The notes under the pieces were generated by a model that saw nothing but the letters and a program-made list of their open reading frames with translations, searched no databases and was not told the DNA's origin. A stretch of DNA of 64,000 nt from Blepharisma stoltei ATCC 30299 (taxonomy: Eukaryota > Protista > Ciliophora): contig CBFDEM010000021.1 of assembly GCA_965603825.1 (NCBI GenBank), positions 186,001 to 250,000 of the forward strand. The letters are read 5' to 3'. Both the position numbers and the translations under genes were made by a program. This document shows positions 1-64,000 of the stretch, piece by piece; within the stretch, counting starts at the first letter, position 1; every line of letters begins with the position of its first letter.

Positions 1-375
1 CTAGAAAATGACTTTTTAAATAATTCTCTAAAACCTAAATAATCAGGACGATCTTCAAAACCAAGCTCTTCTATGATATAGTTAAATTTGGTTTCGATTC
101 CTTTGGAAGGCCTTTGCATAATTCTCTGGATGATATATATATGCTTTTACCCAACATTTATCATTTGTTTGATATCAGTTAAAAATCTCCTCATCTTTTC
201 ATGACAAGTCTCCTTTTAGGAAGTTTAGAAATGTATATCCTAACGATTCCAGATCATCTTTTCTTGCCTGCTCTTTCCCAATATGAGTTATTATTGGCGC
301 ATACTTTGCTCTGCCAGCAAAATGCTTTCCTTTTCTATTAGGATTGGGGTTCCGTAATTTTTAGCGAGCCTGTAT
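1..375 (-). pseudogene. Degenerate casein kinase 1 C-lobe fragment, frameshifted (may run off the window edge)
   Basis: Minus-strand pieces YRLAKNY / NRKGKHFAGRAKYAPIITHIGKEQARKDDLESLGYTFLNFLKGDLSW / ICKGLPKE / LGFEDRPDYLGFRELF match CK1 (cf. 8484-9563) but lie in different frames. Confidence 0.75.
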
Positions 376-865
376 AACATATTAGACATATTAGAAGATT
401 TTTTGGGTTCCTTTACCTCCTTAAAGAATCCTGTAAGCTCTTCTTATAATGGTAGATCCATTTTTATAATGAATCATATCTATAGTAGTTTCACAATGTT
501 TGAAAGTCAAGGAAACTTAAGAATTATGGTTATGCAATTTTAAATTTTCAATTTGATAAATTTAAAAACATTATAAAATTAACAATTTTAATGCTCTGGA
601 AGAAATTTTTGAGGGCAAGATTAAGTAGAATAAAATAATAAAATAATTAAGAGATTATATAACAGAACTATAGATACCAAACTAATGGAAATTATATATA
701 TTTAAAAATAAATATTTATTTTATTTTATTAAATTACATTGAAATTGCATTAATTTTATAAGTCACTTGTAAATATAATTTAAAACCTTTTTACCATCAA
801 AAATTTCCTACTATCTCTTCTTAACAATTTTCTCTCCCCTTTAACTCATTTATTCCATAATAAAT

Positions 866-3280
866 ATGATCGCTCCAGTGGTTTCTCGCCAAGGCTCCTT
901 TCAAGAGATGAAAGACATAGAAGGCCCATCCATGAATCCAGCTGAAAACCAAACTACTTTCTTTAACAACGATACAGATCGGGATCCCCCAATTCTGATT
1001 CCCAAAGTCCCCATCCGCGAAAAAGTAATTCAATTCCTCGACTCCTATTTCATGATGGCTTTTATGGGACTTTTAGCAATTTACACCCTATTCGGTGACG
1101 ACATTCGGTCTTCATCCTTTCCCAAATCGACTGACGAAACTTTCTTTGCAATAGCCACCACTTGTTTTGCTATTTTCAGCTTAGAGTTCCTGATCTGCTG
1201 TATCTGCAAGAAAGATTACCCTTTTTCCTTTTATTTTTGGCTGGATTTAGTGTCTACACTATCTTTAATTCCAGACATAGGCTGGATGTGGGACCCTATT
1301 ATAGGGGTAAAAGACGACGATGATTCGCAGCATGAGTCCATGTACAAGCAAGCTAACCAGCAGTCAAGTGTCGCTAAAAGTGCTACCAAAGTATTGAGGA
1401 TTGTAAGACTTATAAGATTGATCAGGATTGTAAGACTCTATAAAAACGCTTCAGCAGCTGTAGAAAAGCATGAGTCAGACAGTGAAGATGAAGAAGAAAT
1501 CATAATCCCTAAAGAGTCACAAGTAGGGAAGCAGCTCAATGATTTGACGATAAAAAAAGTCATCATCATTATTTTGTGCCTGCTTTTTATACTCCCTCTA
1601 TTTGACACTGAGATGTGGACAACTAAACAGACTAGCTGGGATTACGGCCTTCAAGAAATAGAAAAATTCAAAGATGAGCCTGAAAACGTCTATACAGTCA
1701 TTAGCAAATATATTTCTTTTCATGAAGATGATGATAGACCTATAATTTATTTCATTCTTGTAAATCCCCAGCTGAAATTATTTTACAGCTGGTCTACAAC
1801 TACTGAAGTAAGCTCTTTAAGGTATTATGAAAAGCATTTTGCGACTGGAGATTTCTCAGTAGCAGTTTTTGACTTAAGATATGACACTAAATTTGCAGCA
1901 GAGCTAAACATTTATCAGACACTTTTTATATGTATTGTACTCACATTAGGAATTATTTATTTTTCTAAAGATGCTGATGTTCTGGTGATAAAACCAATTG
2001 AAAAAATGGTCCAAAGGGTATATGCTATTGCTAGAAACCCTATTACAGCAGGCCACAAACGGCATGAGTCAGCTTTTGACATCATAATGAAACAAAATAA
2101 AAGATTTTTGTGCTTTAAAACTAATGAAAGCGACGACAAAGCAAAATTTGAAATTGCGCTATTAGAAGACACCATTATTAAGGTCGGCGTTTTATTAGCA
2201 CTTGGCTTTGGAGAGGCTGGAGGGGATATTATTGCCTCCAATATGCAAAAAGATAAAGAGCTGGAGCTTGTAAAAGGAAATAAAATAGTGGCAGTCTTTG
2301 GGTTTTGTGATATCAGGAACTTCACAGACTCTACTGAAGAGCTTCAAGAATCTGTCATGATTTTTGTCAATGAAATCGCTAGAATTGTCCATACAATGGT
2401 CGACACTTATCATGGAGCTGCTAATAAAAATATTGGTGATGCATTTTTATTGGTATGAAAATTTTCAGAAAAAGATTTCTCAGTAGTTGATGGCAAAATC
2501 CAGCCTAACCCAGAGTCTTCAAAGGCAAAATATATCCCTGATTTAGCATTATTTTCATTTTTGAAAATTTTGGCGAAAATTAATAAAGACCCTGTTATTC
2601 TTAAGTACAGGGAACATACCAAACTGAATTTGAGAATGCCAAATTATGAAGTAAAAATGGGTTTCGGACTGCATATAGGCTGGGCTATTGAAGGAGCCAT
2701 TGGCAGCCAATTTAAAATTGATGCAAGCTACTTATCACCCCATGTGAATATGGCATCAAGATTTGAAGCTGCCACAAAGCAATATGGAGTCCCACTACTT
2801 TTTAGTGGGACTCTATATGACTACCTCAGCCCAAATGTGCAGACTTATTGCAGACATATTGATACTGTCACTGTAAAAGGAAGTATTCTTCCTATTAGAA
2901 TTTATACAAGTGACTGCGATTTTGCAGAGTTGACACCTTCAAAAGGAAGGGAAAGGACTAAGCAGCAGTCAAGGCATAAACGAAGAATTCTGGAAAGAAA
3001 ATTAGAAGGCGGGTCTATGAAGTCTTATGAGCTTTATGAGCTTTCTAAAGAAATCCAATCAATGAAAAAGCCGTTTACAAGGGAATTTTATGGAGCTTTT
3101 GGCGCTGGAATGAAGGCATACATTGAAGGGCGGTGGAATGACGCAAAAGAGAAGTTTGAAGAATGCTTAAAAATCAAGCCAAGAGATGGTCCGTCAATTA
3201 CCTTACTCGGGGTTATGTCAGAGTGTGATTTTGAAGTCCCAAATGATTGGAAAGGTTTCAGAGTTTTAACTGAAAAATAA
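866..3280 (+). CDS. Ion-channel (voltage-sensor)/class III adenylyl cyclase fusion with C-terminal TPR-like helix, 804 aa
   Basis: TGA 2456-2458 read as Trp joins two ORFs in frame; S4 repeat RIVRLIRLIRIVRLYK, LGFGEAG, FCDIRNFT, IGDAFLLVW, KIDASYLSPHVNMASR. Confidence 0.93.
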
Positions 3281-3403
3281 GGTTTATATATCTTTTTTCA
3301 TTATTTATTTTTCTCAAAAATTCTCTGTTTAATCACTTATTTAATTTTTGTTAATTTTATTATCTTTTCATTTATCAACATTCGCCTTCCATTTCCATAA
3401 AAA

Positions 3404-3832
3404 ATGCTTATCTACCTAAAGGGCTTGGAAAGCCTCCAAGCATATGAGTTCTCCCCAGATACAAAAATCGAAGAAATCATAAGCAGTGCAGAATGCGACA
3501 GTCTTCAATGGTGCGGACGTGCCTTACGCTCAGAATTAACCCTTGCAGACTATGGCATCACAAGCGAAAGCACTTTAGAAGCTTTATTAGCCCTAGAAGG
3601 AGGTAAGAGAAAGAAGAAAAAGAAAGTTTACACCACCCCAAAGAAAAAGGCCCACAAGAAAAAGAAGGTCAAACTCGCCGTTCTCAATATCTATAAGGTA
3701 GACAAGAGCGAAAAAGTCACCAGGACTAAGCGTGCCTGTGAAAAATGTGGAGCTGGAACATTCATGGCAAAGCATTTCAATAGACACTACTGTGGAAAAT
3801 GCCACGCGACCCAGCTGTTCTCACAAGCCTAA
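3404..3832 (+). CDS. RPS27A: Divergent ubiquitin-like domain fused to 40S ribosomal protein eS31/S27a
   Basis: LEGG|[14 protein letters not shown]...[22 protein letters not shown] zinc ribbon. Confidence 0.95.
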
Positions 3833-3874
3833 GAATAGATATAATTTAGGATTTTTATGAAAAATATAGTAGAC

Positions 3875-4354
3875 TTAGAATCGTTTTAATTTAGATTGAA
3901 TAAGTGAACCCAATTTAAGCAGCTGTTTAGAATAAAGTGGTGTGAGAGAACTGCTATCAAGGGATTCCAAAGCTTCTTGGACATGAATTATGGTCTCAAG
4001 AGGAAGAAGTTCTTGGATTTGGGTTGCCGATCTTTTTGGAGATGAAAAACCTGAGGATGCTGATGATTCAAGAGAGCTTATTGAGCTGTAAAAAAGACCA
4101 GGATTTCTACGATATTTGTCAAATGGAGAAGTCCTTGGTGATTGGGATTTAAAATTAGACAGATCGGAGTAATGAGCTAGCTTTACTGGAGTTTTTTTGC
4201 GTCAGAGTTCGTTTCGGAGCTCAGTTCTAAAAGATTTTCAATGATTACGAGAAGATGGCTCACTTCGTGGGGTGGAATTGGAACTTTTGAAATTGGAGAG
4301 GGTTTTAGATTTGAAATCTGAGTAACTGTGATAATTTGAAGAACGTTGGGCCAT
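3875..4354 (-). CDS. Hypothetical Ser-rich protein, 159 aa (absent from ORF track)
   Basis: ATG 4354 open to TAA 3875 when two TGA are read as Trp. Confidence 0.7.
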
Positions 4355-4700
4355 TACTACAATTTTAAAGAGAAATTTTGATTTGAAAAAGTTACTAATA
4401 AATAGGAAAAAATAATTTAAGGTAATTTATCTGGAATTTTTAGGTTATTTTTGATGGTTTGTAGAGAAATATAAAGAGTAAAATATTTAATTGGAAGAAA
4501 ATAATCGAAAATATCTGATTACTAGAATTTCCCTCAGAGTCTACTCGTTAAATAGCTATGCATTTTATATAAATTTCCTTTCATATAAGAGCTAAATATT
4601 ATGTTCATAAACATCTCTGTTTATTTTTAAATCTTCATAATTACTAAAAAATTTATAATTCTTGTTTTTCTTGCAATAATTATACATCTATTTTATTTAT

Positions 4701-5234
4701 ATGGAAAATCATCAAGAAAGAGTTTTATCCCACCTAGCTGGACCTTTATGAAATGAATTTGAACGTCAATATTATGGCGATCTGACAATTGAAGACCACC
4801 AAATATTGCTCACTGAAGTGTTTTCTTTGCATGAAATCGCAAAAGAGCATTTAAATGTGCTATTTGAAATACCAAAAGCAAAGTAATAAATATTAAGTCT
4901 CGATGAAGCTCTGATAAGTGAAATAAATTCAAGTGAAGTGTGAGAAAGCCAAACTGCTATGAAAATTCTTAAAATTGAAACTGAATACCTCAAAAATCTT
5001 ACTGAAAAGCTGCAAAATATTCTATTAATGCCCAAAGAACAAGCTAAAAAAATGATTCAAGCCCAATTTCCTTATAAACCAGCTGTAAAGCCTACAAAAA
5101 AGCGCACTCCAAGAGGAATGCGTCTATTAAAAAGGCTCGGAGCAAAACAGCCGAAAGATACAACTAAGTATACATGCAATTTTGATTATATAAAAGCAGA
5201 AAGCATGCTGAAAGCAATGTATGAAAAATTTTAA
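4701..5234 (+). CDS. Hypothetical protein with one 15-nt intron
   Basis: ATG 4701, two TGA=Trp, intron 4883-4897 removes in-frame TAA and joins ORF 4959-5234. Confidence 0.75.
4883..4897 (+). other. 15-nt spliceosomal intron GTAATAAATATTAAG
   Basis: GTAA...AG, A at -6, removal restores ORF. Confidence 0.8.
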
Positions 5235-5416
5235 TTCGCTAAAATAGTTTTAATTACTTTTTAACCTTAATGCCACGCAAATTATCTTAAAAGTCATCAA
5301 TAAAGAGGCCATTGGCCTTACAAGTAAATTGCCTTGCTTTTCCACGCAAATTATCATACAGTTATTTATAATTTATAATGAAAAATTTAATTAGATTAAT
5401 TTCAATAATTATTATT

Positions 5417-6430
5417 TTAAGAAATCCCATTCATCAGATACGTCACATTCATAATTGCACTACTTTCAAAATGATCAATAATTAAAATATTCCCAATTTG
5501 ATAACGTTTAGCCATCATTTCATTAACAAAATCAGGCAGATATGGATTCGCAATATCAGCTAGCTCAATTAAAGTGTGAGGGTTTTTTGGTTTCACAGTT
5601 CCTATTACAGTCTGATCATTTGGAGTAAGTGTCCAGGAAATTTTAAAAATCTGATAAGGCAAAGTCATATTCATATACTGGGCTACAGTTTGTGTATTAA
5701 AATTAATCATAGTCTTCACAACTGGGCTGTCAGCATATGTATTATAAATCGAGTCCCCAGGCCAAATCACATTGCCATACCCAGATTCCATAGTAACAAT
5801 AGCTCTTTTCCCACTGTTTATCATATCATTAATAGTAAAATTAAATGCAAGATCAACTGGATAAATAAACTTGCCTAAGATATTTAATGTCATTTGTTGG
5901 AGATCTGCTATGTTTTGGGCTGTAGGGTATCCGTCAAAATGAGAAATCTCAATAATTACTATTTCAGTAGGATAGTCGTTTAAAAATTGTGAGATATTTT
6001 GCAAGATTTCTATAATTGGAGAGCCTATTAAATAGTGGAAAGTTACCCAGGTGTTGGTCACGTTATAGTAGCCAGCTCTTAAGTCAATATAGCGGATACC
6101 TCCGACTAGCTGGTTATAAATATTTTGATCTTGGGCGAGCTCCCAGGGTTTCATAACTGTGACCATGGGTTGCTCAGTTTCTTTTGATATAATTTCAAAT
6201 GCATTGTGGCACGCATAGTCTGCTCCGGGTAGTGGAGTGTCGCTAAGTCAGAATGCACCACTGTCGTGGGTACCTGGGAGAGTTAATTGTTTTAGAGTTT
6301 TACCTCCAATAATATTAAGTGAGCTCCCCATTCATGATGAGGCTTTAGGGTAAGCTTTAAATGTGCTAGAATTCGGTTTAGAGCAAGCTACTGCAAAGAA
6401 GGAAATAAATGCTATCAGTCTTAGCAACAT
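5417..6430 (-). CDS. Secreted PI-specific phospholipase C X-domain (PLCXD-like) protein, 337 aa
   Basis: Signal peptide MLLRLIAFISFFAVA; SW(TGA)M...LTLPGTHDSGAF, QL..GIRYIDLR, EIVIIEISHF. Confidence 0.88.
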
Positions 6431-6681
6431 ATTTTATTTTTAATATTTTCACAAAAGGTATTAGCATTTTCACATAAATTTTCATAATTATTTTTATTGT
6501 TTATTAAAATTCTTTTAAATATTAAGTTCATATACCTTCATAAAGAATTTATTTTCTTTTTACATTAATTTATAGTTTTAAAAGATTTTGCAATAATCAA
6601 TATCTGATTTTTAAACTAAAATCTTAATTTGAGCATTAATCATACTTTCCTTTACAATGATAACAGTTATTTACAATAAAT

Positions 6682-7746
6682 ATGAGTGACCATGAAGAAC
6701 AAGAAGAAGAAGAAAAAATCCCTCCTAAACTCCTAACTCCAGAAATAATCAAAAAAGGCTTATCACAGATTAGCTCTACCTTTGACGGCTCATCTTTTGC
6801 ATTTTCAAAACTCGATATCGAAAACAACGAGCTTGATTTGACATGTGAAGAATTAGGAAACTATGAAAACTTACGATACGCCAAATTATCAAAAAATAAA
6901 TTTACCAGCATCTCACCTTTAGAAAAACTCCCATATATAGTAAGACTAGAGCTTCAAGAAAATAAAATTTCTTCCCTAGCTGAATTCAATGTGGATCATA
7001 CTTTTCGATTCCTCCAAATCCTCGATTTAAGCAGCAACGCACTTACAGCTTTAACACCTATAAAACTCCCAATGCTTACTAGGCTAAACTTAAGCAGAAA
7101 CGAAATCGCAACAGCTGCAGCTTTTGAAGGACATAGAAATCTAAAAGTTTTAGAATTAAGAGGCAACAAGCTTACAAATCTAGCAGGAATCAACCATTTA
7201 AACTCTTTAGAAGAACTCTACCTCGCTGAAAACGCTATTACTTCATTAGAAGGCCTTGGAGACTTGCAGAAACTCAAAAAACTTCATTTAAGGAAAAACA
7301 ACATCCAAGTCCTTGAAGAAGAAAAACTTCCAAATTTGCCTAAATTAGAGTATTTAAATATAAGGGAAAATGAAATCGTAGACCCTCCAAAGCTCACAAG
7401 CTTATCAAAATTTTCCAAACTGCAAAAGCTGAATTTAATTGATTGTCCTTTAAATAAAGACCCAAGTGGCGAAGCTAAAAGAGAAATTTTAATATTTGTG
7501 CCTCATATAAAAAATATAAATAAAGAAGATGTAACAGAAGAAGAAAGAACTGAAGCCAAAGCTGATAAAGAAGAAAGAGACAGGATTGCAGAAGAAGCAA
7601 GAATTGAAGCAGAGAGAATCGAAAAAGAAGCAAAAGAAGAACAAGCGAGACAAGAAGCTTTAGAAAGAGAAGAAAGGGAAGAAAGAGAACGCCAAGAAGC
7701 CTTAGAAAGAGAAGAAAAAGAAAAGCAAGAGTCTCCAGAAGAATAA
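6682..7746 (+). CDS. LRRC23: Leucine-rich repeat ciliary protein (LRRC23-like) with charged tail
   Basis: SDS22-like LRRs (LKVLELRGNKL, LEELYLAENAI, LKKLHLRKNNI), VTEEERTEA. Confidence 0.8.
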   Translation: MSDHEEQEEEEKIPPKLLTPEIIKKGLSQISSTFDGSSFAFSKLDIENNELDLTCEELGNYENLRYAKLSKNKFTSISPLEKLPYIVRLELQENKISSLAEFNVDHTFRFLQILDLSSNALTALTPIKLPMLTRLNLSRNEIATAAAFEGHRNLKVLELRGNKLTNLAGINHLNSLEELYLAENAITSLEGLGDLQKLKKLHLRKNNIQVLEEEKLPNLPKLEYLNIRENEIVDPPKLTSLSKFSKLQKLNLIDCPLNKDPSGEAKREILIFVPHIKNINKEDVTEEERTEAKADKEERDRIAEEARIEAERIEKEAKEEQARQEALEREEREERERQEALEREEKEKQESPEE

Positions 7747-7762
7747 TTATTAAAATCTATCC

Positions 7763-8182
7763 TTAATTCGTGCCTGCTTGCTGCTCTTTTATTTTCTTTT
7801 GCAATGTCTGAACGACTAAATCCAAAGTCTTTCTCCTTTGATTAATATAATTTGAGACTTTGTCCATATTCTCCCTCAGCATCTTCATTTTTCTTTCACA
7901 AAATTCTTTGCCGCCGTCTCTGGTTTTTTCGACAAAATAACCAGTTCCGATCTCGACCATGACTTTATTAGGCTCAATCAGCCTGCCAGGGACATAGACG
8001 CTTGCGGTTAAAGGCACAAGTACGTCTCTTGCTTCTAAATCTTCAAGGGCAGTTCTGGATGCCATGTATTTTGTTCTTGCATGTCTGAGCTGGGCAAAAG
8101 ATGTTGTGAGTTTTTCGAGTTCTTCTTCAAGCTGGCCTTTAATTGCATGGAGCTGCTGGGGTGAAAGAGTTTCTGCGTCCAT
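7763..8182 (-). CDS. PFDN5: Prefoldin alpha subunit 5
   Basis: VLVPLTASVYVPG...VMVEIGTGYFVEK; ATG at 8182 (MDAETL). Confidence 0.93.
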   Translation of the reverse strand: MDAETLSPQQLHAIKGQLEEELEKLTTSFAQLRHARTKYMASRTALEDLEARDVLVPLTASVYVPGRLIEPNKVMVEIGTGYFVEKTRDGGKEFCERKMKMLRENMDKVSNYINQRRKTLDLVVQTLQKKIKEQQAGTN

Positions 8183-8483
8183 TTTGGCTATTATTAAAAT
8201 AAAAATTGAGATGAAATTGAAGTCTAAATTCAGCTGGATAATCAAATTTTTCTTGAGTTTGTGATTTATATTAAATATTTTATTCTTCTAAGGCTTAAAA
8301 TTCAGTTCTTTTTATACAAAAATCAATAGAAAAATTTTATAAATTAGAATTAGCTATCAGTGCTTTATAAGCACATTTAGTTAAAAAATTATTGCTACTT
8401 ATAAGTTATGCATTACAAATTATCATCATTTTTTGATTATTATGTAGCTGAATCACGATAATATTATAGTTCAAATTTACGAA

Positions 8484-9563
8484 TTAAAAAATTATACATT
8501 TTGATTTTTTCTCAATTTTTTCAGGAGATTGTTCTTCTTGCTTCGGAGACTTTTGCGACTCTTTTATTATTGCACTTGCGTTGACTGCTTCTCTGCTTAC
8601 ATTTAAATCTTTTTCCCCTCTTGATGCTTTTTTCTCTTCAGTTAGTGGCCGAGCTCTGCGGATTCTTGAGCTAGAATAATTTAATAAAGTCCAATCAAAG
8701 ACATAATCATATTCATAGCCTTCTCTAGTAAACAAATCTTTAAACAGCCTTCTAATATAACTGTAGTCAGGCTTATCTTCAAATTTCAATGATTTACAAT
8801 AGGTTATATAAGTAGCAAACTCATTCGGAAATCCTCTGCATAGCACTTCTACTGGTGTCCCCATTTTTCGTTCTAGTATTTTTTGGTATTTTTCTTGCTT
8901 TCCTGTTGCTGTTATCCCTTGCCATGGCAAAGTGCCTCTTAAGAAATACATTAAAACATATCCGATTGCTTCTAAGTCGTCTCTTCGGCTTTGCTCTATC
9001 CCTAGATGAGTGTTAGTTGAGGCATATCTAGCAGTTCCTGTAAGATTTTTCCCTTCAACATAAGGAATATGCTTATGGGTTTTTGGGTCTCGGAATTTTT
9101 TAGCAAGCCCAAAGTCAATAATATGGATTAAACTGCTGCGCTTTCCAAGACCAATCAAAAAATTGTCAGGCTTTATATCTCGATGTATAAAATTTTTAGA
9201 GTGGACATATTCTACACGACAAACCAACTGATCTGCAAGCATAAGGACTGTTTTCAAGGTAAATCTTCTATTGCAAAAGTTAAATAAGTCTTCTAAGCTT
9301 GGACCCAATAAATCCATTACCATTACGTTGAAATTTCCTTCTATGCCATATCATAAGACACCTGGAAGTCCTGGGCCACCTTGCAGCAATTTTATTAATT
9401 TGCTCTCATACATTAGCTGAGGATGTTTTGTATTGACATTTTCCAATTTTATTGCAACTTCTTCGTTCGTTTGAATGTTTATTCCTAAGAAAATTTCCCC
9501 AAAAGACCCACTTCCAATTTTTTTCCCTAATCTATACCTTCCTCCAACTCTGATATCAAGCAT
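8484..9563 (-). CDS. CK1: Casein kinase 1 (delta/epsilon-like), 359 aa, C-terminal CaaX (CIIF)
   Basis: [19 protein letters not shown] 9351-9353=Trp (VLWYG), [27 protein letters not shown]. Confidence 0.97.
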
Positions 9564-10667
9564 ATTTATATTTAAATGATGCTAAATAGACAAAAGAATA
9601 TAAATAATGTTATTTTTTTGAGGAGTAAGATATTATCTTTCAAAAATTAGCACATTAATTCGGTTTTTTACCTATAAACTTTCTTTTGATATTTTCATAG
9701 AAAATTGAAATTTGCCTTTGAATCTTATAAGCTATTTATAAGAAATTTCAGAATGTAAATCAAATAGGATAAACAGCAAGGTACTTATAATGGAATATAT
9801 GTCAATTTATATCATAATATTTTTATTTTGCGTAAGATCATCGAAGTGAATTAATTTTGTTTAGCTTTATTTATGCTTCGTGTTAAAGTGTTTTAATTAA
9901 GGAATAGGATAGTTAGGAAATCAATTGCCTCGTCAGCAAAATTTATGTTTCATGAGTTAAGGAAATAGTAAAATTTATATGGCTAGTTTCCAAAATTTTT
10001 TTGAGGATTTGGGATGTACAGAATAATAATTTTTTAAGTGTTAATAAATTGCTTTAAGAATTTAAATAATTAGAATTATTTATGGCCGATTAATTGAAAG
10101 CTAAATCCTTTTAATCAGTTAACCATATTCAGTAATTTAGATGCCAAAACTATGGAGAAGGTCGAATTTACTATGAGATTAAAAGCAAAACTTTTTTATC
10201 AAAACTGTCATATTTAAAGGCAGATAATAATTAAAATAAATCTAGCAACGATTATTACTTTTAATAATCAAAATTCAGAATTTTGTGTGGCATAGACATT
10301 TTCTTAGTAATCTTGGCTTAGTAAAATGTTGCCATCAAAGCTCTTCAAGCAATGCAAAAATACATACTAAGCCAAATTATATTAAAGTGTATCATTTAGC
10401 TTAGTATCACTGATTTTTAGATCTAAATCAGATATTACTTCCTTATTAGCTTTTGAATAACATTTATAAATTCTAAAAATGAAAGAATTATAAGAAAAGA
10501 GAACGCTCAAAAATTATAAAACTTGCATTACATTAATTTAATTATTTATCAACATCTTTCAATTAATCATAAAAATTAATTCGACTGACTTGTTTTTTAA
10601 AGTGGAAAGATAATGGTGGATTAATGGTGCCAAATTGAGCAGGATAAAAATCATAGTAATAAATAAA

Positions 10668-11240
10668 ATGCAAAGACTCGCCGCCGAGCTCGATACCACA
10701 ATTCTCCCAAGACCATTTTTCCTAATCACAACTGAGCTTGATGGCAACCCACCATCGAAAACTTATAAATGCGATTCCTGCGACCTCTCTTTCCAAAGCT
10801 TTTTCGCCCTTAAGATCCACAAATATTCGGATCAAGAGTCGAGCAGCCTTCTAAGTTCCGGAGTTTCGTTAAAAACCCCAACTTCACCAATTTCTGCACC
10901 GACTAAGTGCAGTTTCAACCAAATTTTAGGACAAGAAGAAATAATTAAAACCAATAAAATTGAAGCCTTCCAGTGTACAGAGTGTAAAAAAGAATTCAAA
11001 AATTCCAAAGGACTTCAGCAACATGTTGGAAAAGTTCATGACCTTGATAACAAACAAGCTCATTGTCATATTTGTTTAAAAAAATTTAGACATAAGCATG
11101 CGGTAAAATTTCATATAAGCCAAGTCCATGAAAAAACGACAAGAATTTCCTGTGAATATTGTAAAAAAACCCTTTACAATAAGTATTTGTTGGAGGATCA
11201 CGCTATAAGATGCCCAATGAAAACTGAGCTTTATCAGTAG
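10668..11240 (+). CDS. C2H2 zinc-finger protein
   Basis: CTECKKEF...HVGKVH, CHICLKKF...HISQVH, CEYC; first ATG at 10668. Confidence 0.85.
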   Translation: MQRLAAELDTTILPRPFFLITTELDGNPPSKTYKCDSCDLSFQSFFALKIHKYSDQESSSLLSSGVSLKTPTSPISAPTKCSFNQILGQEEIIKTNKIEAFQCTECKKEFKNSKGLQQHVGKVHDLDNKQAHCHICLKKFRHKHAVKFHISQVHEKTTRISCEYCKKTLYNKYLLEDHAIRCPMKTELYQ

Positions 11241-11953
11241 GAATACTTTTGAAAATAGAATTATATAAATATAAAAACTGATTTTTTTATTTTCGCGGGA
11301 ATTCTTAATAATTATTTAATAAACTCAAAATAAATTGAGGTATTTACATAGCGATAATATTTTCTTAGTTTAAATTTGTACATTTAATTTACTATTATTA
11401 TTTTCGCATTATAAATGGGAAGAAATGGTGCCAATCTTCTATCTAAATAAATTCAAAGCCTACTATTTTTGCTAAGTTGATGATTTGGTAATTTTCATTA
11501 TTAATCACGATCTAGATGAAAATTTCTAGGTTACATATATTTATATAATTCAATTCTGTTAATTATGCAGAAAAAATAAAGATATTAAAACATAAAATTA
11601 ATTTGCTATCATGAAATATAATAATTGAGCTATTTCCAAATTCTTTATTATTTGAAGAAAATAATGTGTATGCTAAATCCGACAATTAGGGAATTAAAAT
11701 ATTAATTTTATTTGAATTCAGCCTAGCAATCAGCTTAGTCTCAAACTGCTATAAAAAGCTTTATCTTAATCTTAACATCAGCTAAAGATATTTTTATATC
11801 TATATTATAGATATTCATTAATTTCTGGAACTTTACCAAGATAAAATAAATCGAACTACATTTGTAGAGTTTTTGATTGAAAATTTATAGTTAAAATATG
11901 AGATTAATGGATGAGTAAAACTATTTTATAATAAATTTGATCTGATAGAGAAA

Positions 11954-12244
11954 ATGAGCAGTGAAATGTGCGAAAAATTCATCGATGATTGGATGACAGA
12001 GATGAACAACGAACTCGATAAAACCTCGAAAGCAAAAGCTTCTGCTTACAATTTTGATTTTTCCGTTGAAAAAGAAATTGAAATTTCTTCCCCGAGATTT
12101 GAGTGGTCAAGTGATCATTCATTTATTGAAGAAAATTCTTCCAAAGCCCGTAAAAATAATAGCCGAATCTCCAATATCAAGATTGCGGAATTTAATAGCA
12201 GTTTTGGGAAACTTGTTTCTAAAATGCAAAATAGCTCATTATAA
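11954..12244 (+). CDS. Small protein with Cip/Kip/KRP-type CDK-inhibitor motif
   Basis: KASAYNFDFSVEKEIEISSPRFEW resembles the CDI signature YNFDF...RYEW. Confidence 0.65.
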   Translation: MSSEMCEKFIDDWMTEMNNELDKTSKAKASAYNFDFSVEKEIEISSPRFEWSSDHSFIEENSSKARKNNSRISNIKIAEFNSSFGKLVSKMQNSSL

Positions 12245-12751
12245 GTTATAGAGCTACTTTTTATAATAATTAATTAACTTTTTTGTAGTTTGAAAATATA
12301 TCTAATTTCTGGTAAGAATTATGTTTAAAATCCACACCATTATATTGCTAGCCTAATAGTAAAGCTAAAACTTAGACGCACTTTACATTTTTAATATTTA
12401 TTAATGGTGATCATTGTTAAATTTAAAATTTATCTAAGCCTAAAGATGCTAGGAAACTCAGATTAGCAATAACACAATCCAATTTATTTCTAAAACTTTA
12501 TAAGTTTAATAAAACTAAGGGGTAAATTGAAAAAATCTCTGAAAAATAAGGAAATCTGATTTTAATATGATTAAAATAGATTAAAATTTCTATTATTTAG
12601 ATAAAATCTAAATCATTGGAAAAGGTTAATTAATTTATTTTTAAAGGATATATTAACTTATTTGGTTTTTTAACAACTCAAAAGCTTTAAATTTCATTAA
12701 TTACTTATAATCTTTTTCTCTTTTCAGTTAAGCATTGATTTGAGTTTTATT

Positions 12752-13591
12752 TTAAAACTGCTTATATGTATCTTGTGAGTGAACCAGTTTTTCTATATTA
12801 ACACCGAGAAGTTTTATAGTTCGATCTTGCTCTGGACCCAGCCCTTTAGTTTTCCTTAATAATGCAAGACTTGCTCTTTGATAACGACTGACGCCTAATG
12901 GTTTCCCTAATGCATCCTCAGACTTTTTTTCTGTCAAGGGGGCATGATGAATCATTGAAATACTTGAAACCATTTTCAGCATTTGTTCTTTTTTTTCTTC
13001 TTCTAAGTCTCTGCTTTGTTCTCTGCCTTGATTGAAAAATATTTTTGAATACATTTCATCATTTTTGCTTTCTACGCTTTCTTGGAAAATAGAGCTTTTT
13101 CCTCCAGAATATGGCCGTTTATGCTGGTGCAATATAGCATTTTCTTTACTTTTATTATTTTCGCACTCTGACTCCAAAAAAATTCACACTTTTAGCAAGT
13201 CAGGTTCCTGCAGGCCATTGACTCTATCAATTAAAGTTTGCTGTTTATCTTTAATCATATTTGAGCTTTCATAAAATTCAAAAGGACAATTATCTCTTAA
13301 ATTGGCTGACTTATCAGTATCTTGGCTAAAGAATTCTTTTTCCAAAAATTTATTAGGAATTACAACAGGTATATTTCATTTTCTTCTTCCACTATATCTT
13401 GATGAATTTCTATGAAGAACCTTTGAATGCAAATCAGATGGTCTAGCAAGAATTGGTCGGCATGAAGGAAGAGGTCGATCTGTTTGAGAAACGTCATCAT
13501 CAAGTCCATCTTCTGTGTTTCCATCACTTTGTTTTCTTTTATGCGCAAGCTCTTTGAAAAAGTCGAGAAATGGATTAGGAAATTCCTTCAT
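12752..13591 (-). CDS. Hypothetical protein, 279 aa
   Basis: Two ORFs joined in frame by TGA=Trp (13376-13378 and one further). Confidence 0.75.
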
Positions 13592-13816
13592 CTTAAAACA
13601 AGTTGACTATTTTAGTAGCAAAACAGCAAAAAATTAAATTAATTGATTACCAAGCTGCTAATTAAAAAATAAATTCTGAAAAAACTTCAAGCTCTTTTAC
13701 TAGTTTTTTATATTATTTGTTCTGAAAATCTATATTATTTATTTAAAATCGCACAGATTTACCTTTAAAGATTTATGACTTATATCATTTAAAGATTCCC
13801 TTATACCAATTTCCAT

Positions 13817-14476
13817 ATGATTCGAAAAAATGATGTTAATGGGGACTTATCATACATAATGAAAACAAGGCAAAATTCTCTTCATCCGACTTATATATCG
13901 ACTAGGAAGTTTGAAATCAAAGCAAGCCATGCAGAAGTAATAGGAGACCTCGAACAAATAATAGGCTCAGTCCCAAACATTTCTTCAGCGAAAAAGAACA
14001 AATCACAACCTTTTTCTCCGGCTGAATTTCCCAAGCGTCAAAAGCTCAAGCGAGCAGTCAAAAATAATTCCTCAGATCCTATAATTCCTGAAGCCGCTAT
14101 TGGGATTTTAGGATTTGCGTCCTTTCTGATTGAAGCTGAAACCCAATCTCAAATTCCCATAGTAGCGAAGCAGCCAAAGAAAACTCAGAAACCTGTTGTA
14201 AAACAGCCAAAAAAACAAAATAATACAGCAAAACCTGAAATAAAAGCACAAGTTTCGTGTATGAAGCCTGAAATCAAAACACAGATTTCCTTTATGTCGA
14301 GAAATTTTGGAATGTATATGAATTATCCATCTGTGGCTGTATTTCCTCAGGCTTTTAAATTTATGCCGCTTACTGCAAGAGAGCTACCGAGAGCTGCAAA
14401 TCATTTGAAGATTGCGTTTTGAATCAATAAGCATGCAAAAGCTGAAAAGCAAAAGTCTGCAGCTGCAGAGTGTTAA
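13817..14476 (+). CDS. Hypothetical basic protein, 219 aa
   Basis: TGA 14420-14422=Trp extends the ORF to TAA 14474-14476; C-terminal RAANHLKIAFWI motif. Confidence 0.7.
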
Positions 14477-14884
14477 GAAGAATTTTTAAATATTGTTAAT
14501 TTTGATTTATAAATAATAACTTTGATTTAAATCTGATTTGGACTGATACTTTCTAATTGAATGAAAATGGATTTTTGCTATCCTTTTAGAGCTAGTGCAT
14601 TTTTTCTGATTAGAAATCAAGTTAAATTAATCAAAATATTATCACCTAGGTAGATGATCTTATTTTTAAAATAAAAATTATAGTTTATAGATATATCACT
14701 AAAATATATAAAGATTTTACTAAAATAATATTGTTTCTTCTATAATTTTTTTTTTATAGTTTTCTAAGTTTCTGCCCAGATTTCAGTTCATACGATACCT
14801 AAAAAAAGCCAATATAGGTTTATTAAATATTCTTATTCAAGGTGCACTACTCATCCATTTTTTACTTCATAATTATATACTTAT

Positions 14885-16039
14885 ATGTCAAGAGTTGTAC
14901 GAGTTCGTTCTCGAGAACACGGGATACTTTACATTCAAAAATCAAGCAATGAATCCACAAATTCTTCTGTTCGCTCTAGCAAAATGTCGCTTGACGCGTT
15001 TTATCTGTCAATCGAAGCAAGAGGAATCCCGATCTCTACTTTTGCATTATATTATAAAGGTGAAAGACTTAAGCGCTCCAAATTCCAAGAAGCTTCTAAT
15101 GATCGCATACAATTATTGAGCTCAAAAGAAAAATCCTTGAGCTCAAAACTTCAAATCAAACTTGGTGATGACTGTTTCAATATTATCATAAAGAAACCTA
15201 ACAATATGACAATATGGAAGCTAATTTTGAAATTAATAAAACTCAAAGATCTAGACGTTTGAAACACACGCATTATTAGTGCTGTTTACAAATTCAGTAA
15301 TATAGAGTATCATAGAACTCTGGATACCTTCGATCTAAAAGGCGAATTTAATTTTTTTATTAAAGAGGAAAAGTATAAAAGGAAACATATTGAAATTAAG
15401 GCTCATAATGAGGCTAATGGGCAGCTGATTATTATAAGATGTAGCCGTTCATCGAAAATAAGCAAGCTTAAAAGGCTGATTTGCTTTAAAATTTTGACTA
15501 ACATTACTGATATAAGATTAGTTAAAAATAGTGTTGTCCTCAGAGATGATGAAGAAGTCAGCGGCATAGAAGGAGATATTATTAATATAGTAAGAAATAA
15601 GCCTGGTGGGGGAGTAAAAAGCCTGTTTTTTAATGATCTTAATGAAGTCTGCGAAAGGGAATTTAATGATAAAGCTCCAGATTGGAGAGCGGTAAAGCCA
15701 GGCTTGTCTTGGATCTGCATATGTGATAATGAGGAGTGTGTGGCATATAAAGATTATGTAATTGTCAATAGTGGCTTTAATGAATTTAATGTGGCAGAAG
15801 AAATGTGAAATTTGTGATGTCCTGCATGCAATCATACTGTATGCTCAAGCAAAGTTTTAAATATAGGATTTTACAAAACAGACTGAAGAATTGAAGGAAG
15901 ACTTGAGCATGGCGAAAAATTCGATAAAAATGGAAGTGCTGCGAGTGATAATTATACGACCTTTAAAGATGGGAATACAGTAAATTGGTGCTACTTAAAG
16001 ATTGAAACATTAGAATTAGGATATTTGCCGTTTATTTAA
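14885..16039 (+). CDS. Tandem ubiquitin-like domains + Cys-rich (putative Zn) C-terminal domain, 384 aa
   Basis: One frame with 4 TGA=Trp; UBL-like SKISKLKRLI...IRLV...LRDDEEVSGIEGDIINIVRNKPGGG; APDWRAVKPGLSWICICDNEEC...CPAC. Confidence 0.75.
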
Positions 16040-16137
16040 GTCCTAATATATATATTATTAAAAATATAAATGGCTGTGATATTTCACTGATCAGAAAAAT
16101 GACGAAGCCATATTATCTATCTCCTTAATTCCTATAA

Positions 16138-17142
16138 ATGTCTGAAGAAGTCATCCACGCAATAACAATTGGCCAAATTTCTGATTTCAATAGTTTGCAG
16201 CTTAAAGAAATTCCTCTGCCACACGTACCGACTGGCTATGTCTTAATTCAAACCGAATTTGCTATCGTCAATGTTGCAGACGAACTAGCTGTCTCTAACA
16301 TTACAAAGCGTCCAGCTCATAGTACTCTTGGACTAGAAGGGTCAGGTGTTGTCGTTAGAAGTGGAGGTGGCCAGCTTGCAGACTCCTTTTTAAATCGAAG
16401 AGTGGCATTCTTATCCCGAGGTCCTCAAGCAACAGGCTCTTTCTCTGATCTTGTCATCACTGATGCTAAATATGTGCTTCCATTGCCTGATCAAATTTCT
16501 TTTGAGCAAGGAGCCAGCTTACTTAATAACCCATTTACTGCTGCATATCTTGTCAAAAAGATAAAAGACGGTAATCATAGAGCTGTGATCCAAAATGCTG
16601 CTGCCAGTACAGTGGCCAGATGTCTGTTCCAATACTGTACATATTTAGGAATTCCAGTTATAAACCTTGTGAAGGACAATGAAGAAGAAAATTTATTGCG
16701 TTCGCTAAATGCTGAATATATTATTAATGTTTCTCAACAAGGCTGGATAGATAGGGCAAAAGAGCTAGCAAGGTCAATTAAAGCAACTATAGCGTTTGAC
16801 AGCGTTGGAGGAGATTTCACTGGGGAATTGTTAGAAATTTTAGATGAGCCAGGAATCTTATATGTGTTTGGAGCTTTGTCACTGCAGCCATGCAGAATTA
16901 AACCTTCTGCTTTATTGGGACAGAAGAAAACAGTATTGGGATTGGATATAGAAAAATGGCTAGCTAAAACGACCACTTTGAAGAAGACAAAACTGCTGCA
17001 GAAAGTCCAGGGTTTGATAGGAAATGTGATTAATGTGGATTATACTGATACTGTGGGATTAGATAGAGTGAAAGATGCATTGTGCCAATATAGAGAAAAA
17101 AAGACAGCCAATAAATTTTTGATTAGAACAAGAAATCATTAA
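16138..17142 (+). CDS. Medium-chain dehydrogenase/reductase (quinone/enoyl reductase-like)
   Basis: GLEGSGVVV, NPFTA, IQNAAAS, FDSVGG, VFGALS. Confidence 0.9.
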   Translation: MSEEVIHAITIGQISDFNSLQLKEIPLPHVPTGYVLIQTEFAIVNVADELAVSNITKRPAHSTLGLEGSGVVVRSGGGQLADSFLNRRVAFLSRGPQATGSFSDLVITDAKYVLPLPDQISFEQGASLLNNPFTAAYLVKKIKDGNHRAVIQNAAASTVARCLFQYCTYLGIPVINLVKDNEEENLLRSLNAEYIINVSQQGWIDRAKELARSIKATIAFDSVGGDFTGELLEILDEPGILYVFGALSLQPCRIKPSALLGQKKTVLGLDIEKWLAKTTTLKKTKLLQKVQGLIGNVINVDYTDTVGLDRVKDALCQYREKKTANKFLIRTRNH

Positions 17143-17460
17143 TTAATTTTATTTATAGAATTTGAATAAATTGTATATTTTTGCTGGGCTATAACTATCT
17201 TCTTAAACTATAATGAGTCAAAAGCAGCTCCTTCTATTTTTATTATGCATTTTTTAAACCCTCAGATGTATTACTCTTTATTAATGAGTTTATTTATTAT
17301 CTATCCCTTAAAAATACTATATAAAATATCTTTCATCATGCTAATCTGTATGAACTCACGTGAGAAATTATCTTATAAATTTTATTTACGACAACTTAAT
17401 TCAGATTTTTTCAATTTATATGCTTTTCTGTTGATTCACTGGAATATATATATTTTAAAT

Positions 17461-18168
17461 ATGGATAATATCATGAGAAGAGACCAAGAAAGCACTGAAT
17501 TTTTAAGCGATTCTCTGCATTGCAAACAATTGCAGGATCCAAACAGCCACCCTTATATCCGAAATTTTCAAGATTTAGTATCATTTGAAAATGAGGACAC
17601 AGCTCAGCCAAACTGATCAAGAGTTTATTTTTCTGACACATGTGAAGTGTTCAGAAAGTCAGCAAATGACTCAAATGTATGCATAATTAAAGCTTTTTGC
17701 ACATTAAATTATCCTATAGATGTGATTTATAAGGCAATATGAGACCCAGAAATACGAGTTGCTTGGGATAAGATTTTTCTGGATTACAAAGTAGAAAAAA
17801 ATGACGAGTTCTCTGAGTTTTTATATTTTAGGATTAAATCACCTCCAGGAATTACGCAGAGAGATTGAATTCAGAGACGTACTATGATAAAAAATTATCC
17901 TGAGCATGGCTCAATAACTATGCACTCGGAAAGTATAGATCATCCTGATTATCCTGTGCTTGGAAATGTTATTCGTGCTGAAACAAAGTTTTCTGGATAT
18001 ATTCTTAGGCCTTTAGAAAATGGCAGAACAAAGCTGACTATTATATCACAAAATGATATAAAAGGCGGAATACCGAAAAAACTTGTGAGCTTCTTTGCTG
18101 GAAGGACCCCTAAAAAGTGGTTGAAAACTTTATCTAAATCTTGCAATCGGCTTATGAATACCATTTAA
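17461..18168 (+). CDS. START lipid-transfer domain protein, 235 aa
   Basis: 3 TGA=Trp; RVAWDK, PPGITQRDW, SIDHPDYP...IRAE, DIKGGIP. Confidence 0.88.
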
Positions 18169-18477
18169 ATAATATTTGAAAAATAATAAATGATTGAATT
18201 GAAAATATAAACACTTTATTCAGATACGCTTATATATAAGCTAGCTTCTGATTTTTTCATTTATTTTTTATTTTCATTTATTTATCTACTTTTTAATATT
18301 TTAATCTACTCACTCTCAATGAAAATTTGTTCGCTTACATAATCAAGCTACTGCTGCTTTAAAAAATATCACTAGAGAAGATATAGAAAAAGGCCGAAAA
18401 TTAAATCCAAAAAACCCAGAAAGCCTGCCACTACATCATGTTGTTAGAATTAAGATTTATAACTTTAAGATATTTAT

Positions 18478-19386
18478 CTAAAGGAAATAAGGCACTACAG
18501 ATCTAGGGGGGATACTTTTAGCGCTTTCTGGAACTTCTTTAAACATTTTGAATTCTCGGTTGAGGTTTTCGTCTACCACCAATATTGACGCATCATTTGC
18601 ACATCTATAGAAATAATTCGGTGCACTCCAAACAGTCACCAAATTCTGCTTTGGGAACCAAAACTTGTACCCTTCCTGCACAAGCTGATGTGCCCTGCAT
18701 ATCAAGTTCAGTCCATTTATATGGTTGAACTCTTCAGTCACTTTTGAGCCAAAAATCCACCCAGCACCTCTCGGACTCATAGACCAAGTTTCAATATCCT
18801 CTGGGTCGCTCCACATTAAATCACAAAAGGCGCCTTCTTGAGGGATCTCTACTTTACGGTCAATGACCCTCATTTGGTCAATTGTCTTGATTTCAGGTGA
18901 AAGCCCACCATGGACACATAGGATTTTTGAGTCTACAACAGCTGCAATATTCAAGTAATCGAAGACTTCTGTGCAGTATTTCCATGCGTTGGCATTGCCA
19001 TATTTTCTAACACATTCGTCGTAGAAGCCGTAGACTTGGGTGATTTGACGACTTTCATGATTTCCTCTGAGAAGGGTGATATTTTGGGGATATCTCACTT
19101 TGAGCGCAATTAAGAGCTCAAAGGTCTCGACTGAGTTGTAGCCACGGTCGACGTAGTCACCCATAAAGATATAGTTGTTGTCGGGAATTTGTCCTCCTGT
19201 GCGGAAGAGCTCGAGTAAGTCGTAAAATTGGCCATGAATGTCGCCACAGATTATGACTGGGGCGGAGACTGGCTGGACGTTGTTTTCTTCCATAAGGAGG
19301 GCTTTTACTCTTTCACAGAGGTTGAAAAGGTCACTTTCAGGCAGACATTTGCCTTCACGAACTGTTTGTAGCCAAGAATCCTCCAT
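18478..19386 (-). CDS. PPP6C: Ser/Thr protein phosphatase 6 catalytic subunit (PP2A family)
   Basis: [30 protein letters not shown]-terminal PYFL. Confidence 0.93.
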
Positions 19387-19705
19387 TTACTATGATATGC
19401 TAGTTAAACAGCGAATAAGACGTTTGAAGGAAGTTTAGGGGCTAATTAACTATTATTGGGATGGTATTTTGAATAATTTTAAATAATTTTTAAAATATTC
19501 GAATTGCTAAGTCGAAAAAAATAGCAAATAAACATTTTCTACATAAACTATGGAATATAGCTTATTTTTCAGATTTTTCATAATATAGACTTATAAAAAT
19601 AATAAGGAAAACCATCACTATAAGGCTTTTTATCCATAATTATCTGTCTCCAATTTATTTTTAAAAAATCATATATCTAAGCTTTCAATTTACTCATAAA
19701 AATAT

Positions 19706-21646
19706 TTATTCTTTCTTATCCTTATTAGCATCATCTTCATTGTTTTGCTGTGTGTTTTGTTCTTGCTGTTGTTCTTGCTGTTGTCCTTGGTTCTGTTGTC
19801 CTTGATAAATGCTCTTTCCTATTTCTAATGACAAGTTCTTAATTTTATCAATTCCAGCTCTCATCCCATCGACATCATCTGCGTTCATTTTTTCTTTCAA
19901 CTCACTGATAGCTTGTGCAATATCATTGCTCACGTTTTCTGGTACTTTATCCTTATGCTCATGGATGGTCTTTTCAATATTATAAATGGTATTATCAGCT
20001 TCATTCTTAGTATCAATTGCATTTCTTCTCTTTTCATCTTCAGCTCTCAATCTTTCAGCATCTTTAACCATCTTTTCAATATCAGCCTTGCTTAGACCTC
20101 CAGAAGACTGGACAGTGATGCTCTGGTCCTTTCCAGTAGCTTTATCTTTAGCATTAACGTGGACAAGCCCATTTGCGTCAATATCAAAAGTGACTTCAAT
20201 TTGTGGCATTCCTCTAGGTGCTGGTGGAATTCCAGTCAAATCGAAGTTTCCTAGCAGCTTGTTGTCGTTAGCCATTTCTCTTTCACCTTGAAGGACTTTA
20301 ATTGTGACTGTAGTTTGGCTGTCTGCAGCTGTTGAAAAGACTTGTGACTTTCTTGTAGGGATTGTGGTGTTTCTGTTGATAATTCTTGTGAAAACACCTC
20401 CAAGAGTTTCAATACCAAGGGATAGAGGAGTGACATCAAGAAGGACAATGCCTCCCATTTCTCCTTGGAGAACTCCTGCTTGGATTGCAGCACCCATAGC
20501 GACTGCTTCGTCAGGGTTGACACTTTTGTTGCCTGGCTTTCCATAGTACTCTTTTACGAATTCTTGGACTCTTGGCATTCTAGTCATACCTCCGACCAAC
20601 AAGATTTCTTGGAGCTGAGACTTGTTGAGCCCAGCATCTTTTAAGCAGACCTCACATGGCTTTTTGGTTCTATCAATTAAGCTTGCAGTGAGTTGTTCAT
20701 ACTTAGCCCTTGTAAGCTTCATATTCAAATGTTTTGGCCCAGTTTTATCAGCAGTAATATAAGGCTGATTAATCTCAGTTTGTGTGCTTGAGGACAGCTC
20801 GATTTTTGCTTTTTCTGCAGCTTCTCTGACTCTTTGTAGTGCAGTCCTGTCAAATTTCAAGTCAATTTTAGTTTCTTTCTTAAATTCTTCTAAAATATAG
20901 TTTTGTAAAACATTATCGAAATCTTCACCACCAAGAGCGGTATCACCATTGGTAGCTTTGACTTCGAAAACTCCTTGTGAGATTTCAAGAATTGAAATAT
21001 CAAAAGTGCCTCCTCCTAAGTCGAAGACTGCAAGAACTTTGCCATCGTTTTTGTCAAGACCATATGACAAAGCAGCGGCGGTCGGCTCATTGATGATTCT
21101 TTCTACTTCAAGGCCTGAAATTTGGCCAGCATCTTTGGTTGCTTGTCTTTGGGAGTCGTTAAAGTAAGCTGGGACTGTGATCACAGCTTTTTTAACTTGG
21201 CCACCAAGATAGGATTCAGCAGTCTCTTTCATTTTCATAAGAACAAAGGCACCAATTTGGCTTGGGCTGTATTTTTTGCCGTGGGCTTCAACCCAAGCGT
21301 CGCCGTTAGGAGCTTTTATGAGCTTATAGCCGAGAGATTTTAGATCTCTTTGGATGGTAGGATCATCAAAGCGACGGCCGATAAGTCTTTTTGTAGCGTA
21401 AAAAGTATTTTCAGGGTTTGTGACAGCTTGACGCTTGGCTGCAATACCAACAAGTCTTTCTCCTTCTGCGGAAAAGCTGACAACTGATGGGGTTGTCCTC
21501 ATACCTTCAGAGTTTTCAAGGACTTTAGGCTGGCCACCTTCTAGAACTGCGACGCAGGAGTTGGTAGTTCCTAGATCGATACCAATAGCTTTGGAAAATT
21601 GGCGAGCGAGGATGTTCTTGTTGAAAGAGCTGGAGAGTCTTAACAT
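19706..21646 (-). CDS. HSPA9: Mitochondrial HSP70
   Basis: Basic presequence, [15 protein letters not shown] and YSPSQIG mitochondrial/proteobacterial signatures. Confidence 0.97.
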
Positions 21647-22311
21647 TAAAATATGCGGCTCTAAATTATTAGTTCCATATTAGGATAGAAAGTTAACCTT
21701 GTTTTTGGCTGAGTTTTAGATATTTTTAGGTGTTAAGTAAGAAAGACTTGAGGAAGATAGAATTGGGATAAGGAAATTTTATGGGATAATGGAAATATAA
21801 AAGATGAAGAAAAATGACAATTGTTAGATTTATGAAAGAAAAATTCGAAGTGGAAATAGAAAATAAAGAATGAGTGAATTTATATGAAATAGGAAAATTA
21901 AGGATTGGAGTTTTAAATAAAATAATCTAAGAGCACTATAGTTTTTAGTAATTATGTGATATTGCAATAAACTTTGCAGTATTAAAAAATGTTAAGTAAA
22001 ATGCATGAGCAAATTGAAAATAATTTCCGATAATGGACGATTTCATGCAATATTAAACAATAAAAAAACAACTTAATCTAAAATAATTTTAAATTACCTT
22101 CTTTCTTTATTGATCTTCATTTTAATATTTATTAATAAAATTATTGGTTATATTTATTATAATTAAAATATTCTAATATCAATATTTCCCTCTTTCAGAT
22201 CTCATCATCCACAATTACTCAACAAGTTTCAAGAAATTCCTATTTTGTAAAATATTCACCATGGTCTAATTTTACCATACTTGATTTAATACCAGCCATT
22301 GCATAAATATA

Positions 22312-23304
22312 ATGTCTGACATAGAGTCTCATCTTCTGAGCTTAATGACAACTCCTCTCATATCCATCCTTCTGAACTTCACTTTAGAGCACGAAGTCCA
22401 TAAGAAGCTTGCTGAGAGTCCTAAAACGTCTCAGGAGTTATCAGGAATATTGTCACTCGACGCTGACAAGCTTAACCGTGCATTGTTTGCCCTTACCTTC
22501 AACGGAATCTATACATTTAATGAGCAGACTTATAAGTGGTCTAACAGTCCTTTAACAGACGCTTTACTTGACGACCACAAATGCACACTTTTCAGGTGGA
22601 ATACATGCCCCTATTTTTATAAAAAATTAGCACAAAAAGTGTCAATTATAAAAGATGTCCAACATAAAGACGAGTCTTGTGAGTCAGTATTTGTGGAAGC
22701 TGCTGAAAACCCTGATTTATTGAAACTTTTCCAAGATGCGATGACTATAGTAACCCATGGAAATATTAATGAGATTGTCCAAGCAATCGATTTGACGTCA
22801 GCTTCAAGAGTCTTAGATATAGGTGGAGGAGAAGGTGGACTTATTTGTGAGCTAGTCAAGGCAAATCATCATATCACTGGTGGAAATCTAGACAGAGAAG
22901 AAAACAGGGCTAGCAATGAAGAACTTATCCAAAGCCTAGGATTAGGAAATAAAATTAATTTTTTTTCAGGAAACTTTTTTGTCACAATCCCTCAAGGTTT
23001 TGATACTTTGACAATTAAGCACGTCCTACATGACTGGAATGACGAAGATTGTCTAAAGATTTTGACTAACTGCAGAAATGCATTAGAAATCGGGAATAAG
23101 TTATATATCATTGACATGGTCTTAAACAATACAGACCCAAACAGAAAACTCCAAAGGTTTTTTGATGTAAAAATGATGATTTTAGGTAACGCTAAAGAAA
23201 GAACAGAAGAAAACTTTGAAAACTTGTTAAGACAAGCTGGGTTTAGAATTAGCAGCATTTCAAAAGCAAGGATGGATAGCGTCATAGAAGCAGTCGCGAT
23301 TTAA
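22312..23304 (+). CDS. SAM-dependent O-methyltransferase (COMT/ASMT-type, dimerisation + Methyltransf_2)
   Basis: VLDIGGGEG, GNFF, KHVLHDWND, KERTEE. Confidence 0.92.
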   Translation: MSDIESHLLSLMTTPLISILLNFTLEHEVHKKLAESPKTSQELSGILSLDADKLNRALFALTFNGIYTFNEQTYKWSNSPLTDALLDDHKCTLFRWNTCPYFYKKLAQKVSIIKDVQHKDESCESVFVEAAENPDLLKLFQDAMTIVTHGNINEIVQAIDLTSASRVLDIGGGEGGLICELVKANHHITGGNLDREENRASNEELIQSLGLGNKINFFSGNFFVTIPQGFDTLTIKHVLHDWNDEDCLKILTNCRNALEIGNKLYIIDMVLNNTDPNRKLQRFFDVKMMILGNAKERTEENFENLLRQAGFRISSISKARMDSVIEAVAI

Positions 23305-23344
23305 ATAATTCATCTAATTTCTTATTCTTTAAACTCTTTATAAA

Positions 23345-26300
23345 ATGGATTCATCTTTGAGCGTTCGAACTCAGCATATTTTTGGGTTCAAAGGTGACAC
23401 TAATGGGTCGATCTATTACATTGACGACCATAGAGTCGTCTATACTGCAGGCCACAACGTCATTATTTACAGCATTGAAGACCGCAAGATGGAATTTTTC
23501 CCATGCCAAGAAGGCACTTTAGGGATTTCAGCTATTTCATTGTGCCCAAAACGGAGATATTTAGCAGTAGCTGAGCGCGCGGAGCGCGCTATTATCTTTG
23601 TTTATGACACTTCTAAGCAAAGAAAAAAACGGCCGCTCATTACAACTGACTGCTTATCACAAGAGTACATTTCGTTGGCTTTTGCCCCGAAACAAGAGAA
23701 AAAGTTTTTAATTTCGATGGGAGGCGCACCAGACTGGACATTGATTTATTGGCAGTGGGATAGACAAAAAGTTTTATACGCGGCCAAAGTTTCGACTGGA
23801 AGTCCTGTGTATTCTATAAGTTTCAATATCCTTGACTATGCAAATGGGATTATTTGTACCGGAAACAATATTTTTAGATGGTTTAAAGCTGTAGAAGGGT
23901 CTTTGAAAGCCCAAAACACCGGGATTCAAAAAAAAGAGCCACACGTGAGTAACAATTTTTTATGTCATTCGTGGCTATATGATGGGAAATTAGTTATTGG
24001 GACTGACGCAGGAGAAATTTTACTATTTGACCAGAACTGTGACTACCGAGGATATTTCACGTCAGGAATGGAGTCTTGGAGTCCTTTATGCATCTTACCA
24101 TTTAGTAATGGGTTTCTTGTAGGAGGCGAAGAAGCAAGGGTGGTGGTTTTTGAAAGAAATACAGACGACTTAAGGATGCATTATGCAAGAAGCCAGAGAT
24201 CTATTTGTGTGACAAATCAACCTACAGCCAAAGTGAAAGGGATGAGCATTTCCCCGAACAGTGAAGATACCTTGATTTTATCATTAGATAACTCTCAGAT
24301 TTATTCAATAGCTTTTTCTTCTGAAAGAGAAGAGGCAGAGCCGCTTTCTGATGTTTTTCATACAAATGCTATTACAGGGCTTGACGTGTGCATCAGAAAA
24401 CCATTGGTAGTTACTTGTGGGCTTGATAATTCAGTTAGAATTTGGAATTATTTAGAAAATAAGCTAGAAGTTGCGGAATATTTTAGTGAAGAGCCATATA
24501 GCGTGGCATTTCACCCAAGTGGGTTCCATATTGTGGTTGGGTTTGCAGACAAGCTAAGGATGATGAATGTGTTTACAAATGGAATAAAGCCATATAAAGA
24601 TATCCACATAAAAGCATGCAGAGAAATTAAATTCTGTAATGGTGGGCATATGTTTGCTGCTACAAATGGACATTTGATTCAGGTTTTTAATTTTTATACA
24701 GGAGAAAACCCTCCAAATATGCAATTCAAAGGGCACACTGGAAAAGTAAGCTCCTTAGACTGAAATGAAGATGATACAAGTTTAGTATCAACTGGCTGGG
24801 ATGGCGCTGTTTTTGAATGGAAATTATACTCTAAAGGTGAGCAGACTTCATCTCAAAAATACTCAAGAAAAGGTGCTAAATTCTCATGTATTATTGGAAC
24901 AACTGAAAATAGGCCAGAAGGGAGAATGCTTTATGTAGCTGGAAATGATAAAGATATTAAAGAAATTTCAGGAGAAACCTGCTTAAGAAGCTTAGATACT
25001 GGTGTCACAATTGGGCAGATCGCTCTTTCTCACTCAGGAAAGCTGCTATTTGCAGGTGTTGCTGAAGCAGAGAAGCCTGGCGCAATTCGAGCTTATAAAT
25101 TTGATCCATTTAACGGAGATTACATAGAATACCAAGCCCATTGTTTACCTATCGAAAGAATCCGAATTTCTTTTGACGACAACTTTTTATTCACTGTCGG
25201 ACAAGACGGCTGTTTAATTATTTTTGAAATCGAAGATAAAGATTTCCGAGTAATAAAAAGAGAAAAAGAAGGCTTCAATATTTTTGCCGAAGAAATTTTG
25301 GTAACTAAATCCGAAATCCAAGAGCTTTTCCACGAAATTGATAATTTAACTACCACAAGTAAAGAGCTTGAAACCAACAATAAAATGCAATATAACATGG
25401 CTTTAGAAGAAAAACAAGAAGAAATTGACAAGCTCAAGCAGCAAATCCACCAAGAATCTTTACAAGAAAAAGGAAGATACGAAAACCTGCTTTCAAATAA
25501 AAAAGAAATGGAAAACACTTATGAAGAAAGAATTATGCAGCTTCAGCAGCAGTTTGAGATAGAAAAACAAGAACTAAAAACGAATTTCCAATTTAAAAAA
25601 AATAAAGAAGTAGAAAGGTATCTTGAACTTTCGAAAGAAAGAGAAATAAGAGCTAAAGAAGCTGCAGAAAGAATAGAGAGGCTTAAAAGTGAGCATACAA
25701 AAGTCATGGCTGAAAGAGAAGAACAATTCAGAGAGAAATTAGAAGAAGTCAGAATGAAAATTGAGCAGCTTTCGAGAGAAAATGAAGACCAACAACAAGA
25801 TTTCGAAGCAAAATGCAAAAGATTTGAAGAAAGAAATGAAAGAGATTTATTTGAATTAAGGGAATTAAATATAAAAGAAATCCAAGGGATTAAGTTTGAT
25901 TGTGATACTGCTGATGCTGAGCTGAATTTAGCAAAAAAGGTAGAAGAAAGGCTTAAAGAAGAAAAAAATAAAAAAGCTGAAGAAGCCAAACAGATGGACG
26001 ATGAGCTGGAACGGCAAAGAGAAGACATAAAACAGCTAAATGAGCTGATAAAGCAAAATACTAAAGAAATAAAAATCAGAAAGAAAACGATCAAGGAAAA
26101 AGAAAGAAGAATTTATGAACTGCGCAAGAAAAACCAAGAACTTGAAAAATTCAGATTTGTGCTTGATTATAAAATTAGAGAGCTTAAAAGAGACATCGGA
26201 CCTAGAGAAGACGAAATTTCAAGGCTAAAAGAGCAGACCAATGAAATGGAAAAAGAGCTTAAACATTTAGAAAGCGTCAATGAAAAACTTGGGATTTTAG

Positions 26301-26881
26301 TCGAAAACTTGAGGCTTCGACAAGACGGCATGCAGAATGAAATCACAAAACAGAGAGAAAAACTCAGGAAAAACCAAGCCAGAATACAAGCTTTTAAAGA
26401 TGGGATCTATGACTGTGTACAGTATATTCAAGAAGAGAAAAAGCTTAAAGAAGCAGTTCTCAAGCTTTATGAGAAATTTGTAAGAAATGAGACACAGACT
26501 AAAGGAGTCACGACAGAAAAAGAGTATGTAAGGCAGTGTAACCACTTAGAATCAACCATTACAGGGCTGAGAAAAAAGCTTAAAAAGGTAAATAAAGTCC
26601 ACCATCAAGATTTAATCAGAATTATGAACCAAAATGTGGAACTTATTAATGAAATCAATGGCCTGAGGAAAGAACTGAAATTTTTGAACTATTTGAAGAG
26701 GCAGGTTGATGCACTCAACCAAAAAGGAGGGAAAAAAGCAATAATTGAGGATGTGACCAAAAAGGAAATAGAAATGCAGAAAGAAGAAATTCAGAATTTA
26801 AAAAGAAAATTGAGCGAGTTGGAGACAGGAAGACCACCGTCTAACGGAAGATTTTCAGAAGAAATGAACTCCTTTTCTTAA
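23345..26881 (+). CDS. CFAP57: Cilia- and flagella-associated protein 57 (WD40 + coiled coil), 1178 aa
   Basis: TGA 24761-24763=Trp joins ORFs; GLDVCIRKPL, AFHPSG..VGFADKLR, LEKFRFVLDYKIRELK. Confidence 0.95.
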
Positions 26882-27161
26882 TGAAATATATTTCTTTATA
26901 AATTTAAAGATATCTAGTTTTAATAATCTTGCGAATTATTTTTATTAGGATTTTTATAACTGAGAGCAATAAAAATTATAATAATAGCATTGGCTAAATG
27001 CTAATTTTTCAGCACTTTCTTTCATAAACCTCCTCCCCTTCAGTCTTTTCTCTATGCTCTTCTTCAGATTGCATTTGATAAATTTGCCTATAAAGGCACT
27101 GCTTAATTTAAATTTGAGCAAAAATTATAAACTTTAGTAGTTATCTACATTATTAATATAT

Positions 27162-28088
27162 TTATATCACCGTCGCAGATTTCATCCCGCGCCTTGCGTT
27201 TTCTCGTTCTATCATTGCAGACCTCGGTTCCTTTGCTTTTTCTCCTAAAAATCTCTTTTCATATATTTCCCACACTTTGGCAAAACACGTTTCCTGCATT
27301 TTTTTCCCAGTCAATTCTTCTAATTCCAAAGGCCATACACACCTTATATCGACAGCCTTCCTCGCAGCTGCTATACAAGCGCAGGCTATATTTTCTGGTG
27401 TGTATTGAGTTAGCTCATACTCTTGAAGGCACATTTCAACGAAAAAATCTGCATATCTATTAACGTATTTGACAGTTTTCTCATTTAAGTGTTTGCCTCT
27501 CATAAGGTCAGAAGTATATACAATTCCGTGGGCGATATAATACTGTACAAACTGATAAGGTGTTATGACAGCCACTTCCCATTTCAAAGCAGCCAGAAGT
27601 TCTAGTTCCATCCTTCGCAAAGTAGCGGTTGGGTGTTTGCTGTATTTAATTAAGCTCCTAAACCTAGGGATATAATTGTCAGATTCCTCAGATTTGGCTG
27701 CTACAAATAGCGAGACCAAGCTGAGAGACTGAAGACTGCTTGTAGGAAAGTCCTTGGCAGCCAAGGCACTATCAAAAAGGGCGACGGCAACCTGAATCGT
27801 TAAGGCTGAAAAGTTGAGGCCTTCCCCAACGTGGCACATTCAGTCCACAAGCACGCTGCGATACTATATAAAGTTTACCTTTAAATAGGAAGCAGAAGGG
27901 TTGTAGCGACGGGTGAACTTGGAGTTTCTATAAGTGCTAATCAAAAGCTGGGGATGCACCCCAAGAGGAGCAGAATTTGGGGTTTCTCTGATTGAACTAG
28001 CTCCAGTTGAGGGCAGAAACGCTCCACAAATTTTGCAGGCTTTCCAACCTTCGTAGTCGTGAGGATTGCAGATATGAATTTCGGTCAT
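27162..28088 (-). CDS. Cyclin (cyclin N/C boxes), one 15-nt intron
   Basis: YLK|YRSVLVDW(TGA)M after removing intron 27864-27878; SLFVAAKSEE, MELELLAALKWEV..ITP. Confidence 0.9.
27864..27878 (-). other. 15-nt intron GTAAACTTTATATAG
   Basis: Removal restores the cyclin-box R..LVDW motif. Confidence 0.9.
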
Positions 28089-28136
28089 TTAATTTAATTT
28101 TTACCAGCAATAAAATTGATTAAATATGGCATAATA

Positions 28137-29243
28137 TTATTGGGATATACACACATTTCCACACTGTTCTGCATATACGTCACTAGCCATCGTTCTTAAG
28201 CTGTTTATTTCATTTTTCACCTGGCTGAGGGCTACTTGTATGTTCAGATTTTGTGGGATTTCATACTGCTTGGCTAGAAGCTGCACAAGGTTGACGCCTT
28301 CTTTTTTTTGGTAACACTTGACAAGGTGGGAAAGCTTGATTAATTCGTTATAGACTTCAAATAGTTCTTCTGCATTTTGGGCAAGAATTTTGGAGGATTC
28401 TGAGGTAGTTCTGTTTATTTTTTGCTGGTTTTGGAGCTCTTGTTTTAGCTGTGTGTTTTGAGAAAGAAGGGTGTCTTGGATGCCTTCCAGCTCTTTTATC
28501 TGGCCTTGGAGGACTAAATAATCATTTTTGCTGATTCCAAATCGCTTGTAGCTTTGGATTTCTTTTTCGAGCTCTAAATTTTTAGCAAGTACTTCGCTGT
28601 TTTCTTTATCAATAAGAGAAAGCTCTTTTATTTTTTTCTTTTCCTGTTCTAATATTTTGTTTTGGATTCTTAAATCGTGCCTTTCTAATTCTAGCTGCTG
28701 CAAAATCCTTTCGTTTTCTTGGACTTTTTCAGTGATTTCTTTATTTTCTTGGTAAATTTTCCCTTGGATCTCAAGCTCTTTAGCTTTGATCATATCAAGC
28801 AGCTTTCTGTTTTCCATAATTTTTTCTCTAATTTGGTCATCAATGCGGTCATTCTCCTTGCGTTTTGGCGCTTCACATTGCCTGAACGAAATGTTTTCTT
28901 CCTCTTCAAAGTCCATGAAAAATTCTTTTTTTCCCGCATCTCGATCATTTAATTTATTTCCTTCAAAATTTGGTTTATTGTAATTTTCTCTGCCAATATC
29001 GTGGATTTTTTGATTATTTTCAGCTGAAAAATAATTAGAAATTGGGATCACCATATTCAGGTTTTCTTTGAGAATCAAAGAATCGTGCTTTGCATGTTTT
29101 ACTGCAGAATTAGGAGTCTCGTTTGGAGATGGATATGGGCTTTTATATTTGGAGTGACTTGAAGGGGGGCGAGAGCGAGGTTTGTGGGATGAAAGCTCTC
29201 TTGAACGAGGAGATGCACTAGTTCCTCTCATAAAGCTTGCCAT
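28137..29243 (-). CDS. Coiled-coil protein with CEP85-like C-terminus
   Basis: Long coiled coil ending LRTMASDVYAEQCGNVCISQ. Confidence 0.75.
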   Translation of the reverse strand: MASFMRGTSASPRSRELSSHKPRSRPPSSHSKYKSPYPSPNETPNSAVKHAKHDSLILKENLNMVIPISNYFSAENNQKIHDIGRENYNKPNFEGNKLNDRDAGKKEFFMDFEEEENISFRQCEAPKRKENDRIDDQIREKIMENRKLLDMIKAKELEIQGKIYQENKEITEKVQENERILQQLELERHDLRIQNKILEQEKKKIKELSLIDKENSEVLAKNLELEKEIQSYKRFGISKNDYLVLQGQIKELEGIQDTLLSQNTQLKQELQNQQKINRTTSESSKILAQNAEELFEVYNELIKLSHLVKCYQKKEGVNLVQLLAKQYEIPQNLNIQVALSQVKNEINSLRTMASDVYAEQCGNVCISQ

Positions 29244-29400
29244 TTAAATTTAATTCATGGAGGTTTTTATTAACGAACTTCAAAGATATTAGAAAATCGT
29301 CAAAATTAATGTATTTATTTTTCCTAAATTAAGGTTTAATAAGAATTTGTTCTAAAATATAGATATAACAATATTTATTAGTTTTCAAATAATTAATAGC

Positions 29401-29850
29401 TTATTTAGACATCATCACCCTAATGAAGTCTCTATAATTGATATTACCTTCCCCATCAGGATTTGCCAAGCGTACCATTTTTTGTATTTCTTCGTCAGTC
29501 AAATTCTCTCCACATGTCGACATTAAATGCTTTAGCCTTTTAAGTGAAATCATTCCTTTTTTTCTTTCATCAAGTTCTTCAAAAGCGCCTAGAATTTCTT
29601 GCTCAGAAATAGGATCTCTCTGGTATTTTGCAAAAATTGCTAGGAATTCTGGATAGTCGATTCTTCCGGTACTATTTGGGTCTGCTTCTCTTTTCATATT
29701 CTCGATTTCTGCTTCAGTTGGAGTTTGTCCAAGCGATCTGATAATAATTGCCATTTCGTCTAGGCTTATTGTCCCAGCTCCGTTCTTATCAAATAAAGAA
29801 AACGTTTCTTTGATTTCAGCTATCTGCTCCACAGTCAGTCGATCTACCAT
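29401..29850 (-). CDS. Divergent calmodulin-like EF-hand protein, 149 aa
   Basis: MVDRLTVEQIAEIKETFSLFDKNGAGTI..RSLGQTPTEAE; later EF loops degenerate. Confidence 0.9.
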   Translation of the reverse strand: MVDRLTVEQIAEIKETFSLFDKNGAGTISLDEMAIIIRSLGQTPTEAEIENMKREADPNSTGRIDYPEFLAIFAKYQRDPISEQEILGAFEELDERKKGMISLKRLKHLMSTCGENLTDEEIQKMVRLANPDGEGNINYRDFIRVMMSK

Positions 29851-29982
29851 TTTCACTTAAATTATCTTGAAATACGAAGAATTTCATTAAATTCTTAGAA
29901 AAATACGCTTTTCTGTCTATTTACAAAATAAAAAAATAATTTTCATATGTAAAACTTACAGCAAGAATTATTAAATATTGAA

Positions 29983-30948
29983 ATGGAAGAACGAAAATCA
30001 CGCCGCCCCAAAGATAACGCGCTGAAGCAGCAAAGATTATGAGCATATCAGCCTATTCATACACTCAAATCGACTGTGATTGTTTTATCTGTCAGTGGAA
30101 CTCTTTTTTTCATTTTTGGGATTGTTTTATATGTGGAGGCTGACCAAGTAAAAGAATACTCAGAAAGATATGACAATCATATAGGCTGCAATGGGACTTG
30201 AGATAAGCCTGCGACCTGTGAAATTGAAATAGATATCGACGACCGTATGGAAAATCCAGTATACATTTATTATCAACTTTATAACTTTTACCAGAATTAC
30301 AGACTTTATGTGAAATCGCGGTCTTATGTACAGCTGAGAGGCGATTCCATGACTTCTACAGAGCACGCAAAGTGCTCTCCTATAAAAAAAGTAAAAGATT
30401 TAGACCTGAAAAGGGACGTTTCATGGAAAAATACGCCACTTTCTGAGAGTCAAGATGCCAATCCCTGTGGACTAGTCGCGAAAAGCGTTTTCAATGACAC
30501 ATATGCCCTATATTACAGTGAAAATACGACAAGAATCAATATTTCAGAAAAAGATATCGCATGGAAGTCTGATAGAGATTATATGTTTAAAAGAACCAGC
30601 GACTATGAAGATTCTGAATGGATTGATGTAGAAGATGAACATTTTATTGTCTGGATGAGGAATGCACCTATGCCAACTTTCAGAAAATTGTGGGGGATTA
30701 TAAAGCAAGATTTAGAATCTGGAGTCTACAGGCTCCAAATAAAGGATAATTATGATGTATCAAGATGGAGCGGAGAAAAACACATTGTCTTTAGCACTGC
30801 TAATTCACTTGGAGGAAAAAATTACTTTTTAGGGCTTGTATTTTTAAGTGCAGGAGGCATGTGTGTCGTTGCGATCATTTTCTTTTGCGGGATGAGCATG
30901 TTTTCAAAGAAAAAAGTTATTGATCCTGCCCATCTTAAATGGAAATAA
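29983..30948 (+). CDS. CDC50: CDC50/LEM3 P4-ATPase flippase beta subunit, 321 aa
   Basis: KQQRLW(TGA)AYQP, TM1, YYQLYNFYQN.R.YVKSR, PCGLVA.S.FND, EHFIVWMR, LGGKN+TM2. Confidence 0.95.
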
Positions 30949-30957
30949 TTTTATATA

Positions 30958-32229
30958 TTATAATCTTAATATTGGTATCCTTGACGGTCTTTTCTCTTTT
31001 ACAGGCCTTGCAGGCACTTTTACAACTGGTTTTACTGTAGTTTTTTGCAAATATTTATCAAAATCTATCAGCGCGCTTTCTTCGATTCTGAGATTCTCTA
31101 ACGAAGAATCAGTCAGAATTTGTTTTTCTGCAAATTCTAGCTTGTTGCTTAACAAATCTTCTTCTTTTATATGCGATTTCAAGCTCATTGATAAAGATTT
31201 AGCATGCTTTCTTGGCGGTATCTGGAGTAATTTTTTACTGCTCAGCATTGTGCTGTTTATTTCCTGATTTAATTTGGCAAGTCTATTATTATAAGACTCG
31301 ACCTCGCTTGACCCAGTTTCTACATCTTCAATATTATAGGACGGAGAAAGTAATGCGGATAAGTTGCCTGATCTGCAGGTTGAAGGAATTTCAAGCTTTA
31401 TTTGTGTATTGTGTTTTGGCTTACTTCGGAATAATGGATTAGATTTATATGAGTGATTCTGCACAAGCTCTGTTGTGAATGATAAAAGAATAAGAATTGC
31501 TTGGTTTCATTGCTCTGAACGGAGAAGTTCATTGAAATGGTTGGGATATATGTTTGACTTAGCGAATAATAGACTTATATCATGGTTTTTTTGGATTTCG
31601 TAAATCATTTTGCTGCTTTTTTCTATAATTTCGGTATATATTAAGGGGTTTTCATCTGATAATGTACAGCTATTGCAGTTGCTTCTGCTGTTTTGAAGAT
31701 CATCTTTTAGCGCGCTGTTTGTTTTCATTAATTTTTTTCATATTTTCTCCTTTTCTCCTTTTTCTTTACTGTAGAAGCTTTTTTCTAAATTTTGAATTTG
31801 CTCTTTTAATCTTCCAATTTCTTCATCTTTATGTCCTATAACCCTTTTCAAATTTTCAAAATCATCGAAAATTGCATTTATTTTTTCCATTTTCACCTCA
31901 AGTTTATCTTTATCTTTTGAAACTTGCTCCAAAGACTTCACCAGCTCACTATTTTTTCTCTCAAGATTTTCATAAGAAGAAGCAAGTGTTTTTAAAGCAT
32001 TTTTAAGCTTTTTTTTATCAGATCTTAATCGAGATATCACGTTTCTTGCTTTAGCCATGTCATTATGAATATTAACTAAAAATTCTTTCTCTACCTCTGA
32101 ATTGTTTAATTTTCAAGTGTCGCTACTTCTATCTTTATCCATCAAACTTTCTGACAGCTTCGTCTTTAAAGAGTTAGTATCTGAAGGTGACCTAAGGTGT
32201 ATGCATGAGTAATGCCTTCCTTTTTGCAT
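30958..32229 (-). CDS. Hypothetical coiled-coil protein, 423 aa
   Basis: Three ORF-track fragments form one frame with 3 TGA=Trp. Confidence 0.8.
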
Positions 32230-32290
32230 TTAAATTGGTTTGTTAAATAATAATTTACAAATAGAAAAAAATAGCGCTAAATAGAGCAAG

Positions 32291-33268
32291 ATGACAACAC
32301 AAATTCTAAACGACGGTATTGATTTTTTTAGGGAGAAATTTGTTGGGTATCTTACCTTAACTTTGAAAGAGAAATATGGTTCTCAATGGATGGATTGTGC
32401 TTTAAATCCTCCAGGTCAAGATTCATTAATGTCAGGAAGAAAGAACTCAGAGAGATGGGATATACAGTTTTCCTCACAAATATTTCATGCTCATTGGGAT
32501 TCTCTTTACAAAGATAAAGTTGATGGCAAATTCCCCAAAGCCTTGATGACATTAATAAAGTTTTATAGAAATGAGTGAGCTCATCAAAGCGCATTAGGGA
32601 ATAGAGAAGTTTATAGAGCGATTGATGCAATGCAATGAATGCTAGAATCACTTAAAGTTGACGCAGGATTACTAGAAAACAGCAGAAATAATTTAATGCT
32701 AGAAATGTGCAGACAAAGCCCATATCTACAAATGGAAGCAAAAGTAAAAGCTGATAATAGCGCAGCAAAAATTTTGTCTCACAATCGAAGTGATCCTAGA
32801 AAAATTCAAGCTGAAGTCAAGCCTGCAATTGAGACAAAAAAATTGACATATACAATTATAGATAAAGCTCCAGAAGAAAAACGAGAAATTTATGACATAA
32901 AAGAAATTAAAAAACAAGTTGAGCCAATTTATTATGTCCCTCAAAATCAGCCAATTGGAATTGACCAAACACAAAATTTAGCACACCAAAATATTTATGC
33001 AAACATAGGATCATATAATCCTACTATGTCTACGAGTCAGCCTTTAGTTTTTACATGTATGGCTTGCAGCAGTGCAATTAACGAGACTCAAAAATATACT
33101 TGTTATGGTCATAACTGCATAGTATGCACTAATTGCTTGGTGAAAGTGTATCAATATCATGGCGTTTTTGCTTGTCCAAGATGCCAAACTCCTTTGACTG
33201 AAAACGATCAGCAATACTTGCAAAGCCTTTTTAATGCTAACTATCATGCTAACTTTTATGAAAAATAA
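32291..33268 (+). CDS. Swt1-like HEPN domain + C-terminal RING-like zinc finger, 325 aa
   Basis: WDIQ...HWDSLYK...FYRNEW(TGA)AHQ...EVYRAIDAMQW(TGA)MLE; CMAC...CYGHNCIVCTNC...CPRC. Confidence 0.8.
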
Positions 33269-33292
33269 TAAATAAGCATTGAATTTATAATT

Positions 33293-34843
33293 TTATGCGC
33301 TTTCTTCACTACTTTCTTCAGCTAAACTTTCGTCTTCACTACCCTCAGTTGATTGAGAATTCTCTTCGCTATTCTGCTCAGTTGTGCTTGTGTCAGTTGA
33401 AGAGCTATCTACGGCCTCTTCTTCTTCTTCACTTTCTGTGCTTTCAGTGCTTTCAGTGCTCTCAGTGCTCTCTGTGCTTTCTGCTTGCTCTTCTTCAGAC
33501 TCCTCTTCTTCACTGCTATCTTCTGCTGATACTGAATCTGCTCCTGTTTCTTCCTCTTCGCTAACCTCAGCGTCTTCATCGGTAGCAGTTTCTGCTGTAT
33601 CTTCTTCAGCACTTTCTTCATTTGAATAATCAACTTCATCTGCAAGCTCAATTGCTTCATCAATGGTGTTTCCAAGATTATCAACACTTTGTGAAAGCTC
33701 ATTGATTTCTTCTGTTAAATGCTCATCTGCATCTTCCAAAGACTGCAAAATAGCATCTTCATACATATCGATTTCTTCATTGACTGTATCGGTCCTATTC
33801 TGAATTATTTCACTTGTCTCGTCTGTCACTGTTTCTGTTGCTTCATCCCATAATGCTTCCTGGAAGTCTTTTTCATCTTCTGTTTCAGCTTCATACAGCA
33901 TATCAACATCTTCTGCTAGTCCATCCAAATTATTTTCCACGTAAATATCTTCAGGCTCTGTGTCAAGTCCAGCCTGAGCATTATCCAATATTTCTTCTTT
34001 TTCATCTTCAAGTCCTTCTATTTTAGTCTCTATAACAGCTTTATCTTTTTTTAGGTCATTTATTTTACTTTCTAAGTCCTGGACTTTTTCCGATTCCGAA
34101 TCTTCACTACTATAATAACTCGTCGAGTCCCCTGATGAGCTTGACTGTACAGGACACTCGCTTTGTGACTCTGAATCCGCATGATAATAAAATGAGGGAT
34201 GGCAGCTTCCTGTATCTTCCCCAGTCCCTACAAGGCAATAATATCCATTTTGACACCATCCACAATTTGAATCCAACAAGCAACTAGAGCAGCTTGTATA
34301 CCCATCACATGCATCATTGGCGCATTCCCCATACTCAAAGCTCTCACATTCTTCTTTATCAGGCCCTGAAGAGTCTCCATCCACACAAAGCTGCTCAGAA
34401 CTGCACCATACACAGCTTGTAAAAGCAGTGCACGCTGAGCATGACGTGTATTCGTCACAGTCTTTTTTATATTTTTCAAGTTCTTCTTCTAGCTCATCTA
34501 TATCGTGATTAATTCAAAACAGCTCATTTTCAAGATCTGAAATTTCACCATCAATTAAAGATGTAGAGAGCTGTGCATTCATGGTGATGGTAGAATCAAG
34601 CTGGTCATTTGTTGATTTTATTGCTGAGTCCAGCTGTACTGAAAGATCTGATAAGTTTTCATTGACTTTTTCAACACCGTCTGCAAGTTTTCCTAAGCTT
34701 GTTTTTGGTTCATATTTAGAAGACGTTTCTGAGGTTTCTGCTTGTAAAAAAGATAAAAATTCTTGTGGGTTATGAGTAGAGGTGGAAGAAACAAAATATG
34801 ATGCAAGATATAGAATGAGGAGGCATGCTTTTATTGTTTTCAT
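33293..34843 (-). CDS. Secreted protein with two PSI-like Cys repeats, coiled coils and acidic tail, 516 aa
   Basis: Signal peptide MKTIKACLLILYLA; TGA 34514-34516=Trp; CDEYTSCSACTAFTSCVWC and CDGYTSCSSCLLDSNCGWC. Confidence 0.82.
33432..33483. repeat. 9-bp coding tandem repeat (STE)n, about 5.5 copies
   Basis: ctttctgtg ctttcagtg ctttcagtg ctctcagtg ctctctgtg. Confidence 0.85.
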
Positions 34844-34963
34844 AGCCGTTTTATAAATTGGGGTATAAGAAAGAAACATCTTTTAAATCAGGATAGTTTA
34901 TATGATAAATACTTAGGGTTGCTTATGGGTTTATTGAATATTTTTATATAAATTAAATACTAA

Positions 34964-36025
34964 ATGGAACACACTGCTGTTTTTCGAATTTTGGCAAATG
35001 CAAATCTGGTAAAACAGTATCTAAAATTGTTTCAGCAGAATGGGGTTGATGATGAAACCATAACTGAGCTGAATGAAAATCATCTTGAAGAAATGGGAAT
35101 TTTCAATAAAGCGCATAGAGATCTTATCCTACAATGTAGAGATAATCTCTCAAATGAAGAATTCCCTATAAACACTCAATTGGAAGAAGAGAAAAAAGAA
35201 ACTCATGGTCCCCAAAACCCTATCACAATTGCGATGCTGCTTAAATCAAGCAATGTGAGCACCAGATCAAAAGCTCTGTCTAATGATAATTTTCTTAGAA
35301 AACTCATAATGGCTGAGTTGTCTGATAAAAATATCGACAGCATACAATGTCTCGACAACTGTCCCCGATTGCAAGTTTTATATTTGAACAGCAATAAAAT
35401 AAACGCAATTGAAAATATTGAAATGCTATCAAGCTTAAGAATTTTGTCATTAGAAAATAATTTGATCTCACGATTATCAGGTCTCTCAAATCTTAGCCAT
35501 TTAGAGAAGCTTCATTTGGATAGAAATTGCATTCAAAAAATTGAAGGCTTAGAAAATTTAAATGAATTAACAGAACTTCATTGTAATCGACAGAACATTA
35601 GAGTTCCTTTAGAATTTGACGAAAATTCAATAGTCGGGATTTCTCCTAATTTGAGAATTTTGTCGCTGTGTGGAAATAAAATAGAAGATATTTCTTTACT
35701 GTGATACCTTGATAAAGCTGAAGAAATAGACCTTTCTGAAAACCAAATTCAGATGGGAGAAGATTTTATTAAAGCTTTAAGCTGCATGAATTATTTAAAA
35801 ATTTTGAATTTGTCTGGGAATCCGATTGTTAGGAGGCCAAAGTATAGAGATGAAGTAATTTTGTCGAATTACTCAATACAAGAGTTGGATGGAAAGACAA
35901 TTCTTGGTAATGAAAGAGAGTATTTGTTGAGGCTTCATGGAAAAGGAAGAGCACCAGTGAAGAAAGAGACTAAAAAAGGGATTGATTTAGCTGTGGTTGG
36001 GAATCGATTCAATAAAAATAAATAA
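34964..36025 (+). CDS. PPP1R42: SAM domain + LRR protein, PPP1R42-like, 353 aa
   Basis: N-terminal SAM (LNENHLEEMGI..KAHR.LIL); LRRs; TGA 35702-35704=Trp; GNPIVRRPKYRD...ELDGK.I...ERE.L. Confidence 0.75.
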
Positions 36026-36478
36026 AAATCGTAATATTTATTGTTTCAGACCAGATTATATATTTTTTCCTTTATTAGAGATTAATATACTTCGTAATAG
36101 TTTTAAGAAAATTAAAATTCTATGGAAAGATATTAGCACTTTCTAAGATATTTGCAAAATATGAATAAAATAGTCACTGATAATTGAGAAAAATAAAAGA
36201 TATGGTGCCATATTAATAATAATTATTTCATTTATTAAGAAAATATAATGATGCCAAGACATTTTACTACTTTCATCAATTTTGAGGTAAAATTATAGTA
36301 CAGTCGGAATCTATACTGATAATGAACCAAATAATATTTTTTTACTATTAAATTTTTTATATTAAAATATTTTTATTTCAATTATTTTCCCTCAATTTTG
36401 TATTTCTCATTATTTATATTAACCTAAAATGACAATTTATATTTTGATAAACGCATAATTTAATTATACTTAAGTAAA

Positions 36479-38074
36479 ATGGAAACTCGATCTCAAAGAA
36501 ATACACTTCACGCATGGCCTCCTCCGAACAGATCAACCCTTCTTTCGCCAACCAGAGTGATCCCAGACATGCCAAGAGGATCAGTTCGAAATTTAATCGA
36601 AGTTTACGAAAAAAGGATCCGTGACAGTTCCCCTCAAGAATCTATAATTCCAAGAAGGCATACAGTTGACGCTCCTATACGAAGATTTCAGCAGCAATTA
36701 AATGACGAGAACTATAGTCCTGAAGAAAATTTTGAGCCTATAGAAGAAGAATATAAACATAATGAAGAAGTAGAGAAGAAATTAATAGAAAGTGAATATG
36801 AAATAGAAGAACAAGGGAAGATAAAGGAGACTTTTGAAGAAGTTAAAATGATAGCTGCTATTCAAGTAGAAAAACTTCCTGAAAAAGAGCTTTTAAATGA
36901 TAATGATGAACAATTATATGACAGCGGAAGTGATAGCAGCCCGAAAAAAGGTGAAAAAGAAATAATTGAAGAAATAAATATCGTAATTCAGCCCAAGAAA
37001 AGAGAAGAAAAACCTAAGCAGGAGCTGCTATTAGAAACAGTTCATAATATTGAATTTTCTCCTCCCTTTCAATCCCAAATCAAATTTACTCCAAAACAGG
37101 TGTCACCAAGCAGCTTTTTTTCCCCTAAAAGTTATTCTAAGTTTTCATTTAGCAGCCCAAAATCAGATTTAAAAGCAGAAGGCTCAGAAATTTCTGTTTC
37201 AGCAAGACTTAAAAACATCTCAACTGCAATGCAGCTTTCCACAGTTCCAGATGAAATTGCAGATGTGGATGTTTTGTGTGTTAACTGCTATGAATGCATC
37301 CCGACTGACCAAGTTGATTCTCATTCTCTTACCTGTCTAAAGCCTTCAATAGAAGAAAATGATCATTCCCACATTGATATTCGTGTTAAAAAAATCCTTG
37401 GGTCCATTTCTCAACGACTAATTGAAGCTACTGGAGATAAGCTGCTAACTCTTATGCGATTGCAAGAGCTTGCTCATGCAATTCTTGAATGCTCGATTGA
37501 TTCTTGTGCTATTTTAGACAGATTGGATTCAATTGTGGCTTCATCAGCTACAATGAGTGATGGAATCCCATGCCTTATTTTTGCTAAAAGATTGATTACA
37601 TTAATAGAGGCAAAAGGACCTTTTTCGCCTCCTAAAGATGATCTTACTGGAGATCAACTTTTAAAAGCTTATGAAGAAGAAGCTGAGCAACAACGAAGAG
37701 AACTTGAGAGGTGAAAATTAAGGTCAGAACTACTATTGCAGCTTGCTGGAAACTCTGGAGGAAAAGAAATTGACACTGTTACCAGCGACTTAGGCTCTGA
37801 TCTTGAACGAAATAGCCAAATTTCTTTTGTTACTGGAGTTTCTGAATATAATACAGATATCGGGAATATAGAAGACGCTGAACAAGTGATCCAAGAAATA
37901 TCAGAAGAAGAGCTTGAAAAATACTTCTACTCCATCTGCATTAAGAAAAAACTCGAACTTCCTAGAAATCACCCAGCCCACGGAAAGCCGATTTCCAATT
38001 TATATTCTCAATGTAAAACTCAACAAATCCCTATATCTCAATGGGAGGAATTCGTTAATAATGCTTATAACTAA
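36479..38074 (+). CDS. Hypothetical protein with C2HC zinc knuckle, 531 aa
   Basis: TGA 37712-37714=Trp joins ORFs; LCVNCYECIPTDQVDSHSLTC. Confidence 0.78.
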
Positions 38075-38089
38075 TTATAATATAAAAAT

Positions 38090-38753
38090 ATGTTTTGTCC
38101 TTTTTATTTCAAAATTTCTCTGTTCGATAAAGTGGCTAGGTTTATCTTGAATATAGATGAGCCTCAAGGCACTGAGCTTCGAGAAACCAAAGGACCCCCA
38201 AGATTTACAGTAAAAATCGATGAAAACTTATCAAGCTCTAATGTGAAAATTGATGAGTAAAATTTTATATAGACAACGCATTGGACAACATAGGATGACG
38301 TTTTTAATTTCAGGGAATGGGAAAGCTTTAGCAAATTCTCAGCTAATTCAGGACAAGGCATATTTTGAAGTAAAAGTGATTAAACCTGGAAATATTGGAA
38401 TTGGTGTCTCGAAAAACACAAAAAACCATCTAAATGAAGGGGTAGGCCAAGACCAAGAATCGTGGGGAGTACTTTTTACAAGCAGAGACGGGCCAAGTAT
38501 ATATAAAGTTGCCCAAGGCACTGTGATTGGATGCTTGTTTGATCAAAGTGATGTCCCAGCAATGATAAGCTTCACTAAAGATGATAGGCCAATTGATGGG
38601 GCGAAGGTGTCAGGGATGAAAGGATCTGTCGTGCCTGCAATAAGTGTTAGTGGAGGTGCTGAAATTGAAGTAATTTTTGATTCTCAACTATTAGAATACA
38701 ACCCCCCTTCAGGGTTTAGTCCTATCATTTTCTCACAGAATTTCATGTTTTAG
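38090..38753 (+). CDS. SPRYD7: SPRY domain protein (SPRYD7-like), one 16-nt intron
   Basis: ISGNGKALANSQLIQDKAYFEVKV, VIGCLFDQ, PAISVS; intron 38257-38272 links the upstream exon; start codon less certain. Confidence 0.78.
38257..38272 (+). other. 16-nt intron GTAAAATTTTATATAG
   Basis: Removal corrects the frame. Confidence 0.8.
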
Positions 38754-39211
38754 AGAGGAATTAAAATTACATTTAATTATATTTGGATCTTATAAATATT
38801 AAAATTATCATCCAGTATATGGAATTACTAACTTTTAATTTATTGTGTTTAAATTTCATATCTTTTATGTTTTTCCTATAAAATAAGGCTTTCAATTATA
38901 TATAAAACTCTTTTAAGCACATAGACTCAAAAATTCTTCTATTTCCCTTATTTCTTCTCTTTTCACATTTTCTTTAATTTAATTTTCCCTTCTCCCACTC
39001 TCTAAAAGTTCTAATTTTCCTAACTTCTTCAATCTCCTTTCCAATTCTTTCTGTTTTACAGCCAGCAACCCAGCATTTCATATTTTTTGTTAACAAAATG
39101 GATTCGACTTATAACAGCAAAGCAAAGCGAATTTATTATAAAAATCTTTAAGACTAGCAATAAATATCTAAACCATGATTAAACATGCATTTATAGCCTC
39201 ATATAAAAGAA

Positions 39212-39559
39212 ATGTCGGAAGGTCCGGAAGGGAATGGAGCCAATGGAAAGAAAATTTTTATTAGGAATTGTCAAAACTGTCACAGTGTTGCAGCAGGAGG
39301 AAAGCATGCAATAGGCCCTAACCTACAAAGTGTGTGGGGAAGAAAGATTGCTACTATAAAAGGATTCAAATTCTCAGCTGCCTTAGGAGGTCATAAAGGC
39401 GAAAACTGGGGTGCTGAAAACTTAAATCAATGGCTTGAAAATCCAGGTGGCTTCGCTGCTGGAAACTCTATGGCTTTTGCTGGAGTTAAAAGCGAAGCTG
39501 AAAGAAAAGATCTTATTAGGTTCTTATATGAATCACATCCAAAGAATAAGGCTAAATAA
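39212..39559 (+). CDS. Cytochrome c (divergent)
   Basis: CQNCH heme motif, GPNL..VWGR, distal Met in NSMAFAG. Confidence 0.92.
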   Translation: MSEGPEGNGANGKKIFIRNCQNCHSVAAGGKHAIGPNLQSVWGRKIATIKGFKFSAALGGHKGENWGAENLNQWLENPGGFAAGNSMAFAGVKSEAERKDLIRFLYESHPKNKAK

Positions 39560-39989
39560 ACAGCTACTTAGCTTCATAATTTATTTTTGATTGCGAAATG
39601 AGTCGCGATTGTTCATAAACTTCACAAGTATAATATATTTATTTTGTATAGGGATCTCAGCAAGCTCAATTAATAAAATATTGAAAATCAAATTACTCTT
39701 AAAGGCGATATCATTAGCTATTTTTAAAGGAAACATCTATATTAAGCATCATTATTTCACATAAAATATTTTATATAAATACTTATTAATCAAATTTTTT
39801 TAATTATCTCTTAAGTGCAAACCTTTCTATGATGAAAAGTGTAGGGAATCCTAATGCATTCCATAGTAATAATTGGCTGCTAATATTCATCGACTTTCAA
39901 TTGGGCATAGCAATAATGGGTCTCCAATTTTGTTGTCGTAATGATTTCTTCTACTCTATTTTTTTTCCTCAAAAAAATCATCAAGTGCA

Positions 39990-41024
39990 TTATAGTGTTT
40001 CCATTCTAAACTTTGTTTTGATCTGGCTTCTTAAACTTTTCACACCTAGTTCATATTCTGTAACATTTATCTTCATCATAGCTTCCTTTAGAGACAAATA
40101 AATAAATCTTGATGGCTTGAGAAAGTCGCAAGGAATTTGCTTTTGCATACCACATGCAGCTGCAATAAATGCACACTCCTTACACGTATCATCATCTGCT
40201 TTTTGAAGTGGCCTTTCTTTAAGCGATACAATTTCTCCAACATGAGCACTTATCCAATTTTCATCAAAAAAATTCGTTCCTTCTTCACATGGTGTTGCAG
40301 CTCCAGCTTTAATATTATTTGTTCCTTTGCAAAAGTAATTTATCATATAAGCAATGAGTCAGCCAGGTAGATAGATTTCAATAAAACCTTCGATGTCAAA
40401 AAGAGAATTTGTTTCTGGAATATTTTGGATCTTTCATGTTTTCTTTGCAGTTTTTATTGCTGTAAAATTGCTATTTAAAAAGATAGTTACATTCACAAAA
40501 TCTCTTCATTTATTGTTGCTGAAAGCATAGATAGTGCGCAAATCTTTTATTGTTAAGCATCCTTCAACAAATGATTCATCTTCTTTCTTTGAGAATACAA
40601 GAAATGAGGGCTTTTTCTTTGTTCCTTGATGTTTCTTTTTTGAATAGCAGTTTATGAAAACAACTGTATAATAGCCAAGTCTGTCTGAATTATTCCCACT
40701 TTGCAAGACTCTCCATGCTTCAGCTTCAGCTTGACTTTTTCCTTTGTTTTCGAAGAAAAAATTGTCTTCAAATATAAATCTAAACCTTCAAGTTGCATCT
40801 TTCAAAGAGAAAATGTTGCTATAGCATCTATATTTGCTCCTTTGCTTTGAAGTTTTAGCTTCTTCAAATGCTTTGATTTCACGCTTTGATTCGCATAGAT
40901 AAACTTCGAATTTTGGCCAATTATTAACAAAAAGAGTGCTTGTTTCCATATCACCGTAAGTGGAAGTTGTATTGAAAAGCGAATAATATTGTCTTTCATA
41001 TGTAAAACTGGCACAATCTGACAT
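39990..41024 (-). CDS. Hypothetical protein, 344 aa
   Basis: Three fragments join in one frame with 4 TGA=Trp. Confidence 0.72.
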
Positions 41025-41039
41025 TAAATACTTATCAAA

Positions 41040-42428
41040 ATGGAATCAAGTAATGCTGATCCAACATTAGACGAAGAACAAAAGGAAAATCAGCCTATAC
41101 GAACTATCCCTACTAAAACTGACACAGATGTTCGTGTAGCTGTAATAGGAAACGTTGATTCAGGCAAATCCACCTTAGTTGGTGTCCTCACCAGGTGTAT
41201 CCAAGATGACGGCCGAGGCTCTGCTCGAAGCTATGTATTTAACTACTCCCACGAGCAAGCCAATGGCCGCACCTCAAGCATCTCTCACGAAATCATGGGT
41301 TTCACCCCAGACGGCTCACAAGTAGCTCCAGAAAGACTTACAGACTCAAAAAACCGCACATGGAGTTACATCGTCGACCATTCCTCACACATTGTTACTT
41401 TTCTTGACCTTTGTGGCCATGAAAAGTACTTAAAAACCACAATTTTCGGCTTAGTTGGGCTTATTCCTGACTACGCAATGATCGTAGTTGGCGCTAACAT
41501 GGGTTTAACCCGCATGACAAAAGAGCACATAGGCCTTGCTCTAGCACTAAAAATCCCAATGTTTTTTGTGTTCACTAAAATCGACATTGCCCCAGAAAAC
41601 GTCTACAAAGAAAACATTAACCTACTTCACAAGGTCTTAACTAACCCTGCAGCAGGTAGCAGGCTTCCTCTCTATGTAAAAGACGATACTGACGTGTCTG
41701 ACCTTTGCAATATGATGGAAGCCCGAGCATGCCCAATTTTCACTATTTCTAATGTGACTGGAGAAGGGGTTAATAAGCTGAGACAATTTATATATTCGCT
41801 ACAGTCTAGGACACTTTTAAACGGAGTATTTGGGAGCAGAGATGAGCCTTTTGAGTTTTTAATTGATGGAGTTTATATGGTAACTGGAGTCGGCTGTGTT
41901 CTTTCAGGCATTGTGAAATCTGGAAGTGCTGAACTAAATCAACAAATAATGTTGGGGCCTGATAAAACAGGAACTTATAAGCATTTAGTTATTAGAGGAA
42001 TACATATGAATAGAGTTCCTGTTGAGAATGCAATTGCAGGACAGTCTGTGTGCTTTAATGTTAGACCTGTAAATAAGAAAGAACAGCTAAAGAGAAGCCA
42101 TATAAAGAAAGGTATGGTGCTTATTGATAAGAGCCTCTGCATGCAAACTGCTTGGGAGTTCGATGCAGAAGTCGTGATCCTGCACCATGCGACTACAATT
42201 AGGCCTAATTATCAGCCAGTTATTCACTGTGGAGTCGTCAGACAGGCTGCTAAGGTTGTTAGCATGACAAAAGAGCTATTAAGAACTGGCGATAAAGGAC
42301 TTATCCATTTTAGGTTCATGTTTAACCCAGAACTAATCCATCCCAAAATGACTCTTTTGTTCAGAGAAGGTCGAACAAAAGGCTTAGGCATGATTTCCCA
42401 AGTCTACCCAATAGAAAACAGCTTATAA
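41040..42428 (+). CDS. GTPBP2: GTP-binding protein 1/2 (EF-Tu-like translational GTPase)
   Basis: GNVDSGKSTL, GRTSS, DLCGHEKYLKTT, TKID, FREGRTKGLG. Confidence 0.92.
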   Translation: MESSNADPTLDEEQKENQPIRTIPTKTDTDVRVAVIGNVDSGKSTLVGVLTRCIQDDGRGSARSYVFNYSHEQANGRTSSISHEIMGFTPDGSQVAPERLTDSKNRTWSYIVDHSSHIVTFLDLCGHEKYLKTTIFGLVGLIPDYAMIVVGANMGLTRMTKEHIGLALALKIPMFFVFTKIDIAPENVYKENINLLHKVLTNPAAGSRLPLYVKDDTDVSDLCNMMEARACPIFTISNVTGEGVNKLRQFIYSLQSRTLLNGVFGSRDEPFEFLIDGVYMVTGVGCVLSGIVKSGSAELNQQIMLGPDKTGTYKHLVIRGIHMNRVPVENAIAGQSVCFNVRPVNKKEQLKRSHIKKGMVLIDKSLCMQTAWEFDAEVVILHHATTIRPNYQPVIHCGVVRQAAKVVSMTKELLRTGDKGLIHFRFMFNPELIHPKMTLLFREGRTKGLGMISQVYPIENSL

Positions 42429-42468
42429 ATAATAACAAAAATAGATAAAATATCAATTTCAGCTAAAA

Positions 42469-43725
42469 ATGGTTGAAGGGAGAAAGTTAGAGCCGCAAGA
42501 CTTTCAGTTTGTCGAAATTTTAGGTAGAGGAGCTTATGGTCGGGTCGCTAAAGCAGTTAGAAAAGAAACTGGAGAAACTTTTGCAGTCAAAATCATAGAG
42601 AAAGCCCACTTAAAGAAAGAAAATAAAGCACGACAAGCTTTGATCGAAAAAAATATTTTGGCAAAACTAAGAGACCACCCAGGCACAGTGCGACTTCACC
42701 ATACTTTTCAAGACACAGAAAACCTCTACTTTGTGCTCGAGTTCTGTCCCAATGGTGATTTACTTGATCTTATCAATAATTTTGAAGGACATTTTCCTAT
42801 AGAGCTTGCAAGATTCTACACAGCTGAACTGATAGAAATATTGGATGTATTGCACCAACATGGCGTAATCCATCGAGATCTGAAGCCGGAAAACCTTTTA
42901 TTGTCCCAAGATTTCCACTTAAAACTAAGTGACTTTGGGACTGGCAAAGAAATAAATCCAGACCCAGATGGAGCTGAGCTTAGTAGGGAAAGACGAGGCA
43001 CTTTTGTAGGAACTGCTGAGTATGTATCTCCTGAAGTCCTGCTAGACCAAGAAGTCGGCAAAGAAGCTGACCTCTGGGCTTTAGGCTGCATAATTTACCA
43101 ATTTGTAAATGGGAGGCCTCCATTCCAAGCTATGAATGACTATTTGATATTTGAGCTGATAAAGGAAAGCAGAGTAAACTATCCAGACACAATGCCATAT
43201 GATGCTGTAGATCTAGTCATCAAACTGCTTGTTTTAAACCCAAAAGGAAGACTTGGTGCAGGAAATCCTGGTGAGGCTAATGATATGAGTGCTTTGAAAA
43301 ATCATCCTTTTATTCAAGGAATTGATATGGAAAGGATCTTTGTGACCCCAATTCCATATGATAATATGCCTGATAAATCAAAAGACTCCTCAGATGATGA
43401 ATTAGAGGTCCAGCTGCTAAACAGAGAGAATAGAGACCGTGGAGTCGTCATGACGGGGCTAGTCAAGAAAAAAGCAGGGTGGGTTTATAAGAAGCGGCAG
43501 CTAACTATTACAAATCAGCCAAGAATTTTATATAGCGACATTGACAATAACTATAAAGGAGACGTGCCACTTTCAGCTGAAGTTCGAGCAGAGCTTAGAG
43601 GAGGCAAAGATTTCGCAATTGTGACACCGAGTAGGACATATTTTTTTAAAGAAATTATTGGAGATCCTCAGAAGTGGGTGGATGGGATAAATAAATTTAT
43701 TCGAGAGCATTTTGGAAGACATTAA
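42469..43725 (+). CDS. PDPK1: 3-phosphoinositide-dependent kinase 1-like (kinase + PH)
   Basis: HRDLKPEN, DFGTGK, TFVGTAEYVSPE, C-terminal PH (KKRQL...TPSRTYF). Confidence 0.92.
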   Translation: MVEGRKLEPQDFQFVEILGRGAYGRVAKAVRKETGETFAVKIIEKAHLKKENKARQALIEKNILAKLRDHPGTVRLHHTFQDTENLYFVLEFCPNGDLLDLINNFEGHFPIELARFYTAELIEILDVLHQHGVIHRDLKPENLLLSQDFHLKLSDFGTGKEINPDPDGAELSRERRGTFVGTAEYVSPEVLLDQEVGKEADLWALGCIIYQFVNGRPPFQAMNDYLIFELIKESRVNYPDTMPYDAVDLVIKLLVLNPKGRLGAGNPGEANDMSALKNHPFIQGIDMERIFVTPIPYDNMPDKSKDSSDDELEVQLLNRENRDRGVVMTGLVKKKAGWVYKKRQLTITNQPRILYSDIDNNYKGDVPLSAEVRAELRGGKDFAIVTPSRTYFFKEIIGDPQKWVDGINKFIREHFGRH

Positions 43726-43826
43726 TTAAACTAGTTATAGCTTACACACATATAGCCTTCATCTTCTTAATCAATATTACTTTATTTTTTACTGAAAAGC
43801 TTTCCCTTGCATCTATTATTACTGTA

Positions 43827-44895
43827 TTATCCTTTAATTAGCCCTATAACATTATATCTGTTCACTAAAAAACTGATAATAATGACCAAAAATACAAAAA
43901 TAGTTGACATCATAATTTGTATCGCCCTCTGTTTTTTCTGGTATCTTCTTGCCACCTTCACTTCTCCTTTCAGTGCTGAACTAAAATAAATCTTACTCCT
44001 CAGGAAATTTTCTTTCACTCGCCCTCACAAGATTTTCAGGAGGAACTCTCAGCATCATATTGAAAGCATCAGCACAAATCGCTTCCATGTCCAATTTGTC
44101 TACCAAATCTGAAAAATGCTGATGCACGTCAGGCATTGACTCAAAGGACAGAATTTCTTTTTTCTGTGTCAAGATTATTGCTGATGTTATATAAACTGGC
44201 GCCAATGGGTGAGTTCCTAGCATAAAGTCAAAAACACGACAAAGTGTATTAAAATTTACAATATTGTGAGATAGCCAGGTAAGAATCCAGGATAAGCTGA
44301 ACATAGGGGAATTTAAATCGGTGTCGAAGGTATAGACTGACTCCAGCTTTTTGGCTAGTTTTGAGTTTTGTATTCTTAATAGCTTGTAAATCAGCATCAT
44401 TTCAGGGTATACTGAGTCTTCAAAACTTTTTCTCATTGAGTCTTTTATGTGAAGTAAGGCACATTGTGAACTCATTTTGAAGCCAAGGTCCTCTCCACCA
44501 ATTAGTAAAAAAGTACTGCAAATTGAGTGGAAGCCTTGAAAATAATGGAGGTCAGGATTGTGTTTTATAACTCCATTCACAATATTTGAAAGCTCAATTC
44601 GAAGATTTTTTCGGATTTCTTCGTTATAAGATTCACATATATCGAAATTATATAAAGATCGGTCTATATCCCTTTGAATTATGTCAGAATAAGAGTTAGA
44701 TAAATCTATGTCTTTTCAATTTGCCATAAAATCAGATATATTATCAATTTCTAAAAGCAGTGGCCAAATTTGTTTCCTGTAATCGTTGCTTATAAGACCA
44801 TTCGGAGCTACGCATAACTCTTTGAGCTTCAATAAATCCCTCTCTTTTCAAGCTTTCTCAATCTCGCAAAGCTTTTTCTTGATAATTTTATCCAT
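43827..44895 (-). CDS. TBC1D20: TBC Rab-GAP, TBC1D20/Gyp8-like, with C-terminal TM anchor; one 16-nt intron
   Basis: RKQIWPLLL, QRDIDRS, HYFQGFH, SWILTWLSH; 2 TGA=Trp; intron 43981-43996 adds the TM exon. Confidence 0.88.
43981..43996 (-). other. 16-nt intron GTAAGATTTATTTTAG
   Basis: Removal joins the tail-anchor exon in frame. Confidence 0.85.
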
Positions 44896-45041
44896 TTTAT
44901 ATAAGCTCGAATTGGAACTAAACAAAAAAATGTTTGAAAGGAGAAATAATCATTATTTGTGAAACATAAAAAATTAATTGATTTTGGAATAATTTTTGTA
45001 TTTTCAAGAATCGCACAATTTTTATTGCAGTATATTATTAA

Positions 45042-45686
45042 ATGTCACATGTACTCAAAGATTTCACGAACTTGCCATTGCAAAAACCATCAGGGCCTCG
45101 GGTATCTGAAGCAACTTATAGAAAGCCGATATTTAAAGCAAAGCGCTTGATTGAGTCAGGTGTAACAACAAGAGCCGTTTCCTTATCCTCAGCGCGGGAT
45201 CTTGAAGAATGCTTAGAAAATAGCGTTAAAAATTCGCCTTTTCAGAACGATCCTTTTGCCTCTGGAAGTGAAAGCCCTCACATTTGTAGCACAGCTCAAT
45301 CTTCACAATCAAGTATTATTGAATCTTCCGTCAAAAAAAATTTGGATTTTGACGAAAAAGGGCTTCAAGAATGTTTTTCGCTATTAATGACTCCAGTGTT
45401 TGGCAAAAGGTCACGAGAAGAGACTATATCAAGAGTAGGTAAAAAATCTAAAGAAGAGGTAAAAACAATTGATAACATGCAGATCGAGCTATTAGACCCT
45501 GATTTAATGGCTTCTGAGTATTTTAGGTGTTACAAAGAAAGCGACGTTATTTCTGACTTAGACGTCAGAGACAATGTAATAAAAAACGAGTGCGACGATG
45601 ATTGTCCAACTGACGACGCACAGATAGAGGTATGTATATCTTATTTGGCAGCCCAGATTGAGCAGGCTATCTTAAGTGAGGTGTAA
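45042..45686 (+). CDS. Hypothetical protein, 214 aa
   Basis: Uninterrupted ORF between genes. Confidence 0.7.
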   Translation: MSHVLKDFTNLPLQKPSGPRVSEATYRKPIFKAKRLIESGVTTRAVSLSSARDLEECLENSVKNSPFQNDPFASGSESPHICSTAQSSQSSIIESSVKKNLDFDEKGLQECFSLLMTPVFGKRSREETISRVGKKSKEEVKTIDNMQIELLDPDLMASEYFRCYKESDVISDLDVRDNVIKNECDDDCPTDDAQIEVCISYLAAQIEQAILSEV

Positions 45687-45737
45687 CGACCATCACTTAG
45701 AATTAAAATTAATTTTCTGCTTGAATTTAATAATTGT

Positions 45738-46931
45738 TTAAAGTGGATACTCGTTAAGAAAAGATTTGAACTCAAACGCGTCGAATTTTTCACCTTCATG
45801 CATCATCTTCATTTTTCTATTTTTGTATTCAATTTGGTGCTGCCTTGCCAGCTCGTCTCCACAGCCCCACAGCTCAATTTCGATGATTTCAATATTTTCA
45901 TCAGAATTTTCTTTTAAAAGCAGCCCTGGAGTGTATCCAGCATTATTGTGGTCTGTTATTCTAGAATCAGAATCAATGTCTTCAGAAATCCATAGCTTGG
46001 CTTCTGATGAAGTTCCTCCTCCGAATCCAAGTCCTCTGGGGCTTGATTTTAAATTCAAAAATACGATGTTTCCTTTTTCTGCTTGCCTGAGCACTGTATA
46101 CCCATTTGCGAAGGAAAATAGAAAACTGTTGATTTCATAAGTATTTTTCCTTTTTTTGTATTTTCTCTCTACAAATCCTCCAATTACAGTTTCATCTTGC
46201 AGTTTAATGATAATCATTAATGAGCTTGGGTAGCCTTCTAGTCCGTCTTCAATTCCTTTGAAGCTTAAAATAGAGTCGCGAGACAAATAAAGACAATGAA
46301 ATTCAAGTAAATGGGTAAAAACTGAACTGGATAAGTATATAAAAGGTAAAGCTTTGCTTAAAAGAGTATTTAGTGCAGGGATGTGAGGAACATAATACTT
46401 CTTCGCCCCAAGGAGTCTTTGTTTTAAAAAATCAGGAAAAACGTTTTCTATTACTGGAAATTGTTTATGAAAATACTCCTGGATTTCAGCTATATTGTCA
46501 CTTTGTGGTCGAATTTTCTCTATAAGTGTTGGGTCGCCTTTAAAAATTGCTAATAATAATTTTGTGAGGGTTGCTGAGTTATGCTTTGTATCAGTTTTCA
46601 GTTGAATTACATCTGCGAGTCTTTCTATTGAACCTTTTGGTGTTGTAGTATCTACGCTTTCCCTTCCTACAGAAGTTTGTCCATATACAAGTATTTCAAT
46701 TGCTCTGACGAATCCTACGAAGTCTTCAGGCCATTTCATGTATTTTTTAAAGAACTTATCTAGGTAATTTTCAAAGGTTCGATGGTTTTTTACATAGAAG
46801 ACAGTATGAAATCTATCTCTATCAGTTGCGTTATATAAATAAAAGTGATCGAAGTGGTCTCTAAGTCTTGCAAGCTGAGATTCAGAGAAGAGGCTATTTT
46901 CTGGATAATTTCGAGAGCATTGGCATCCCAT
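45738..46931 (-). CDS. TLDc domain protein with N-myristoylation/palmitoylation motif
   Basis: MGCQCS; VIGGF, SFLFS, GLGFGG, IELWGCG. Confidence 0.85.
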   Translation of the reverse strand: MGCQCSRNYPENSLFSESQLARLRDHFDHFYLYNATDRDRFHTVFYVKNHRTFENYLDKFFKKYMKWPEDFVGFVRAIEILVYGQTSVGRESVDTTTPKGSIERLADVIQLKTDTKHNSATLTKLLLAIFKGDPTLIEKIRPQSDNIAEIQEYFHKQFPVIENVFPDFLKQRLLGAKKYYVPHIPALNTLLSKALPFIYLSSSVFTHLLEFHCLYLSRDSILSFKGIEDGLEGYPSSLMIIIKLQDETVIGGFVERKYKKRKNTYEINSFLFSFANGYTVLRQAEKGNIVFLNLKSSPRGLGFGGGTSSEAKLWISEDIDSDSRITDHNNAGYTPGLLLKENSDENIEIIEIELWGCGDELARQHQIEYKNRKMKMMHEGEKFDAFEFKSFLNEYPL

Positions 46932-47032
46932 TTTGATTTATGATATTGCTAGTAAATTTTTACTTGTAAATGGAATATTTAGTATGATTTATTATTTTCC
47001 TCTATAAATAAATGGTAATTTAGCATATTTAA

Positions 47033-48229
47033 TTAGTTTTTTGAAAGTGATGGAGTTGTTGGCATTATTCTTTCAATTGGCAAAAGCCTTAAATGAGTAT
47101 TTGGCTTTGAAAATGGATTTTCAAGAGACAAGCTAGCAGTTTTAAAAGACTTTATTGGTGGAGTCCTATGTGTAAACCTCCTCTTGAACTTATTTTCAAG
47201 TCTCACACTGTTGACAAACGAATTCTTATAAACTCCTCATCTCAGTCCTTGTATATAATTTCTCCTTAATTCTTTATCACTCGGGCAAGGAGATGTCATA
47301 TTCAAAATCTCTTGCATATCATAAGCATCTACAAACCTGAAATCTTGTGGATTTACTTTATACGCAGCTGTCGGCATAGTCGCAATAGCAGAACACTGAT
47401 AAGCTAGATTTCTAAAGCTTTCATAAGCTCCCACAAAATCTCCTTTTGTCAGATGTTCAACTTCAACTAATTTTGTCTCAATCTGCATCTCACTATAATC
47501 AAAGCTTTTTGGGTCATTCATAGAAAACGAGACATCATTTGCATTTTTAACGACTTTAAAATCAACCCTTCTCAACAGTTTCACAGATCCTTGAGTAATG
47601 AAATAAATCGCGTCTGCTTTGCTGCCTTGCTTAGAAATAATATCATTTGTTTTGAATTCAATAGGCTTTTTTGCTTTATTAGAAATTTGTCGCAAAATTT
47701 CATCAGGAATGAGTGAGAAAAAAGGGTGTTTTCTGAAATATTTAAAAGCCTTGGTTTTTATTTGGATGTCGTCTCCTTTGATTTCTTTGTCGTAAGCTTC
47801 TTTTGAGAGTCCAATAAGTTCTACATATGTAGTAGAAATTGCAGTAGCGGCTCTTGGAGTTCCATAGATCAGTCCAAGTTCCCCAAAAGTGTCATCTTCT
47901 TTTAGCTCTGCTACTGTTTCAGACCAAGTTTTCCCATCTCTAGTCTGCTCAGCTGATATTGAAACTCTTCCAGAAAGGATGATATAAAATGCATCAGCTT
48001 CATCTCCTTGTTTAAAAATGACTTGTTTTATTCCAAAAGAATGCAAACTCACTTGCTTACATAGCTGTTTTAGCTTTGGAGTATATTTATACTCCTCAAA
48101 CATTTTTACATCCTAATTATCAGTTACCCCTAAAAGCTCTACAAGCTCAGTTAATTGAGATTCAGATCTCTGCTGAGGAGCCAGAGCTAAAATCTGTCTA
48201 AGTCTAGTTTTCCTGTCTGAGGACTGCAT
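47033..48229 (-). CDS. Tandem cyclic-nucleotide-binding domain protein, one 15-nt intron
   Basis: FKQGD..DAFYIILSG, FGELGL...PRAATA, second CNB; TGA 47237-47239=Trp extends to TAA 47033. Confidence 0.88.
48113..48127 (-). other. 15-nt intron GTAACTGATAATTAG
   Basis: Removes in-frame TAG between LLG and DVKMF. Confidence 0.85.
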
Positions 48230-48267
48230 TATTATTTTGCTTTATAATTAATTATCGTAACAAAGAT

Positions 48268-48861
48268 TTATTTTTTCTCAAGAATGTGTATGTTTTGAAT
48301 ATTTGTAGGCTGCTGCTGAGGATTTGAGTACCTTCTTTTTGGATGAGTCACGGTGTTTCGTCTCCTCTCTTCAAGTCGCTTTTCTAAGCTATCACCTTCT
48401 TGGGTTTTTATATTTTCTTTAATTCGTATACTTGTTAAAGAAGTTTCGTTACTGTGAGAAGTTATAGCATCTGTAGTTTTCTTTACAAGGACAGGCCTAT
48501 GTTTTGCAGACTGAGGCCTTTTAACTTTATGGTTTTCTTCTTGCTTTACTAAATTAATTTTAACTTCAGGAGCTTTCTCAATGATTTTAGGTTTTTGGTG
48601 AAATAAATTCAACACTTCAGGTCTGGTCATAAGCTTTCGAAGCCTTTCACTATAATGAATAAATTTTAAATCTCCGACAGCTTCGTAATATTCAATAGCT
48701 TTCTATGTGAAAATTACAGTATATAATTCCATCAGCCTAGATACTTTTTCAACTGTTATGCTAAAATCGAGCTCAATTTCAAAGTTGAGTATTAAGTCTG
48801 CAAAATTCCTGGGGAGACCAATATTAAATACATAGCCTGCTGATCTTGACATTGATTGCAT
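48268..48861 (-). CDS. Hypothetical protein, one 15-nt intron
   Basis: LMELYT|KAIEYYEAVGD after removing 48703-48717. Confidence 0.72.
48703..48717 (-). other. 15-nt intron GTAATTTTCACATAG
   Basis: Consensus match; restores ORF. Confidence 0.8.
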
Positions 48862-49021
48862 TGAATTACAATTTGTAAGCATGACAATATATTAATTTCA
48901 TAATATTTTCCCATGTAATTTGATTTGTTGAATCATTAGAAAAAATCATCAATTTAAGCAGAATTTAAATTAATCTTGCATAAAATTCATTTCTCAGGTG
49001 TTTTTAAGTTGTCTTCCTAAT

Positions 49022-50446
49022 ATGGATAAAATTGAAATGAGCTGCAAAGATGCAGAATTTGATATTGATATCGAAGATTCGTTACGAAGACAAGTAAATA
49101 TTATCTAGATTACAGAAAAACAAAAGATTCTCAAAGAAGAAAAAAACAACCTCAAAGCCAAAGAACTAGAACTCCGAAGGAAAGTTGACCAAAACAAAGC
49201 AAGCCAAGTTTTGAATTCTTTAAAACTCAAAAAACAAAGCCAAGATTTGCATGCATTTCTAGAAGAAAGCAGAAAGCAATGGGTGCTTGACTTAAAACAT
49301 ACAATAAACTCAGTAGAAGTAAAATATAGTTAGCAAGCAAAAATAGCGAGAATGCAAAATCAGATGGAAAGTCTCAAAATAATTTCCAAAATCTATGAAT
49401 TCGTTGAGCCTTTGCCTGTTTCTTCTAAGTTTTTAGACGTAACTCAGCTAAATGATAAGTTTGAAGACAGTTCAAGTTTTAACCAAAATTCATTTGAAAT
49501 GCATGAAGAGCCTACGGTTGAGAAAATTAAAGTCTCAAACCATGCATTTAAGCCAACTTTGACAACCCAAACAGTTTTCCAAGGGGACTATTCAGATGAG
49601 TTTTCAGACACCTCAATACAATCCATTTCTCAGCCTTCGTTACTCCATATAAGAGCTTCTCTAAAAAGTTACTTACGTAAACTTAAACTTTCAAATGGGT
49701 CAGAATTCGATACTGAAGAAATTTTGCTTCAAAAAGAAGAAATCCCTCATATGCCTAACAGCCAAGACTCGTGCCAGCCAAAAGTAACAGTAAATAATCT
49801 ATCTTCAAGTGAGGACGAAGAAGGAGCTGATTCAGTTTCAACTCGGTCAATCCCAGAAATGATTTCAAAGCAGCCTTCATTTGTTGAGTCCCACAGTGAT
49901 TTAGTTTCACAAAGATCAACTCCAGAGCCCATTTTTAACCAATCATCAATAATTTCTAATAGCGGCTCAATACAAAATCAAGAATCTATCACTCATCAGC
50001 CATCAATTATTAATTATCATAGTGAGTCTATACAAAGCTATTTAGATGCAGAGCTTGAAGGAAATTTCATTCAAGCTGAAATTGAGGATGAATTCGCAAT
50101 TGGGGATGAAATAAACCATTCTTCTGATGAGTCTCAGATAGAGATGGACACTTATGAGATCGAAGCAAAACCATTAACATCAAGGGAAGGTCCAATGTTT
50201 ACTAATGTGCTGCAGCTCAGTAAATTATTTGTAGAAATATCAGGCTCAGATTTTCCTGAGTCTAATGAATTTAAAGATGAAATTTCATCTGACCAATTGC
50301 TGCCTAGGAATGAAAATAAGCCGATTGAAGAAGAAGCTCATGCGGAAGAAGAAACTAGCCAAAATTTCGGATTTGAAGTAGAGGTTAAGGCTCAAAAAAG
50401 GAAAAAGTCATTCATGTCTATATTGTGTCCATGCTTTTTTAAATAA
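49022..50446 (+). CDS. Hypothetical coiled-coil/acidic protein with basic-Cys C-terminus, two 15-nt introns
   Basis: Introns 49094-49108 and 49319-49333 each remove an in-frame TAG; ends KRKKSFMSILCPCFFK. Confidence 0.78.
49094..49108 (+). other. 15-nt intron GTAAATATTATCTAG
   Basis: Consensus match; restores ORF. Confidence 0.8.
49319..49333 (+). other. 15-nt intron GTAAAATATAGTTAG
   Basis: Consensus match; restores ORF. Confidence 0.8.
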
Positions 50447-50470
50447 ATGGAAAATTATTATTTTATAAGA

Positions 50471-51145
50471 TTATTGGAACTCTTGTAAATAGTTATTGAT
50501 GATTGAGCTCTGAAAAATTCCAGGAGATGTGCAGCCATAATGAATGGATCTCCTTCTGCCTTTTTGATCAGGAGTGTATCTTTCTGATCTTTCATCAAAT
50601 AATCTTTTCTCATTTATTTCTAATTTCAGCATATTATCAATATTTTGAGTCAAACTGCCTTTTTTGTTTTTACTTGGGCTTGCTGAGCGACTGTTTGCTT
50701 TATGTGTAGGAGCAGGGCTTAACTCAATCGATCTTGGCTTCAAGTAGGTATAAAACTCGCCTATACTGTCAATTGAGGAAACCTCTGACCCTCTTCTCCT
50801 AAACATCTTTATTTTCGGCTCTTTGATTTTCGATTCTAAAGAAATTATATCTCTCCCGTTCCCTTGTTCAAAATTATTATTCCATTCTTCATTTTTCCTT
50901 CGCTTGCATGAGAAATTTCTTATTGTTTCTCTCAGCCAGCTATCAGTATAGGTTGAATACATCGACGTAGCCATCAAATGAGGCATAGCAGTCTTATTGG
51001 AAAATTTCGTTATAGTCATTGGAGAATGATTGTCTTTCCTTTTGCTTTCTCGACTTGATCCCCTCGTTTTTATATTCAGTCTCGGAGAAGGTGCGAAAAA
51101 TCTATTTGGCTGATTTATATAGCTCTGATATATAGGATTATTCAT
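50471..51145 (-). CDS. Hypothetical basic low-complexity protein, 224 aa
   Basis: First ATG at 51145 (MNNPIY). Confidence 0.65.
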   Translation of the reverse strand: MNNPIYQSYINQPNRFFAPSPRLNIKTRGSSRESKRKDNHSPMTITKFSNKTAMPHLMATSMYSTYTDSWLRETIRNFSCKRRKNEEWNNNFEQGNGRDIISLESKIKEPKIKMFRRRGSEVSSIDSIGEFYTYLKPRSIELSPAPTHKANSRSASPSKNKKGSLTQNIDNMLKLEINEKRLFDERSERYTPDQKGRRRSIHYGCTSPGIFQSSIINNYLQEFQ

Positions 51146-51160
51146 TTTTAGCAATTATTA

Positions 51161-53137
51161 TTATAAAACAGATTTCATTACCCTCTTGCCTTTTGGCTTG
51201 AATACTCCTTCATAAAAAACGCGTTTGCCCCTAACATAAACGCTATGGATTTTCCCCATGAACTCCATACCAATAAATGGAGATACTTCATGGTATTGAG
51301 AGTGCACATTGTTTACAGTTGACCTGCTGTATGGATCCCATATAAGCAAATCAGCAAATTTCCCTTTTTCAATGCTGCCTCGGGAATCGCTTACATTTAA
51401 AATTTTGGCTGGATGAAGGCTGAGCCATTTAGCTAGCCTAACAATATAGTGCTCAAGCTGTGACATCGAAGTGGCTGGACCGTTTAGCATTGTTCAGACT
51501 GCTTGCAATGTAAAGCCTAATGAGCAGATCCCATTAAGCGCTTTTTGGAAGTTCCCTGATTCTAATGCTTTTAGCTCAGGTTTTATAGCGGCGTGGCTTG
51601 AAACGATTGAATCTATTCCTTTCATTTTCAATAAATCCCATAGCAGCATTAGATTGGTTTGGCTTCGAATTGGGGGAGCTGTTTTGAATCTTGTGTCTCC
51701 ATCTTTAATGGAAGCACTTGTAAAGCACAGAGAAGTCGCTGAAATTTCACATGACAGGCATTTAAATTCTTCTTTGGCTTGTCTGACTCTATTAAGTGCA
51801 GTTGCTGAGGACAAATTTGTTACATGGACTCTGCATAGAGACTTTTTTAGTCCTTGGATTATTTTTTCAACACCAGTTATTTCTCAGCTGTCAGGAAAAT
51901 TTGCTAAGTGGTATAAATAAACTCTTTCTTTTGAGCTTTTTAATTCAGTTTTTATTGATAATGAAGGAGGTCTCCTCTTAGCAATTCTTGACTGATAAAC
52001 ATTATTAGTATTTTGGCTTGGGACTTGCAATAAACTTGAATCTAAATTTTGGATCTTAACATCAGTTTTTGGGGATAATGCTAATATAGAGCTAAATCCA
52101 TCATTTTTAGAAGCCACTGGAGAAGTGGAAGAATAACTAGTTGATCCTGAGTTTTCATATGTAAATTGTTCAGCTTTGCACAAATTTTCTATATTTGCTT
52201 GGTTTTCTTTAATTCTTTTATCAAGATCATCAAAAATAGTATAATTAGTTTTTTTTACAGTTCCATTTGGCTTTATTTCATCTTCTTCTTCAGGGATTTC
52301 AGGAATAGGCAGCTCTCTCGTATATCCCACATTAGGCTCAACAATTGCATGAGATGAAATCGATCTATTTATGACTGGTTTAAATGTCTTTGATTTCGTT
52401 TGGTGGGTTTGTCTTCGAAATCTCTTTTTTGGAGTCTCTTCAGGGTTTTCTTCTTCAGAGCCATCAGACTCAATAGCATCAGGAAAAGCTGCAGCAAAGG
52501 TTTTGGTTGAATCAATATTTTTTGATTCAAACCTTTCCTCTAATGTCGACAGCCTATTAGGCGATGAATTATAAAGCATTCTTGGGTTCGGCAAAGTGGG
52601 ATCTATAAATAGCGTTAATTGGCTTTCAGCCATCTCAGCAAATACTATGTTGAGATTAGAAGGGATGCATTGAATTGTGGAACTCGGAGGAAAAAGATAG
52701 CCTTTTACTCCAAAAAACCCTTGTGAAGCAAGATTTGGTAATTGTTCGAGATTGGTGATTTCTAAGGTAAAAATTTTGCCTACGTCACAATAAAGCTCGC
52801 CTAAAGGAGGTTGATCAATATAGTAGCCTACTTCTTCTAACAATAAAGTGACACCTCCTGAAACTGCTGCTTTGGTCAGATGGGTATAGTCTTCTCATTC
52901 TCGGCGTACATTTAAATCAATAATTCCAGGTGAAATATAAAGGTCTTCACAATTAATTGGATTTCATTCGTTATACTTTTCAATGATGGAACGCACTGAT
53001 ATTTCTTTGTCTAAAACAATTACGTCATAAATTACTTCGTCTAGAACCAGAATTATGCCAAAAATAGGTTTATTTGAACGATTTGTTGTGTTGGTGAATG
53101 TAACTATGTGTCTGCTGATAAACGCCTTTTTACCCAT
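51161..53137 (-). CDS. Allantoinase/dihydroorotase-like amidohydrolase, probable pseudoenzyme, 658 aa
   Basis: 4 TGA=Trp; ISPGIID, AAVSGGVT, FKTAPPIR, GSIEKGKFADLLIWDP, SPFIG..GKI..VYVRG. Confidence 0.85.
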
Positions 53138-53531
53138 TTAGGGATTTTAAGAAATATTTATTAATATTGAGGGAAATTTCAATTTTCAGAGAAATGCCAT
53201 AATAATTATTTGTGAATTTACATTGAAAGAATATCCAACTATAATTAATTTGACATTATTCATAAAACTTCCATTTATCAATTTTTGTTTTTCTTATTTT
53301 TTGAATTTCTACTACTTAATATTTCTTAAAAATAAGCATTTTTAGAATCATCAGTTATTTAAAACTCAATTTTCCAATTTAATACTGGCTAGCCATTTCT
53401 AATTTCCTACATTTTTATAACAATCTCTTCTGCTTTCATCTTAGAGTCCAGAAAACTCACATATTTTGTAAGTTAAGTCTTTTCCTTTTATTTTTAAACT
53501 ACCAAGATTTCCAAACTTATAAAGATTTAAA

Positions 53532-54605
53532 ATGGAACTCAGAAGACCAAGCTTCAACCCCTACTCAAACCCATCAGAAGATGATATGAGAATCGAGCCA
53601 GAAGAATTAGCGCTCAGCAAAACCGACGAAAGATCTTTGACCATCACAGTAACTTCCATTTAGATCGTCAGAACATCTATAGAGCAAACAACTCCTCAAA
53701 GATACCAAGTAACTCGGCGAGGCGTGATAAATTCGCTTCGCATACCTCAAGATATGACCGTTCGAATAGGCCGTCAGCACATCAACGAAGAAGGGCTTAG
53801 ACCAAATGATATCACATTGCCTCCAAGCGACCGAGCCATCAGCAGATGCCACTGCATGATCGAGTGCAAGAAGTTCTTTATTTTTGAAATCCCAGAAGAG
53901 TGAATTGCCTTCCTTATGGCTTATCACCCACGATTGGGGAGAAATTCAATATGAAATTACCTCCCTCTTGATCTTTTCAGATATATCTTAATGTTCATCA
54001 AAGAGCCCAGAGCTCCTTATTTGGTTGACTTAGGCAGCATGTGTGGAACTTATGTCAAAGTCTCCAATACGGAACCTATTGAGCTGGAACAAGGGCAGAA
54101 TTTCTTAATTGGCAGCGATATTATTATAGAAATCGACAGAGTCGCGAATGACCCTGTTCCGCCTTCATTGAATTCTGAACAGACTTTAGAAGACATCGGG
54201 CAAAACACGTTTAACTCATCTGATATGATGATTGAAGACATTGGGCCTTATATTTTAATAAGGGTTTGCAGGAGTCTTAATGATAATGAAGAAACCATCA
54301 ATGCGTCCACTTGGAAATTTGCAGCAGAGGAGAAATACAAAAGCTTTACAATCGGGAGATCTCAAATCTGCGACATCCAGCTCTCCGAGAACACAATTTC
54401 AAGAACACAGTGCAGAGTGATCTATGACGAAGGAAAGTGGCTGCTTTACGACGGTCTTGCAAATAAGCCCACAATTAATGGTACGTGGATGTCAGTTTTC
54501 AAAAAAGAGCGAGTCAACCGAGAACACTCCCTTCCTTTTAAACTCAAAAACGGCAGCCAAATCAAGGTATCTGACACTATTTTACAAGTTGATTGGATTG
54601 AATAA
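53532..54605 (+). CDS. Double FHA-domain protein, one 15-nt intron, 352 aa
   Basis: IGR..DI..ISRCH...DLGSMCGTY and IGRS..CDI..ISRTQ..TINGTW; 2 TGA=Trp. Confidence 0.85.
53649..53663 (+). other. 15-nt intron GTAACTTCCATTTAG
   Basis: Removes in-frame TAG. Confidence 0.85.
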
Positions 54606-54651
54606 ATATATAATATTTAGTTGCATAACCTATTAATTAGCTTATGAGTAA

Positions 54652-56596
54652 TTATTTATTAACCTCTGGTGGAAACTGCATCTGCCCCATCGGTGGATAA
54701 TAAATGGCCCCCATCTCGCTGCCTGAGTTTTCCATCAGATGTTTTTGTCTTTCTGCATTTGTGTTTTTCCACTCTTGAAAATTTGGAATTGGCCTACCCT
54801 GGAAGTTGAAATCGTGGATAAAGTGGCAGTTGTCAGCGTGGTTACAGCCTTCTTGGGAATGAAACTTTTTGCAAGGCATCGTACGATAATTTTGAGGTTT
54901 TTTAGTTACTGGATTGTAAATAATTTGTCTTTTATTTGAAGATGAATTAGTATCATAGTTGTATTTTAACATGTTAGGCTGGTAGACAGGCTGACCTCGG
55001 GGAGCTTGAGGAGGAAGACCCATATAAGGGTTTACTCCTTGGCCGGGCATTGGATAGGACTGGCTTTGAGGAACATATGGCATGTACATTGGCATCATGG
55101 GATTTGGGACTTGGCCCATTTGACCCATCTGGCCCATCTGGCCCATCTGGCCCATTTGACCCATAGGCATGGTAGGATGCATAGTCATGACCTGATGCAT
55201 CTGATTCATTGGCATTTGAGGAATTCCAGATATCGGACGCATTTGAGTCATCTGAGGATGAAGCTGCGGAGACTGCATTTGTGGGATTTGAAGAGGGATT
55301 GATGGCTGGACTGGAACCATTTGTGGAGGCTGAGAAATTAACGGAACTTCTACAGGAATTGGGTTTGTATATGGAGAAACATACTGAGGAGATCTCACAC
55401 TCTGAGGCTCTTCAGAATTATTAATTTTTATTGACTTCAAATAGCAGCCACTCTGAATGAATATTACTCTCATATATGGGATGCTTATCATGTTCCCATT
55501 TAATTGACTAATAGCGTTTGTTTCAATTGGAGTTTTGGGGATTTCGCTTTCACGCTGATATATTGTTTTTAGTGCGTTGCTTTCTCTTCTGTTTTCTTCT
55601 TGCACCTCTGTGCTTTCATTTTTTTTGCGTTGAGTAGAAGATACTATTAGTTCTGAATAAGGTTTACTGAATAAAGTTGAATAGTTCACTCTTGGTGTCA
55701 TATTATCCAAAATAACTTTGATACTGATATCTTTTTCTTTTTCCTACCTATTGGTTACCTTATGGTTCAATTCTCTTTCCATTTGAATTTCTCTCTTTTT
55801 GAACTCTTCGACGTTGATATTTTCGTGAGCTTCTGGGCTTGGGCAATAATTTGGCCGTTGTGAAGCGCAGACAGCATTTGGCTCGTCACTTCTCCAGAAG
55901 TACTTAGGTCTTTCCAAATGGTCGTCATCGACCCATCTAAATTACAATTAGGCTTAGTCACTTAGAATATTAACATACCTCACACGTTTTTTAGAAAAAT
56001 CATGATATTCATTAGTTTCTGGATCAGAATGTATTTCTTCAATAGGGACTTGCTCTTCTACTTTTTGTCTAACTTCAAATTTACCTCTTAGGCAGTTCAA
56101 TTTTTGTCTCGTTATAATTTGGCTTGGGTGGACGATGTACTTCATTAGGATTCTCAATTGCGCTCGCCCACTTTTTGATCAAAGCTACAGCTTTTGCTTG
56201 GAGTCCTGGCTCAGAGTGTTTGCATATACTTTTGACAGCTTTTCCAATCATGGTAGCTTCAAGAATTTCAGTCGTGACCGGGAGCTTATTTAAACATGAC
56301 AAAATTGTGTGAAGGAGGCCTCTGTCTTCTGATTGCTCATTTTTTTCATGATCTTTGATCCATTTGCCGAGCTGTTCAATGCCGCCTACACTAGAGAACC
56401 TTCCATAAATGGCCTTTGTGTTTTGAGTCGTCCTTAGTAAAGCCTGAAGTAAGACATCTCTGCCTTCAACATTCGTTGTTTCAGCCATAAGGTTAACAAA
56501 TTGTCCAATTCATCGTGCCTCTTGTAGACCTCCGTTGGGTCCGATCATGTCACTTAATTTGTTTTCAAGTTCTACAACTAAGGCTGATCTTTTCAT
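54652..56596 (-). CDS. PPP1R10: PNUTS/PPP1R10-like: TFIIS-N domain, RVxW PP1-docking motif, low-complexity region, CCCH zinc finger; about 623 aa, 3 introns
   Basis: LNKLPVT.EIL..TMIGKAV...LIKKW; KKRVR|WVDDDHLE..KYF; CKKF...GCNHADNCHFIH; introns 56069-56084, 55937-55978, 55744-55758 give an intact frame. Confidence 0.8.
55111..55164. repeat. 9-bp coding tandem repeat (MGQ)x6
   Basis: ttggcccat ttgacccat ctggcccat x3 ttgacccat. Confidence 0.9.
55744..55758 (-). other. 15-nt intron GTAACCAATAGGTAG
   Basis: Removes in-frame TAG. Confidence 0.82.
55937..55978 (-). other. Atypical 42-nt intron GTATGT...TTTAG
   Basis: Only this GT-AG excision yields RVRW and the downstream frame. Confidence 0.7.
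56069..56084 (-). other. 16-nt intron GTAAATTTGAAGTTAG
   Basis: Corrects the frame. Confidence 0.82.
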
Positions 56597-57015
56597 CTTA
56601 TTTTTATTAGTTTAATTATAGCGCGACTAAATTAAGAGCTAAGATTTTCTGAGGGGTTATTTTGAGTTTTTTATATTGTGTAATATTTTGGGTGGAATTA
56701 AAGAAAGTAGAGGTTATAAATTTTTTTATATGTGAAATTTTAATCAATTTTAAAATAATTATAATTTGTGGGTTAGGATATTATAAACCATATTGTAAGT
56801 TTAGTTAAAAAGAAGCAGGAAATAATTAAATTAATTTTATGAGAAAAGTTTTCTGATAATGAATTAAAAATATTTTCATTAGTAAGGTGCTCTCATTGCT
56901 AAATATCATAAAATTTTATCTAATAAATAATTTTAGCACAATTATATGAATGCTAATTTATGACATAAAACATTATAAACCCAGCAATGGCTTGCTTCTA
57001 TAATTATATTAATTA

Positions 57016-58026
57016 TTACTGAATTTTCAATGTAATCGGGATTTGGTAGTCTTTCAATCCTTCAGTTGCTAACCAATTCAGATTTTTTTGGAAGCTTTCA
57101 ATATCAACCTGCTCAGGCTTTTTTTCCTCCTCCCCCGCTTTGATCCTTTTTGTAATTTGTTCAGTATTTATAGTAGAATTAACCAAATTCTTTTCAAGAT
57201 ACTTTAAAAACTTTGATTTCCTGTCAGTTTCTTTATCATTCATTTCATTTCTTGCCGAATTAATTGTAGAGATACTAGCTGTCCTAAGAAGCCCTCTATG
57301 CTTATTATTAATTGCATCTCTAAACAATTTCCTTGCAGCATGCTTCAGCTCCAGTCTTAATTTCACATTAACAAGCGAATTTTCCCTTAAAGTATTGACA
57401 TCTTGTGAAAAAATCCCTATTCTATTGAGTTTTTCTATATTTGCTTCTGCTTTAGAGTTAAGATCTTTAATCAGCCTTTTTCTTTTTTTTATTAGTCGTT
57501 GTTTTATTCATTCATGGTCTTCTTCTGATAAGATTTTCAAAGTATTTTCGTCAATTTTTCTCTGTGACATTGTAGTAGGTGGCAAGGTTGGAGATGGAAT
57601 GTGTGTTTTAACTGAAGAATAAGTAGTTCTAACAAACCGATTCCTCGGGGATGAAGTAATCTCGTGAGTTTCAAGGGGTTTCGGGAATAAATTTGATAAA
57701 AATAGTGTAGTTTGAAAGCCTGATGAAGTAGTTTCAGGTCTCGGCGTTCTTTTTACTTCAGGCGCTTCATGCTTTTTTTCAGAATTTTCTGCAGCTATTC
57801 GCAACAGCTTATCTAAAGTCAGCTTTTCTGACTTCGGCTTCGGTTTTTTCTCTCCTGCGTTTGGGCCAGTAGCCCTAATGCATTGTCTATTTAAATTTGA
57901 GTCGCTTTTTGAGTTATGCTGTTTATCCTTTGGGTTTCAGCTAGCCTGAAAATTTGTTTGAACCGGTTTAAAGTATTTATTTATCGCCAGCATAGCGGAT
58001 TTACTTGGCTGGATTTTTTTGGACAT
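57016..58026 (-). CDS. Hypothetical basic protein, 336 aa
   Basis: Single frame with 2 TGA=Trp. Confidence 0.75.
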
Positions 58027-58076
58027 TTTATTACTTTTAGAGATTTTTAACAGTTTCTTATTTATTTGAATAAATA

Positions 58077-59621
58077 TTAGCTTTTTTTTTGAGAATTTAA
58101 GTATTTGATTGTTTTTTTTGAGTTTTCTGGTAAAGGATTCTTACAGGAAAGACAGTTTTCTTCATTAAGCATATGACAGAGAAGACAAATGTCATTATCA
58201 CAACATGTTTTCATTGTAAAATATCCTCGCTCATAGGTCTTTTTGCATCGTATACACGTTGTAAATAACACGTATTCTAATTTAGCGATAGCATCATCTA
58301 CGAGTTCTGCTGAACAAGCAAAGCACTGCTTATTTTGTAATGATTGCTCTGAGCAAATAAAGCATAAAGGATGATAGTCTTGCCCACACACTGAAATAAA
58401 GTAGTCTCCTATGTCAAATACTCAGTTTCCGCATCCTTTGCATTTTGATTGCCGGTTTTTTAATTTCTCTATATCAAAGGGCTTTTCACAAAACTTGCAT
58501 TTTATTCAGCCAGCTCTCAAATCAAAGCTTAAGCAATCTTTGCAATAATGTTTGCATTTATCGTCTGAGTAAAAATTATTGCTGCCACAAAAAATGCATG
58601 AAGGGTTGATTTGGCTTCATAGAGGTCCTAATATAAGTCTTAAATCATTTTCTGAGAGCGAATGGTGGCAAATTATGCACTTTGGGAGGTTTTGTACTAT
58701 CTGAGAAAAATCGCTGGGAATAAGGTGTTTGGCACAGTCTGTGCAGTAGCTGTGGGAACAACCTAGGTGCAGTTCTGGGCTATTATTTTTGCATGAGCTG
58801 CAAAATATGGAGGTCAAAAATTTCAGAATTGAGGGTTTTAGATGGTGCCTTTCTGGCACTATGCTGCTCATTTCTATAGCTTTTTCTTTAATTTTTTGAG
58901 ATACTTGGATTGATGTGGCTTTATTGTTTGCATAATCAGAAATAACGGTAAAGAGGCCTTCTATGATTTCTAATGCAGATTGATCAACAATTTCTTGATT
59001 ATCAATTGGGCTAGCTTTAAGATTTTCTTTTGGAATACTTATGAGATCAAGCTCCTCATTCTTTATTTCAATAGGATATTTAGCTTCTTCAACTGAGGAT
59101 TCAATTTCTTCTTTTGGGCTTTGCGAGCTGTCAGAGTTTACTTCGATTGCTTGAAAGTTAAAAGAAATATTTGGCACATCGCCTGAAGGGATAGCGTCTT
59201 TTTCTTTATAAATTTTAATTTCATGCTTTTCAGAATTGTCATTAATTTTAGCTTGATAAGAAACCATGCTCTCCTTTTTTGGTATTGTGATTTCAACCAT
59301 ATCTCCAAAGCTATTTTCTATAGAAATCTTGCCGCTTTCGGGAATATTATTAAAATTGTTTTCTTTTGGCTCAGCTATGAAATTTCTTTTTTCTTCCTCA
59401 AAAATTTCTTCATTAATATTGTTTTTATCTCCACTATTTACATAGGAAGACGATATTTCGTCCGTATTGAATCTAATCATCTCTGAATCCTCTAAATTTT
59501 TGTCTTCTTCTGGAATAATTACCATAGACTGACTATGTAAGGCTTGGCTGCTTTCTGCTTCTCTTTTTGGTTGCTTTCCTTTTTTATGCGATGATTTCTT
59601 TGCTAGAATTGTTTTTCTCAT
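58077..59621 (-). CDS. Acidic N-terminus + about four tandem RING-like Cys clusters, 514 aa
   Basis: 3 TGA=Trp; CSSC..LGCSHSYCTDC..CIIC; CIFC..CKHYCKDC..CKFC; CKGC..HPLCFIC..CFAC; CIRC..CCDNDICLLC..CLSC. Confidence 0.8.
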
Positions 59622-59645
59622 CTTTATAATAGTAAAATTTAAAGT

Positions 59646-59957
59646 ATGGGGTTATCCTGCAGCTGTTTTCAAGACCCATCAGATTATAGCAATCAAGTCA
59701 AACTCGAAACAATAGGCCCAGACGAATCAACTGAACCAGAAAGGGTAAGCAATCATAGAAAAACTGAGCTTATTATCAATTACGACGATCTTCTTAAAAT
59801 ACAAGGTGTGCTGAGGGGATATATAGAAAGAAGGAGAGCTAAAGAGATTTATCACATTGAGAGCAATACTTTCAAAAGACAACAAAAAAGCAGCCAAACA
59901 GTTATAAGAGCAGAAAATAATAAAAAACTCAGTTCGATAAGAGCCACGACATTATAA
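59646..59957 (+). CDS. Short lipidated IQ-motif protein (possibly truncated)
   Basis: MGLSCSC myristoylation/palmitoylation; IQGVLRGYIERR. Confidence 0.65.
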   Translation: MGLSCSCFQDPSDYSNQVKLETIGPDESTEPERVSNHRKTELIINYDDLLKIQGVLRGYIERRRAKEIYHIESNTFKRQQKSSQTVIRAENNKKLSSIRATTL

Positions 59958-60303
59958 AGTTATTATGTTAATATTCAATAAAAAAATTCTTTACTTAAAT
60001 TTCTAAATAATGACTTCTCAGGTTTTTTAATTTGTATCGCCATTATGGATAAATTACTGAAGAAGTCGTAAGCTCTTATGTGGATTTTCTTGGTATTTCG
60101 TCTATATAATTCGATAATTAAGCTTAACTAGCCTTATTTTAGCAAATGATAGCTTATTAAGATTACTTTAAAAGCACAATGCCAAGAATTTTTTACATTT
60201 TATTTTTTATTTTGCGCCAAAGTAATTTTATTCTTAATTTATTTTCTGATTACAATCAACTAAAATTAAAAGTATAGTATACATAGCTTTTGATAAAACG
60301 ATT

Positions 60304-60685
60304 TTAGTATTTATCAATATCAGCGAATTTTTTCTCGCCAATATTTAATACATCTTCGATCGACACATCCTCATTAAAGTTCTTTTCAAATTCTTTTCTG
60401 TCATTTCTCATTTTCGCCATGATCTCTTTTCTATTTTTCTTCCACTTGTTCTGAAACTTTTTATATTCCACATCCAATTCCTCTTTGTCCCTTGTAGCTT
60501 CTCCATCTGTTTCATTATCCAATAAATTAATTGCTATGTAATGAATTACTATGACCTCGATTTGCAGTAATGAATCTGACAGCAATAAGCCCAACTGCTA
60601 TAATTGCTAAGGCTTGATAGCCTAAAAAGTGTTTGCCAGCACTGTTTATTCTTTCTTTGCCTTTGAAAAATCGATCAAACACCAT
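60304..60685 (-). CDS. Small single-TM protein, one 16-nt intron, 121 aa
   Basis: ATG 60685, TM ALAIIAVGLIAV, intron 60534-60549 joins the downstream frame. Confidence 0.72.
60534..60549 (-). other. 16-nt intron GTAATTCATTACATAG
   Basis: Consensus match; corrects the frame. Confidence 0.78.
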
Positions 60686-60911
60686 CTATGCTTTATAATT
60701 AAAATTTAAGGCGAAAAGAAATTAATGATTTTTTGATAAAAATAAATAGTAATAAGTAATTTTACATCCAGTTCATTTAATTTAAGATTTAGATTCGACA
60801 CATGATCTCTTCTTTTTGACTCCTGGGATATTTTTAAAGCTTATTAGAGAAAATGATGTGAATTTGCAAGCTGCACAATAAAATCAATTATATAGCCATA
60901 AATATTTTGTG

Positions 60912-61223
60912 TTAGATATATTTAATGACTCTATCCTTAAACTCTTCAGAAACCCTAACTTGGCATGAGCATCTCACATTCATGTCTTTTCCTTTTTGCA
61001 TAAGCAATTGTTCTTCATTTGGGAGAGGAACGCCTTTCAAATCTTCAGGCAGATTAACTGTACATGTTCCACATTCCAACTGATAATTGCAATTAGAAAA
61101 ATCAGCTTTAGTTATTCCTTCCCTCCTTAGTACAGTTGCTAGGATGCTGCCTTCCCTTGCCATTGTTTCTATCATTCCAGAGCCCACTTGTATGAAAAAC
61201 CTGATTTTAGGCATTTTGGACAT
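60912..61223 (-). CDS. Adrenodoxin-type 2Fe-2S ferredoxin-like protein
   Basis: C-x5-C-x2-C (CNYQLECGTC) and RCSCQ. Confidence 0.82.
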   Translation of the reverse strand: MSKMPKIRFFIQVGSGMIETMAREGSILATVLRREGITKADFSNCNYQLECGTCTVNLPEDLKGVPLPNEEQLLMQKGKDMNVRCSCQVRVSEEFKDRVIKYI

Positions 61224-61253
61224 GATATTTATTTAATTGAATTTATTATTATT

Positions 61254-62753
61254 CTAGAGATCTTCTTTTTTAGGAGTAAGCTCATCTTCAATAAACTTGA
61301 TAAGTTTTTCCTTTGTTATGTCTGCATCCACAAACCTGTTCGGGACCCGCTTATTCTCTTTGTGGGCAAGAAAAATGTTAGGAAGATGCGGCTTATTGTA
61401 CTCTCCTTTAAGCTCATTGAGGTCCGCATCAATTTTTAAGAATTCAAGGGTATGGTCATCTTTATAGTGAAAAGCTACATCTTCTAATATTTGCAAAGTA
61501 GGTTGAGTCAGTCTATCATTTTTAGAGTAAGTAAAAATAATTTGGTTAAGTTCAGAATTCACAACTTTATCTTCAAATTCGCCTCCAACTAGGATTTTTA
61601 TCCCGTTTTCGCTCTTTACATCTGTAGTTTCACTTTTAACATAAGGAATAAGTGAATTTGTTTCGAGTCCTTTAATATATGCATCTACATTTAATTTCAA
61701 GAATTTTCCATTATCGTTGAATATTTCATACTCTCTCAGTACAAATCTATCGTTTCTCATGACAGTCAGCATAATAGCTTTATCTTTATCTAAGTCAATA
61801 GGTTCTAATCCTTTATTAAATTCTTTTTTATCTGCCAATACAAATAAAAATCTTCTGTCCTTGAAATTTGCATTGTAGTAAGGATTGGCTGACTCATGGA
61901 AATTCAAAAGGTTTTGCTTTATTTCTTCAGGATGAGCAGGGTCTAGGTTGAACAAAAACATCACGAATGGAGCTTGGGATTGGTCGAAGCTGGCTTTGGT
62001 TTCTTTTGTGAAATATGAAATATGGGGATGGTAATTATGCTTGACCCATTCTTCAATCGTAGTAGAATTTTCAAGCTTATGATTAGCTATAGCTGCCCTG
62101 TCTTTGGGGCCAATCAAAAACTGAGCACGAAGAATCAAAATTCCTTCTTCACTGATATCAAATTTAGCAAACCATTCACCTTTATCCTTAACAATAGCAA
62201 AAGGATAGATATGAACTAAATTTTTTGCAGCCTCTCTGAAGACCTCATATTTTGTGCCACTGAATTCTTGGAAAACTCCTAGCACGAGCCCATGGAGTCC
62301 ATTTTCTGACATATATTTATCAAATGCATCAGTATCTGCAAATTCTCTCAATTTCAATGTTTTTTCTTTAAATGATGCAATAAAGGCTTCTTTTCTTCTA
62401 TCTCCAGCATAATGATAAAATTCGTCAATTTCAGCTGGGAAATATACAATTGCTGGGTACCCTCCAACATCATATTTCTTAATATATTCAGCATTTTTAG
62501 GGTTTGTGGCATCAATTTTTGCAAGTTTTAATGGAAGTTTTTGCTTTGCAAGCTCTTTTGCAGCGTGGAAGTAGGCTGATGAAAATCTTGTGTATTCTGA
62601 GCTGAATGGGACATAAAAACAAATGACTCTCAGCTCGCCATGGAATTCCTTTTGAAAATCTTCTATTGATGGCCCTATAAGTTCATATAACTCTCCTTCT
62701 TTTATGTATGCAAAGGCAGGAATCAAGCTTAATAAAAATAGTAAAGCCGCCAT
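61254..62753 (-). CDS. Non-catalytic PDI-family ER protein
   Basis: Signal peptide, thioredoxin folds (LAKIDAT, VGGYP, KIDADLNE), C-terminal KEDL; no CxxC. Confidence 0.85.
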   Translation of the reverse strand: MAALLFLLSLIPAFAYIKEGELYELIGPSIEDFQKEFHGELRVICFYVPFSSEYTRFSSAYFHAAKELAKQKLPLKLAKIDATNPKNAEYIKKYDVGGYPAIVYFPAEIDEFYHYAGDRRKEAFIASFKEKTLKLREFADTDAFDKYMSENGLHGLVLGVFQEFSGTKYEVFREAAKNLVHIYPFAIVKDKGEWFAKFDISEEGILILRAQFLIGPKDRAAIANHKLENSTTIEEWVKHNYHPHISYFTKETKASFDQSQAPFVMFLFNLDPAHPEEIKQNLLNFHESANPYYNANFKDRRFLFVLADKKEFNKGLEPIDLDKDKAIMLTVMRNDRFVLREYEIFNDNGKFLKLNVDAYIKGLETNSLIPYVKSETTDVKSENGIKILVGGEFEDKVVNSELNQIIFTYSKNDRLTQPTLQILEDVAFHYKDDHTLEFLKIDADLNELKGEYNKPHLPNIFLAHKENKRVPNRFVDADITKEKLIKFIEDELTPKKEDL

Positions 62754-62815
62754 TTATATATTACGTGTAATGCAGTAAATAATTCAAAAATTTTTATTTA
62801 GATAAATCCATAAAA

Positions 62816-63580
62816 ATGGGATGCGCTGCAGCTATTCCTATGAAAATTACAATTAGCCCAAATCTGAATAGGACTTCAATTTCTCCAGTTGATAATCTAT
62901 ATTCGTTAGTTGAAGAAGTGATACAAGGAGTTAACAAAATAAATGCTGGCCTTTCTGTAGCTATTGATAAATTTGAAACTGTAACTGGGCTTCATAACCC
63001 TAAAAGAGGTTTAGCTTGTGGAGTTCTTGCATTACTAGGGTGCATTGCTGCATACCTAGATGGCAATTTATTGAAAGTAAACTTTCATATTTTGGATTGC
63101 ACTCCTGGGATTAGCATGGATTTCTCAAAACTCTCAGAAAATCTATCAAATGATTTTATGCTGTGGGTAATGGTAACTAAAGAGATAGAATCAGCAGTAG
63201 AAGACTATGAATGCTTAGCAGTCAAATTTAAATCGATTATTGAATCATATCAAGATGTTGCCCTATCGTTACAGACAGAAAGAAGCAATTATGAAAGCCA
63301 AGAGTTTTTAAAGCTGAAGGGAATTGCCAAGGAGAATAAAATTAAGTTAAAAGAGAGTGCAGAGTTTTACGGAGAAGTTTTAGGGAAAATTAAAAATTAT
63401 ATGAGTGAGCTAGAAGGAATACAGCATGGGCTGCAAACACAAGAGCTGACGTTAGAAATTTTAAGGATTGGGCAGCATGCGAAAAATAGAGAAATTGATA
63501 ATCCGGTCATATTGATGGAAAAAATAGGAGATTATATAGAAGATGTTTCGAATAGGTATATGTGTTTTACAATTAATTAA
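62816..63580 (+). CDS. Hypothetical helical protein with MGC acylation motif
   Basis: 254-aa ORF, MGCAAA. Confidence 0.72.
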   Translation: MGCAAAIPMKITISPNLNRTSISPVDNLYSLVEEVIQGVNKINAGLSVAIDKFETVTGLHNPKRGLACGVLALLGCIAAYLDGNLLKVNFHILDCTPGISMDFSKLSENLSNDFMLWVMVTKEIESAVEDYECLAVKFKSIIESYQDVALSLQTERSNYESQEFLKLKGIAKENKIKLKESAEFYGEVLGKIKNYMSELEGIQHGLQTQELTLEILRIGQHAKNREIDNPVILMEKIGDYIEDVSNRYMCFTIN

Positions 63581-63702
63581 TTTAACATTTGTAAGCACTA
63601 AATAATATCGATAAATAATATACTAGGCCATATTTAAGGAGAAACATTAAAAATCTAGCCATATTGAGAATTTAAATGTAATTTAATTCATTAAGATCCT
63701 TG

Positions 63703-64000
63703 ATGACATCAATCCCTGATTGGATCATGGACAAGCTTAAAGTCAGCACTCCCAGGAAAATTTCAATAATAAGAAAACACAATAGACTTTTCAAAAGGTA
63801 AAATTCAATAAGTTTTCAAGAGCATCCTCTCTCCTATTTAAAAAGCAGCAGAAATAGTTTATCTCCAGAGCAGAAAAATTCTACTTCAAATTATTATCAA
63901 AATTCAATTTTTATCCCAGTAAATCAAGAAACACCTAAAAAAAGTATAATTATCCACAAATATAAGCCTTCTATAGAAAGAATATTAAATGCAACGAGTA
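63703..64000 (+). CDS. 5' part of a hypothetical gene running off the window, one 15-nt intron
   Basis: ATG 63703; intron 63798-63812 removes TAA; frame open to the window end. Confidence 0.6.
63798..63812 (+). other. 15-nt intron GTAAAATTCAATAAG
   Basis: Consensus match; restores ORF. Confidence 0.7.

Follow-up and report, generated by a model that had tools for sequence, protein, structure and literature searches.

The somatic genome of the ciliate Blepharisma stoltei ATCC 30299 encodes a 325-residue protein that joins an N-terminal Swt1-family HEPN domain, assigned from profile scores and a predicted structure, to a C-terminal RING finger, recognised by a family profile and a predicted fold. 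We read it as a protein of the ciliate lineage in which a catalytically competent HEPN domain, a disordered linker, a C3HC4 RING and a final helix would together make up a composite RNase coupled to ubiquitin signalling, and we put the probability of this reading at roughly 60%. Both domains are already known, as are animal proteins that combine a RING with HEPN domains of other families; what appears to be new is the pairing of a RING with a Swt1-like HEPN, which was not found described in the literature searched. A first-pass annotation, made from the letters of the DNA, had proposed a Swt1-like HEPN RNase of bacterial-defence type fused to a RING finger; its observation is confirmed and its interpretation partly supported.

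The B. stoltei somatic genome has been described as 64 telomere-to-telomere contigs that are gene-dense, carry 15-16-nt introns and use UGA for tryptophan (PMC9942806). The assembly searched here comprises 41,464,486 bases in 64 contigs, and the window, by which we mean the whole 64,000-nucleotide stretch analysed, corresponds to C21:186001-250000. The gene occupies a single frame of the plus strand at window positions 32291-33268 (325 codons followed by TAA), is intronless, and is interrupted only by in-frame TGA at codons 96 and 116. As had been proposed, reading TGA as tryptophan merges the open reading frames into one, and all the peptide strings quoted in the first-pass annotation are present in it. 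The first TGA (32576-32578, plus strand) falls within the catalytic motif, R93-N-E-[TGA]-A-H98, and a standard-code reading would indeed cut this Rx4H motif; its column holds tryptophan in at least 90% of 101 aligned homologues. The second (32636-32638, plus strand) lies in the helix that follows the motif, and tryptophan occupies the same column in 2/7 of the closest homologues (P0004 and P0006). Among homologue genes for which DNA was fetched, tryptophan codons are all TGG and none is TGA. Across the window, open frames of at least 150 codons add up to 13,292 codons with TGA as a stop and to 19,146 with TGA as sense, and the majority of long frames contain in-frame TGA beside TGG. This genome uses TGA as a sense codon, and read in that code the gene is intact. 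A protein identical to the conceptual translation (P0001, 325 aa), with W at both TGA places, is already held in a public protein collection with a HEPN annotation. The gene lies in a 1.23-Mb contig, within a gene-dense 64-kb ciliate window, and has ciliate codon usage.

A transcript-like unit on the plus strand (32266-33272) was recovered as assembled contigs from four public runs of one study, which are presumed to be RNA. The contigs span 32266-33248, 32266-33272, 32266-33265 and 32275-33266 in the respective runs, with 0 differing letters and no joints, and since one contig per run spans the frame without a joint, the unit is unspliced. The intergenic positions 32216-32265 are uncovered in all four runs and coverage breaks again at the next gene; neighbouring genes lie on separate contigs and depth varies by gene, as in a transcriptome. 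The assembled unit has a leader of about 25 nt, practically lacks a trailer, and includes both TGA codons and the finger, its ends being approximate, as assembled contigs carry no information on translation or exact transcript ends. The gene is transcribed, as judged by end-to-end cover with transcript-like contigs from runs that are only presumed to be RNA. Termination at TGA was considered and rejected: a conserved finger is encoded downstream, the tryptophan column is conserved, and the contigs span both TGA codons.

The N-terminal domain was delimited by its Pfam match to residues 10-120 (32318-32650, plus strand), with a helical core extending to about residue 139. It matches the Pfam HEPN_Swt1 family (PF18731) at 53.3 bits for the whole protein (E 4e-14) and at 56 bits when only residues 1-140 are scored; the cut-off is 27.5, and the alignment takes in profile positions 3-113 of 115. 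The locus scores 52.1 bits when the genome is searched in six frames with read-through, and the piece before the first TGA alone scores 23.8 bits. The Swt1-like assignment and its RN.WAH...YR..D signature, both already claimed from the sequence, are upheld by these scores, which exceed the gathering cut-off over most of the profile, and by the structural neighbours described below. The Rx4H motif itself, R93-N94-E95-W96-A97-H98 (32567-32584, plus strand), was placed by conservation in homologues. Residues conserved in at least 90% of 101 HEPN domains are D57, W69, F73, R93, N94, W96, A97, H98, R109, D112 and L118; R93, N94, W96, A97 and H98 are invariant among the 8 closest sequences, and R93, N94, H98, R109 and D112 are retained across the whole eukaryotic group. 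According to the 2013 survey of HEPN domains (Anantharaman et al. 2013, PMC3710099), which treats Abi2/Swt1 as one group, the motif-bearing Swt1-family HEPN is the active form, present in bacteria and a small number of eukaryotes. The motif is gone from yeast and animal Swt1, proteins that also have a PIN domain, and the yeast Swt1 HEPN is regarded as inactive; non-catalytic HEPNs in general are usually without the motif.

The AF2 model of the domain has six helices and a pLDDT of 95.7. Compared by VIA-align with 48,161 representative chains, its best match is the C-terminal domain of yeast Swt1 (4pqz; Z 9.8, 116 residues, 2.5 A), and the second is the AbiF dimer PbAbiF (8vz6; Z 8.3, 134 residues). 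At Z 6-7 follow HEPNs of Csm6, Cas13, AF_0298, sacsin and Roquin (the Roquin N-terminus at Z 6.8), interspersed with generic helical bundles. Foldseek ranked globins first for the same model, at a TM of about 0.2, its sole sensible match being 4pqz at a TM of 0.51. The HEPN profile run against PDB sequences gave noise only, so that the kinship to the Swt1 C-terminal domain and to AbiF is visible by structure alone. Because the Pfam score and structural neighbours agree with the published Abi2/Swt1 grouping, we assign the domain, on profile and model evidence, to the Swt1-family HEPNs of the motif-bearing, catalytically competent type. Two narrower placements were rejected. Membership in the PIN-Swt1 orthologue group does not fit a protein in which Pfam reports no PIN family at E<=1 and in which the HEPN begins at residue 10, and membership in the DZIP3/hRUL138 family does not fit a Pfam search that, at E<=1, reports HEPN_Swt1 as the sole HEPN family.

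The HEPN domain is followed by a low-complexity linker (residues ~141-250; 32711-33040, plus strand), which matches no Pfam family and is not conserved. Beyond it lies the finger (33056-33184, plus strand), which reads C256-x2-C259-x11-C271-x2-H274-x-C276-x2-C279-x2-C282-x12-C295-P-R-C298 and which we type as C3HC4, from the family profile and AF2 fold, with ligands C256, C259, C271, H274, C279, C282, C295 and C298. In the ten-member finger family, C256, C259, C279, C282, C295 and C298 are invariant, the C271 and H274 columns hold C or H, conservation of Pro296, which follows the seventh ligand, is at least 90%, and C276 is not conserved, giving the pattern C-x2-C-x11-[CH]-x2-[HC]-x4-C-x2-C-x12-C-P-x-C with a C-x2-C-[LIM] helix start. 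A predicted C-terminal helix follows (residues ~304-322; 33200-33256, plus strand), modelled by AF2 at fragment positions 60-78 with pLDDT falling from 84 to 39.

That this finger is a RING, as the first-pass annotation held, is indicated by the family profile and the predicted fold and not by a Pfam threshold, Pfam RING models themselves scoring below it (zf-RING_2 at E 0.23-0.27; best family member 0.0032). Searched against PDB sequences, the ten-member profile retrieves RING E3 ligases almost exclusively, at E 1e-8 to 1e-5: RNF4 (2.8e-8, a value aided by a tandem construct), RNF125 (2e-6), TRIM21 (7e-6), BRCA1 (9e-6) and UHRF2 (1e-5), with further matches to TRIM32, UHRF1, RING1B, COP1 and BRE1. 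Even as a single sequence the finger matches the UHRF2 RING at 6.7e-4; a word-index search with the finger region alone returned only the protein itself. The AF2 finger model (pLDDT 83) has HOIP RING1 as its best Foldseek match (prob 0.97), and VIA places HOIP RING1, RNF213, IRF2BP2, HOIL-1, RNF144 and ARIH2 at Z 5.9-5.1, nearly all of its top 50 being RING or U-box. The helix after the finger aligns with its counterpart behind RBR RING1 domains; the protein has no IBR and no RING2.

Many RINGs engage E2~Ub through a hydrophobic residue in C-x-[ILV]-C and a basic linchpin after the last cysteine. Neither position is conserved across the family examined here, 4 residues separate ligands 4 and 5 against the usual 2-3, and the best structural matches include RING folds that are not E3s (IRF2BP2 and TFIIH p44). 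E3 activity of the finger is for these reasons plausible, and we grade it no higher.

The PF18731 profile has exactly three matches in the B. stoltei genome, namely the gene studied, a 272-aa copy on contig C47 and a 707-aa copy on contig C2 (P0015), all three with the order HEPN, low-complexity linker, finger. A count of paralogues, suggested at the outset, therefore yields two diverged copies of the same architecture. An exhaustive HMMER search of 1.84 billion representative proteins returned 106 at E<=1e-3, among them about six metagenomic eukaryotic HEPN-RING proteins with short linkers (P0002-P0005, P0007/P0110 and P0021). Linker length ranges among relatives from about 10 residues (P0002-P0007) to about 500 in the C2 paralogue, and the HEPN-RING architecture is common to a small ciliate-type family in which this length is free to vary. 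The relatives' contigs are gene-dense, with gaps of tens of bases and neighbours that include a UCH protease, adaptin, a protein kinase, DHHC, MIF4G/MA3 and EF-hand proteins, and every stop checked on them (28/28) is TAA or TAG. Two of these contigs (L011 and L013) are syntenic and carry orthologous HEPN-RING genes; between the relatives' metagenome contigs and the 64-kb window there is no synteny. Two family members occur in MMETSP transcriptomes. The HEPN-RING relatives outside the Blepharisma genome are likely ciliate. In two relatives (P0018 and P0063) a Helicase_C-like tail stands in place of the finger, on which account the C-terminal module is exchangeable; one contig carries a tandem array of three such genes.

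Bacterial relatives are numerous: one pattern, built from a 12-row bacterial alignment, finds at least 589 loci in species-representative genomes, mostly of Planctomycetota, a predominance that follows from the first row of that alignment. Bacterial-type relatives have the architectures HEPN-TM-Zn-ribbon (noted in PMC3710099), HEPN+DUF499, HEPN+FHA, or the HEPN alone, and a Zn ribbon that ends in C-P-Y-C is found at the C-terminus of 17/66 bacterial-like relatives. The nearest ones are mostly membrane-anchored HEPN-TM-Zn-ribbon proteins and solos, with HEPN+DUF499 in only some. Neither residues 1-140 of P0001 nor the Planctomycete relative P0020 matches any PADLOC 2.0 family at E<=0.1 (0 families). 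The label "bacterial-defence-type", taken as pointing to a defence system, is accordingly not borne out here or in the nearest bacterial relative. NCBIfam likewise gave no match, a narrow scan of viral contigs with the pattern used found no relative, and the ESM Atlas returned nothing usable by features and, by structure, one Planctomycete HEPN cluster and generic RING clusters.

Bacterial members score about 120 bits against PF18731, compared with 53 for the Blepharisma protein. In quick maximum-likelihood trees of 141 columns, in which amino-acid composition differs strongly between groups, all 33-34 eukaryote-like rows fall on one side of a branch of length 0.70 with SH-aLRT 96-97, and a HEPN-RING subclade (SH-aLRT 95) unites P0018, P0063 and P0006, a truncated sequence, with nine HEPN-RING rows. 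The HEPN is a bacterial-type domain whose ultimate origin is probably bacterial. Because a supported branch separates the eukaryote-like HEPNs from the bacterial ones, the acquisition appears old and not recent; entry of the domain predates the divergence of the sampled ciliate lineages, and a recent transfer into Blepharisma is not supported. The horizontal acquisition raised by the first-pass annotation is thus retained in the deep sense, as an old divergent group, and given up as a recent event in view of codon usage, the 1.23-Mb contig and the two paralogues; in the phylogeny that it called for, the gene groups with eukaryote-like sequences and not inside bacteria.

HEPN RNases generally dimerise, so that two Rx4H motifs form a composite, metal-independent endoribonuclease site. 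In the mechanism that we propose for the Blepharisma protein, two HEPN domains would pair and their Rx4H motifs (R93/H98, with N94) would make up one such composite, metal-independent endoribonuclease site, while the RING would recruit an E2 and direct ubiquitination either of proteins that sit on the target RNA or of the RNase itself. Self-ubiquitination would limit a potentially toxic RNase, and the RING might alternatively or additionally aid assembly of the dimer. The role served would be RNA surveillance or a conflict-related RNA cleavage coupled to ubiquitin signalling, and on our analysis RNA surveillance or conflict-related cleavage tied in this way to ubiquitin signalling is the most likely role; an antiviral or anti-symbiont immune role is speculation. 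RNase activity of the HEPN is something we only infer, from the analysis set out above, and the same holds for E3 activity and for an immune role.

Three other accounts of the gene have to be weighed against this mechanism. The finger may be a structural zinc module, regulating the HEPN RNase through dimerisation, protein docking or nucleic-acid binding without acting as an E3, much as a Zn ribbon accompanies the bacterial domain. The poorly conserved E2-contact positions, the atypical ligand spacing and the failure to reach Pfam RING models all fit such a module, as do the non-E3 RING folds among the best structural matches, the Zn ribbons ending in C-P-Y-C of the 17/66 bacterial-like relatives and the Helicase_C-like tails of P0018 and P0063, which mark the module as exchangeable. 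We nevertheless hold it unlikely, since the profile matches are overwhelmingly bona fide E3 RINGs and E3 RINGs typically have the same central helix and C-P-x-C-x3-[ILF] end. The division of labour might also be reversed, with a HEPN that binds or senses RNA without cleaving it and a RING that, as the sole catalytic part, tags RNA-associated proteins in the manner of a Roquin- or DZIP3-like regulatory E3. RNA-binding E3s that combine RING and HEPN are known from the Roquins (PMC4614863) and DZIP3/hRUL138 (PMC3710099), the Roquin N-terminus is among the structural neighbours (Z 6.8), and the closest solved structure, the yeast Swt1 C-terminal domain, is considered non-catalytic (PMC3710099). 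The RN.WAH motif together with R109 and D112 is kept, however, in essentially all members, as in the active bacterial versions, whereas non-catalytic HEPNs usually lose the motif (PMC3710099), and the DZIP3 HEPN profile finds no match at E<=1; we judge a purely RNA-binding HEPN improbable.

The remaining account, by which the gene would have come recently from a bacterium, be contaminant DNA or be a pseudogene in decay with TGA as a real stop, could draw on the bacterial loci, at least 589 in species-representative genomes, and on a Pfam model that scores bacterial members at about 120 bits versus 53 here. It is contradicted by the gene-dense 64-kb ciliate window on a 1.23-Mb contig, the placement of TGA at a conserved tryptophan, the end-to-end transcript-like contigs, the conserved finger encoded after the TGA codons and a tree that places the gene with eukaryote-like sequences, outside bacteria, and we regard it as almost certainly wrong. 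Among these accounts we prefer the composite RNase coupled to ubiquitin signalling.

In the literature searched, the Swt1-like HEPN family is described only in the 2013 survey (PMC3710099). The bacterial active members (PF18731; Ava_2192 with a DUF499 AAA+, the Planctomycetes HEPN-TM-Zn ribbon proteins, and solos) belong to the same family, share the RN.WAH...R..D signature, and likewise place an accessory module, sometimes Zn-binding, C-terminal to an N-terminal HEPN. The Blepharisma protein differs from them in its eukaryotic host and in having a C-terminal RING, with neither a TM segment nor a DUF499 ATPase and outside any operon or R-M context, and its domain has diverged (53 vs about 120 bits) and groups apart from theirs, among eukaryote-like sequences. 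Active Swt1-family HEPNs in eukaryotes, proposed to be defensive RNases, have been reported as solos from Naegleria, dictyostelids and a Daphnia expansion and as an apicomplexan aegerolysin-HEPN (PMC3710099). Compared by description, the eukaryotic solos and the aegerolysin-HEPN have the same bacterial-type, motif-bearing domain; the survey has active eukaryotic members either as solos or as fusions to aegerolysin, and names neither ciliates nor any fusion to a RING (PMC3710099). Yeast and animal Swt1 (PIN + HEPN, acting in nuclear mRNP surveillance) share the Pfam family and provide the closest solved structure, 4pqz, whereas the Blepharisma protein is without PIN, keeps the motif that Swt1 has lost (PMC3710099) and is only 11% identical. 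Roquin (RC3H1/2) and DZIP3/hRUL138 also combine a HEPN and a RING in an RNA-linked protein (PMC4614863; PMC3710099), and DZIP3 has the same N-to-C order as the Blepharisma protein. Their HEPNs nonetheless belong to different families confined to the animal lineage, the Roquin HEPN being a non-catalytic part of the RNA-binding region, and the fusions arose independently. AbiF/Abi2 (PbAbiF 8vz6), a dimeric abortive-infection HEPN RNase of the sister family, is the second-best structural neighbour, but the Blepharisma protein matches no Abi family in Pfam or PADLOC, is not known to have an ncRNA partner and stands in a eukaryotic context.

Prokaryotic defence relies on HEPN RNases as central effectors (Cas13, Csm6, Abi, toxin-antitoxin systems), and a handful of eukaryotic pathways do so too (RNase L, Ire1, Las1). 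To our knowledge, the re-wiring of bacterial-type active HEPNs after their entry into eukaryotes is known only from sequence surveys. Ciliates are deep-branching protists with very active genome and RNA surveillance, and a conserved HEPN-RING fusion in this group, if our reading is correct, would couple RNA cleavage to ubiquitin signalling. Because Blepharisma is culturable, the fusion is directly testable. The gene also marks two blind spots of annotation: the standard code splits the active site, and the RING is missed by Pfam, which renders the architecture invisible in domain databases.

A broader reading, which we consider doubtful, would extend the active HEPN RNase and ubiquitin-ligase RING to an old ciliate family spread across the lineage, with variants bearing helicase-like or N-rich tails, that acts as a eukaryotic innate-immunity or RNA-surveillance effector, cutting RNA that is foreign or aberrant and ubiquitinating whatever that RNA carries. 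The family would then have invented the RNase-plus-ubiquitin logic of animal Roquin and DZIP3 a second time, on its own. N-rich tails occur in a larger AT-rich set of relatives (P0009-P0019 and others). One of that set, P0010 (L014), lies on a small contig ending in (ATTGGGG)n, a repeat whose reverse, (CCCCAAT)n, has been reported as a telomere of rumen ciliates (10.1101/2022.01.05.474053).

Convergent to the HEPN-RING gene, on its downstream side, lies an open frame of ~529 residues (window 33293-34882, minus strand), whose product is strongly acidic, contains (S-T-E)n repeats and is rich in Ser, Glu and Asp. Its transcript-like contigs span 33254/33273-34835 and are 2-3 times as deep as those over the HEPN-RING gene. 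In two runs they extend into the last 12-19 bases of the HEPN-RING gene, indicating that the 3' ends of the two genes abut or overlap. Upstream, a coiled-coil-like frame of 423 codons (window 30981-32215, minus strand) contains three in-frame TGA codons and no TGG. The contigs over this frame are of low depth, and those of runs X2 and X3 differ by single letters at several positions (31011-31174, 32142 and 32174). Variation between alleles or strains, or assembly error at low depth, may account for these differences.

Comparing the surroundings of HEPN-RING genes in two metagenomic eukaryotes (L011:219-8302 versus L013:360-7639), we found a conserved order of Pkinase, a 139-aa gene, DHHC, MIF4G/MA3 (minus strand) and HEPN-RING. 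At 50% identity, the HEPN-RING proteins of these two contigs belong to separate clusters. Two genes downstream, L011 carries an unrelated zf-RING_2 gene.

Other relatives carry different C-terminal regions. The contig encoding the eukaryote-like metagenomic relative P0018 (JGI/NCBI sample 3300059473) holds three HEPN_Swt1 genes in tandem, of 317, 319 and 315 aa, and in at least P0018 a Helicase_C-like C-terminal domain replaces the RING; this tandem represents a local expansion in which the accessory module has been exchanged. In a second such relative, P0010 (L014:481-1710), HEPN_Swt1 is joined to a long tail rich in Asn, and several proteins resembling it have a conserved C-terminal end, ...NVYVH.DD, in common. 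The P0010 contig (1.9 kb, 26% GC) terminates at its 3' end in (ATTGGGG)n, which in reverse is (CCCCAAT)n, the telomeric repeat that has been reported from rumen ciliates (10.1101/2022.01.05.474053).

In relatives of Planctomycete type (P0020 and 16 other bacterial-like relatives; L015-L094), the HEPN domain is followed by 1-2 TM helices and a Zn ribbon with the nearly invariant pattern C-x2-C-[RK]-I-[IV]-Y-x4-C-P-Y-C. Both this ribbon and the ciliate RING finish in C-P-x-C, a likeness that may be coincidental.
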